From Candidatus Curtissbacteria bacterium RIFCSPLOWO2_02_FULL_40_11 (GTDB taxonomy: Bacteria > Patescibacteriota > Microgenomatia > Curtissbacterales > GWA2-41-24), in assembly GCA_001776505.1 (NCBI GenBank), contig MFBV01000044.1, positions 1 to 38,941 on the forward strand: 38,941 nucleotides of DNA, in the 5' to 3' direction. Below the pieces are notes generated by a model. That model was not told the origin of the DNA. It did no database searches and saw only the letters and a program-made list of their open reading frames with translations. This document shows positions 1 to 38,941 of this stretch, in pieces (within the stretch, counting starts at the first letter, position 1; the number at the start of each line of letters is the position of its first letter). The position numbers and the translations under genes are program-made.

Positions 1-91
1 GAGCAACTTTGGTTCGTCTTCTGGGCATATTTCTTCTAATTGTACATTAAAATAACCTAAATTGCTATAGGTCATTTTTAGACAGAGCATG

Positions 92-1138
92 TTAGTCTAG
101 AATAAATTCTTTTACGTTTTCTGGAGTAATAACAATTTTGCTAATCTTGCCTTCTAACTTTTGTTTTGCCACTTTACGGCTGATGGCGTTTATTGTTCTA
201 TCAAGTGTTCTCATCCCTGCATCAAAACCCAAGGGTCTAACAATTTGATCCCAAGTATCGTCATCGATCGTTAATTCTTTCTCGCTAAGTCCTGAGCTAG
301 CTAATGCTCTGGGCAATAGATAATCCTTACCAATAGTTATTTTTTGCTCATCTGTATAGCTTGGCATTTCGATAAACTCTACCCTGTCAAGTACTGCTGT
401 TGCTATCCCTCTCGTGTTGTTGGCAGTTGCAATAAAAAGTATTTCTGAAAGATCAAAAGGGTAATCTATAAATTGATCAAGGAATTTGCTGTTTTGCTCC
501 GGGTCTAAAACTTCGACTAGAACTCCCATGATATCAGCCCTTGATTCATCGGTAACTCTATCAATTTCATCTAGAAGAATTACAGGATTCTTGGTTTGTA
601 CTCTTCTGAGAACTTTTATCACTTGACCTGGTTCAGAACCTGGATAAGCTCGGGCTTTACCTCTTAATTGTAAAGCGTCGCCCATACCCCCTAAAGGAAT
701 TCTGCCAAACTTTCTTCCGAGGGCTTCTGCAATCGAAATCGCCATAGTGGTTTTACCTGTCCCAACTAAACCCAAAAGTAGAATAGCTGGTGCTTTTGTT
801 CTCTCGCCTTTTTGCTCTTTTAAGACATTAACAGAAATATATTCCAGAATTCTTTCTTTTAATTCCGATAAGCCAAAATGATTTTTATCTAGAATTTTTT
901 TTGCGTTTTCTAGAGATAGTATGTCCTTAGTGCTTTTATTCCAAGGAAGATTGACGACCCAGTCAAGATATCTAGCAACAGAGTCGTATTCCTGAGAATA
1001 TCCTTGGCCAGAAGCGATGCGTGTTAGTCTATTAATCATTGCATTAACTTTTTGCTTAAGATTAGGTGGTAGCTGCGAACCAGTAAATTTTTGCTCAAGA
1101 ATTTGTATGTCTTCGAATTGGGCAGGAGGGGTATTCAT
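92..1138 (-). CDS. Lon-like AAA+ ATPase lacking the Lon protease domain
   Basis: Lon motifs YLDWVVNLPW, LDKNHFGL..LKERILEY, Walker A GLVGTGKT, ILLDEIDR, EVLDPEQN; ends after the AAA+ lid with no Ser-Lys protease domain. Confidence 0.9.
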   Translation of the reverse strand: MNTPPAQFEDIQILEQKFTGSQLPPNLKQKVNAMINRLTRIASGQGYSQEYDSVARYLDWVVNLPWNKSTKDILSLENAKKILDKNHFGLSELKERILEYISVNVLKEQKGERTKAPAILLLGLVGTGKTTMAISIAEALGRKFGRIPLGGMGDALQLRGKARAYPGSEPGQVIKVLRRVQTKNPVILLDEIDRVTDESRADIMGVLVEVLDPEQNSKFLDQFIDYPFDLSEILFIATANNTRGIATAVLDRVEFIEMPSYTDEQKITIGKDYLLPRALASSGLSEKELTIDDDTWDQIVRPLGFDAGMRTLDRTINAISRKVAKQKLEGKISKIVITPENVKEFILD

Positions 1139-2130
1139 TTCAAACTAATTAAACCAGAAAAGTTGACGTCCTTCAAAGCGAAATTTATTTCCTCTATTTC
1201 TTGTAAAACTTTTTGCAGATTTGGATTTGTCTTCAGCGTATCTTGACCGCTGATAAGACTAATAAAATTTACATCTATTTGAGCATCTTCTTTATTAATG
1301 AAGCTAAATAGGAAATTTGAATCATTATCAAAATCAAATGCAGGGAAATCTGTGCTATTTTTGGAATTTAGTGCATCAGACATACTAAAAGCCGCTTCTC
1401 TGGAGGAAGCAAATACTATCAGGTTTTCGTGTTGAAAAAAAGCAACTGTTTTATTTGTTTCTTCTTGTGTTATGTTGATAAGATGAAATGCGATATCGTT
1501 TCGAACTTCTTCTTTGTAAGAATTTTCCGCTTCGTTTGAAAAGTCGAGGTTTCTAAGACTTGTGAGGTCTATATCACTTGATTGGCTAATAACTGAATAC
1601 TCTACGTCAGTACCAAATATTATTAAATATTGCCCGTTATCAGAACCAAAATTATTTCCAAGCCAACTTGACAAACTTTCGGGGTATAAGTTTCTAGATG
1701 TTACAAAATTTAATACACTTGGAGAAAATATAGCTAGATTGTAGTCTTGAGGAACTTTGATTTTCTTTGGAGATAATTTTTGAATAAACGCATCGTGTGA
1801 AGTGTTTCCAGAGAAATTAATTATTCCATCGTTAAATGTTGGATTTATTTCTATTGGAGCTAAATAAGTAAGACTAACAGAAGAAGTACTATCAAGCGCA
1901 AATGACAGCTCTTCGATGCTGCTTTGTGGAATTTGAAGATTTTCAAGGATTTTCAAGAATTTATTTTGGTCTGTGATAGTTAAATCAAAATCTATATAAA
2001 ATCTGTTTTCAGAACTGGTTATTTTTATGAGACTTTTATTAGCGTCATTTTTTAGGAAGAAAATGAGTGAGATTATTGCTACAAATATAATTACCCAAAA
2101 CCCCAATTTTTTTTTGGGTATATGCTTCAT
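1135..2130 (-). CDS. Hypothetical protein with N-terminal membrane anchor
   Basis: 331 aa ORF, basic N-terminus then a hydrophobic helix; ATGA overlap with the Lon-like gene. Confidence 0.75.
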   Translation of the reverse strand: MKHIPKKKLGFWVIIFVAIISLIFFLKNDANKSLIKITSSENRFYIDFDLTITDQNKFLKILENLQIPQSSIEELSFALDSTSSVSLTYLAPIEINPTFNDGIINFSGNTSHDAFIQKLSPKKIKVPQDYNLAIFSPSVLNFVTSRNLYPESLSSWLGNNFGSDNGQYLIIFGTDVEYSVISQSSDIDLTSLRNLDFSNEAENSYKEEVRNDIAFHLINITQEETNKTVAFFQHENLIVFASSREAAFSMSDALNSKNSTDFPAFDFDNDSNFLFSFINKEDAQIDVNFISLISGQDTLKTNPNLQKVLQEIEEINFALKDVNFSGLISLK

Positions 2131-2132
2131 TT

Positions 2133-4340
2133 TTAGTATCTGTGCCTTGGACCTCTGTTTTTAAAATTTTTCGGGTCTGGTTTTGAGAACTTTCGATTTT
2201 GGAAATCTCTACCTCTTGTTTTGTCTTTATCTTTTCTATCTTCTCCTTCGGCGTTATTACCAAATATCATTGATAGATTAACTCTTCCCTGTTCATCAAT
2301 TTCTGCAACGCGGGTTTTTACTTTTTGCCCTACTTTAACAACGTCTTCAACCTTGTTAACCCTAAAAGGGGCTAACTTAGAAATGTGTACTAAGCCCTCT
2401 TTGCCAGGCAAAATTTCAACCATTGCTCCAAATGGTAAAATTCTTTTCACTTCACCTTCGTAGACTTCACCCACTTGAGCCTCTTTGACTATACCCTCAA
2501 TTATTTCTGCAGCCTTTTTGCAAGCATTTACATCCTTACTGCTAATTGTCACCGTACCTTCGTCGTTAATGTCAATTGCCGCTCCAGTGTTTGAGATTAT
2601 TTTATTAATTATCCTGCCTCCCGAGCCAATAACGTCTCCAATTTTACTTGGGTCAATCTTTACCAAAATTATTGTTGGGGCGTATTTAGAAACACTCCTT
2701 CTATATGTTGGAATTGTTGCAAGAATCTTATCTAAAATTTCTAGTCTCGCCTTTTTAGCTTTTGAAAGCGCTTCTTCTAATATTTTTACAGGGATACCAT
2801 CAAGTTTAATATCCATCTGGATTGCAGTAACACCATTTTTGGTTCCCGCCACTTTGAAATCCATATCACCCTGAGCATCTTCTTGGTAAGCAATATCTGT
2901 TATCGTTACATAGTTCGATTTATCTTTTTTGTCGGTAATTAAGCCGATAGAGATGCCCGCTACTGGTTCTTTAATTGGGACTCCAGCATCCATTAAAGCT
3001 AAGGTTGAACCACAAACCGCAGCCATAGAGGTTGATCCTGCTGAAGACGTGATTTCAGTCACTACACGGATTGTATAAGGAAATTTATCGTTTTCAGGAA
3101 TAACAGGCCGGATGGCTTTTTCTGCTAATGCACCATGACCAATTTCTCTCCTACCGGGTGCTCCACGTCTACTGACCTCCCCAACCGAAAATGGGGGGAA
3201 ATTATAGTGGTGCATGTATCTTTTTGTTTCCTCACCTTCCATCCCCTCGATTAATTGCTCCAATGCTGGAGATCCAAGGGTGGCTATCGAGATTGCTTGC
3301 GTTTCGCCTCTTTGAAAAATTGCCGATCCATGCGTTCTTGGTAATACCTCGACTTTTGTAGTTATGTCTCTTATTTCATCAGGTGATCGACCATCTGTTC
3401 TTTTCTTATTTATAAGGATTTTGTCTCTTAGAATATTAGCAACTTCCTCATCAAGAATGTCGGAAAGAATTTTAGAATTTAATGATTCTTCATCCTCTTT
3501 TATAAACTCAGCAGTTAATGTTTCTATTTTTTCTTCAAACCACCCTTCATCCTGGCTAGCAGTTTTGAAATCTTCCATGAAATTATCTCGAATATATTTC
3601 TTTATTTTCGACTCATTCTCCTCGCTCGCTTTTTGGGGAACATATTCGTGCTTTTTTTTGCCAGCTTCTCTTGCCATATTTTCTATTTGAGAAATAACTG
3701 TTTTCCCTTGATCGAGACCAAACTTTATTGCCTCTACTACTGACTTTTCATCAGCCTCGGTAGCTTCAGCTTCAAGCATTACAACGTTTTCTTTACTGGA
3801 AGCTAATACGATTTCTAAATCGCATAATTTTCTCTCTTCTTCAGTTGGATTCAAGATATATTCCCCATTATGTTTGCCAACACGAACTCCAGATAATGGA
3901 CCATTCCAAGGTACGTCCGAAATTGCAAGAGCTGCTGATGTGGCTATTAGCGAAACGATATCTGGATCGTTTTGCTGATCGATGGAAAGTACAGTAATTA
4001 TTACCTGAACTTCATTTTGAAAATCTTTCGGGAACAGTGGTCTTATACTTCTGTCGATTAATCTTGAAGTCAAAACTGCGGCTTCAGTTGGCCTGTTTTC
4101 GCGTTTAATAAACCGCGAGGTGGATATTTTGCCACCAGCATATAATTTCTCTTCGTAGTCTACTGAGAGCGGGAAGAAACCGATATCTGTTTTGGGGGTC
4201 TGAGTTACTACCGTAGCTAGAACTACTGTTTCTCCATAAGAGGCAAGCACAGATCCGTTCGCTTGGAGTGCTATTTCTCCGGTTTCAAGAGTAAACTTCT
4301 TGCCACCAAGATCAAATTCTTTTCTTATTTTTTTATTCAT
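2133..4340 (-). CDS. pnp: Polyribonucleotide nucleotidyltransferase (PNPase)
   Basis: FFPLSVDYEEK, RLIDRSIRPLFP, HHYNFPPFSVGE, RREIGHGALA, GDMDFKVAGT, then KH and S1 domains. Confidence 0.99.
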   Translation of the reverse strand: MNKKIRKEFDLGGKKFTLETGEIALQANGSVLASYGETVVLATVVTQTPKTDIGFFPLSVDYEEKLYAGGKISTSRFIKRENRPTEAAVLTSRLIDRSIRPLFPKDFQNEVQVIITVLSIDQQNDPDIVSLIATSAALAISDVPWNGPLSGVRVGKHNGEYILNPTEEERKLCDLEIVLASSKENVVMLEAEATEADEKSVVEAIKFGLDQGKTVISQIENMAREAGKKKHEYVPQKASEENESKIKKYIRDNFMEDFKTASQDEGWFEEKIETLTAEFIKEDEESLNSKILSDILDEEVANILRDKILINKKRTDGRSPDEIRDITTKVEVLPRTHGSAIFQRGETQAISIATLGSPALEQLIEGMEGEETKRYMHHYNFPPFSVGEVSRRGAPGRREIGHGALAEKAIRPVIPENDKFPYTIRVVTEITSSAGSTSMAAVCGSTLALMDAGVPIKEPVAGISIGLITDKKDKSNYVTITDIAYQEDAQGDMDFKVAGTKNGVTAIQMDIKLDGIPVKILEEALSKAKKARLEILDKILATIPTYRRSVSKYAPTIILVKIDPSKIGDVIGSGGRIINKIISNTGAAIDINDEGTVTISSKDVNACKKAAEIIEGIVKEAQVGEVYEGEVKRILPFGAMVEILPGKEGLVHISKLAPFRVNKVEDVVKVGQKVKTRVAEIDEQGRVNLSMIFGNNAEGEDRKDKDKTRGRDFQNRKFSKPDPKNFKNRGPRHRY

Positions 4341-4342
4341 AT

Positions 4343-4440
4343 GTTAGAAAACTTAGATGAGGTAATGAGGAGTTAGAAATCGGAAAGTGAGAATCATAAA
4401 TGGTTCTTACTTCTCAACTTCCAACAACTCTTACCTAATC
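4343..4440. repeat. Inverted pair of degenerate 7-nt-period arrays in the pnp leader
   Basis: Purine arm (gaggtaatgaggagttagaaatcggaaagtgagaa) faces a pyrimidine arm (ttcttacttctcaacttccaacaactcttacc). Confidence 0.6.
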
Positions 4441-4477
4441 CTTAGTTATTTACCTCGTTATTATACTACAAACTTCC

Positions 4478-4494
4478 GAGGACTAAAAGTCCTC
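4478..4494. repeat. Short hairpin GAGGACT-AAA-AGTCCTC (possible terminator or repeat)
   Basis: Perfect 7-bp stem downstream of rpsO and its tail copies. Confidence 0.5.
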
Positions 4495-4498
4495 AGCT

Positions 4499-4536
4499 TT
4501 ATTTCTAGGTTAATCCCAACTTGTCATAATGTCTTT
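4499..4536 (-). pseudogene. rpsO: Second displaced rpsO 3'-end copy (decayed)
   Basis: AAA GAC ATT AT- GAC AAG TTG GGA TTA = KDI(I)DKLGL with a 1-nt deletion. Confidence 0.75.
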
Positions 4537-4569
4537 TAGACCGCTCGCGTTCGCAAGGACATTACCTTA

Positions 4570-4605
4570 TTACTTAGGTAAACCCAATTTATCTATTATA
4601 TCCTT
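4570..4605 (-). pseudogene. rpsO: First displaced rpsO 3'-end copy
   Basis: AAG GAT ATA ATA GAT AAA TTG GGT TTA CCT AAG TAA = [11 protein letters not shown], identical peptide to the rpsO end with 9 synonymous nt differences. Confidence 0.92.
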
Positions 4606-4673
4606 TATTAAGAACGGCGCACTATTGAAACAACGATTTCAATAGTAGTGTAGTCCTTAGCAAAGATATTATT
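4606..4673 (-). other. Structured spacer (attC-like hairpin) between active and displaced rpsO ends
   Basis: AATAATATCTTT-GC-..AAGGAC..ACTATTGAAA-TCGTTG-TTTCAATAGT..GTTCTT..TA; homologous to the spacer after rpsT. Confidence 0.7.
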
Positions 4674-4938
4674 TCGGCAAGCCTAGTTTATCAATAATAT
4701 CTTTATATCTTTCTGGCGCTTTTCTCGTTAAAAAATGAAGGAGTCGGCGCCTTTTATTGATCATTGATAGGAGGCCTCTCCTAGAGTGATTATCATGAGA
4801 GTGATTTTTTAGGTGATCTGCAACATTGCCAATTCTCTGAGAAAGAAGTGCTACCTGAACTTCTGGAGAACCGGTATCACCCTCGTGAGTTTTAAACTTG
4901 TCGATTACCTGTTTTTTTGCAGTCGATTTTGTAGCCAT
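4669..4938 (-). CDS. rpsO: 30S ribosomal protein S15
   Basis: [24 protein letters not shown]. Confidence 0.99.
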
Positions 4939-4964
4939 TTTGATAGGGGCTTAGTATATAGAAA

Positions 4965-6008
4965 TTATGATTCTCTGTCAAAAGATTTAGATCCTCGATA
5001 GACTTTAGGCGGTTTTAACCACGCTTTTTTAGAAGCTTCTTTTGATTCCACATCTTCAATAGGTATTGTAGATTGCTCTTCAGTGTATAAAGGATTATTG
5101 GGCCCTTGAATTGACGGGATAGTTGGTGATTTTACTCTTTGGATTCTATCCATGTTTGGTGATTGTGTCTGTTGGTAATTAATCCCGGATATTCTGTCTA
5201 TTTTAATATCTCGTTGCTTGAAGATTTTATCGTACGTATGTCTGCTTGCTAAATTCACCTCTCTAGACTCGCTGGCGAGGCTGGCTCTACCTGCTCCTAA
5301 TTGTAATAAATGCTTTGCTACCTCTAATGTTGAAGGCGCTGTAGATTTTGGGGAAAACATTTGGGTAGTTAATTTTATTCCAGAATATAAATTGAAAGAT
5401 ATATCTTCATCGAACGGCAGCGCAAGATCAGTAATAATTCTTGTGGTCAACTCGCTAATAGTCGCTGCTTCTGGATCATCGAGTTCAATTTGTGCAAATT
5501 TCTCGGGTGGTTTGTTTTTATTAATAGACATGATCCACTTAGTTGAACTATTAATTTGCTCACGAGTAATTTCATTATTCATTTCTCCTGCTGAACTGAA
5601 CCCAATCGCGATAACCGTGTCTGGGTAAGAAACACTTTTGTCCAGAGAAATACTATCTTCAGAAATTCCTTCTGCACCCGCAAGTGCGTGTACCTTAATT
5701 TTTAATTCATCACCTTCCAGGTTGTAAGTTACTTTATCCACTGTATTGATTGCATTGTTAATTACTATAACTAAGTCTTCTTTCCCTTGTAGTTTGCCGA
5801 TTTTATCCACACCATATAAGTTGTTCGCATCGTTAACTGTAGGTTCACTTGCTATTACATTTGCATTTTTACCTGTTTTTTTTATCGACAGATAAAGTGC
5901 AAGTCCAGATGCAAGACCGTCAAAACCGCTTTTTTTTGAAACAGCTATCAATATAGTTTGGGAATTAGAAAGTTTTTCAAGTATTTGTTTTTTTTGGAAA
6001 TCTTCCAT
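4965..6008 (-). CDS. DHH/NrnA-like phosphoesterase-fold protein (degenerate active site)
   Basis: DGLASGLALY, ATISEL and LYSGI..T..F motifs; no DHH triad; low-complexity C-terminus. Confidence 0.65.
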   Translation of the reverse strand: MEDFQKKQILEKLSNSQTILIAVSKKSGFDGLASGLALYLSIKKTGKNANVIASEPTVNDANNLYGVDKIGKLQGKEDLVIVINNAINTVDKVTYNLEGDELKIKVHALAGAEGISEDSISLDKSVSYPDTVIAIGFSSAGEMNNEITREQINSSTKWIMSINKNKPPEKFAQIELDDPEAATISELTTRIITDLALPFDEDISFNLYSGIKLTTQMFSPKSTAPSTLEVAKHLLQLGAGRASLASESREVNLASRHTYDKIFKQRDIKIDRISGINYQQTQSPNMDRIQRVKSPTIPSIQGPNNPLYTEEQSTIPIEDVESKEASKKAWLKPPKVYRGSKSFDRES

Positions 6009-6066
6009 GTTATTGAGTAATCAATTTATCCAGAAAATATTTTGATTTATTAGCAAGGATACAATT

Positions 6067-7500
6067 TTAACCCAATGATTCTATAATATCTCCTTCTAGG
6101 AAGTCAAGATTATTTTTGAAAGCTACACCGCATTCTTGGCCTGCTTCCACAGATTTTACTTCTTTTCTGAATTTTTTTAGTGACAAAATTTCCGACTCTA
6201 TACCTTTTCCATTTTCTTTTCTCAAAATAATTTTATCACCTGCAGATATCTTACCGTTTGTAACCTTAGATCCGGCTATTTTAATGCCTTCAACATCAAA
6301 AGTCGCTACTATTTGCGCTTTACCTTTAATTTTTATTTCATGCTTTGTTTCTTCGAAACTTTTCGCTATTTCTTCTAAATCAGCTATTAATTTATAAATT
6401 ACTTCATAATTTCGGATTACGACATGTTCTTGGTCTGCTTGTTTAGCAACAGAATTTAGTACCTTGGTATTGAAAGCAATAATTGGAGCCTTAGCTCCTT
6501 TTGCGAAATTTACGTCTGTAGATTGAACATCTCCGACAGCTGACGAAATAATTAAAACTTTTTCAGGTAAATTTTCCTTTATTGCCTCAAGAGATCCCAA
6601 AACATCTGCTTTTACTATAATCTTAAATTTATCCTTGGCTTCAAGTGCTTTCGCAATAATATCTGAGTGGGATGCAGCTTGTTGATCGCTTTCATCTTTG
6701 GTTTTTATAGTTTGACGGACAATACTCCCAACTTCTAAAGTGTTCTTAAATCCTAATATTTCTACAGGTTTCGAAGGAAAAGCCTCATTAATATTCTTTC
6801 CAATGTCATCTATCAGGGCTTTTACTTTGATAGTTTCATTGTCTACTTGAATCTTTTGACCTACAGATAAAGTGCCTTTTTTGACAATGACACTGACTAT
6901 TGCACCACGATGTTTGTCTAGAAAGGATTCCACAACTACAGCATCAAGAGGATCTTTCGGCAGCGATTCTTGGGGAGAAATTTGCCAAACAAGTTGAATA
7001 ACTTCCAGAAGTTCATCTATTCCTTTATTTTTTGTGGCTGCAACATCTACAAAAGGAACATCGCCACCGTAACTTTCTGCAACTATTTCCTCTTTCTGTA
7101 AATCCTTTTTTACTTTCTCAATATTTATATCCGGAAGATCTGTCTTTGAAATTGCTACTATTGTTGGCACATTAGCCTTTTTTATATGTTTAATTGCCTC
7201 TACTGTTTGGGGTTTAACACCGTCATTGGCAGCAACAACCAGTATGGCAATATCTGCAACTTCTGCTCCTCTTGAGCGCATTTTTTCAAAAGCAGCATGG
7301 CCAGGAGTATCTATAAAAGTTATGTAATTTTCTTGAAATTTAACTTGGTATGCACCTATGTGCTGAGTTATGCCGCCATGCTCTTTGGCAACTACGTTAG
7401 TTTTACGGATCGCGTCTAGAAGCGTGGTTTTCCCATGATCGACGTGTCCTAAAATAGCCACCACCGGCGGACGAATATTGTTTTTGGTATCTTTTTTCAT
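6067..7500 (-). CDS. infB: Translation initiation factor IF-2 (short form, no N-terminal domain)
   Basis: RPPVVAILGHVDHGKTTLLD, GGITQHIGAY, DTPGHAAF, KADVLGSLEA. Confidence 0.98.
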   Translation of the reverse strand: MKKDTKNNIRPPVVAILGHVDHGKTTLLDAIRKTNVVAKEHGGITQHIGAYQVKFQENYITFIDTPGHAAFEKMRSRGAEVADIAILVVAANDGVKPQTVEAIKHIKKANVPTIVAISKTDLPDINIEKVKKDLQKEEIVAESYGGDVPFVDVAATKNKGIDELLEVIQLVWQISPQESLPKDPLDAVVVESFLDKHRGAIVSVIVKKGTLSVGQKIQVDNETIKVKALIDDIGKNINEAFPSKPVEILGFKNTLEVGSIVRQTIKTKDESDQQAASHSDIIAKALEAKDKFKIIVKADVLGSLEAIKENLPEKVLIISSAVGDVQSTDVNFAKGAKAPIIAFNTKVLNSVAKQADQEHVVIRNYEVIYKLIADLEEIAKSFEETKHEIKIKGKAQIVATFDVEGIKIAGSKVTNGKISAGDKIILRKENGKGIESEILSLKKFRKEVKSVEAGQECGVAFKNNLDFLEGDIIESLG

Positions 7501-7531
7501 TTTTTAAAGTTTCCAGCAACGACGGTTTCAT

Positions 7532-8878
7532 TTATTTGCTGTCGTCACTAGTAGACGGCGAATCGGCAGACCGAATGTTTTTCTCTTTTCCTTGTTGCTC
7601 TAGATCTGGTGTTTCTGTTTTGATTTCTTCTGCAACTCTTTGAGCTTCTTTTTCTTCCTTTTTTTCTTCTTTATCAGCAATGAGAGGCTCTTCGTCATCA
7701 GCAGGTGGCTTAGGCACGGATTGATTATCTTTGGTTTTAGACTTACTAGATTGAGTTAGTTTACTTGTTTGGGCCATTTCCTGGCCTTTTCCCTCTTTTT
7801 TTTCTGCTGTTCCTTTTTCCTGTGATACTTGTGACCCATCTGATACTTTTTGTAATTTTAATACCTTCTCTTCTACACCTAGAGCCTTTTTAGCTTCTTC
7901 TTGAGCTGCTTTTTCTTTTGCCTCGACCTCCTTTGGTGTTCCACTTTTGCCTCGGATATCAATTTTATAACCAGTCAATTTAGCGGCAAGCCTGACATTT
8001 TGGCCTTCTTTGCCTATAGCAAGAGATAATTGATCATCAGGTGCAGTAACTTCGGCAGTTTTTTCTTTCTCATTAACCTTTACTTGAAGATCTTTAGCAG
8101 GAGACAGGGCGGCCCGTATAAACTCAACCGGCTCCTCTTGGTATGCGATTACATCAATTTTTTCGTCGCCAAGTTCGTTTATAACCGCTTGGACTCGAAC
8201 ACCTTTTTGTCCTACACAGGAACCAACAGGATCTACTCCCATCTGATCAGAAAAAACAGCCATCTTAGAACGTGACCCTGCTTCTCTAGCAGTCTTTTTA
8301 ATATCAACTGTGCCAGAATTAACTTCAGGGACTTCCTGTTTGAAAAGCCCCTCGAGTAAGCCGTTGGCTGATCTGGAAACAATTATCTCTTCACCTCGAG
8401 TGCCTTCTTTTATTCCCACAACAAAAAACTTAAGGCGTTGATTAACAAAATATTTTTCTTGAGCTTGTTCTTGTGGGGGCATAATTCCCTCTGCTTTGCC
8501 CAAGTTTACTGTTATGACTGGGCCGGAAATTCGCTGGATCATCCCTGAAACAATCGTTTCAATTTTGGAAGAATACTCATCCAGAATCGCATTTTTTTCT
8601 GCCTCGCGGATTCTTTGCAAAATAACTTGTTTCGCGGTTTGCGCCGCAATTCTTCCAAATCCCGGTGGTGTCATATTTTTCTTATTTTTAGAAAGTAAAA
8701 CTTCCCCGGTTTCTTCATTTAGATGTACTTCAATCCCTTCAGGTTCACTATAATCTTTACGGTAAGCTGCCAAAATTGCCTGCTTTATTGAATCAATAAC
8801 TACTGCAGGCTCCAAACCACGTTCGGAACAAACTTGGTTTAGCGCACTTGCAAATTCGGTTCTAGCTTGGATTGCCAT
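7532..8878 (-). CDS. nusA: Transcription termination factor NusA with long charged C-terminal tail
   Basis: FGRIAAQTAKQVI, DPVGSCVG, LSLAIGKEGQNVRLAAKLTG. Confidence 0.98.
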   Translation of the reverse strand: MAIQARTEFASALNQVCSERGLEPAVVIDSIKQAILAAYRKDYSEPEGIEVHLNEETGEVLLSKNKKNMTPPGFGRIAAQTAKQVILQRIREAEKNAILDEYSSKIETIVSGMIQRISGPVITVNLGKAEGIMPPQEQAQEKYFVNQRLKFFVVGIKEGTRGEEIIVSRSANGLLEGLFKQEVPEVNSGTVDIKKTAREAGSRSKMAVFSDQMGVDPVGSCVGQKGVRVQAVINELGDEKIDVIAYQEEPVEFIRAALSPAKDLQVKVNEKEKTAEVTAPDDQLSLAIGKEGQNVRLAAKLTGYKIDIRGKSGTPKEVEAKEKAAQEEAKKALGVEEKVLKLQKVSDGSQVSQEKGTAEKKEGKGQEMAQTSKLTQSSKSKTKDNQSVPKPPADDEEPLIADKEEKKEEKEAQRVAEEIKTETPDLEQQGKEKNIRSADSPSTSDDSK

Positions 8879-8916
8879 TTTTTACACTTCCTTAAATTAT
8901 TATTTACAAAGTTTTG

Positions 8917-8952
8917 AAAATAAAAGGCGCTTAAAGCACCCTACCTTTCTTC
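8917..8952 (-). promoter_or_regulatory. Leader hairpin upstream of nusA (possible attenuator)
   Basis: GGGTGCT-TTA-AGCGCCT stem followed by TTTATTTT in the nusA 5' region. Confidence 0.35.
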
Positions 8953-9018
8953 TCTAAATTGTTGAGCTAATTTTGTAGTGGAAGTTTAGCAAAATAGGTT
9001 AAATGAGTCAACTTAACA

Positions 9019-9882
9019 TCAAGAATTTTCGAGTTCTTCGAGGAGTTTCTTTTGCTCTCGGGAAAGTTTAGAAGGAACGTAGATACGGATAATCACATAG
9101 TGATCACCGTGTTGATTGCTGGAAACGTGTTTGATGCCTTTGCCTCGCAGGCGAATTTGAGTTCCCGGTTGAGTTCCTGATGGTATTTTTATTTTTACAG
9201 ATCCATCTATGGTGTTTATTTCTTCTACTGATCCCAGCGCGGCTTTGGAAAATGATATTTCATGTTCACTCACTATATCGTATCCCCTTCTTTTAAATTT
9301 AGAGTGAGTAGAAACTTGGCAAACTATAATATAGTTCGAAAATTTAATCTCCGAACCATCGTCAACACCTGCGGGGATTTTAATTTTTTGGCGATTGCCT
9401 TCAATCTCTATAGTCTTTTGAGTGCCAAGGACTGCTTCCATAAAATCAAGATTAATAACGTAGCGGGGCAGTCTGGCTTGCCTGCCAAAAGGGGATTGAC
9501 CTCCAAAAAACGCTTCAAAAATATCAAACGGGTCGGCAAAACCTCCAAAATCTTGCCCACCTTGACCGCCACTAGATGACCATGTGTACGTTCTAAAACC
9601 TCCACCGAATGGATTTCCTCCATGACCAGAACCTGCTCCACCAAATCCTCCACCACCTTGTTCGAATGCACCGTGACCGAATTGGTCATAAGCACTCTTT
9701 TTTTGAGGATCGGAAAGAACTTGATATGCTTCGTTTATTTCTTTGAATTTTTTTTCAGCATCTGGAGATTTATCAACGTCGGGGTGATGTTTCCGGGCTT
9801 TTTGGCGATAGGCGCTTTTTATTTCAGCGTCGGTAGCGTTTTTGGAAACACTAAGGACCTGATAGTAGTCTGTTTTCGCCAT
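9019..9882 (-). CDS. dnaJ: DnaJ-family co-chaperone without Zn finger (class B)
   Basis: J domain with HPD, G/F region, C-terminal KIPSGTQPG..RLRGKG; no CxxCxGxG repeats. Confidence 0.9.
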   Translation of the reverse strand: MAKTDYYQVLSVSKNATDAEIKSAYRQKARKHHPDVDKSPDAEKKFKEINEAYQVLSDPQKKSAYDQFGHGAFEQGGGGFGGAGSGHGGNPFGGGFRTYTWSSSGGQGGQDFGGFADPFDIFEAFFGGQSPFGRQARLPRYVINLDFMEAVLGTQKTIEIEGNRQKIKIPAGVDDGSEIKFSNYIIVCQVSTHSKFKRRGYDIVSEHEISFSKAALGSVEEINTIDGSVKIKIPSGTQPGTQIRLRGKGIKHVSSNQHGDHYVIIRIYVPSKLSREQKKLLEELENS

Positions 9883-9883
9883 G

Positions 9884-10020
9884 ATTTTAAATTTCTAATT
9901 TCTAATTGCACTAATTATTCTAATCAATTCATTAAATGTCAAAGTCACAAAAGTAATTATAATTTAAAATTAATTTCATTGGGATTTATTTAGATCAATT
10001 AGGTGAATTAGGTTAATTAG
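9884..10020. repeat. AT-rich 7-9-nt periodic inverted arrays
   Basis: aatttct aatttct aattgcact aattattct ... aattaggtg aattaggtt aattag. Confidence 0.55.
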
Positions 10021-10447
10021 TAATTTTCTTCCCAGCTAGATCTTGGCCACCTGCATAAGTTGCGGTTGTCTTATTAACTTTAAATTCAATTTCTCCAACC
10101 AAATCATTACCGCTGGAAAGCTGAACCTTATGAATTCCAGAAACTTGAAGAGGGAAATTGACGAGTTCGGTCATGACATTGGCTTTGCCGTTTGGACCTA
10201 GCTTAATTTTGAATTCTTTATCTGGGAATTCCTTCTCTACTTTTTCCGGAGGAATTAATTTTAGAGTCAGAGGATATTCCTGACTCGCTTCCCCGCGTAC
10301 AACTGCTACTAAATACATTTTGGGCCAAGCGATTGGGAGGTTTTTGACAAAGAACTGATCAAAAATCCCTATAATTGATAATTTTTGTTCTTGGGAAACG
10401 CTTGCATGGTCACAAAGGACAAAGATATCTGTAGAAAGATTTGCCAT
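10013..10447 (-). CDS. Conserved hypothetical protein (DUF6941-like) between dnaK and dnaJ
   Basis: N-terminal LCDHA....KLSIIGIFD pattern, beta-rich; family call from recognition only. Confidence 0.65.
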   Translation of the reverse strand: MANLSTDIFVLCDHASVSQEQKLSIIGIFDQFFVKNLPIAWPKMYLVAVVRGEASQEYPLTLKLIPPEKVEKEFPDKEFKIKLGPNGKANVMTELVNFPLQVSGIHKVQLSSGNDLVGEIEFKVNKTTATYAGGQDLAGKKITN

Positions 10448-10448
10448 G

Positions 10449-12374
10449 TTAATCTTTGACTACTTCGCCTTCTTGAACTTCGCCGGAATCTTTGTCTTCT
10501 TTTTCATCTTTGCTGTTGGCTTTTTTCTTATCATCTGTCTGACCATTTGTTGATTGATCAGCCCCTTCTTGAGTTTGTCCTTGAGCTTTACTCATTGCTT
10601 CACCGATTTTTGATAGAGACGATGAAAGTTCTTCGGTCTTTTGCTTCACTTCGTCCACGGGACCAGCTGCCTGGATATCTTTTACAGCTTTAATTTTTTC
10701 CTCAACTTCTTTGCGTGTATCTTCGCCAACTTTGTCACCGGCGTCTTTTAGAGATTTCTCTGCTTGATACACAAGAGAATCAGCCTGATTTCTAGTTTCA
10801 ATTTCATCTTTTTTAGTCTCATCTTCTTTGGCGTGTTCTTCCGCCTCGCGGGTCATGCGCTTTATTTCCTCGTCAGTTAAGCCGGTCGAGCCAGTAATCT
10901 TAATTGATTGTTCTTTGCCAGAAGTTTTGTCTTTGGCTTTTACATTTAGAATTCCATTTGTGTCAAGATCAAAAGTTACTTCGACTTGTGGAACACCACG
11001 CGGTGCCGGGGGAATTCCGTCCAAAATAAATCTTCCAAGTGATTTGTCGTCTGTAGCCATTGGCCTTTCCCCCTGCAGTACATTTATTTCTACTGTGGTC
11101 TGATTGTCGGCGGCTGTTGAAAAAACTTCTGATTTAGAAGTTGGAATAGTAGAGTTTTTAGTTATTAGTGGGGTTGATACTCCACCTAAAGTTTCGATTC
11201 CCATTGTAAGTGGGGTGACGTCAAGCAGAACCATTTCTTTCATTTCGCCGGTTAATACTCCGCCTTGAACTGCAGCACCAACAGCTACAACCTCATCAGG
11301 GTTTAAGCCTTTGTGTGGTTCTTTACCGAAAAATTCCTGGACTTTTTTAACAACCAGCGGCATCCTTGTCATTCCACCAACAAGAATTACTTCGTCGATT
11401 TTTTTAGAGTCCAACTTTGAGTCTTTAAGCGCAGTTTCGACCGGCTTGAATGTTTTATCTACCAAATCGCCTACAATTGCTTCGAGTTTAGACCTGGACA
11501 ATTTTACCTGCAAATGTTTTGGCCCGGCACTATCTGCCGTTAAGTAGGGAATCGAAACTTCTGTTTCTGCGGTACCTGAAAGTTCTATCTTTGCTTTTTC
11601 GGCAGCATCTCTTAGGCGCTGGAGAGCTTGCTTATCATCTTTAACGTCGATTCCCTGTTCTTTTTTAAACTCAGATGCCAGAAAGTCAATAATTTTGGCA
11701 TCAAAATCGTCACCACCTAAATGAGTATCACCGTTCGTCGCCTTTACTTCGAATACTCCTTCGCCAAGTTCAAGAATTGAAATATCGAAAGTTCCGCCGC
11801 CAAGATCGTAAACAGCAATTGTATGAGCGTGGGATTTATCCAATCCATAAGCAAGGGCTGCTGCGGTTGGTTCGTTGATGATTCTTTCAACTTTGAAGCC
11901 AGCAATTTCCCCGGCTTGTTTGGTTGCTTGTCTTTGGGAGTCGTCGAAATAAGCTGGAACCGTAATTACTGCTTTTTCTACTTTTTCCCCAAGATAACTT
12001 TCGGCGTCTTTTTTAATTTTCCCCAAAACCATTGCCGAAATTTCCTGAGGTGTATAATCTCTTCCATCTACACTGACGACAGCCATACCCTCACGGCCAT
12101 CTTTGATTTCGTAAGGAAGCCATTTAAGATCTTTTTGGACTTCGGGATCTTTGTATTTTCGTCCCATCAGACGTTTCACTGAAAATACAGTAGTTTTCGG
12201 ATTAACGACCATTTGTCTTTTTGCGGGTTCACCCACAACGTTTTTGGTTGGGTCTACAACAGAAGGAATTGTATTTTTGCCTTCGGCTGAGTGAATGATT
12301 TTTGGTTTACCGGCTTCTACAACAGCAACCGCTGAATTGGTAGTTCCTAAATCTATGCCGATGACTTTACTCAT
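10449..12374 (-). CDS. dnaK: Chaperone DnaK
   Basis: [36 protein letters not shown]. Confidence 0.99.
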
Positions 12375-12387
12375 GTTTAGTCCTTCT

Positions 12388-12474
12388 TAATTTTTAATTT
12401 ATAATTTTCAATTTTAAATGAATTTCTAATAATTAAATTTAAAAAATTGAGTTCAAATTTCAAATTTAAAATTC
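12388..12474. repeat. AT-rich 7-nt periodic inverted arrays between grpE and dnaK
   Basis: aattttt aatttat aattttc aatttta ... aaaattg ... aaatttc aaattta aaatt. Confidence 0.5.
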
Positions 12475-12978
12475 TTATGCATAATCACCAAAGTCACTTA
12501 CTTCCTCAGCTTTCTTCTCGGCCTCCGCATCAACTTTTTTCTTAGTAACAATTACTTTTGCATGTCTTAAAACTGTATTCTCTATTTTATATCCTTTGGC
12601 TAGTACCTTCACTACCATATTTTCTTTTTCTCCTTCTTGAGTCTCGATTGCTTCATGAAATTCTGGATTAAACTGCGCACCTTCTGCTGCAATTTCTTCA
12701 ACGCCTTCTTGTGTAAAAATATCTTTAAATTGTTTTACAACCATTTCTAAACCTTCATCTTTTAAATGTGCTTGAGCTTTTTCCAGGTTCTCCAGTACAG
12801 GAATCAGTTTTTCTATTAAAAGACTTGCGGAAAGTCTGGAAAGAAGCTTTCTTTCCTCTTCAACTCTTTTTTCTAAGTTTTGATAATCGGCAAGAGCACG
12901 CTTGAGTTGACTCTCAAGTTCGTGAGTTTTGGCAACGTTTTTAGAATTTGTTTTTCCTGCTTTTGTTGCTTTCGGCAT
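12475..12978 (-). CDS. grpE: Nucleotide exchange factor GrpE
   Basis: RALADYQNLEKR, FNPEFHEAI, KGYKIENTVLRHAKV. Confidence 0.97.
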   Translation of the reverse strand: MPKATKAGKTNSKNVAKTHELESQLKRALADYQNLEKRVEEERKLLSRLSASLLIEKLIPVLENLEKAQAHLKDEGLEMVVKQFKDIFTQEGVEEIAAEGAQFNPEFHEAIETQEGEKENMVVKVLAKGYKIENTVLRHAKVIVTKKKVDAEAEKKAEEVSDFGDYA

Positions 12979-12980
12979 AT

Positions 12981-13700
12981 TTACCTTCCTACTTCAGAAA
13001 GAAGTTGAGAAAAATATTTCATTGTTGGAATTATCATTGAATAATTCAACCTTGACGGACCAATAATGCCAAGAAAGCCTTGATGCGTCGGCATTTGATA
13101 GCGAGTAACTACAAAACTGCATGGTTCAAGATAAGGAATACCGAGTTCTTCTCCAAATAAAATTCTGAGCTTTTCTTCGCGTGGAAGTTGATTCATTATC
13201 GGCGCAAGCATCTCTGCTTTGTCTAACATGGAAAGTATTTGTTTGGTTATGTCGATATCGTAAAACTCTGGCATATCTAAAATATTTGCCATGCCTGCCG
13301 AATAAAGATCTCCTACGTCGTCGGTTACAACTGCAAGAGACCTTGTTTGGTCAGCTAAAGCTTTAGCTGTATGTCGGAGAAGTTTTTCATAAGGTTCGTT
13401 TGGTTCGGTTAATTCTTCTTTAATGGCAACTTCATCCTTTAGTGAAAGCGATTTTTCTTCCATTAGTTGGTCGACGTAGAATTTCATGCCAGCAGAAGTT
13501 GGAACACGGCCTGCAGAAGTGTGGAGTTGCTTTAGATAACCCATGTTGGTGAGTTTGACCATTTCGTTTCTGATAGTTGCCGGTGAAACTCCTAGTGAGG
13601 ATTCCTTTTCAATAGTTTCCGAGCCAACAGCTTCTGCGGTTTCGATATATTTTTCGATAATTACCCGAAGTAAATTTTTGTGGCGTTCGGTTAAATCCAT
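12981..13700 (-). CDS. hrcA: Heat-inducible repressor HrcA (short form)
   Basis: YIETAEAVGS, VSPATIRNEM, LHTSAGRVPT, GIIGPSRLNY. Confidence 0.96.
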   Translation of the reverse strand: MDLTERHKNLLRVIIEKYIETAEAVGSETIEKESSLGVSPATIRNEMVKLTNMGYLKQLHTSAGRVPTSAGMKFYVDQLMEEKSLSLKDEVAIKEELTEPNEPYEKLLRHTAKALADQTRSLAVVTDDVGDLYSAGMANILDMPEFYDIDITKQILSMLDKAEMLAPIMNQLPREEKLRILFGEELGIPYLEPCSFVVTRYQMPTHQGFLGIIGPSRLNYSMIIPTMKYFSQLLSEVGR

Positions 13701-13706
13701 AGAGAG

Positions 13707-13744
13707 TTAGCAGACAATGTATCACGAGTGCTAATATTTGTCAA
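13707..13744 (-). promoter_or_regulatory. CIRCE-like operator overlapping the sigma70 promoter of the hrcA operon
   Basis: TTAGCACTC-N10-GTCTGCTAA at 13707-13734; TTGACA (13739-44), 17 nt, TACATT. Confidence 0.85.
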
Positions 13745-13751
13745 GAGGAAA

Positions 13752-14273
13752 TTAAACACCAAAATATTCCAGAGTATAAGTTTGTCTATCAGTGGTTACT
13801 TTTGATTTATAAACCGGAAGGCTTCTTTTTCTTCCCCTTAAGAAAAACTCTTCGGTCATTTTGTAGTCGCTTGGAATAAATAAATCTCTATTTTGTCTCA
13901 TTTCCCCCTTTGTGAACCATCTGACTTCACCCTCAGTTTGAGTTTTGGCATGATCTGTTTCAGCTGTGGTTTCACAAACCCAAATTACAAAATGATTTGT
14001 AATTTTGCCATCAGTTTGTAAATGTTCAACGACGACTCCCTTTATACTAACAAACTTAACGTTTAGTCCGGTTTCTTCGAGAGTTTCTCTAACAATCGCA
14101 TCTTCAATATCTTCTCCAAATTCTATTTTGCCGCCAATCATACTCCAGAAACCTTCGTATGGTGGCTTTGTCCTTTTTATGAATAGCAATTTATCACCAT
14201 ATATAACCGGACTTGCAGCAACGTTTTCAATCTGTAAAGTTTCTTCTTCTTTCACTGGATTTCTCTCAGACAT
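13752..14273 (-). CDS. NUDIX hydrolase
   Basis: Nudix box GGKIEFGEDIEDAIVRETLEETGL. Confidence 0.92.
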   Translation of the reverse strand: MSERNPVKEEETLQIENVAASPVIYGDKLLFIKRTKPPYEGFWSMIGGKIEFGEDIEDAIVRETLEETGLNVKFVSIKGVVVEHLQTDGKITNHFVIWVCETTAETDHAKTQTEGEVRWFTKGEMRQNRDLFIPSDYKMTEEFFLRGRKRSLPVYKSKVTTDRQTYTLEYFGV

Positions 14274-14344
14274 ATTTTAGGCATCATTTTAACATTTCAG
14301 GCACGTCAATTTGCATCACTTCAACTTGAAATCGAAATATCTTC

Positions 14345-14370
14345 ACTTTAATGATTTAAATCATTAAAGT
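14345..14370. repeat. Perfect 26-bp palindrome ACTTTAATGATTTAAATCATTAAAGT
   Basis: Self reverse-complementary; homolog at 33581-33606. Confidence 0.85.
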
Positions 14371-14442
14371 ATTTAGCCTTAATTTTTACCGGATTTGTGG
14401 AGCCGACGGCAACTTTCATGCTTGATGTATAATACTTTTGTG

Positions 14443-14937
14443 ATGACAGAAAGACAAGATAAGTCTTCGGCGGTGATAGCTGAAAAAGCGATGATTGAAG
14501 AGATAGGAACCCTTGGCAATTCTCCTCAGAAAAGAGCGATATTCTTAAAAGCCTTTGGACGTTTTAGACAACAAGTAATTGACCTTGATCATGTCGAAGG
14601 TCTTGTTGTCGGTTTTAATAGAAAGGAAGAAACTATAAACGTAGTTCACCTCCTGAAAGATCCTGAGCCTAACCCCGAAGAAAGAATATTTGAGGAAACC
14701 TTTAAAGCAATGTTCACTAATGCTGACCCGTTTGATAGGGATCTTCTTTTAATTTCCACAGCTTACGCAAAATTAGCACCAGCATTCAGGGGTTCAACAG
14801 TTAAAGTTTTTGTATTCACTGCCCCTCTTGATATTAATCTGGAAGTTGCCTACACAAAAAATGTTCGTGATAGTTCCCATCCTATGGTACTTATATCTAA
14901 GAGTAATACTCCTAGATTGCTTTCAGCTGCAGCCTAA
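14443..14937 (+). CDS. Hypothetical protein (ORFan-like)
   Basis: Open frame; likely start MTERQD, 9 nt after TG-TATAAT. Confidence 0.65.
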   Translation: MTERQDKSSAVIAEKAMIEEIGTLGNSPQKRAIFLKAFGRFRQQVIDLDHVEGLVVGFNRKEETINVVHLLKDPEPNPEERIFEETFKAMFTNADPFDRDLLLISTAYAKLAPAFRGSTVKVFVFTAPLDINLEVAYTKNVRDSSHPMVLISKSNTPRLLSAAA

Positions 14938-14940
14938 CTT

Positions 14941-15014
14941 TTATATTTTTAAAACTGCAAGAAAGCCTCCTGCGGTATATCTACTTGTCCAAAGCGGCGC
15001 ATGCGCTTTTTGCC
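14941..15014 (-). pseudogene. lepA: Displaced recoded lepA 3'-end copy
   Basis: GKKRMRRFGQVDIPQEAF(L)AVLKI* with a 1-nt deletion, versus active GKKRMRRFGNIDIPQEAFLAVLKI*. Confidence 0.93.
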
Positions 15015-15380
15015 TTAATGCGAATATAATTTAACTTCGGGCATTGGAAAATGCCGCTTATTGTAGGTAATTAATGTTAAATGAAAATTTGCGGCGGTTG
15101 CTGCAATCAGCATATCTGCAATATCAAGTCTGTACTTCTGTTTAAATGCGCCGGCTTTCTCTGCTATCTCGAAAGTAGCATCGAGGGGAAAGAAAATATT
15201 TTTTAGTTGCTTCACCACTTTTTCTGGCTGCTTGGTTAAACCGGCTCTAACTTCAGATATGGTAATAACGGAACAGTAAAGATTACCGATTTTTGAGAGG
15301 TTCTCTACTAGTCTTACTTCCTTTTCTCGACTCTTAAGAAACCAAATAATGACGTCTGAATCGACTAAATATTTATCCAC
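15015..15380 (-). CDS. vapC: VapC-like PIN-domain toxin
   Basis: YLVDSDVII, SVITISEV, DMLIAATA, LITYNKRHF. Confidence 0.92.
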   Translation of the reverse strand: MDKYLVDSDVIIWFLKSREKEVRLVENLSKIGNLYCSVITISEVRAGLTKQPEKVVKQLKNIFFPLDATFEIAEKAGAFKQKYRLDIADMLIAATAANFHLTLITYNKRHFPMPEVKLYSH

Positions 15381-15651
15381 GAATTTTCTTATTTAGACGA
15401 ACGTTCGTCGAGGCCCAAAGACTTCTTCGCCAAGCAGTCAGCTCCTTGTCCGATTTAAAATCTATACCGCCGGCTTTGGTCCATATTCCTTTTAATTTTT
15501 TCAAGCTTTCTTCCCTTTTAATTCTTGCGATTTTTTCTTTAAGGGCTTCTGCGATCACTTTACTTCTTTCTCTCGGGGAGATGATTTCCCTGAGATCTGC
15601 AGCTAAGTCTTTTGGTAATGTTATATTAATTCTGGAAACATTTGTGCTCAT
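15373..15651 (-). CDS. RHH-type antitoxin
   Basis: RINITLP..L..RSKVIAEAL; overlaps the toxin start. Confidence 0.85.
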   Translation of the reverse strand: MSTNVSRINITLPKDLAADLREIISPRERSKVIAEALKEKIARIKREESLKKLKGIWTKAGGIDFKSDKELTAWRRSLWASTNVRLNKKIRG

Positions 15652-15666
15652 AATCTATACACATTT

Positions 15667-15695
15667 ATAATACATACTTTAAATGCTCTTGTCAA
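15667..15695 (-). promoter_or_regulatory. Sigma70 promoter of the vapBC-like module
   Basis: TTGACA-17 nt-TATTAT with TG directly before the -10 box. Confidence 0.75.
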
Positions 15696-15704
15696 GGTCG
15701 TTTT

Positions 15705-17567
15705 TTAAATCTTTAACACAGCTAGGAACGCCTCTTGTGGTATGTCTATATTACCGAACCGCCTCATTCTTTTTTTACCTTTTTTCTGTTTCTCCAAGAG
15801 CTTTTTCTTGCGGGTGACATCCCCGCCATAGAGTTTTTGGGTGACGTCTTTGCGAAATGCAGGAATTGTTTCTCGGGCAATGATTTTTCCGCCGATTGCA
15901 GCTTGAAGGGGAATAGCTATCTGCTGGCGGGGAATAATGTCTTTTAATTTTTCTACCAGTTTTCTGCCAAATGTTTCGGATTTATCCTTATGTACCACCT
16001 GAGATAACCCTTCGACCTGTTCGTGATTAACTAAAATATCGAGTTTAACCAATTTTGATTCACGATACTCCCCGATTTCGAAATCAAAAGACGCAAAACC
16101 CGAAGTAGCACTTTTTAGCTGGTCATAAAAACCGATTAAAAGTTCGATTAAAGGAATTTCGGCTTCAATTTTTAAAGCGTTACCGATATTTTCAATATGT
16201 TTTTGTTCTCCTCTTTTGTCGTATATAAGATTAGAAATTACACCCATATATTTTTTGGGAGCAAATATTGTAACTATTGCAATTGGTTCTTTTAGAGATC
16301 TTGCCTGAGGATTAAACTGTTGAGCTTTATTAATAATTTCTCCGTCAACTTCAAAATTTACAGAAGGAGAAGTAACTATAATGTCTAAATCGTATTCTCT
16401 TTCCAGTCTCTCTTGAGTAATCTGCGCGTGTAGAAGCCCCAAAAATCCGCAACGGAAACCTTGGCCGAGTGATGTTGATGACTCCGAAGAAAAATTGAGT
16501 GCAGCGTCGTTTAGTTTTAATTTTTCGAGTCCTGTTTTCAATTTTTCGTGGTCATGAGGGTCGGTGGGATAAAAAGATAGGAAAACAACGGGCTTTGCTT
16601 CTTGATATCCGGGTAGAGAATTTGCGGGATTTTCGACGGTTGTTACTGTGTCTCCGACTTTTACGCAAGATAGATTTTTAATGTTTGTAATTATGTAACC
16701 GACTTCTCCATCTGATATTTTTTCAACTTGAGTGGGTTTTGGTGTCAAATAACCAATTTGCAGTACTTCGGCACGGGTTTTTGTTGCCAATAATAATATT
16801 TGATTACCAATTTTGATTTCACCACCAAAGAGCCTGATTGTTGCAATAACTCCTTTATAAGGGTCTAGAGAAGAATCGAATATTAAAGCCTGCAATCCCT
16901 CAGCTAAAGGCCAGGCCTTTTTGCTCACCGATAGACTAGACCCAAGGCCTGGCCTTGTTCTAGGTGATGGAACTTTTTTAATAATTGTTTCTATTACTTC
17001 TTCTACGTTTTCCCCTGTTTTTGCTGAAACTTTAATTATCTCGTCTTCTGAGAAACCCAATGCTTTTATTTCTTCGATGGTTTTTCCAATATTTGCCTGT
17101 GGGCTATCGATTTTATTGATAACTGGAATAATTGTGAGATTAGCGTCAAGCGACAATTTAAAATTGGCGAGTGTTTGTGCTTGAACTCCTTGCGTAGCGT
17201 CAACAATTAAAACTGCTCCTTCAACAGAAGCAAGAGATCTGGATACTTCGTAGGTAAAGTCAACGTGGCCGGGGGTATCGATGAGGTTCAGAATGTAATT
17301 CTGAACCGGTGAATGGTTAATGGTTAATGGTTCGTTGGCTTTTTCGTATTCGCGATGAACTATAAACGATGAACTATAAACCAGTCTTATAGCTTTAAGC
17401 TTAATCGTGATGCCGTATTCGCGTTCGAGTTCTAGACTGTCAAGAAGTTGTTCAGGGTGGCCCTTTTCGACAGCCCCGCAAATTTCCATGATGCGATCGG
17501 CAAGAGTTGATTTGCCGTGATCTATGTGTGCAACAAGACAGAAGTTACGGATGTTAGCTGTTTTCAT
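15705..17567 (-). CDS. lepA: Elongation factor 4 (LepA) with two in-frame repeat insertions
   Basis: AHIDHGKSTLADR, DTPGHVDF, GFRCGFLGLLH, KKLLEKQKKGKKRM. Confidence 0.98.
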   Translation of the reverse strand: MKTANIRNFCLVAHIDHGKSTLADRIMEICGAVEKGHPEQLLDSLELEREYGITIKLKAIRLVYSSSFIVHREYEKANEPLTINHSPVQNYILNLIDTPGHVDFTYEVSRSLASVEGAVLIVDATQGVQAQTLANFKLSLDANLTIIPVINKIDSPQANIGKTIEEIKALGFSEDEIIKVSAKTGENVEEVIETIIKKVPSPRTRPGLGSSLSVSKKAWPLAEGLQALIFDSSLDPYKGVIATIRLFGGEIKIGNQILLLATKTRAEVLQIGYLTPKPTQVEKISDGEVGYIITNIKNLSCVKVGDTVTTVENPANSLPGYQEAKPVVFLSFYPTDPHDHEKLKTGLEKLKLNDAALNFSSESSTSLGQGFRCGFLGLLHAQITQERLEREYDLDIIVTSPSVNFEVDGEIINKAQQFNPQARSLKEPIAIVTIFAPKKYMGVISNLIYDKRGEQKHIENIGNALKIEAEIPLIELLIGFYDQLKSATSGFASFDFEIGEYRESKLVKLDILVNHEQVEGLSQVVHKDKSETFGRKLVEKLKDIIPRQQIAIPLQAAIGGKIIARETIPAFRKDVTQKLYGGDVTRKKKLLEKQKKGKKRMRRFGNIDIPQEAFLAVLKI

Positions 17568-17568
17568 G

Positions 17569-18006
17569 TTATTTTGTTATTGATAAAAATACACTATTTT
17601 TTAAAGTATTTATACTTTGTAAATCTGCAGTGTGCGAAAAATGACCGATGTATGATTGCAGTGATTGATATGGAAGCCGATTTTTCGTAATTCTTTTGAA
17701 GACTCTCTTCTTAGTCTTCGTCTTAACCAACCGATAATGAGGTAAAACCGTGTATCCACAGAAATCAATTCCCCAATAAAATTTTCTTAAGAATATTTTA
17801 TTGGGATGAAGCTCGAGTCTTAGCTCGCTATCTAAAAACTGTTTTAATGTATTAATACATTGGTACAAGTGCTCTCTGTTTGAACCTAGAATTAGAAAAT
17901 CATCCGCGTATCGGAGGTAGTATCTTGTTTTTAGTTTGTGCTTAATAAATTGATCAAGCTAGTTTAAGTATATATTGGTAAATATCTGGCTGGTTAGATT
18001 GCCCAG
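17569..18006 (-). pseudogene. 5'-truncated DGR-type reverse transcriptase with in-frame stop
   Basis: LGNLTSQIFTNIYLN*LDQFIKHKLKTRYYLRYADDFLIL...LHPNK...GIDFCGY; YADD at 17899-17910, TAG at 17959-61; RT similarity lost upstream of about 18006. Confidence 0.9.
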
Positions 18007-18028
18007 TGTATACTTTGGCAACTAGTAG

Positions 18029-18061
18029 AGGTCCGACCTGTGATAGAGGTTGAACCTCTAT
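18029..18061. repeat. Tandem small hairpins AGGT-CCG-ACCT and ATAGAGGT-TGA-ACCTCTAT
   Basis: Perfect 8-bp stem at 18043-18061, between the DGR target and the RT remnant. Confidence 0.7.
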
Positions 18062-18134
18062 TTTCTGATCTGGTATTAATTTAAAAAAACGAAAACCAAA
18101 ATTCAAGAAGCCAAAATTCCCAAGATTTCAATTT

Positions 18135-18731
18135 TCAAATCTCAAGATTTGCAGGCACTACCACGGGGAAGGCAAAGACACCGCCAAGGGCACAGTCGCG
18201 GCGCCAGACGCAGACGCGCAATAGACCGTCAGGGCGGTACCGACCAACATCAGCAACGCGGGAACCAAACGTTTCGTCTGGTGTTCTTGCATGAAAACCA
18301 ACTAAAAGTTTCTTGCCTATTCGCTTTTGGTGTTCAATGTCAAGTTGCGTGTCAACATACGCATGAGCCATGATGGCTTTAACGCCTGGAACCTTAAGAT
18401 CTTGATCAAACTCGCCCTCAATCATTTCCTTCTGCCTGTCTAGAGCTCGCTCATTGCTTTTAGGAATGGGAACGCCTCTTTTTGTCTTTTTGTCTACAAA
18501 AGCAGCCGCTTCAAAAGAGACGGGTACCACAAGGCTTCTTAGATCTTGTGCTGCATTGACATAACCAAAATATTGTGCATCCTCAATTAGCTGTTGGGTA
18601 ATAGATTTGGGCCGGATTTGGCAAATGATAATTTCCTGACCAGCCTCCTTGGCCTTTTCGGCCAAAGCCTTGCTCTGCTCATTGGAAAACCTAAAAATTG
18701 ATTCTTCTTGTTCAGCGCGCTCAGCTGTCAT
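18135..18731 (-). CDS. Probable DGR target protein with C-terminal variable region
   Basis: Tail SRVADVGRYRPDGLLRVCVWRRDCALGGVFAFP: 5 A in 99 nt, 29/33 codons end in C/T; adjacent to a DGR RT remnant. Confidence 0.8.
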   Translation of the reverse strand: MTAERAEQEESIFRFSNEQSKALAEKAKEAGQEIIICQIRPKSITQQLIEDAQYFGYVNAAQDLRSLVVPVSFEAAAFVDKKTKRGVPIPKSNERALDRQKEMIEGEFDQDLKVPGVKAIMAHAYVDTQLDIEHQKRIGKKLLVGFHARTPDETFGSRVADVGRYRPDGLLRVCVWRRDCALGGVFAFPVVVPANLEI

Positions 18732-18786
18732 ATGGTTGCGGATTGTATATATTTATAGGTCTTTTTTCAACTTTGTAATTTTGGGC

Positions 18787-18953
18787 TTGCTGAAAACCTA
18801 CTTATTCCTGTCATTCCGAACTAGTTTCGGAATCTGAGCTTAGATCCTGAATCCCTTCGATTTCACTCAGGGCAAACAAGTTCAGGATGACAAATGGCTA
18901 GATTGTAACAATAACCTATTTTTAATTAATCATGACTGACAGGTTTTCAGCAA
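18787..18953. mobile_element. MITE-like element with 13-bp TIRs containing nested REP-like palindromes
   Basis: TTGCTGAAAACCT ... AGGTTTTCAGCAA enclosing TGTCATTCCGAAC..GTTCAGGATGACA (18809-18892), which encloses CCCTTCGA..CTCAGGG (18853-72). Confidence 0.65.
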
Positions 18954-18971
18954 CCTAAATTTTTATTGCCA

Positions 18972-20642
18972 TTAGGGCGTCTGGTCTTGAGCATCGATAG
19001 AAGTAATTGGGGGCCTTTTTAATTTGCTTGGCCAAGTCATTACCCTTTTTAAGAAATGGGTAAAAATTATGAGCTGATCTATTTTGAAAAGATAAGAAAG
19101 AATTATGTAAACAGTAAGACCGGACAAGGTTGCAATGGTTGTCAAAAGAATCAGGCCAACAGTTCTTGTGGTGTCGAATACTAACTGGTCCAAAAGTTTC
19201 ATAGGGATGTATAGGGAAATAGCCGTAATAATTGTAATAATTCCCATCTTTATGGGAGGAACAAAAAAAGTATTAAAATCGAAGCCGCCAACTTTTTTAT
19301 GCAGGAAAAATAGAAGGCCGAGTGCGTTTAGTATCTGACCAATTGAGTAAGCGGCTGCAAGCCAAATTATGGAAAGTTTGAGGATAAAAACGAGAATAAT
19401 ACTTAATGCAATATTTGTGCCAATAGCAACAACACTCACTTTTACAGGGGTCGTGCTGTCTTTTAGAGCATAAAAGCTTCTGGTTAAAAGTAAGCTGATT
19501 GATTGAGCGGCAATCCCGATGGAAAAAGCAATCAGTACCCTTCCGGTTAAAACTGTAATTTCCCATGGAAGTTCCCGGGCACCAAATACAAGACGAACTG
19601 CGGGAACCCTAAGAATTGCAAGTATGGCTGCTGCCGGCAGAATTAAAAATAATATTTGGTGAAAAGATTCTGAGAATAATTTTTTGAATTCCTCTTTTTT
19701 ACCACCGTGATGATGGATAGACAATGTGGGCAGTGCCGCCTGGGAAATTGGTGCCGCGAAAAAAGCAATTGGTACAAGCTGTAGTACTTGGGCAAAATTA
19801 AAGGCAACTATTGAACCTATAGCGGCAATTGAGGCAAGGGCGATATTTATTATCTCGGAAAGCCGAGTTAAGCCCAGAGTTATTGACCGTGGCCACATTA
19901 AAAGAAACATTTCGCGAACATCTTTATTTTTGAGGTCGAAGCTAAATCTGAATTTAAACCCAAGATAAAAAACGAGCGGCAGCTGAACTACCATATGTAG
20001 TAGTGCTCCCAGTATCATTCCGAAGGCAGGCGCGTGAATTCCGATAACGGGAGATAGAAAAATAATTGAGATAATTATCCCGAGATTGTAAAAGATAGAT
20101 GCCACTGCCGGAATTAAAAATCTTTGGAAGGATTGTAGAATTCCGGTCAAGAAAATCGAGACTACAAAGAAAAGTTGGGCTAACAGCATTATTCTGAGTA
20201 ATCTGGCTATTAAAACTTGGGTGTTAGGGTCTTTGTCTATCAGACCGGGAGCGATGAGTGTAGCAATAGGTGAGGCAAAGATCATTATTATAATTGTGAA
20301 AATTGCGAATATTACAAGTGAGATTGTGATCATTGTGGAAGATAGCTTCCAGGCTTGTTCTAGCTTGTCACGAGATAGATATTGGGAAAAGATGGGAATA
20401 AATGCCAACGCAATGGTGCCAAAAATTAAAACTTCGAAAATAGCATCAGGCAAAATTGAGGCCGCGATAAAGCTATCCAAAAGCTTAATATCTTCACCGA
20501 AATAGGCTGCAAGTAAACGGTAGCGAATAAGCCCAAGAACTCTGGAAATTGCTACTGATACCGCGATTAAAAAGGCGGCGGAAAGAATATCTTCCTGTTT
20601 TCTTCTAAATATGTTCGCGCCGTTTTTGAAAATACTAATCAT
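18972..20642 (-). CDS. murJ: Lipid II flippase MurJ (MviN)
   Basis: ISRVLGLIRYRLLAAYFG, AFIPIF, RSFYALKDSTTP; many TM helices; start taken at MISIFKNG. Confidence 0.95.
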   Translation of the reverse strand: MISIFKNGANIFRRKQEDILSAAFLIAVSVAISRVLGLIRYRLLAAYFGEDIKLLDSFIAASILPDAIFEVLIFGTIALAFIPIFSQYLSRDKLEQAWKLSSTMITISLVIFAIFTIIIMIFASPIATLIAPGLIDKDPNTQVLIARLLRIMLLAQLFFVVSIFLTGILQSFQRFLIPAVASIFYNLGIIISIIFLSPVIGIHAPAFGMILGALLHMVVQLPLVFYLGFKFRFSFDLKNKDVREMFLLMWPRSITLGLTRLSEIINIALASIAAIGSIVAFNFAQVLQLVPIAFFAAPISQAALPTLSIHHHGGKKEEFKKLFSESFHQILFLILPAAAILAILRVPAVRLVFGARELPWEITVLTGRVLIAFSIGIAAQSISLLLTRSFYALKDSTTPVKVSVVAIGTNIALSIILVFILKLSIIWLAAAYSIGQILNALGLLFFLHKKVGGFDFNTFFVPPIKMGIITIITAISLYIPMKLLDQLVFDTTRTVGLILLTTIATLSGLTVYIILSYLFKIDQLIIFTHFLKRVMTWPSKLKRPPITSIDAQDQTP

Positions 20643-20661
20643 TGTGATAGAATTATGCCTC

Positions 20662-20780
20662 AATTGACCTAATTGACCTAATTGTATTAAATTTAGTCCA
20701 TTGAAGTGCGAGGTTAGAAGTGAGACAATCCAACTTCTCACATCAGTTTCTACACTCCCATTTCACACATCTCACTTCTA
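20662..20780. repeat. 9-mer tandem and inverted 7-nt periodic arrays between murJ and rpsT
   Basis: aattgacct x2; gaagtgc gaggtta gaagtga ... tcacaca tctcacttc. Confidence 0.6.
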
Positions 20781-20831
20781 GAACTGGGCTTTGGTCATTG
20801 GATATAAATTGTACTTAGAAATTTTAATGTT

Positions 20832-21098
20832 ATGCCAGTTACAAAACAAGCGATAAAAAAAGTTCGACAAGACAAGCGCAAGGCTATTTACAATGCACGA
20901 AAAAAAAGGGGCTATAAACAGGCTGTTAAGAATTACTTGAATAAACCAACAGCTGCAGCACTGCAAAAGGTCTTTAGTACTTTAGATAAAGCAATGAAAG
21001 TAAATATAATTCACAAGAATAAAGCGTCTAGATTAAAATCACAGCTAGCTAAAAAATTACCTTCTTCTAAATCCAAACCAAAAACTAGTTCGAAGTAG
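20832..21098 (+). CDS. rpsT: 30S ribosomal protein S20
   Basis: MPVTKQAIKKVRQDKRK, LDKA..IIHKNKASRLKSQL. Confidence 0.96.
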   Translation: MPVTKQAIKKVRQDKRKAIYNARKKRGYKQAVKNYLNKPTAAALQKVFSTLDKAMKVNIIHKNKASRLKSQLAKKLPSSKSKPKTSSK

Positions 21099-21158
21099 AC
21101 GCTTTGCGAGAATTTCGCAACTATCATAATCGTTGTTACGATAGTTCTCCATTCTCTA
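21096..21158 (+). other. Structured spacer (attC-like hairpin) between active and displaced rpsT ends
   Basis: TAGACGCTTT-GC-GAGAAT..ACTATCATAA-TCGTTG-TTACGATAGT..ATTCTC-TA. Confidence 0.7.
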
Positions 21159-21254
21159 AAAGCTGCAAGGCTTAAGTCTCAATTATCTAATAAACTACCG
21201 TCTTCAAAATCGAAAAAGGCTGCCACAACAACCGAAAAATCCCCTAAATCTTAA
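21159..21254 (+). pseudogene. rpsT: Displaced recoded rpsT 3'-end copy
   Basis: KAARLKSQLSNKLPSSKSKKAATTTEKSPKS* versus active KASRLKSQLAKKLPSSKSKPKTSSK*. Confidence 0.92.
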
Positions 21255-21260
21255 GGGCTT

Positions 21261-21327
21261 GACCCTTCGACTCGCTTCGCTCGCTCAGGGTCTGCGCCAT
21301 GAACTGAACTTCGTTCTAGTTCATGGC
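21261..21327. repeat. REP-like GACCCTTCGA..CTCAGGGTC plus hairpin GCCATGAACT..AGTTCATGGC
   Basis: Two adjacent stem-loops, 21261-92 and 21296-327. Confidence 0.7.
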
Positions 21328-21367
21328 TTGACAAACAATTTAATTTCCAGCTAAGCTTAAAGTAGGT

Positions 21368-21631
21368 ATGAAACTTTCAAGTCTGCGAAAGTCATTATTT
21401 TCTAAAGCTGTAGGTTTTTCATCTGCACTCGCAACTTCGCTGTACCTAGCTACAAGTGCGCTGGCGCAGACATCTACAGGTACCACAGGTACAACCACTA
21501 CAACCAAAGGTGGTACAACTTCGTCTTTACCGGAGGCGGGTACTACTGAGCTTACCTACCTACTGTTTATAGGTGGAATAGTTTTGTTTGTGATTGGAAC
21601 TATAAAGGTAGTTCAAAGCTTTAGAGAGTAA
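21368..21631 (+). CDS. Small exported Thr-rich protein with LPxAG sorting-like motif and C-terminal TM
   Basis: Signal peptide ending ALA-Q, Thr/Gly linker, LPEAGT, hydrophobic helix. Confidence 0.75.
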   Translation: MKLSSLRKSLFSKAVGFSSALATSLYLATSALAQTSTGTTGTTTTTKGGTTSSLPEAGTTELTYLLFIGGIVLFVIGTIKVVQSFRE

Positions 21632-21650
21632 GCGCGGATAAATTCCCTTT

Positions 21651-22778
21651 TTAATGTAATTCGATAAGTCGTTCGACCTCGTCTTTGAGGCGGATTAGGA
21701 CTTCGTTGTAAGTAAATTGTCCAACGAGTTCGGGGCCGCGCTTAAGATTGACGTGAGTAGGCCCACACCAAAGACCAAGGTCGGCGTCATCAGTTTCTCC
21801 CGGACCATTAACTCTACACCCCATAACAGCAATAGTTATGTTATTGTCTTTCGCAAATTCCGTTAGTTCACGCACGCTTTGCGCAAGCTCAACAAAAGCC
21901 TCGTTTTCAACTCTTGAGCAAGATGGACATGAAATTATATTTAATCCCCCATCTTGAATTTCTGATAAGGATAGAAATTCTCCTGCTTCAATTTTCTCAA
22001 GAATTTCACGACCCACGTGTATTTCTTCACCTTTTTCCTCAAAAGGTAGAGTTAGGGAAACTCGAATTGTATCACCTATGCCAATCGGAATTAATTGTTC
22101 GAAGGCGAGTCGAGTTTTCATAATGCCGCCCAGAGGCATTCCTGCTTCAGTTACACCTAAATGGATTGGTACATCTGGACGAAGCTTTGCAAAACGTTTG
22201 TTGGCTTCAACAACTTTTTTTGGATCGGAATCTTTGAGGGAAACACAGTAGCGAGTAAATCCAAGCTTGTCTAGAATCTCGCTATGTTCAAGTGCTGATG
22301 CGACTATTGGGGATATTGAGTCAGAAGGATCGAACCTGTTGGCAACTTCCGGATCGACCGACCCACAGTTAACACCTACTCTTAAAGCGCAATCATGCTT
22401 TTCTGCCTGTTCAGCAATAAATGCGACTTTTTCCCTTGTCGACATTTGTTTTTCATGGTGCCAAAGGTGACCCGGGTTGTAGCGGATTTTATCAACATAT
22501 GGTACTACTAATTTCGCCAAACGCCAGTTTTCTTGGAGATCAACCGAAAGTGGAACTACGGTCTGAGCCCGAATTTCTGCTAAAGCCTCGACATCTTTTA
22601 TGCTATCTGCTGCAATTCTAACTAAAGATGCGCCAGCCTTTTCCAGCAATTGAACTTGCTGCAGGGTTGCTTCAATATCCTGTGTGTGCGTTGCAGCCAT
22701 ACTCTGAACTGCAATAGGCTTGTCTCCACCAATTTTTAAGCTGCCAATGCCAATTTCTTTGGTCTGCCTGCGTTCTAT
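21651..22778 (-). CDS. ispG: HMBPP synthase IspG (GcpE); apparent non-ATG start
   Basis: [67 protein letters not shown]; family similarity extends upstream of ATG 22700 to ATA 22778. Confidence 0.92.
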
Positions 22779-23914
22779 TGTTCCTCCAACTTAAATATTT
22801 GTTGCTGAACATATTCGGCAAGATCGGAATAAAGGTTACCTCGAGGAACTAGTACAAATTGGCCGCCATGGTCTTCTGGATTACCAACCTGCAAGATGCT
22901 CCCCTTTTCTTCGGTATCGAGAACAAGCCTGCGGATAGTAGTTGGGTCTATTTTGCCAGCCAATTTAGCAAAAAGTGGAATATCATCGTTTTCGATATTA
23001 GTGTCGATTGACTGACCGAAGGTTTTAATCAAATCTATGATTGTAGAAGGGTTAGTAAGAATCTCGGACGAAAGCATTTTGTCGCGAAATGCAAGAATGG
23101 CCTTCTGTTGACGCGCGCTTCTTGCAAAATCCGAGCCTTCGTCGTTTGTCCCCTTTCTGGACCTTACGAATTTTAAAGCAGTTTCACCGTCCATCAAAGT
23201 TGAACCTTGAGCAAATTCAATAGTTTCATATCGACAGGTAAATGGGTCGTTATTGTCATTGAGTTCATCTATTCGGATTTTTTCATCATCGCTAATCTTG
23301 ACGACTTTAGTCTCTTGCCCATCTATTTCTTCAGTTTCAATTGTCAATCCGCATAGGTTGTTTTCTTTACCGCTAATTGGGTAGCGCTCGTCGATAAATG
23401 CATTTTCTACATTAACATTTAATCCATCGACTAAATCTACCGCCTTGACAAATCCATCAAAATCTAAACGCACTGCATAGTGAACAGGCATGCCAAATAG
23501 AAGGCTGATGGTTTCTTGCACTAATTCCAATCCGTCACCTTGTTCTAAGCCGTAAGCATATGCACTATTAATTTTGGCACGCAGATTAGGTGCCCAAAGA
23601 TCTCGAGGAATAGAAACTAAAACGACATCTTTGCCTTTTTTATCGATTGAGGCAAAAATCATGGTGTCGGAGAGATATGGCCCTTCATGGCCCGGCCCTC
23701 CGGTTCCAAGAAGTAAAAGGTTGACTCTCCCCCTATCGCTTTCAAGTCCCGTATCCGTGATGAGTTCGACCACCGTTTTGGGGCCTTTAAATACAAATTC
23801 GCCCAGATTCAGAAATTTAATAACTCCTAAAACCACAAACGTTAATACGATTGCTAAAATAAGGATTTTGAGAATGGGGGCAGACCGTTTCGGTTTATGG
23901 CCCAATTGCCGCAT
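22775..23914 (-). CDS. LytR-CpsA-Psr (LCP) family protein
   Basis: N-terminal [42 protein letters not shown]. Confidence 0.95.
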
Positions 23915-23916
23915 TA

Positions 23917-24630
23917 CTAAATTGTAGCGTTTTCGATGAGTTTAAGAAAAGAGTCCGGTTTGACGCTTGCCTGACCAACCAAACCCCCGTGGATATTATT
24001 TTGTGAGAAAAATGATTTAACGTTACTGTCGTTTATACTACCACCGTAAATCGTTGTAACGTTTTTGCCAATTTTGCTTGTAATTTCCCCCGCATTTTTA
24101 TTAGCATCTTCAGGGTCGTCCGGTTTAAATTCGCCGCCTCCGCTGATTGCGCTAGGTGGCTCAAAAACAAAAATTATTTTGTCCCAGTTTTCTTTGAGTA
24201 GCTCACCTTTCTTTAAATACTCACCAAGTTGGCTTATATCACTTATACAAAGAATCGGGGTTATGTTGTTTTCTAGAGCGAGCTCAACTTTTTTAAAAAC
24301 GTTTTCGTTTGTTTCGCCAAAATGTTTTCTTCTTTCAGAATGACCGATGATTGCATATTCAACAAGATCTTTTATCTGGCTAGCTGCAACTGCACCAGTG
24401 TAAGCGCCTCCGTTGAACTTAGAAATATCCTGTGCGCCGAGTTTTATGCTGAAAGCTTTAGCATCAATTAATTGTTTGGCGCCGGAAAGAAACGGGTAAG
24501 ACGGACAATATATAATTGTGCCTTTGAAATCTTTTGCCCTGTTACCGACCGTATTTATCCAGTCTTGGGATTCTTCCCAAGTTTGGTTAGATTTAATGTT
24601 TGCTACCACTACAGGAGCGGGGTTACTCAT
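23917..24630 (-). CDS. tpiA: Triosephosphate isomerase
   Basis: VANIK, GAQDIS..GAYTG, IIGHSERR, FEP..AI, IYGGS, GGLVGQAS. Confidence 0.95.
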   Translation of the reverse strand: MSNPAPVVVANIKSNQTWEESQDWINTVGNRAKDFKGTIIYCPSYPFLSGAKQLIDAKAFSIKLGAQDISKFNGGAYTGAVAASQIKDLVEYAIIGHSERRKHFGETNENVFKKVELALENNITPILCISDISQLGEYLKKGELLKENWDKIIFVFEPPSAISGGGEFKPDDPEDANKNAGEITSKIGKNVTTIYGGSINDSNVKSFFSQNNIHGGLVGQASVKPDSFLKLIENATI

Positions 24631-24886
24631 ATTTGGCAAGGGTTTTTAGAAAATTATCCTTTTGGATTGCCCCAACAATCCTTTCGACCTCTTTGTCGTC
24701 CTTTTCAATGATGTAGGTCGGGATCGACATTACTTGATATTCGGCCGCCCTTTCCTGATTCTGGTCGACATCGATCCTTTCGAACTCAACTTTCCCCTTG
24801 AGTTCTTTTTCCATCTCATCGATGATGGGATTCATGAATTTACAGGGGCCGCACCATTCTGCCCAAAAATCTAATACTTTGACCAT
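24623..24886 (-). CDS. trxA: Thioredoxin
   Basis: DFWAEWCGPCK; AAGGAGG RBS. Confidence 0.96.
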   Translation of the reverse strand: MVKVLDFWAEWCGPCKFMNPIIDEMEKELKGKVEFERIDVDQNQERAAEYQVMSIPTYIIEKDDKEVERIVGAIQKDNFLKTLAKYE

Positions 24887-24997
24887 AAAACCTCCTTGCT
24901 ATAATTTATCAGGTGTATTATTTATTGTAGCTAATTTTAACCGGATCTCTCAACCTTTGAAGTGAAATGGGTCACACTACACAATGATTATCTTTCT

Positions 24998-26902
24998 ATG
25001 TCTAGGATACTAAATGACCTAGATCAATATCAACAATTAGCTGTTGTGCAAACCGATGGGCCGGTATTGATTCTGGCTGGCGCCGGCAGTGGCAAAACTC
25101 GGGTTCTAACTTATAAAGTAGCCTATCTAATTGCAAAAGGAATCAAGCCTTCAGAGATTATCGCAGTGACTTTTACGAACAAAGCTGCAAATGAAATGAA
25201 AGAGCGAGTCAGAAAGTTAATTGTGAATAGTAAATTGTTAATAGATAAAAAAGATCAAAACCATTCACTATTAACCATTCACGATTTACCTTACGTCGGT
25301 ACTTTCCACGCCTTTTGCGCAAAAGTCTTAAGGGTCGATGGCAAATACATTGGGATCCCTAGTGGTTATTTAATTTATGACAGTGATGATTCGCTCACTT
25401 TGGTTAAAAGAATAATGAAAGATGCCAACATTTCTACGAAAATATATAAACCAAGCTCAATTCGCGCCGCTATAAGTTCTGCCAAAAACGAAATGGTGGA
25501 CAATATTGCCTACCGTGATATTGCCCGAAGCCCATTTGGTAAAACGGTATTGGAAGTTTATGAAATATACCAAAAAGAACTGCAGACAATTGGTGCGTGC
25601 GATTTTGACGATCTGCTTTTAAAAACCGTTGGACTTTTTGAAAAAGTTCCTCAGATTCTCGAAAAATACTCAAGCAAATATAAATATGTTTTGGTGGACG
25701 AATATCAGGACGTCAATACTGTCCAATATATTTTGACTAAGCAGTTAGCGTCAAAATATGGCAACTTAACTGTTGTTGGTGATGCCTCTCAGGCTATTTA
25801 TTCATTCAGAGGTGCCAATTTTCGCAACATTTTAAATTTTGAAAATGATTTTCTAAACGCTAAAGTTTTTAATTTGGAGCAAAACTACCGTAGTACAAAA
25901 AATATTTTAACAGCGGCAAACAGTATTATTTCCAAAAACACTTCCCACCCCGTTTTAAATCTATGGACAAAAAAACAAGTTGGCGAAAGAATCAGCATTT
26001 ATAATGCGCAAAATGAAATTGACGAAGCGAATTTTATTCTTGAGAGGATTGTAACGAGCAGTAAACCACTTTCTAATTTTGCAGTTCTTTATAGAACAAA
26101 TGCTCAATCCAGAAATATTGAAGAAGCGTTTTTGCACGGCAATATTCCATACAGGATTTACGGCGGTATTAGGTTTTATGAAAGGAAAGAAATTAAAGAT
26201 GTGCTGGCTTATCTGCGGCTGATTGCCAATCCTGCTGATTCAATATCTAGAACTCGAATTGAAAAACTGGGCAAAGGCAGGCTCAAGAAATTTGAGGAGC
26301 TAAAGCAAAAAATAGATATCAATGTCATTGCGAGCGAAGCGAAGCAATCTCGGAAAAAAGATCGCCACGTCGAGTCTGACTCGACTCGCGATGACAAATC
26401 TAGTTTAAAGCCACTAGAATTAATCGGTAAAGTTTTGGAAGCAACCGAATATTTGAAGTTGATTGATGATGGTACAGAACAAGGCCTGCAAAGGGTAGAA
26501 AATGTAAAAGAGCTAAAATCGGTTGCCAGTGAATTTGAAAACCTTTCAACACTTCTTGAAAACATCGCACTGATGGAAGGCAAGGTTGCTCCGGAAGGTT
26601 CTTTCGAAGAGAAAGGTAAAAATTTCGTGACACTTATGACGCTTCATGCTGCTAAAGGATTGGAGTTTGAGAACGTTTTTATTGTTGGCATGGAAGAAGG
26701 CTTGTTTCCGCATTCAAGAAGTATGCTTGACCCTGCGGAAATTGAAGAGGAGCGACGTTTAGCTTATGTTGGGATGACACGCGCAAAACAAAAACTTTAC
26801 CTTTCCTACGCTTCGCAGAGACTTTATTTTGGTTCAAAGAGCGCGAATTTAGTTTCCAGATTTATTGTAGATATTCCGGAAGAATTAATTTCGGCGATCT
26901 GA
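24998..26902 (+). CDS. pcrA: UvrD/PcrA DNA helicase with two in-frame repeat insertions
   Basis: AGAGSGKT, TFTNKAA, VDEYQD, LEQNYRS, TLHAAKGLEF, EERRLAYVGMTRA. Confidence 0.96.
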   Translation: MSRILNDLDQYQQLAVVQTDGPVLILAGAGSGKTRVLTYKVAYLIAKGIKPSEIIAVTFTNKAANEMKERVRKLIVNSKLLIDKKDQNHSLLTIHDLPYVGTFHAFCAKVLRVDGKYIGIPSGYLIYDSDDSLTLVKRIMKDANISTKIYKPSSIRAAISSAKNEMVDNIAYRDIARSPFGKTVLEVYEIYQKELQTIGACDFDDLLLKTVGLFEKVPQILEKYSSKYKYVLVDEYQDVNTVQYILTKQLASKYGNLTVVGDASQAIYSFRGANFRNILNFENDFLNAKVFNLEQNYRSTKNILTAANSIISKNTSHPVLNLWTKKQVGERISIYNAQNEIDEANFILERIVTSSKPLSNFAVLYRTNAQSRNIEEAFLHGNIPYRIYGGIRFYERKEIKDVLAYLRLIANPADSISRTRIEKLGKGRLKKFEELKQKIDINVIASEAKQSRKKDRHVESDSTRDDKSSLKPLELIGKVLEATEYLKLIDDGTEQGLQRVENVKELKSVASEFENLSTLLENIALMEGKVAPEGSFEEKGKNFVTLMTLHAAKGLEFENVFIVGMEEGLFPHSRSMLDPAEIEEERRLAYVGMTRAKQKLYLSYASQRLYFGSKSANLVSRFIVDIPEELISAI

Positions 26903-26904
26903 AA

Positions 26905-27312
26905 TTATCTCCAATTGTCAATATCCACTTGTGCAAATGGAGCTGATTTTTCGTCGGGTGTTCGATCCACTTGTAATCTTACCCCTACTATGGTGACAAC
27001 TATTGGCTCATCATTGTTATTAACTACTTCCCCATCTCTAACCTCGATTGCACTTCCATCAGCTGCTGTTGCTCTAATAATTTGATCTGGAAAAGCTAAC
27101 CGGTGGCGTGGGTTAATTTTGAAATCTGCTTGAGAATTCTCATCTGGATATGCTCTCCATTCTTCGCCAGGCTTCATATCCCAGACTCTTGTACTCAAGG
27201 TTGTAGTAAAGAGTGAAGTGCGTACAACTGTTCGAGACCATGCTTCGACCGCAATCTCATCGGCAAAGTTTGTTTCGTGAGACATTGGTTGAATCAAAGC
27301 TTCTATGATCAT
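26905..27312 (-). CDS. Hypothetical protein (ORFan-like)
   Basis: Open frame; likely start MIIEAL, 10 nt after TAAAAT. Confidence 0.55.
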   Translation of the reverse strand: MIIEALIQPMSHETNFADEIAVEAWSRTVVRTSLFTTTLSTRVWDMKPGEEWRAYPDENSQADFKINPRHRLAFPDQIIRATAADGSAIEVRDGEVVNNNDEPIVVTIVGVRLQVDRTPDEKSAPFAQVDIDNWR

Positions 27313-27400
27313 AAGTTCAGGAATTTTATACAAAAATTTTCTAAATGTCAAACTATGGGATGATGGTTTATGTGATTTGTGGCATTTGTTAAAATGAATT

Positions 27401-28177
27401 GTGAATTTGAAAGTTCTCTGGCAAGACTCAAGACTGCATGTAGGTTTTACCTTATTTTTAGTCTGGCTTCTGGCCATTTGGCAATTTAGGACTGACCCAA
27501 ATATCCTTCGAATTATTCTTTATCCCCTACTTTCTACCGCAATTATTGCACTTTTTGATTTTGAGTTAACTTATCTTAGGTATCGAAAAAATTACCTGCC
27601 GACAGCGGCAGTTGTTTCCGGATTTTTAATTGGTCTGATCTTAGCTCCCACAGAACCTTTTTATGTAATTATTCTTGCCTCGATTTTGGCCTCACTTTCA
27701 AAGCAATTTGTGGTGGCGGGAATACGTCAGCATATTTTTAATCCGGCAGCGTTTGGCATCATGGCGGTTTTTTTAATTTTTGGAACAACCGTTTCCTGGT
27801 GGGCAGTTGCTTGGGGGTTTTTACCGCTAATTATCCTCATCCCGTTGATGTTAAGAATCCTTTGGAAGCTCAAAAGGCTCTTTTTGCCTTTAGGTTTTTT
27901 ATTAGTTTATTTTTTATACCTGTTATCCACATCGACATTTGATATCGCTGCAAGAACCATAGTTGACCCAACTCTTTTGTTTTTTGCACTTGTTATGCTT
28001 CCGGAGCCAATTACTTCTCCAATTGCTGGGCACCTTAAGTATAGTTTTGGGTTGATGGTGGCAATTTTGGCAATTTTGATATCTAGATTTACGGCATTTT
28101 CTACAATTTTCTTGCCTGCGCTGCTTTTAGCAAATTTAGGATCTTTCTTAATTTTGAGAGTTAAAAAGGCATCATAA
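27401..28177 (+). CDS. RnfD/NqrB-like membrane protein
   Basis: ASLSKQF....HIFNPAAFG, FFALVMLPEPITSP; multi-TM. Confidence 0.8.
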   Translation: MNLKVLWQDSRLHVGFTLFLVWLLAIWQFRTDPNILRIILYPLLSTAIIALFDFELTYLRYRKNYLPTAAVVSGFLIGLILAPTEPFYVIILASILASLSKQFVVAGIRQHIFNPAAFGIMAVFLIFGTTVSWWAVAWGFLPLIILIPLMLRILWKLKRLFLPLGFLLVYFLYLLSTSTFDIAARTIVDPTLLFFALVMLPEPITSPIAGHLKYSFGLMVAILAILISRFTAFSTIFLPALLLANLGSFLILRVKKAS

Positions 28178-28215
28178 TTTTCTCAAAAGAGTGATAGGAT
28201 AAAATTAGGTAAACT

Positions 28216-29235
28216 ATGATTGTTCGTGAAGTCGAAGAAAACGAAAAGAATTTATATAACAAAAAAGTTAATCATCTTGTTCAGTCTTGGGAATGGGGAG
28301 AATTTCGTAGAAAAACCGGGCTCGATGTAGTAAGGCTAGGACACTTTGAAGGTGACCATTTAGAAGAAGGTTACCAATTGACTTTCCACAAAGTTCCGCT
28401 TTTCCCCAAAAAAATTGGCTACTTTCCAAAAGGGCCAATGCCAAATACCAGAATGATTGCTGCGCTTAAAGAGGAAGCAAAAAGTAAAAATGCCGCATTT
28501 ATTAAGCTTGAGCCGAATGTGGTTTTAGCTAGTGAAAAGGGTGAAAAAGATATTATTGCCGATTTTAAAAATTTTGGTTTAATACCTTCGAAAAAACCTT
28601 TGTTTACCAAATGGAATTTTTTAATTGACCTTACAAAAAGTGAGGATAGTTTACTCGCTGCCATGCACCCCAAAACTCGTTACAACATTAAAGTAGCCCA
28701 AAGATACGGCGTAGAAGTTAAAGACAGTACAGACGAAATTGATTTTGATATTTATTTAAAACTTTATTTTGAAACTACAAAGCGGCAAAAATATTTTGGC
28801 CATACACCCCAATATCATAAACTGGTTTGGGAAACTTTAATGCCGGCTGGTATGGCGAGGGTTTTGATGGCAAGGTATCGAGGAAAGCCGCTTGTTGCTT
28901 GGATGCTCCTGAATTTTAAGGATACTCTTTATTATCCATATGGGGGTTCTTCTTTGGAACATAAAGAAGTTATGGCGTCTAATTTAATAGCTTGGGAAGC
29001 GATTCGCCTTGGCAAAAATATGGGGCTTAAAGTCTTTGATATGTGGGGAGCTTTGAGCCCAAAAGTTACAGAAAAAGACCCTTGGTACGGCTTCCATAAG
29101 TTTAAAGCAGGATATGGCGGTTTGCATGTCGAGTATGTGGGAACTTATGATTTGATTTTAAATAATGCTCTTTACAAAAGCTTAAATATGGCCGACAGAA
29201 TGAGATGGCTGATGTTGAGGATGGGACGGCGGTAA
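28216..29235 (+). CDS. FemAB/FemX-family peptidoglycan aminoacyltransferase
   Basis: HLVQSWEWGEFR, YFPKGP, KTRYNIK, YPYGGS, FDMWG, GFHKFKAGYGG. Confidence 0.93.
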   Translation: MIVREVEENEKNLYNKKVNHLVQSWEWGEFRRKTGLDVVRLGHFEGDHLEEGYQLTFHKVPLFPKKIGYFPKGPMPNTRMIAALKEEAKSKNAAFIKLEPNVVLASEKGEKDIIADFKNFGLIPSKKPLFTKWNFLIDLTKSEDSLLAAMHPKTRYNIKVAQRYGVEVKDSTDEIDFDIYLKLYFETTKRQKYFGHTPQYHKLVWETLMPAGMARVLMARYRGKPLVAWMLLNFKDTLYYPYGGSSLEHKEVMASNLIAWEAIRLGKNMGLKVFDMWGALSPKVTEKDPWYGFHKFKAGYGGLHVEYVGTYDLILNNALYKSLNMADRMRWLMLRMGRR

Positions 29236-29238
29236 AGA

Positions 29239-36889: not shown

Positions 36890-37372
36890 CTAGTTGCTAA
36901 GGATAATTATCCCCTCTCGCCAGCCACCGGGGTCTTTGATTATTTGGTCATCGCGGGTGTAGATGTGCGAAGTTATGGCAATTGCTTTGTTTTGGAAGGA
37001 TGCAGGGATTTGCCAGTTGAGAGTAAATGGCGCTGATACTTTTTCCCCAATCACCTGCCACTGGCCATCGGCATAAGTTTTGGCCCAAAACTGGACCTTG
37101 ACTACATTTTCCTGATCGTCGACTGAGAGGCTGATCGGCAAAGTTGAATCTCTGATAATATCACCCGCTTGTGGTGTAGTAATTGTGCCGCCTTCACTGA
37201 ATTCTTGCTGATTTTGTTGAAGAATTGTCGTTTGCTTTTGAGTCAGAGGTTTCGCAATTAAGAAAATAATAACGAGGCCAAAAATTACCAGAGCAACTAC
37301 ACCGATTGGGTTTATAGGCCAACCTTTTTCTGTCTTTTCTATGGGGCCGCGTTTTTCTTTTACTTCTGCCAT
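36890..37372 (-). CDS. Membrane-anchored protein with a probable Ig-like domain
   Basis: TM helix, then ITTPQAGD..V..VQFW..APFTLNW pattern; start taken at MAEVKE. Confidence 0.65.
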   Translation of the reverse strand: MAEVKEKRGPIEKTEKGWPINPIGVVALVIFGLVIIFLIAKPLTQKQTTILQQNQQEFSEGGTITTPQAGDIIRDSTLPISLSVDDQENVVKVQFWAKTYADGQWQVIGEKVSAPFTLNWQIPASFQNKAIAITSHIYTRDDQIIKDPGGWREGIIILSN

Positions 37373-37452
37373 CTCTGGCAAATTATACCAAATCGACCCC
37401 CTGTCAAATTGATGAGATTTAGGTTAAAATAGGCACACTTTCTCTTCGATTT

Positions 37453-38941
37453 ATGGCTATTTTAAAATTATTTGGGCAGATTACGACAAAAATTATTGGA
37501 TTCTTAATTGGATTTTTGACCTGGTTCATTCGCTTGGTAACTTTTTTTGGTGATGTCACAATTTGGACTTTAAAGCAGTTTTCAAAAGCAATTGTCGCAG
37601 TTTTCAAAAAAGCCAGGTTTGATCTTCTTAAATTAAAACCTGTTAAAGCAACAAGAAAAACACTTAAACACCCGCTTATTCATCAGGACAGAAGCTTTAA
37701 GGTAGGACTAGCCACGATTTTTATTTTAATAACAGTGAGCTGGTTTATAACTCGCGATTTACCAAGTCCTAAGCAGCTCGAAAATCGAGAGATCCCGCAA
37801 ACTACAAAAATTTATGACAGAAATGGCGAGCTTTTATTTAATGTTTATACAGATGAAAACAGGACTCTTGTTCCTTTGAGTGAAGTTCCCCAACATATGA
37901 TTCGGGCGACACTGGCAATTGAGGATAAAGATTTTTATAAGCACAAAGGCTTTGATATTTACGGAATAGTTAGAGCATTTAATAAAACAGTGTTTCAGGG
38001 TACTTTGCAAGGTGGCTCGACAATTACCCAACAGCTCGTTAAAAGTGTTTTTTTGACGCCAGAGCGAACAATCGATCGAAAGCTAAAAGAGCTATATTTA
38101 GCATTTCGAGTCGAAATGGCCTTCCCAAAAGACAGAATTTTGGAAATGTATTTGAACCAAGTTCCTTTTGGCGGAACTGCTTGGGGGGTTGCAGCTGCCG
38201 CTGAACAATATTTTGGCAAAGAAGTTAAAGATTTAACTCTTGCAGAGAGTGCAATGCTTGCTGGTTTGCCGGCCGCACCGAGTTATTATTCACCTTTTGG
38301 GCAAGATCCAACGCGAGCCAAAACTCGTCAGATTTTGGTTTTGAATCGAATGATCGAAGAAGGTTATATAACTCGCGATGAAGCAGAAATCGTTTCAAAA
38401 GAAGAACTCAAATTTCAAGAGGCAAGAATAGATATAAAAGCACCACACTTTGTAATGTTTGTAAGGGAATTTCTAGCAGAAAAATACGGTGAGACTGTTG
38501 CAGCACATGGCGGATTGAAAGTAACTACTTCGCTTGATCTAGGAATTCAGGAAGAAGCACAAAAAATTGTGGCCGACAATGTAAATGGACTTTCCAGCTT
38601 CAACGTTGGGAACGGTGCGGCTCTTGTGACAAAACCAAAAAGTGGAGAAATTTTAGCAATGGTCGGTAGTAAGGATTTCTTTGATGTTGAGAATGACGGC
38701 AATGTAAATGTAACCGTTGCGCTGCGGCAGCCTGGATCTTCTATTAAGCCGGTAAATTATGCAACTGCCCTGGAGCGAAAATTAATCACCCCAGCAACAA
38801 TTATTATCGATTCACCGACAACTTTTTCCGGTGGACCAAAACCATATAGACCAGTTAATTACGATGGTAAGTATCATGGGGCTGTTTCTGCGCGAGAAGC
38901 CCTCGCGAACTCATACAATATTCCGGCAGTAAAAGTTCTGG
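37453..38941 (+). CDS. Class A penicillin-binding protein (PBP1A), truncated by window end
   Basis: Absent from the ORF track; translated by hand: IEDKDFYKHKG, QGGSTITQQLVK, RKLKE, QPGSSIKP (SxxK), NSYN. Confidence 0.95.
   Translation, partial: MAILKLFGQITTKIIGFLIGFLTWFIRLVTFFGDVTIWTLKQFSKAIVAVFKKARFDLLKLKPVKATRKTLKHPLIHQDRSFKVGLATIFILITVSWFITRDLPSPKQLENREIPQTTKIYDRNGELLFNVYTDENRTLVPLSEVPQHMIRATLAIEDKDFYKHKGFDIYGIVRAFNKTVFQGTLQGGSTITQQLVKSVFLTPERTIDRKLKELYLAFRVEMAFPKDRILEMYLNQVPFGGTAWGVAAAAEQYFGKEVKDLTLAESAMLAGLPAAPSYYSPFGQDPTRAKTRQILVLNRMIEEGYITRDEAEIVSKEELKFQEARIDIKAPHFVMFVREFLAEKYGETVAAHGGLKVTTSLDLGIQEEAQKIVADNVNGLSSFNVGNGAALVTKPKSGEILAMVGSKDFFDVENDGNVNVTVALRQPGSSIKPVNYATALERKLITPATIIIDSPTTFSGGPKPYRPVNYDGKYHGAVSAREALANSYNIPAVKVL

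Follow-up and report, generated by a model that had tools for sequence, protein, structure and literature searches.

What could have placed the end of the gene for ribosomal protein S15 three times in a row between rpsO and pnp? A preliminary description of this DNA had reported a three-deep array of alternative S15 C-termini and proposed repeated polar insertion at one precise site. We analyzed the locus within the window, i.e., the whole stretch of 38,941 nucleotides (contig MFBV01000044.1) from the ultra-small groundwater bacterium Candidatus Curtissbacteria bacterium RIFCSPLOWO2_02_FULL_40_11, and compared it with related genomes. Our best reading, held with moderate confidence, is that hairpin cassettes without genes of their own, each bringing a replacement gene end, were inserted one after another in a site-specific manner. 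It is highly likely that the array was built by serial insertion, and a dedicated site-specific mechanism is probably behind it.

The rpsO locus and its three tails

The features of the locus are given below in the direction of transcription, from the rpsO promoter-like site to pnp.

4953..4981, minus strand: promoter-like site of rpsO, TTGACA-17 nt-TATACT (consensus match only, 11/12)
4669..4938, minus strand: rpsO, live gene for ribosomal protein S15, 89 aa (open reading frame list; matched in 61/61 relatives)
4669..4704, minus strand: copy 1, the live S15 tail (11 codons and stop), which opens unit 1
4693..4704, minus strand: X of unit 1, nucleotides 1-12 of the live tail (inverted repeat I4 of 12 nt, 100% complementary; DNA fold)
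4662..4673, minus strand: X' of unit 1, fully complementary to X in inverted orientation; it overlaps the stop codon, and its last bases, CTTT, are followed by GC
4606..4661, minus strand: type-A hairpin module of unit 1, with AATA at its end (DNA fold, inverted repeats)
4570..4605, minus strand: copy 2, intact displaced tail (direct repeat D1), with a second TAA at 4567-4569
4537..4569, minus strand: spacer of unit 2, with an X' remnant, GCG, a short GC hairpin and GGTCTA in that order
4499..4536, minus strand: copy 3, oldest displaced tail, frameshifted (1-nt deletion in codon 4 and further indels)
4476..4496, minus strand: GC hairpin past copy 3, CTGAGGACT / AGTCCTCGG, upstream of a TATAAT-like box for pnp
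4364..4432, minus strand: conserved pnp leader hairpin, not part of a cassette, which marks the native downstream context
2133..4340, minus strand: pnp, polynucleotide phosphorylase, 735 aa, the downstream neighbor of rpsO (open reading frame list)

Two gene-less cassettes, of 99 and 69 nt, were stacked in the spacer between rpsO and pnp. The order within a unit was the tail with its stop codon, then X', the reverse complement of the first 8-12 bases of the tail, then TTGC(G), a GC hairpin and CT(A). The type-A module of unit 1 had an 11-bp stem (4620-4630/4637-4647) and an outer stem AAGGAC/GTTCTT, and the DNA fold of this unit gave −13.1 kcal/mol (z −3.3). In unit 2, the X' remnant was AATGTCCTT at 4555-4563, with one mismatch to copy 2, and 24-25 of 31 spacer positions agreed with the spacer in the live unit of a genome from the same genus. 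The spacer form ..YTT GC .. (C)TA indeed precedes both extra copies, as had been stated beforehand. The GC hairpin past copy 3 received a terminator-like call on the opposite strand only, and no tRNA was found in the window.

Copy 2 encodes the same 11 residues and stop as copy 1 with only 27 of 36 nt alike, all nine differences being synonymous. Its peptide identity of 11/11 compares with a maximum of 7 among 2000 dinucleotide shuffles, and its nucleotide local score of 27 was reached in 6 of 5000 shuffles. Copy 3 reads K D I, a 1-nt deletion, D K L G L, more indels and TAA. The preliminary description had left this copy to a comparison with shuffled sequence, and the outcome was divided: its nucleotide score of 18 was reached in 481 of 5000 shuffles, which is not significant alone, whereas the frameshift-tolerant peptide match of 8/11 was above all 300 shuffles (maximum 6). 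Moreover, spacer 2 closes with CT(A) and copy 3 follows it directly, exactly at the place expected for a tail from the design of the units. Copy 3 was accepted because of the peptide test and this position, the nucleotide test having failed. The three copies are therefore real, and decay rises distally in the window, the most distal copy being the most decayed as described. The label 'alternative' was not upheld, since the tails encode the same peptide and the gene is joined to the first alone. The array was reproduced without differences in contigs of four other public runs (X9, X11, X13, X14), one X9 contig (record 25) covering it from 4393 to 4980; in these contigs, no form without a unit, excised form or joint within the array was found. 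None of the 20 runs containing the stretch was listed as RNA.

Polar growth of the array at a fixed junction

Within the family, 14 of 32 genomes had extra tails or unit signatures behind rpsO, against none of 29 genomes from outside, and the copy number varied from one to three tails, as anticipated. All 13 intact displaced S15 tails, from 11 loci, started at the same Lys codon, which fixes the junction, and spacer length was 20-64 nt in each of these 13 cases. X', scored when 7 nt or more past the stop were perfectly complementary to the tail from its first base onward, was found in 12 of the 14 unit-bearing rpsO loci, in none of 18 single-tail family loci and in none of 29 loci outside the family; its absence from all 47 loci without a unit indicates that X' belongs to the insert. 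The cargo genes suggested earlier were not found in any unit. In addition, a search of 1.5 kb downstream at 30 loci, and of up to 19 kb at three loci, revealed no second distant tail, integrase, nuclease or Y1 gene, and the small open reading frames between rpsO and pnp in two relatives (122 and 91 aa) matched no Pfam or NCBIfam family. An apparent 'N-terminal duplication' of rpsO in a same-genus genome was discarded as an artifact, a run of Ns bridging a scaffold gap between repeated flanks. The repeated units are also places where assemblies tend to end; the contig of one relative stops 13 nt past the rpsO stop codon, within a unit.

The direction of growth was read from a close pair of genomes, with 190 of 201 positions identical in the rpsO body and 293 of 300 in pnp. 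The pair shares two units (tail identity 34/36, spacer identity 30/31 and 39/40), and one of the genomes has an extra unit on the gene side, whose tail and the next one disagree at 8 of 36 positions. The tail displaced by this extra unit had gained a Gly-to-Glu change and lost one base pair of the X:X' stem. Because the two genomes differ by exactly one gene-proximal unit, the array grows at the gene side, and the polar insertion proposed earlier was borne out. Distal tails adjoin the native pnp promoter context known from single-tail genomes. In two same-genus genomes, the distal tail is of a type that comes close to the proximal tail of this array (31/36), so units or tails have moved between lineages and a simple shared vertical history fails.

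Across the 13 intact displaced tails, 98 of the bases differing from the live tail lay in synonymous codons and 13 in nonsynonymous ones, a foreign-like recoding that may be explained by each tail having evolved as a working gene end in another lineage prior to its transfer. This bears on in-place tandem duplication of a 99-nt unit with later drift of the copies, a proposal that fits the 99-nt spacing of direct repeat D1 and a true tandem duplication of a two-unit block on another contig (C22) of the same genome. Neutral drift of an untranslated copy should, however, yield mostly nonsynonymous changes and indels, and not the 98:13 ratio observed; the spacers of units 1 and 2 are of unrelated types; and the tail of the extra unit differs at 8/36 although the close pair is 95-98% identical there. 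Tandem duplication is already contradicted by these data, and we give it almost no credence. A template/variable-repeat system (DGR) was dropped because the copy differences were not restricted to adenines.

A different origin of the foreign-looking tails requires no dedicated element: short patches of kin DNA could enter via homologous recombination in the gene body plus illegitimate or short-patch joining, and once a tail-hairpin-tail donor was present, ordinary recombination among relatives could spread it. We consider both parts of this explanation unlikely. The tails keep lineage-specific residues (KEIINKLELPR three times in locus L024, KLELPK twice in L019), so the donors would be close kin; the order of tail types varies among same-genus genomes; and in the close pair four synonymous differences cluster 34-45 nt upstream of the new unit. 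Yet the adjoining 33 nt are identical, and no co-conversion tract is evident, which is a weak test: the last 100 nt upstream of the new unit hold 6 differences against a background of about 5 per 100. Illegitimate joints should also scatter, whereas the 13 rpsO junctions all lie at one bond, and the same explanation has to meet the X' that is anchored at the first tail base in unit loci and not in the others.

Recurrence of the cassettes and the AT^AAR target

Site-specific insertion of cassettes, the reading preferred here, leads to the question of whether the modules occur elsewhere. The type-A hairpin had 22 matches in 15 of 61 genomes, often at tRNA 3' ends, and the module of unit 1 has an 88% copy behind rplL (contig C26); a metagenome scan with this hairpin returned nothing beyond the same rplL locus, twice. 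A second design, type B (pattern TTGCGGTSCTC..TGCGSGYCT), was matched 116 times; the matches came from 25 of 61 genomes, all of them in the family, with 1-13 per genome (24/31 other family genomes versus 0/30 outside), while the reversed pattern used as a control gave none. Its outer stem covaries (C-G 65, G-C 5 and one exception in 71 modules), and an inner stem of at least 4 bp was present in 69% of modules versus 10.6% of shuffles, with 63 distinct inner sequences. The module ends are TTGCGGTCCTC and TGCGGGCCT, with a conserved 5' foot TTGC and 3' foot TGCGGGCCT. When the organism's own genome was searched for type-B left and right ends split by a gene-sized gap, none was convincing. One foreign contig in the public runs carried the S15 tail of another organism followed by a type-B unit.

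In the same genome, the same cassette was found at rplL with a 21-codon tail, at a PPase gene with a 27-codon tail, and at fusA and genes on contigs C41, C45 and C23; a 444-aa gene has five tails, in which Ser codons alternate between TCN and AGY. Target statistics were drawn from 69 modules with flanks. Their left arms were generic and set into the stop codon in 27, specialized X:X' in 26 and of other kinds in 16. Insertion is at AT^AAR: the left flank was AT in 44 of 53 units, and the right flank started with AAA or AAG in 52 of 69. The duplicated host segment was always 3' of the insertion point on the module strand, with AAR on both sides, either as a target duplication or as a crossover core. 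At genes of the opposite strand (L083, L085), units replaced 5' heads; at tRNA 3' ends, they lie antisense; and a unit on contig C18 stands in frame inside a gene with a 9-nt X copy only, which indicates that the X duplication is intrinsic to the element and answers no need of the host. Units at opposite-strand heads, antisense to tRNAs and in frame argue for an event at the DNA level rather than the RNA level.

These placements also bear on recombination among kin, which offers no reason why, at many genes, 44 of 53 units should be preceded by AT and begin with AAR, or why one conserved module should recur in settings as different as unrelated genes, the ends of tRNAs, the heads of genes and an in-frame position; X' at 12 of 14 unit loci versus 0 of 47 others stands against it as well. 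They also weigh on an RNA-level role, either an intron-like or processing element or a regulatory 3' UTR or pnp leader, with the tails translated from processed transcripts. The displaced tails remain open and synonymous, the T.G (G.U) wobble is retained through the covarying outer stem, and the 3' end of the module is in frame with the next tail, all of which would suit such a role. However, Rfam 15 gave no match at the gathering threshold in the window and none at E<=1 in four unit-bearing loci except a chance snoRNA (E 0.61), units occur on either strand with respect to the gene they affect, some lying antisense to tRNAs and some ahead of genes on the opposite strand, distal tails have frameshifts and nonsynonymous changes, and the structure is wholly absent from single-tail relatives. 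We regard an RNA-level role as very improbable.

The cassettes might instead be the worn junction scars of larger integrase-borne islands that entered serially at the rpsO 3' end and later lost their interiors. Islands target tRNA, tmRNA and protein-gene 3' ends by the same logic, and elements that integrate there and supply a substitute end include phage 21 and e14 at icd, tRNA/tmRNA islands and ICE/CIME accretion. As in those systems, the substitute end keeps the gene intact, the native end is distal and repeated integration yields ordered arrays. Consistent with this, the genome has four tyrosine recombinase genes, type-A hairpins are frequent at tRNA 3' ends, and some displaced tails of this genome sit behind 0.5-2.8 kb of cargo. 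Known integrative elements are, in contrast, kilobases long and have an integrase, whereas the units here have neither an integrase nor any other gene (the rpsO units were gene-free in 14/14 unit-bearing loci), and the repeated 'core' is AAR plus a variable X only. Moreover, no distant tail copy was found within 19 kb at three loci, and independent deletions would not repeat one 20-64 nt design of X', TTGC, hairpin and CT. Island scars are in our judgment a rather remote prospect. The status of icd as a prophage site is given in part of PMC10111431, with Wang et al. 1997 as the reference.

Homing-type gene conversion deserves comparison because its outcome is the 'carboxy-terminal duplication' that parts of PMC3630166 describe for fungal mitochondrial mobile ORFs at Allomyces atp6 and Glomus atp6, atp9, cox2 and nad3. 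There, a foreign C-terminal displaces the native one, and the copies differ largely synonymously (PMC3630166, same parts). The likeness is close: a foreign C-terminal in frame with the gene body, the native end stranded downstream, and copies far apart in DNA and little in protein. A site-specific endonuclease encoded elsewhere would cut the native tail, and repair would copy in an immune, recoded tail with the hairpin; recoding as immunity would account for the many silent differences. The fungal inserts described in those parts of PMC3630166 carry an endonuclease gene of about 1 kb, LAGLIDADG or GIY-YIG, unlike the bacterial cassettes here, which are 69-99 nt long and gene-less, have hairpins and a complement of the tail start, and stack up to three deep at rpsO and five at another gene. 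An endonuclease reading frame was absent in or beside every unit, the two small reading frames between rpsO and pnp in relatives matching no Pfam or NCBIfam family; gene conversion alone replaces sequence without duplicating it; the common target across unrelated genes, just AT^AAR, is too short for a homing enzyme; and X' is left unexplained. Homing is accordingly rated as improbable.

Proposed mechanism, candidate enzyme and consequences

According to the cassette reading, each element would bring a replacement for the last 11 codons of S15 plus the stop, followed by X', TTGC(G) and a GC-rich hairpin module ending in CT(A). By complementing the first 8-12 bases of the tail, X' would leave the tail as the loop of a hairpin. 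Each cassette would enter at one phosphodiester bond, TAT^AAR, ahead of the Lys codon. The current tail would each time be shifted downstream and left to decay, so that, read from the gene to pnp, the youngest tail comes first and the oldest last. We infer that the cassettes belong to the non-autonomous DNA elements, that they are strand-specific and that they function as single strands in a folded state. Pairing of X' with the element's own X may set the left cut, pairing with a matching host sequence may choose the target, and a nuclease or transferase acting in trans would cut and join, RAYT-like Y1 (HUH) proteins being the best candidates. No observation accounts for the gain of a whole gene tail by the cassette, or for that of the matching X'.

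A bolder version, which we advance only tentatively, is that the cassettes form a new class of miniature single-strand DNA element in which X' is a DNA guide of 7-14 nt. X' would pair with the target copy at the left end of the element for excision and with the host match for insertion at AT^AAR; a left cut inside the host gene would capture the gene end and allow its transfer into the corresponding gene of a different lineage. Either a RAYT-like Y1 nuclease or a so far unrecognized protein may serve as the enzyme.

The Y1 candidates were assessed on their genomic context. The 0.94-Mb genome has eight PF01797 genes, whose best NCBIfam match was REP-associated tyrosine transposase at 68.6 bits, below the cut-off of 80. 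All eight have GC palindromes of their own on either side, several of them ending in ..CT^AAAR like the cassettes. Two of the eight sit between a live tail and its displaced copy, and the spacer of a displaced tail on contig C38 includes the end sequence of the Y1 element of contig C30. At least one PF01797 gene was present in 46 of 61 relatives. On the other hand, in 68 module-bearing loci (471 kb, with four Y1 genes), none lay within about 1.2 kb of a type-B module; none was next to type-B modules in 61 genomes, beside rpsO, or near type-A modules at rpsO or rplL. Four family genomes (86-89% complete) have 3-7 modules each and no detectable Y1 gene, and module counts did not visibly track Y1 counts. 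TnpB (PF07282) was not found in the genome. A RAYT-like Y1 protein is thus a possible enzyme for the cassettes, and a doubtful one.

Compared with REP/BIME-RAYT systems, the cassettes share short imperfect GC hairpins repeated through a genome that encodes RAYT-type Y1 HUH proteins. According to PMC3479197, TnpA-REP of E. coli makes its cut in single-stranded DNA at a CT that adjoins an imperfect hairpin; most cassettes end in CT. Unlike REPs, the cassettes are without the classical tag GTAG or CGTC, the hairpin foot having no GTAG and CGTC lying just inside some inner stems, and their left cut would follow AT, not CT. REPs are extragenic, number in the hundreds and carry no host segment, whereas the units here occur as 1-13 type-B copies per genome, enter coding sequence and carry gene ends; and unlike in REPtrons, neither type-A nor type-B modules were found to have a RAYT gene next to them.

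REP/RAYT systems and IS200/IS605 elements with gene-less derivatives (PATEs) are treated together in part of PMC6006769. Elements of the IS200/IS605 group, PATEs included, have subterminal hairpins in place of terminal inverted repeats and insert strand-specifically 3' of a short fixed sequence, with no classical target duplication and with internal base pairing that defines the cut site; the cassettes may resemble them in these respects. IS608 relies on a 4-nt guide, paired with flanking sequence, whereas X' as a putative guide has 7-14 nt and would pair inside the element with a mimic of the 3' side of the target. Integron arrays also receive small units with a folded recombination site at one fixed point, and their order records history, as it does beside the gene here. 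The modules nevertheless end without the attC core GTTRRRY, no attI or IntI was identified (four PF00589 hits), and the cargo is a gene tail. Rickettsia palindromic elements are hairpins tolerated in frame inside essential genes, as is the C18 unit within its gene; to our knowledge, they do not bring replacement gene ends or stack behind stop codons. In the literature consulted, supplementary files aside, we found analogues only, and no gene-less, tail-carrying cassettes described for CPR bacteria.

On the best reading, the S15-tail cassettes represent a route, scarcely described so far, by which mobile DNA gets into essential genes and leaves them unbroken. Ultra-small CPR bacteria have hardly any DNA to spare, yet the inserts repeatedly enter, at a defined bond, the termini of the genes that these bacteria conserve most: those for S15, L7/L12, EF-G, a PPase and tRNAs. 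If the inferred mechanism holds, it would reveal a compact, possibly sequence-guided insertion of DNA that is harmless to the target gene and a route for short gene segments between lineages, and the stacked tails would be a natural record of past events. If X' is a guide, insertion would in principle be retargetable by changing X and X', and if the enzyme is RAYT-like, RAYTs would gain a demonstrated mobilizing role. Displaced tails and in-frame modules will mislead gene callers, ribosomal-protein phylogenies and recombination scans in these organisms.

Repeated rpsO tails in the rpsO-pnp spacer

The preliminary description had proposed that the C-terminus of S15 is encoded three times at this locus. 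The analysis bore this out, as the 328-nt spacer between rpsO and pnp contains two more copies of the last eleven codons of rpsO, arranged as follows.

4938 to 4669, minus strand: rpsO (S15, 89 aa), its live tail at 4704..4669
4704..4606: unit 1, 99 nt, perfect 12-bp X:X' stem, then 11-bp hairpin
4605..4537: unit 2, 69 nt, degraded X:X' stem (one mismatch), short GC hairpin
4605..4570: copy 2, displaced tail, same 11 residues and stop as the live tail
4536..4499: copy 3, displaced tail, K D I, one-base loss, D K L G L, more indels before the end
from 4340: pnp, downstream of rpsO

Read in gene sense, each unit, or cassette, consists of the tail with its stop codon, X', GC(G), a GC hairpin and CT(A), and is followed directly by the next tail. 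X denotes the tail's first bases, and X', which always has a terminal CTTT or CCTT, is their exact reverse complement. In unit 1, the X:X' stem loops out the remaining tail and the stop codon, and this unit folded as single-stranded DNA gave -13.1 kcal/mol (z -3.3). Copy 2 and the live tail shared 27 of 36 bases, all nine differences being synonymous, and its peptide identity of 11/11 compared with a best value of 7 among 2000 dinucleotide shuffles. When one frameshift was permitted, copy 3 reached a peptide identity of 8/11, and the best of 300 dinucleotide shuffles was 6; its nucleotide score alone was not significant, being reached in 481 of 5000 shuffles. The third copy thus stood against shuffled sequence as a frameshift-tolerant peptide and not at the nucleotide level. 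As had also been claimed, the most distal copy was the most decayed, being frameshifted with further indels, and copy 2 was intact. The array was reproduced in contigs of four other public runs; neither an empty-site allele of this strain nor an excised form was seen in contigs of other public runs.

The leader of pnp contains a conserved hairpin of its own (4364-4432, minus strand; homologues in L002-L030); a motif search of 30 family loci recovered it in 29. The 25 aligned loci showed an invariant 11-bp stem, GUUGGAAGUUG / CGAUUUCUAAC, with G.U pairs and a covarying stem on top, and compensatory changes in 9 of 24 predicted pairs. No Rfam family matched this hairpin, possibly a leader of the autoregulatory or RNase III type. 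In one relative (L027:1883-1966), its loop contains an extra small GC hairpin, TCCGCCAGCTGGCGGA, like the inner stems of the type-B modules described below.

Variation and polarity of the tails in relatives

For each of the 61 genomes returned by the relatives search, we inspected rpsO together with the sequence downstream of it. Extra tails or the unit signature were present behind rpsO in 14 of 32 genomes of the organism's own family and in none of 29 outside it; these genomes are kin and non-independent, so such cross-genome counts overstate the number of events. Eleven of the 14 carried one or two recognisable extra tails, and three the 5' signature of the unit only, one on a contig that stops 13 nt past the stop codon, inside the unit. 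The same Lys codon started all 13 intact displaced S15 tails, preceded by CT(A) in 11, AATA in two type-A units and CTT once, and the displaced-tail spacers measured 20-64 nt. The fixed junction and the variable copy number foreseen earlier were therefore both found. With X' required to complement the tail perfectly over 7 nt or more from its first base, 12 of the 14 unit-bearing loci had one after the stop, and all 18 single-tail family loci and all 29 outside loci lacked it; since it is confined to unit-bearing loci, X' and the hairpin belong to the insert and were no part of the original gene.

When live tails were compared with displaced ones, 98 differing bases fell in synonymous codons and 13 in nonsynonymous codons. 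An untranslated copy drifting in place would give the reverse ratio, and this origin was rejected; the tails therefore diverged as working gene ends. Residues peculiar to a lineage were also retained in displaced tails (KEIINKLELPR occurring three times in one genome, KLELPK twice in another), so the donors were close kin.

A close pair of same-genus genomes (identity 190/201 in the rpsO body and 293/300 in the first 300 nt of pnp) had two tails in one member and three in the other. The units of the two-tail genome matched units 2 and 3 of the three-tail genome (tails 34/36 each, spacers 30/31 and 39/40), and the extra unit adjoined the gene body, with 8 mismatches in 36 positions between its tail and the next. 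In the three-tail genome, the counterpart of the sister's live tail now had a Gly-to-Glu change and an X:X' stem mismatch. At the level of sequence, this natural before/after case speaks for units being added on the gene side and then decaying, and the proposed polar insertion held up, because the pair differs by one gene-proximal unit whose displaced neighbour is already decaying. The most distal tail in relatives was directly followed by stop-CTTGC-17 nt-TATAAT, as is the single tail in unmodified genomes, indicating that it is the native one. The distal tail type of the pair resembled the proximal tail of the window (31/36), and the window's distal copy resembled the pair's newest tail (about 24/27 positions, read by eye). 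From this swapped order it follows that tails or units crossed between lineages instead of descending together as a single stack.

Two relatives had small ORFs of 122 and 91 aa inserted between rpsO and pnp (L034:340-708 and L035:18710-18985), neither with a Pfam or NCBIfam match. In a same-genus genome (L008:1402-1501), the rpsO 5' end seemed to be duplicated, but this was discarded as an assembly artefact, a scaffold gap (N run) with repeated flanks.

Hairpin modules and their insertion sites

The hairpin of unit 1 (type A) recurred with 88% identity behind rplL on another contig, where it separates the live tail of 21 codons from a recoded version and the X:X' measures 14 nt. Scanning all ORF ends of the genome yielded further cases, including a four-tail array with 21-nt mini-units among several others. 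The main ones are listed with an in-frame unit.

PPase gene: 27-codon tail duplicated
444-aa gene: five tails, Ser codons switching between TCN and AGY (downstream array at C22, reverse strand, 11540-11900; tail KEFLDSLSKDVK plus stop, with a block of two units duplicated exactly in tandem)
fusA: cassette also present
C18, 42040, reverse strand: in-frame type-B unit of 18 codons inside a protein gene (9-nt X copy, 3-nt loop, X', module), its hairpin therefore translated

Type-B modules, defined as TTGCGGTSCTC, a variable hairpin and TGCGSGYCT, were matched 116 times across 25 of the 61 genomes and exclusively within the family (present in 24 of its 31 other members and in 0 of 30 genomes outside), and the reversed pattern gave no match in the 61. 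Among one genome per species (185,579 species), 68 stretches were found, most with record titles of Candidatus Curtissbacteria. Many 'uncultured Gammaproteobacteria' records (within L159-L217) held the Curtissbacteria-type module, and their automatic labels look wrong. The outer stem covaried (C-G 65, G-C 5 and one exception in 71 modules) and retained a T.G wobble throughout. The inner stem was hypervariable, with 63 distinct sequences, yet paired, 69% of modules having 4 bp or more, versus 10.6% of shuffles.

Insertion sites were compared in 69 type-B modules with usable flanks (62 from 20 genomes, the others from rpsO loci and from this genome). In 27, a generic left arm (AAGCARAGCTT) was set into a stop codon, thereby regenerating T^AA; in 26 the arm was specialised, its X:X' being perfect over 7-13 nt, and 16 were imperfect. 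AT directly preceded the unit in 44 of 53, although the search pattern did not impose it, and the right flank began with AAA or AAG in 52 of 69. In two glycosyltransferase genes on the opposite strand, a unit had taken the place of the first codons, and type-A hairpins were frequently antisense at tRNA 3' ends. Antisense type-A hairpins adjoin tRNA genes beside a duplicated tRNA 3'-end fragment at C8:4532-4559 and in L135, L139, L147 and L150-L152, and in at least one case the hairpin appears to split the tRNA-end copy in the T-loop region. The duplicated host segment was always 3' of the insertion point on the module strand, irrespective of which way the host gene runs. Together with the in-frame unit, in which a copied tail has no coding role, this position points to a strand-specific, DNA-level mechanism in which similarity between the element's left end (X) and the target would be intrinsic.

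Candidate enzyme and proposed mechanism

Integrative elements that provide a substitute end at gene 3' ends have the same outcome as the cassettes, as does the 'carboxy-terminal duplication' of mobile ORFs in fungal mitochondria (PMC3630166). The polar growth resembles that of integron arrays and of island accretion. The cassettes differ in being gene-less, 69-99 nt long and hairpin-based, in carrying the target's complement within themselves, in using an AT^AAR site common to many genes, and in their host group; our literature search found no description of such cassettes.

The genome (0.94 Mb) encodes eight PF01797 RAYT-like Y1 genes (200-231 aa), located by contig as follows.

C37:20321-20935
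C26:543-773
C32:23406-23732
C36:379-1005
C13:22323-22553
C30:3264-3938
C26:5503-6207
C35:4935-5078

Their best NCBIfam match was REP-associated tyrosine transposase (68.6 bits, under the cut-off of 80), and at least one PF01797 gene occurred in 46 of 61 relatives, with up to 13 copies. Each of the eight was flanked by its own GC palindrome, several palindrome families ending ..CT^AAAR like the cassettes. Two of the eight lay between a live tail and a displaced copy, and one displaced-tail spacer contained the end sequence of another Y1 element. A study on the E. coli TnpA-REP enzyme describes single-strand cleavage at CT beside an imperfect hairpin (PMC3479197). Against a Y1 enzyme, four genomes of 86-89% completeness had 3-7 modules and no detected Y1 gene, and module and Y1 gene counts did not track each other. 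No Y1 gene was found beside a type-A or type-B module; the 68 module loci held four, none within about 1.2 kb of a module, and the classical GTAG tag of REPs was absent from the cassettes. With points on both sides, a RAYT-like Y1 HUH nuclease is a tentative candidate, less likely than not to be the enzyme. The palindrome flanking the Y1 gene on C30, of the CACCTCGGAGGTG family, also occurs in REP-like pairs at window positions 30304-30355 on the plus strand and at some 20 further sites in the genome.

Judged from sequence comparison, the array very probably arose by serial insertion, and a dedicated site-specific mechanism seems reasonably likely. The cassettes would act as folded single strands, the left cut being defined by pairing of X' with the element's own X and the right cut falling after CT(A), and AT^AAR would be selected by pairing of X' with matching host sequence. 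Because the left cut could fall inside a gene, the gene's end would travel with the module, and in essential genes only cassettes with a complete gene end would survive.

Follow-up and report, generated by a model that had tools for sequence, protein, structure and literature searches.

How ultra-small Patescibacteria, whose genomes are compact and contain few recognisable mobile elements, gain and swap accessory genes is largely an open question. A locus of Candidatus Curtissbacteria bacterium RIFCSPLOWO2_02_FULL_40_11 (assembly GCA_001776505.1, the genome under study, here G000) raises this question within a small space: a toxin-antitoxin pair lies between the end of the housekeeping gene lepA and a second, dead copy of that same end. 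How did the pair come to lie there, and from where does each of the two lepA ends derive? The window analysed here is a stretch of 38,941 nt (contig MFBV01000044.1, positions 1 to 38,941), to which all coordinates refer. The locus is a clean and datable case, in that the 0.7-kb toxin-antitoxin cassette is 99% identical across lineages whose housekeeping genes are 87% identical. In the reading that we favour, with somewhat more belief than doubt, the stretch between lepA and hrcA would be a hotspot of recombination in this ultra-small bacterial family, and the relic lepA tail a scar that is reused as a homology arm, with exchange proceeding without a mobility enzyme borne by the cassette.

Anatomy of the lepA-vapBC locus

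The lepA gene (elongation factor 4; 15705..17567, minus strand, as are all features up to and including the relic) is intact and encodes 620 aa with matches to Pfam GTP_EFTU (8e-51) and LepA_C (9e-47). Its working tail, meaning the stop and the last 24 codons, occupies 15705..15779. The vapBC promoter, TTGACA-17-TATTAT (15667..15695), lies 9 nt past the lepA stop; it is sigma-70-like, with 11 of 12 consensus positions matched, and is kept upstream of vapB in all seven aligned homologue loci (7/7). It is followed by a vapB-like antitoxin gene (15373..15651, 92 aa), which overlaps the start of vapC by 8 nt and matches ribbon-helix-helix models only weakly, without reaching the curated cut-offs (Pfam RHH_5, E 0.007; NCBIfam NikR-type, E 7e-4). 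The vapC gene (15015..15380, 121 aa, stop codon at 15015-17) encodes a PIN-domain toxin that matches Pfam PIN (PF01850) at E 2.3e-19 and 70.6 bits, against a cut-off of 23.6, whereas NCBIfam VapC models match below their cut-offs only. Homologues of vapB sit upstream of all vapC homologues examined. Judged by sequence, vapBC appears to be a type II toxin-antitoxin pair of the ordinary kind, driven by a promoter of its own. It resembles type II VapBC in that a small antitoxin gene lies 5' of, and overlaps, a PIN-domain toxin gene, and it is unremarkable in this respect, the DNA-binding fold of the antitoxin resting on the sub-threshold matches.

The 931-nt region was found as a single copy in the 0.94-Mb genome by whole-genome search. 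The insert consists of vapB and vapC only, and no recombinase gene was found in it or adjoining it; the GC-rich hairpin motif has no copy within 14900-15800. A preliminary description of this DNA had given the order as lepA end, promoter, antitoxin, PIN toxin and, directly at the toxin stop, a relic of the lepA end, with no hairpin at the junction; every part was found in its place, and the lack of the hairpin was borne out. A 99-aa ORF just upstream of lepA (17569-17868), considered as a possible reverse-transcriptase fragment, was rejected as such, having no Pfam or NCBIfam match.

Origin of the relic lepA tail

The relic of the last 24 lepA codons (14941..15014, 74 nt with a 1-nt deletion) begins at 15014, the base adjoining the vapC stop, and ends with its own TAA at 14941-43, 3 nt away from the stop of a convergent ORF (14395-14937). 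With the last 38 residues encoded by lepA as query, it was recovered from the whole genome at E 9e-8. Compared with the working tail, it has 21 base differences in 71 aligned bases (24 sense codons, deleted base excluded), and 18 of the 24 codons differ, with only two amino-acid changes (N>Q and I>V); the deletion falls in a Leu codon. This recount agrees with the earlier statement that 22 amino acids are identical and most codons recoded. When 21 random substitutions were put on the working tail (3 x 100,000 simulations in three settings), none of the products was stop-free with two or fewer amino-acid changes, the mean being about 13 changes.

One explanation would be a tandem duplication of the lepA tail on the spot, one copy of which decayed in place to become the relic, with vapBC inserted between the copies. 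The two copies do form a direct repeat in the same orientation, adjoining the insert, but this explanation can hardly be right, because 21 differences give only two amino-acid changes, which random substitution never did (0 of 100,000 random sets), and because the relics of separate lineages also differ from one another mostly synonymously. The evidence thus supports the relic as a once-functional lepA tail of a separately evolving lineage. In G000, either of the two tails may be the native one.

Recurrence of the junction and of the slot in relatives

The junction at which the vapC stop adjoins a lepA codon between about -24 and -31 was found not only in G000 but also in G001/L094, in L064 (a metagenome contig of 1623 nt from a sister lineage, with several N in vapC), in G009 (contig C49) and in L066, whose vapC is 69% identical to that of G000. 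The mostly synonymous divergence holds for all five junction relics (for example, 15 synonymous and 2 non-synonymous codons between G009 and L066). What follows 3' of the relic depends on the lineage: an orphan ORF in G000, a HAD hydrolase gene in G001, hrcA directly in L064, and a wHTH gene in G009. In G041, which belongs to another genus, the cargo is a HicB-HicA pair, enclosed by the working tail and by a relic with nearly the same starting codon. Whole-genome searches (E 4e-4 or better) detected extra lepA tails in 7 of the 32 family genomes, and three tails stand in a row in G018 and G009; two further family genomes contain short tail copies of 8-10 codons, and in a different family a 30-codon lepA relic lies behind a PKD-domain gene. 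The 5' ends of the relics look decayed, with a Gly>Asp change in L064, 9-nt deletions in L066 and G041, and heavy degradation in G022, and the 3' parts remain coding-like in these same four.

The contents of the lepA-hrcA stretch vary likewise: vapBC, the orphan ORF and a NUDIX gene in G000, vapBC and the HAD gene in G001, vapBC only in L064, hicBA and an ORF in G041, and ORF140, vapBC, an NTPase gene and a NUDIX gene in G011. This stretch is a cassette slot reused across the family rather than a one-off. In G000, the conserved right-hand border of the variable islet is formed by the NUDIX hydrolase gene (13752-14273, minus strand) and hrcA (12981-13700, minus strand). The orphan convergent ORF (14395..14937, plus strand; 180 aa as listed, though the start may instead be an ATG further in, near 14446, which has a -10 box of its own) is present in 1 of 32 family genomes and belongs to no Pfam or NCBIfam family. 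At 14374..14419 (minus strand), alignment to the head of the G011 NTPase gene reveals an orphan head of an NTPase_I-T gene, that is, the start codon and about 14 codons, the body of which is missing from the G000 genome (0 PF01931 matches); this head is a further scar in the same islet. The vapC genes gave no signal for a clade of lepA-linked cassettes, with pairwise identities among four groups all at 61-70% (L064 was left out of these, and its tblastn figure was taken). No additional close vapC homologues came from an order-wide search (2/34 genomes), and a scan of species genomes returned only a 55% homologue from Woesebacteria and distant ones.

A precise junction with lineage-specific relics is also expected from a site-specific system. 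The cassette could be a minimal integrative element, or what is left of one that decayed and was retained through toxin-antitoxin addiction, inserted by a tyrosine recombinase acting in trans at an attachment site in the lepA tail. Such an element would bear a mimic of the lepA end, like prophages e14 and 21 at icd, where the incoming DNA brings a recoded icd end. In its favour are the constancy of the vapC-stop junction, the identical cores shared by working tail and relic in L064 (20 nt), G022 (32 nt) and G018 (127 nt), and four tyrosine-recombinase genes (PF00589) in G000, all of them on other contigs. However, neither the insert nor the DNA next to it contains a recombinase, the longest in-register identical run between the two G000 tails is 5 nt, and relics start anywhere from codon -10 to -58 across the family, their lengths of 10 to 58 codons being evidence against a single fixed crossover site. 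On these and the further grounds given below, we regard an integrative element as unlikely.

An identity block shared with a sister lineage

A block at 14992..15722 (minus strand) is 98.8% identical between G000 and L064, with 9 mismatches in 731 nt, and runs from the last six lepA codons over the stop, the promoter, vapB and vapC into the relic, of which it takes in the first 23 nt (one mismatch). Within 15015-15722, 695 of 703 bases are identical (98.9%), whereas the backbone of the two lineages has diverged much further: 453 of 519 bases are identical in hrcA (87.3%), 95 of 118 in lepA directly upstream of the block (80.5%), and 62 of 74 in the whole relic (83.8%). At backbone divergence, the probability of 8 or fewer differences in 703 bases is about 1e-30. 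The flanks of the block fall to 75-80% identity, with 23 mismatches in 118 nt on one side (15723-15840) and 12 differences in 51 nt on the other. In the mismatch map, the upstream mismatches end at 15723, and past 15013 the next is at 14991. The working tail is split accordingly, codons -24 to -7 diverging at backbone level and codons -6 to the stop (15705-15722) matching.

A sharp identity block bounded by diverged flanks points to a recent exchange of the cassette, with breakpoints within both tail copies and with most of the working tail apparently staying behind. It had been proposed that the toxin-antitoxin module arrived together with a replacement lepA tail; the cassette is horizontally mobile, but, as judged from L064, just the last six codons and the stop co-travelled with it. 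On the right-hand side, the 5' patch of the relic (14992..15014, minus strand, 23 nt) is nearly unchanged in the relics of G000, G001 and L064, and its last 20 nt are also present in the working tail of L064 itself; the patch is a candidate right-hand crossover zone. The block is seen in one short contig, and L064 could be a mixed-strain assembly; G001/L094 independently backs only the right edge. In that within-genus comparison (hrcA 86.8%), vapC is identical over its last 94 nt and the stop (97/97), and the relic past the vapC stop differs at 13 of 69 compared bases.

The same alignments bear on an integrative element. A fixed crossover predicts working tails in G000 and L064 that are nearly identical from the crossover to the stop, yet codons -17 to -7 differ throughout, and the predicted match of the L064 working tail to the G000 relic over codons -17 to -7 fails. 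A single-crossover (circle) model with one shared element makes the latter prediction too and was rejected, in its simple form, on the same mismatch. A crossover in the body of lepA, which the preliminary description had hoped to place, could not be located: codon-aligned sliding windows against 22 family lepA genes gave no clearly closer relative in any window, since even the nearest of these genes share only 64-70% of their DNA bases with it.

Repeat-flanked cassettes at other sites

The same vapBC family lies between duplicated NTPase_I-T heads in G011 (44-nt repeats, 82%, differences synonymous) and between duplicated PIG-L heads in L065 (48 nt, 98%). In both, the start of the downstream gene overlaps the vapC stop as TAATG, a precision that, seen twice, is not expected of random illegitimate joins unless selected. 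The cassette has no conserved terminal repeats, and homology across contexts runs from the -35 box to the variable C-terminus of vapC. The use of three unrelated targets (lepA tail, NTPase head and PIG-L head) by this cassette family again stands against an integrative element. The left edges of the cassettes in L065 and G011 were considered as possible lepA-end remnants, but this was rejected, since the alignment fits the pre-promoter spacer of G009 equally well.

Other PIN/toxin-antitoxin cassettes in the family lie behind tRNA-Pro and are flanked by repeats of the 3' part of the tRNA, perfect over 52 nt in L053 and 74% identical over 58 nt in L052. This is a classic integrase signature and favours an integrative element, as do the prophage integration in Salmonella lepA and the duplication of the icd 3' end documented in PMC3603311. 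Repeat-flanked cassettes were also found at two other G018 loci and, as a RelE-like pair, on G000 contig C9; together with those at lepA, NTPase, PIG-L and tRNA-Pro, they measure about 0.6-1.3 kb and have direct repeats of 37-106 nt. The presence of such repeats at many unrelated sites would fit an undescribed insertion process that duplicates 40-100 nt of the target, for example by nicks staggered over a wide distance or by template switching where genes end, one copy being recoded later through recombination with relatives. Two of the repeats (L065 and L053) are indeed still 98-100% identical. We nevertheless consider this process quite improbable: neither an enzyme nor a terminal repeat nor a target motif turned up for these cassettes, their ends are fuzzy by several bases, the repeat lengths vary widely, and insertion-duplication or homology-anchored joins would also yield every feature.

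A proposed route of insertion and exchange

Returning to the hotspot reading, we infer a recombination mechanism with transformation as its route, in which the events would have taken the following order. In an earlier insertion, cargo would have been placed behind a lepA end supplied by the donor, and the last 24-31 codons of the recipient would have been stranded past the cargo, either by a homology-anchored join with one illegitimate end or by Campbell-type insertion-duplication of a fragment bearing a lepA tail. The outcome would be a slot with two tails, in the order working tail, cargo and relic tail. Both short tail copies and the long lepA body could then act as homology arms, so that DNA from relatives could swap or install cargo without a recombinase in the cassette. 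In G000, the present vapBC cassette, or its current allele, would have entered recently by two crossovers, the left one at about 15722/15723, between working-tail codons -7 and -6, and the right one between 14992 and 15013, inside the 23-nt 5' patch of the relic. The relic's 3' part would stem from a lepA tail that was functional in the lineage of the recipient or of a relative, which would account for its near-purely synonymous recoding, one frameshift having been gained since. The addictive nature of vapBC may aid its persistence as minimal cargo.

Homology-anchored uptake, already suggested in the preliminary description, is a reasonable mechanism; the insert has no recombinase, the junction has no hairpin, and a ComEC-family gene is present in G000 (PF03772, E 9e-47). 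It counts against such uptake that RecA-type recombination works poorly on arms this short and diverged (18-75 nt, 80-85% identity).

If relic ends are reusable homology arms, they may serve as a marker of recent gene traffic in metagenome-assembled genomes, and they offer a testable, recombinase-free route of insertion beside essential genes. The locus is also a caution for annotation, in that short 'pseudogene' tails found after core genes such as lepA, or after tRNAs, would signal hotspots rather than noise. It is tempting to go further and to regard the two-tail slot as a recombinase-free, self-propagating mobility device that installs itself in relatives' genomes by transformation, a possibility that we put forward tentatively and with more doubt than belief. 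The relic would pair in register with the tail of the recipient, leaving the essential gene unbroken despite scant intergenic space, and toxin-antitoxin pairs would be preferred cargo in that they resist loss. If this is true, duplicated gene heads and tRNA ends could drive much of the accessory-gene traffic in Patescibacteria.

Comparison with known systems

Two conserved genes, in our case lepA and hrcA, bound the site of the minimal mobile elements of Neisseria (Saunders and Snyder 2002; Snyder et al. 2007; defined in PMC3082526), at which whole-gene cassettes without mobility genes vary by strain, as found in this slot. They are exchanged by homologous recombination after uptake, with which the sharp block and its breakpoints in the tail copies are compatible. 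Our locus differs in that the inner arms are two copies, 18-75 nt long, of the end of one flanking gene, one of them dead, in that the latest breakpoints lie inside these copies and not in long flanking genes, and in that the host is a Patescibacterium, whose competence we infer.

Homology-facilitated illegitimate recombination is defined in PMC3240628 and was reportedly described by de Vries and Wackernagel (2002) and by Prudhomme et al. (2002). The likeness is that lepA offers one long homologous anchor, that the other join, of the vapC stop with codon about -24, is non-homologous, and that foreign DNA is placed beside a conserved gene of a probably competent bacterium. Natural competence has been demonstrated in cultivated Patescibacteria (Saccharibacteria; PMC10633639). 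Classic events usually delete recipient DNA, whereas here it is retained as a duplicate.

Prophages e14 and 21 at icd and the prophage in Salmonella lepA (PMC3603311) resemble our locus by inserting within the 3' end of a housekeeping gene. At icd, the incoming DNA also supplies a recoded replacement end and leaves the old end as a relic at the far junction. The present insert differs in being 0.7 kb long and integrase-free, in lacking a shared identical core in G000 and in the varying crossovers among relatives. Tandem accretion of integrative elements and of CIMEs (cis-mobilizable elements) occurs in streptococci. The tails in a row in G018 and G009 and the recombinase-less cargo between att-like repeats are similar to this, but neither a cognate integrase nor a conserved att core was identified in the present cassettes. 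Literature searches on repeat-flanked toxin-antitoxin cassettes, on lepA hotspots and defence islands, and on lepA attB with an integrase returned no description of this slot, and only the Salmonella lepA prophage site.

In public sequencing runs, which were not counted as evidence here, the stretch was found in 20, from groundwater and soil communities; the contigs of four partial holders were mostly 60-560 nt long, none spanned the cassette, and they showed neither an empty site nor a circle junction. One contig from a public run matches 14965-15014 at about 86% and continues into lepA coding sequence, which shows only that similar working tails exist.

Organization of the lepA-vapBC locus

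The vapBC pair itself is ordinary, and its setting is formed by two copies of the end of lepA. The order on the minus strand is lepA (15705-17567, with the expected domains present), promoter, vapB, vapC and a dead, recoded copy of the last 24 lepA codons (14941-15014), hereafter the relic, the first base of which adjoins the vapC stop. The promoter, TTGACA-17-TATTAT (15695-15667), matches 11 of 12 consensus positions and is kept ahead of all 7 of the 7 vapB homologue loci aligned. The matches of vapB (15373-15651) to ribbon-helix-helix profiles were all sub-threshold, and vapC (15015-15380) encodes a PIN-domain protein (E 2.3e-19). A convergent orphan ORF has its stop 3 nt from the end of the relic, and the region from lepA tail to relic occurs only once in the 0.94-Mb source genome (G000). 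A 99-aa ORF (17569-17868, minus strand) that ends 2 nt ahead of the lepA start had no match to the Pfam and NCBIfam profiles searched.

The tail copy is real and well above chance. The working tail, i.e. the 3' end of intact lepA, and the relic differ at 21 of 71 aligned sense-codon bases, affecting 18 of 24 codons, with just two amino-acid differences plus one 1-nt deletion. When 21 random substitutions were placed on the working tail (three transition biases, 100,000 trials with each), the mean was ~13 amino-acid changes, and no trial gave two or fewer without a stop. These results indicate that the copies diverged as functional lepA ends in separate lineages, so the suggestion in the preliminary description that the relic is a displaced functional tail holds, and decay in place of a tail duplicate is very improbable. 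The relic would then have become a pseudogene only recently.

A sharply bounded block shared with a metagenome contig

Contig L064 (1623 nt) carries a lepA tail, vapB (100% protein identity), vapC (98%), relic and hrcA. The contig is short, includes N, and may represent a mixed-strain assembly. Its identity to the source genome is 80.5% just upstream in lepA (95/118, 15723-15840), 98.9% over 15015-15722 (695/703), 83.8% in the relic (62/74, 14941-15014) and 87.3% in hrcA (453/519). Thus the cassette, vapBC with its promoter, is mobile as had been claimed, with a 98.9% block against flanks and backbone of 80.5-87.3%. The 23 mismatches in 15723-15840 end at 15723; 8 follow in 708 nt, then one at 15013, and the next is at 14991, with 12 differences within 14941-14991. 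This map delimits the recently shared DNA to 14992-15722, which runs from the last six lepA codons and stop through spacer, promoter and vapBC into the first 23 nt of the relic. So few differences at backbone divergence have a probability of ~1e-30. Because the last 20 nt of this 23-nt 5' patch also occur in the working tail of L064, the patch is a plausible crossover patch.

It had also been proposed that vapBC came with a replacement lepA tail. This is true of 18 nt of the working tail in the latest event and not of the rest, as codons -24 to -7 (counted back from the stop) diverge at backbone level between the source genome and L064; the earlier interpretation is thus partly right. If one shared element had simply been inserted by one crossover, be it site-specific or Campbell-type, two predictions would follow, and both fail: that the working tails be near-identical from crossover to stop, which the two sequences contradict, and that the L064 working tail equal the source relic in codons -17 to -7, which is also contradicted. 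The pattern fits replacement of cargo or allele in a slot, the site between the two lepA tails, that already had both; the left crossover would lie in the working tail and the right one in the relic.

The lepA end in relatives

The same junction was found in other lineages. In a genome of the same genus (G001), whose contig terminates within vapC, the last 94 nt of vapC and the stop are identical to the source (97/97), independent support that covers only the right edge of the block, and 13 of 69 compared bases of the relic past the stop differ; a HAD hydrolase gene lies downstream, where the source has the orphan ORF. In another genus (G009), lepA is followed on one contig by a relic of 10 codons, the conserved promoter and a vapB with a frameshift, and another contig begins with the vapC end followed directly by an intact 26-codon relic. 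Metagenome contig L066 (vapC 69% identical) is built as in the source, with a relic extending to codon -31 that carries a 9-nt deletion. Among the five relics most differences are synonymous, so that each derives from a working tail of its own.

Far more can be learned from the tail than from the lepA body. A query with the 38 C-terminal lepA residues against 32 whole family genomes detected a tail in 30. Extra copies (E <= 4e-4) were present in G000, G009, G018, G020, G022 and G041; G001 has a relic alone, because its lepA is not assembled. Locus-level tblastn revealed further copies of 8-10 codons: G006 and G017 have such copies, G009 has a second one and G018 a third. As cargo, the slot has vapBC in G000, G001 and G009, hicB-hicA in G041, a NUDIX gene in G022, four genes in G018, and only a short GC-rich motif in G009, G006, G017 and G020. 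With these extra tails and varied cargo, the lepA end is a family-wide hotspot, and its relics vary in length from 10 to 58 codons. Outside the family, G030 has a 30-codon lepA relic 3' of a PKD-domain gene.

The source genome contains 14 copies of the GC-rich motif (consensus about CCTGAGCGAAGTCGAAGG), those in the window being at 18854-18868 and 32971-32985. In relatives (L039 1345-1376, L024 2356-2386, L013 3310-3340, L023 3247-3286), the lepA stop and a relic of 8-15 codons have this motif exactly between them in G009 and G006, and variants of it in G017 and G020. The junction of motif and Q-E-A-F-L is found again in different genera, where the relics differ synonymously, and it looks site-specific.

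G018 also has a 97-aa chimeric ORF (L040, 2461-2754) joining 39 N-terminal NUDIX hydrolase residues to the last 58 lepA residues at a G-G-K-I motif common to both parts; its tail equals the working tail over the first 127 nt and has 10 synonymous differences in the last 19 codons. Two kb beyond lies the third, 10-codon relic, whose stop overlaps the -35 box of a ribbon-helix-helix gene. In G008, G010, G018 and G019 (L019, L028, L016, L029), lepA carries in-frame insertions of 10-21 residues, rich in Gly/Ala/Ser/Arg, at conserved A-A-I-G-G-K-I, the site of the chimeric fusion.

The cassette in other contexts

In G011, a homologous vapBC (64%) lies 0.6 kb downstream of lepA. It is flanked on both sides by the first 12 codons of an NTPase_I-T gene (repeats of 44 nt, 82% identical, synonymous differences, 762 nt spacing). 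The upstream copy retains the gene's promoter, and the downstream copy begins in a TAATG overlapping the vapC stop. The same overlap occurs in metagenome contig L065, where vapBC (65%) lies between two 48-nt copies (98%) of a PIG-L gene head. Across contexts, homology starts at the -35 box and ends at the vapC C-terminus, which varies by 2-5 residues; there are no terminal repeats. A new insertion process with long duplication might produce such flanks, and we regard it as improbable, less likely than the homology-driven reading below. Other family PIN pairs lie 3' of tRNA-Pro, with repeats of the tRNA 3' part of 52 nt (100%) and 58 nt (74%).

Mechanism of insertion

We somewhat favour homology-driven insertion with later homologous exchange. 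In a founding event the donor would have supplied a tail with the cargo behind it, and the recipient's own tail would have been left stranded, either by a homologous anchor in lepA with an illegitimate join or by insertion-duplication of a fragment with a lepA tail; both tails, along with the long lepA body, could then serve as arms for cargo swaps among relatives. Several observations are accounted for in this way: relic length varies from event to event, the relics are decayed at their 5' ends and coding-like in their 3' parts, one slot takes different families of cargo, breakpoints fall within the tails, and there is neither recombinase nor terminal repeat. ComEC is present in the source genome; natural competence is documented in cultivated Patescibacteria (PMC10633639), and homologous-recombination genes are reported for many (PMC12455944). 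The closest lepA genes of the 41 genomes (40 relatives and the source) share 70-75% protein and 64-70% DNA identity, and against these nearest genes no crossover in the lepA body could be located.

The main rival, a tyrosine recombinase that acts in trans at an attachment site within the lepA tail, is possible, though distinctly less probable. Four such genes are in the source genome, the tRNA-Pro cases have a classic look, and both the integration of prophages in lepA and a duplicated tail at icd have been described (PMC3603311). However, the tails of the source genome have no shared core, crossover points vary, and the three targets are unrelated.

By the definition in PMC3082526, the lepA-hrcA islet is like a Neisseria minimal mobile element, but with much shorter inner arms, for which a duplicated gene end serves. 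Homology-facilitated illegitimate recombination (PMC3240628) is similar to the proposed founding event, and the anatomy is like e14 or phage 21 at icd, here without integrase. A description of the two-tail lepA slot was not found in the literature searched. New here are the sharply bounded 99% block, one junction repeated across lineages that each have their own relic, the use of one slot by two families of toxin-antitoxin pairs, and the occurrence of this cassette at other loci, flanked by gene heads in duplicate.

Other stranded gene ends and flanked pairs

The locus is a patchwork of stranded-gene-end scars. An orphan NTPase_I-T head (14374-14419, minus strand; start codon and about 14 codons, promoter-like site upstream), the same 44-nt head that is duplicated around vapBC in G011, lies between the orphan ORF and NUDIX, and the intact gene is absent from the source genome. 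The pairs directly downstream of tRNA-Pro(TGG) in G012 (L053, 1036-1931) and G023 (L052, 1108-1936) are of a different antitoxin/PIN type; the tRNA repeat begins 1 nt past the toxin stop in both, perfect over 52 nt in the former and with compensatory stem changes (58 nt, 74%) in the latter. On contig C9 of the source genome, a two-gene pair (9014-9629) that by eye resembles RelE/ParE-type toxin-antitoxin has 37-nt direct repeats (95%) on both sides and lies just downstream of a tyrosine-recombinase gene. On L095 (120-180), a short ORF that starts M-K-L-K-D-K-V-A-V-V-T-G-A follows the stop of a 76%-identical vapC fragment and then breaks off; it looks like the head of a short-chain dehydrogenase gene and may be another stranded gene head.

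Follow-up and report, generated by a model that had tools for sequence, protein, structure and literature searches.

rpsT and rpsO are each followed by a hairpin and a displaced tail

The window analyzed here is the whole of a 38,941-nucleotide contig (MFBV01000044.1) of Candidatus Curtissbacteria bacterium RIFCSPLOWO2_02_FULL_40_11. Positions 20832..21098 of its forward strand hold the open reading frame of rpsT (ribosomal protein S20; Pfam Ribosomal_S20p, E 3.3e-13), which ends in a tail that we regard as probably cassette-borne, for reasons given below. This live tail (21021..21098, forward strand; W to stop) reads KASRLKSQLAKKLPSSKSKPKTSSK followed by the stop, and its left junction is AAT|AAAGCG. 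The sequence TAGACGCTTT (21096..21105, forward strand) overlaps the stop codon and is reverse-complementary to the 10 nt with which the live tail begins. Match of this inverted copy, or 'guide', to the live-tail start (m_up) was 10, a value equaled by 0 of 200 shuffled guides, and its pairing with the displaced tail was limited to 5 nt.

The spacer between the two rpsT tails (21099-21158, forward strand) contains a hairpin with its bracket (21106..21158), as indicated by its fold, by covariation and by a score of 71.4 bits with model R1. A GC linker (21106-07) precedes helix H1, in which 21108-13 are paired to 21151-56; internal loops (21114-19 and 21146-50) lead to helix H2 (21120-29 paired to 21136-45) and its loop TCGTTG (21130-35), and the element closes with TA (21157-58). 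Behind it lies the displaced, or ghost, rpsT tail (21159..21254, forward strand; KAARLKSQLSNKLPSSKSKKAATTTEKSPKS), which is in-frame and open with a stop of its own. Live and ghost tails were identical at 16 of 25 aligned residues, 11 of the 16 being specified by different codons; the count reported in the first-pass annotation, 16 identities within the first 19 residues and 11 of them with different codons, held when repeated.

A 3,027-nt contig from another sequencing run (X9) showed 0 differences across 20830-21600, indicating that the rpsT arrangement is not an artifact of a single assembly. Genome G030, of the same genus, has a single rpsT tail with the hairpin absent, and represents an empty site. 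The first 26 nt of that tail matched the live tail of the present genome at 25 of 26 positions; over its full length it was 74% identical to the live tail and 73% identical to the displaced one. A metagenome scan with 26 nt of the ghost tail, seeking a lineage in which it is live, returned 0 matches, and neither a cassette-free joint nor a circle junction was present at 20600-21600 in the short, low-depth contigs of four runs.

The same arrangement was found on the reverse strand at rpsO (ribosomal protein S15; 4669..4938; Pfam Ribosomal_S15, E 3.4e-33). Its live tail (4704-4669), of which the 11-residue end was compared with the tail behind it, is followed by a spacer (4668-4606), and the 3' part of the cassette (4606..4673) was identified by its fold and by a model R1 score of 71.2 bits. 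The 12-nt guide AATAATATCTTT (4673-4662) again overlaps the stop; its m_up was 12, equaled by 0 of 200 shuffles. It is succeeded by GC (4661-60), a two-helix hairpin (4659-4609, loop TCGTTG at 4636-4631) and a linker to 4606. Displaced tail 2 (4570..4605) agrees with the live tail at 11 of 11 residues, the two differing by 9 synonymous and 0 non-synonymous changes. Further downstream is the end of an older mini-cassette (4537..4562, reverse strand), consisting of guide ATGTCCTT, GC, the 14-nt module GAACGCGAGCGGTC and TA, with orthologous units in G030 and G031. Behind this 14-nt mini-module lies displaced tail 3 (4499..4536, reverse strand), which has decayed by frameshift and resembles the live rpsO tail of G030. 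The rpsO region of G030 equals that of G031 plus one 69-nt unit, which separates the gene body from what had been the live tail; this tail is now displaced and bears a Gly-to-Glu change. At both rpsT and rpsO the junction precedes a Lys codon, as first described. The hairpin elements of the two genes lie on opposite strands of the one contig.

The spacers define a covarying hairpin family

The spacers behind rpsT and rpsO are members of a single hairpin family, with two covarying helices and the loop TCGTTG. The motif CTTTGC..TCGTTG occurs 2 times in the window compared to 0.12 expected, and the 26-nt core pattern 2 times compared to 0.00 expected. Both spacers adopt the same two-helix fold (z -3.4 and -4.3, respectively, relative to shuffles), confirming the shared hairpin design proposed in the first-pass annotation. 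That annotation had also noted compensatory stem changes between the two sequences. In an alignment of 70 hairpin copies, 92% of cells were paired and 15 of the 16 pairs changed on both sides. Conservation within the core is concentrated in the loop and the outer 5 nt of each arm, and the inner arm bases covary; stems are nearly perfect, with an outer stem that is free in sequence.

Scanning the genome and its relatives with model R1 identified 7 copies in this 938-kb genome, mostly abutting coding sequence, and 56 further copies in 26 of the 31 other genomes of the family. At wider taxonomic scales, R1 matched 28 of 34 genomes from the order and 13 of the 151 sampled from the class; the exact hairpin core was found at 22 metagenome loci. 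Target genes of the family include those for S20, S15, S10, S3, S7, L7/L12, L36, H+-PPase, SecA and GAPDH, as well as 5S and 23S ends and tRNA genes. Hairpins at protein genes always lie in the sense direction, directly after the stop. The subtype linked to tRNAs is antisense to the tRNA and its geometry is only partly explained; 10 of 19 had a repeat of the tRNA gene end that matched in at least 13 of 17 nt. Members of a third subtype, with the conserved 5' sequence GCGACTTCGTCCGC, adjoin neither tRNAs nor tails, and a search for a neighboring ORF shared among them found none. No ORF was seen between live tail and ghost in the sequence surroundings inspected for copies from the family, the class sample and the metagenomes; spacers measured 26-62 nt.

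The proposed cassettes carry an inverted copy of their own start and share an insertion-site motif

The hairpin-tail observation is larger than first noted, and the copies share one order: a replacement 3' end with its stop, a few bases, an inverted copy of 8-16 nt, GC, a two-helix hairpin of ~50 nt, and TA, for a total of 70-140 nt. The inverted copy is the reverse complement of the upstream site at which the duplicated tail begins. Of 35 copies at protein genes, 27 had such a match over at least 8 contiguous nt (maximum 16) directly 5' of the GC, the observed value being equaled in no more than 3 of 200 shuffles of the guide. The 3' flank usually paired with it over 0-5 nt. The remaining 8 of 35 copies had fewer than 8 contiguous complementary bases, which counts against the cassette model set out below. 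One copy in this genome (C6) has an inverted copy that fits the displaced tail better than its own tail start (11 nt compared to 8), and within a lineage of rplL cassettes the inverted copy and the tail start changed in step, as judged by eye.

The element is tied to tail duplication: in 23 of 27 well-defined copies, at least 8 of 12 nt of the 3' flank agreed with the tail start. Live and displaced peptides were identical at 18-20 of 21 residues for S10 and L7/L12 and at 25-26 of 27 for H+-PPase. The insertion site is WAT|AARG, ahead of the resident tail. Among 27 copies, counted by eye as 14 target loci, the 5' side had T at -1 in 26, A at -2 in 24, and A or T at -3 in 26; the 3' side had A at +1 in all 27, A at +2 in 26 and G at +4 in 21. 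The right end of the cassette reads CTA|AARG.

Cassettes stack, the newest unit adjoining the gene body. The same layout was seen at loci with other modules, one of which (C22) has five tandem tails and another of which (C18) is inserted in frame and read through. Tail duplication likewise accompanied mini-modules without the 10-6-10 core. When the genome was searched for the layout alone (W .. reverse complement of W, G[CT], module, TA, W'), 23 matches were obtained compared to 9-16 in shuffles; ~10 of the 23 were judged real, and the scan is too noisy for counting other-module cassettes. Among 13 ghost-tail islands bearing cargo that were checked, none had the inverted-copy layout right after the stop.

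Tails are imported and decay once displaced

Live and displaced tails differed with a pS of 0.90 and a pN of 0.15. Since they encode nearly the same peptide with saturated synonymous sites, we conclude that tails were imported rather than duplicated in place. At identical residues of tail pairs, 165 of 257 codons differed, compared to 157.7 expected for independent draws from the codon usage of the genome; extra selection for dissimilar codons beyond saturation was not supported (z = 1.0). Displaced tails decay, as illustrated by a frameshift in the rpsT ghost of G008, by tail 3 of rpsO in the present genome and by a ghost in G004 that was split by another insertion. Many ghost tails are still open frames.

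A proposed model of mobile tail cassettes

Taken together, we consider it likely that these spacers are the 3' ends of small, non-autonomous, site-specific mobile elements, or 'tail cassettes', that have no ORF. Such a cassette would enter a gene at WAT|AARG in register with the resident tail; the gene would then terminate in the imported tail, leaving the resident tail untranslated and decaying behind the hairpin, and later cassettes would use the same entry point to produce stacked tails. Insertion and excision may take place on folded single-stranded DNA, with an enzyme supplied in trans. The inverted copy could pair with the first bases of the cassette to define its left boundary, and a poorer pairing with the target or the displaced tail could define the right one. 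These pairings would mark both cut sites, similar to the short guide by the hairpin foot of IS200/IS605 and REP/RAYT elements. If a cassette were circularized, its inverted copy, hairpin and first bases would fold together as one long, perfect stem-loop. Spread among close relatives may additionally proceed by homologous recombination in which gene body and ghost tail provide the flanking arms.

The leading enzyme candidates are RAYT-like Y1 transposases. Eight RAYT-like genes (Y1_Tnp) are present in the genome, with REP-associated tyrosine transposase as their best NCBIfam match; the Y1 proteins scored 42-71 bits, below the NCBIfam RAYT cut-off of 80. Three of the 8 genes have AAGGx..xCCTT palindromes within 160 nt, compared to 1.7% of random places, and the foot of these palindromes is the same as that of the cassette stem. 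Two RAYT-like genes are themselves cargo between a live tail and a ghost. None of the 8 is flanked by a TCGTTG hairpin. Across the genomes of the family, Y1_Tnp did not track with the hairpin, G013 having 7 hairpins and no Y1 match, and in the class sample Y1 matches were present in 7 of 13 hairpin-positive and 89 of 138 hairpin-negative genomes, revealing no association.

We also entertain, as a doubtful extension, that the cassettes form a programmable DNA-guided system, in which the inverted copy directs a trans-acting single-strand nuclease or transferase, the synonymously diverged tail serves as a rescue copy, and new cassettes arise when the guide is re-templated. A given cassette would in that case target a single position in a single essential gene, making it in effect a selfish 'cleave-and-rescue' invader of ribosomal, rRNA and tRNA genes in these ultra-small groundwater bacteria. 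If the inverted copy truly guides cutting, single-strand insertion would be directed by a DNA-encoded guide that is long, at 8-16 nt.

If tail cassettes are real, mobile DNA of ~100 nt and without genes can inhabit essential genes in the absence of splicing, by providing a spare end. In these bacteria the ends of genes for ribosomal proteins, rRNAs and tRNAs would be mosaics exchanged across lineages, which matters for marker-gene phylogenies and for the binning of genomes of the candidate phyla radiation, and also for gene calling, given ghost tails and in-frame hairpins. The cassettes would further offer a testable case for how cassettes with folded recombination sites arise.

Alternative explanations

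The alternative that fares best, which we nevertheless consider unlikely, holds that the arrangements are recombination scars left by no dedicated mechanism, the hairpin being a conserved 3'-flank structure of donor genes. DNA from relatives would recombine homologously in the gene body and, downstream, either illegitimately or between diverged homologues, so that the donor's tail and then its flank come to stand ahead of the recipient tail. Exchange among relatives is indeed shown by synonymous saturation and by the patchwork of tails, the genome has at least 10 other ghost-tail islands with cargo genes and without the inverted-copy layout, and no enzyme is associated with the hairpin. However, scars leave unexplained why 27 of 35 copies contain an inverted copy of the first bases of the cassette, why WAT|AARG is common to 14 unrelated targets (counted by eye), and why the GC..TA bracket is constant. 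They likewise fail to account for one hairpin family behind a dozen different genes, rRNA ends and tRNAs, or for the exact unit-sized difference between G030 and G031.

We deem it quite improbable that the system is integron-like, with the folded stem as a single-stranded site resembling attC that is acted on by a tyrosine recombinase, the gene body as platform and the tails as cassettes. The geometry resembles that of integron cassettes, arrays keep the newest unit nearest the platform, and four Xer-like tyrosine recombinases are encoded in the genome. An integron integrase was nonetheless absent from this genome, which is 94.8% complete: the best TIGR02249 score was 123 bits for the whole protein (83.7 for the best match), compared to a cut-off of 265. 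Moreover, the outer stem is free in sequence, cassettes with ORFs are absent, the many target genes leave no single platform, and Rfam gave nothing.

A role of the hairpin as RNA is less probable still. It could stabilize the 3' UTR or act as a processing signal, or it could be removed like an intron to join the gene body to the downstream tail, in which case that tail would stay under selection. Consistent with such a role, the hairpin lies in the sense orientation just after the stop in protein genes, covariation suits RNA as well as single-stranded DNA, and many ghosts are still open frames. Ghosts decay, however, and tRNA-linked copies are antisense to the tRNA. Rfam returned 0 matches at gathering thresholds, and a permissive scan gave only E values above 4; in a terminator scan of the gene strand the hairpin was not listed, and it has no terminator-like U tract. 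The element matches no Rfam family and is not terminator-like, an outcome that the first-pass annotation had singled out for checking, and an RNA role leaves duplication, stacking and the insertion motif all unexplained.

Finally, we give almost no credence to a double-stranded site of the Xer/dif type, with recombinase monomers on the 10-nt arms and exchange in the 6-nt center: the 10-6-10 layout, the conserved loop and outer 5 nt per arm, and an XerC/D-like gene in the genome favor it, but the inner arm bases covary rather than being conserved, the arms of both helices covary and move as a set, junctions lie outside the hairpin at its foot (TA|AARG), modules without the 10-6-10 core act alike, and there are 7 copies per genome, compared to one Xer/dif site per replicon. 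Hybrid hairpins, with halves from different cassettes, numbered 0 among the 70 copies. The original proposal of a conserved recombination site or structured RNA is thereby retained in part: the element is conserved and base-paired, recombination or transposition is its best reading, and the likeness to Xer/dif sites is not supported.

Comparison of tail cassettes with known systems

A literature search of limited depth returned no description of such cassettes in these bacteria. The closest likeness in the exchange of gene ends is to the mobile endonuclease ORFs (mORFs) of fungal mitochondria, which bring with them a foreign C-terminus for atp6, atp9, cox2 or nad3 (Glomus sp.; Allomyces macrogynus atp6; PMC3630166). 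As in the proposed cassettes, an in-frame foreign end replaces the native one, which persists downstream and is unexpressed; the two ends differ mainly at synonymous sites, and their origin is read as horizontal transfer (PMC3630166). The fungal inserts also hold a ~1-kb gene for a LAGLIDADG or GIY-YIG endonuclease, shown to drive mobility (PMC3630166). Unlike mORFs, tail cassettes have no endonuclease ORF; they terminate in a conserved hairpin that is accompanied by an inverted copy of the cassette start. They stack in arrays and also target rRNA and tRNA genes.

With respect to the hairpin, the relevant systems are IS200/IS605 and REP/RAYT elements, in which the cleavage site base-pairs with a short guide located immediately 5' to the hairpin foot (PMC6006769). 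Small hairpins are recognized in these systems, and non-autonomous hairpins are served in trans (PMC6006769). In 27 of 35 copies, tail cassettes likewise have a complementary stretch, at a distance of 2 nt from the foot. RAYT-like genes are abundant in the Curtissbacteria genomes examined here. The guides differ in length, those of cassettes being 8-16 nt and specific to the target gene compared to 4 nt in the IS200/IS605-REP/RAYT family. Each cassette has one hairpin, whereas IS elements have one at each end; REP sequences are high-copy extragenic hairpins, whereas cassettes occur in 7 copies that mostly abut coding sequence. Cassettes also differ from both IS200/IS605 and REP elements in carrying a functional gene end and in lacking a statistical link to Y1 genes.

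Integron cassettes offer a third comparison. In an integron cassette, the 3' site base-pairs through its 5' arm with the first bases of the same cassette, the downstream partner being supplied by the following unit. Tail cassettes share with attC a folded single-strand site that closes the cassette, as well as tandem stacking with the newest unit nearest the platform. They differ in that there is no integrase, the payload is a gene end, platforms are many and the outer stem is free in sequence.

Integrative islands at tRNA and tmRNA genes restore the 3' end of their target with a partial attL/attR duplication; they are several kb in length and encode an integrase, and their repeats are near-identical because the crossover occurs inside them. 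At tRNA genes, tail cassettes resemble these islands in supplying a new 3' end to the target while its former end stays behind as a direct repeat. In contrast to the islands, cassettes are ~100 nt long and without ORFs, and divergence between their tails has reached saturation.

Rickettsia palindromic elements and other in-frame MITEs are tolerated within essential genes, where they add residues to the protein. Tail cassettes, unlike these elements, end the protein with their own tail and stop and duplicate the target; copy C18, which is read through in frame, is similar to them.

Duplicated tails and a shared hairpin at rpsT and rpsO

In this genome (938 kb in 45 contigs, 38.9% G+C, the window being contig C44), rpsT (20832-21098, + strand; Pfam S20 match) ends in KASRLKSQLAKKLPSSKSKPKTSSK and a stop codon, followed directly by a 60-nt spacer and, in frame, by a second tail (21159-21254, +) that reads KAARLKSQLSNKLPSSKSKKAATTTEKSPKS and a stop. 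Likewise, rpsO (4938-4669, - strand; Pfam S15 match) is followed by a 63-nt spacer, beyond which its last 11 residues and a stop codon are specified a second time, with 9 synonymous and 0 non-synonymous differences between the copies; rpsO has three tails altogether, the last one frameshifted. The first-pass annotation had proposed that the two spacers share a hairpin site, an observation that proved both real and general. The pattern CTTTGC..TCGTTG common to both gave 2 matches compared to 0.12 expected, and the common 26-nt core pattern gave 2 compared to 0.00. Both spacers adopt the same predicted fold (z -3.4 and -4.3), consisting of an outer helix of 6-7 bp, an internal loop of 6 x 5 nt, an inner helix of 10 bp and the loop TCGTTG. 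Reading both rpsT peptides likewise bore out the earlier count of 16 identities among the first 19 residues, 11 of them with different codons; the same 16 are found over all 25 aligned residues. The rpsT arrangement (20830-21600) was matched without difference by a 3,027-nt contig from an independent run.

Directly 3' of the stop of the displaced rpsT tail (hereafter, displaced tails are ghosts and those joined to the gene body live tails) lies a GC-rich hairpin repeat (21255-21300, +). Its summed contig depth in four metagenome runs was 22-235, compared to about 3-6 in the flanks, and this excess indicates that it belongs to a widespread repeat family.

A covarying hairpin family

A covariance model built from six copies in this genome identified 7 copies here, 56 copies in 26 of the 31 other genomes of the family, at least one match in 28 of 34 genomes of the order, and a match in 13 of 151 sampled genomes of the class; metagenome contigs with the exact 24-nt core contributed 22 loci. 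Across 70 aligned copies, standard pairs filled 92% of cells, compared to 72% after shuffling and 35-46% when the partners were slid, and 15 of 16 pairs displayed changes on both sides. Fitting this alignment to the model favors structure, albeit the size of the effect lies far beyond that bias. An Rfam search with the element matched no family, a terminator scan of the gene strand failed to flag it, and the suggested likeness of its core to Xer/dif-type sites was not supported.

Most units of the protein-gene type carry an inverted copy of their own start

The 63 family matches comprise 35 copies of a protein-gene type, 17 linked to tRNA genes and 11 others. The foot of the protein-gene type reads ..CYTT-GC-helix..helix-TA/AARG (the slash marks the junction). 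In 27 of these 35 copies, a stretch of 8 to 16 contiguous nt that abuts the GC on its 5' side is reverse-complementary to a site farther upstream, namely the start of the duplicated tail; at most 3 of 200 shuffled guides reached a value as high. The inverted copy measures 10 nt at rpsT, where it includes the stop codon, 12 nt at rpsO and 14 nt at rplL, while its pairing with the 3' flank mostly extends over only 0-5 nt. Since the inverted copy complements the tail start (W), the unit runs from W to the TA of the hairpin. Its order is W, remaining tail, stop, inverted copy, GC, hairpin and TA. The displaced tail begins next, and its start (W') matches W at no fewer than 8 of 12 nt in 23 of the 27 copies. 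Closed on itself, such a unit would form one long perfect stem-loop of inverted copy, hairpin and W. In the S7 cassette of another genome of the family (L063, G010:C14:83553-83615), the site that the inverted copy matches, the start of KAVAKREEM.., lies 215 nt upstream, and the displaced tail is KAFAHFRW and a stop only; thus either the carried tail exceeds the displaced one in length or the ghost has lost part of its sequence.

Two genomes of the same genus as this one, G030 and G031, reveal the order of insertion. In G031, rpsO has a live tail, a mini-module (a short module lacking the 10-6-10 core) and a ghost. G030 has exactly this arrangement, plus one further unit of 69 nt (tail, inverted copy, GC, 17-nt module, TA). 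This unit separates the gene body from what was the live tail, which is now displaced and bears a Gly-to-Glu change. This series indicates that insertion of a new unit takes place where the gene body meets the tail, and that the unit is a tail plus module rather than a module plus downstream tail. The rpsT gene of G030, with a single tail and no hairpin, represents an empty site.

Two further loci were noted in the genome under study. At C22:6334-6914 (-), one gene is followed by five tandem tails, each KEFLDSLSKDVK and a stop, with GC-rich modules of two kinds alternating between them; one block of 163 nt, comprising two cassettes, occurs twice. At C18:5397-5416 (-), the cassette layout recurs around a GC-rich module (W, its reverse complement, GC, module, TA, W'), close to the 5' end of a gene with a GGDGT motif (NAD kinase-like by eye); the reading frame runs on through it without a stop.

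Targets share a short insertion motif

Pfam confirmed as targets the ribosomal proteins S20, S15, S10, S3, S7, L7/L12 and L36, as well as H+-pyrophosphatase, M50 peptidase, SecA, an HTH protein and GAPDH. Sequence contexts judged by eye only add the 3' ends of 5S and 23S rRNA, S14, SmpB-like and pilC-like genes, a tRNA gene 5' end and ribosome-binding-site regions. The left junction of 27 well-defined copies, equal to 14 target loci counted by eye, has the consensus W-A-T/A-A-R-G (here W is A or T): A or T at -3 (26/27), A at -2 (24/27), T at -1 (26/27), A at +1 (27/27), A at +2 (26/27), A or G at +3 (24/27) and G at +4 (21/27). The right junction reads CTA/AARG. That unrelated genes have this 7-nt site in common points to site specificity at some step, and away from illegitimate joining at random.

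The replacement tails evolved in other lineages

Duplication of the tails in place, followed by decay of the copy that is not translated, would leave mostly amino-acid-changing differences. Instead, 16 tail pairs gave a pS of 0.90 and a pN of 0.15, and 165 of 257 same-residue codons differed, compared to 157.7 for independent draws from genome codon usage (z = 1.0). This mostly synonymous divergence argues against in-place duplication, and indicates that both copies evolved live in separate lineages. Two pairs are much closer (7 of 18 codons differing in G003 and 4 of 19 in G025, both genomes of the family); the G025 pair contains a 46-nt identical block, as would be expected from gene conversion. 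Ghost tails decay at several loci. Hairpins behind the same gene are alike in different genera, as in the S10 cassettes of four genera, indicating that cassette lineages travel with their tail.

Candidate mechanism and enzymes

Homologous recombination, with gene body and ghost as arms, could transfer a cassette from one close relative to another; it does not account for the inverted copy or the insertion motif. We instead favor cutting and joining on folded single-stranded DNA, because the hairpin is conserved in pairing rather than sequence, its foot adjoins a complementary stretch, the target motif is short and fixed, insertions are exactly one unit in size, and no copy contains an ORF. Pairing with the inverted copy may mark the cut sites, by analogy to IS200/IS605 transposases and REP-associated RAYTs, in which a tetranucleotide beside the hairpin foot marks cut sites by pairing (PMC6006769).

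This genome has eight RAYT-like Y1 genes of 200-231 aa (contigs C37, C26 [two], C32, C36, C13, C30 and C35). For the six scanned, the best NCBIfam match was REP-associated tyrosine transposase, with scores of 42-71 bits that fall short of the cut-off (80). Perfect AAGGx..xCCTT palindromes, whose foot is the same as that of the cassette stem, lie within 160 nt of 3 of the 8 genes, compared to 1.7% of random places, and the C30 and C35 genes are themselves cargo between a live tail and a ghost. Several of the eight are bracketed by short AAGG..CCTT palindromes, then TA/AAAG. Three observations count against these genes as the candidate enzyme: the cassette hairpin flanked 0 of the 8 in this genome, the family genome G013 has seven hairpins and no Y1 match, and in the class sample Y1 matches occurred in 7 of 13 hairpin-positive versus 89 of 138 hairpin-negative genomes. 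No integron integrase was found in the genome. The reading that fits best is a small, non-autonomous mobile cassette by which the ends of essential genes are replaced.

Relation to known systems

The closest described tail replacement is that of fungal mitochondria, in which mORFs encoding an endonuclease bring along a foreign C-terminus; the native C-terminus remains downstream, and the two differ largely at synonymous sites (PMC3630166). Here, in contrast, the same outcome comes from units of ~100 nt without a gene, which end in a hairpin and a built-in complement of their own start. Integron cassettes are similar in geometry, and IS200/REP elements in guide use; each of these three families has a defining feature that was looked for and is lacking here, namely an endonuclease ORF between the two ends (mORFs), an integron integrase (integrons), and a hairpin at both element ends or high-copy extragenic hairpins (IS200/REP). 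Search listings contained no account of cassettes of this kind from these bacteria. The present analysis connects hairpin, inverted copy, insertion motif and tail replacement with one another.

Cargo-bearing islands and tRNA-linked copies

Next to lepA (15705-17567; Pfam LepA_C) lies an island (14940-15705, -) with a 77-nt ghost of the lepA tail 688 nt downstream (55 of 77 nt identical), the cargo between them being a PIN-domain gene (15015-15380) and a 92-aa ORF. The cargo resembles a toxin-antitoxin pair brought in through tail replacement; the layout of inverted copy and hairpin was not seen in this island. At least 10 loci in the genome have cargo islands of 0.5-3.8 kb between live tail and ghost (examples are C4:1818, C2:3527, C6:4869, C9:11176, C31:2113 and C32:68467), likewise without the hairpin layout.

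We examined 26 copies outside the protein-gene type (the 17 tRNA-linked and 9 of the 11 others). In 19, an intact tRNA gene on the opposite strand starts 7-72 nt past the hairpin, and in 10 of these 19 the 5' flank carries a copy of the tRNA 3' end (at least 13 of 17 nt matching). The 3' flank of tRNA-linked copies opens with the rest of the T-loop, and a small covarying stem of their own takes the place of the long tail. These copies may be read as cases in which the 3' end of a tRNA gene was replaced by a unit whose hairpin faces the other way. One metagenome locus (L102) has a protein-gene-type cassette antisense to a tRNA gene, duplicating, by eye, the first ~14 nt of the tRNA; there, the replaced end is the 5' end of the gene, not the 3' end.
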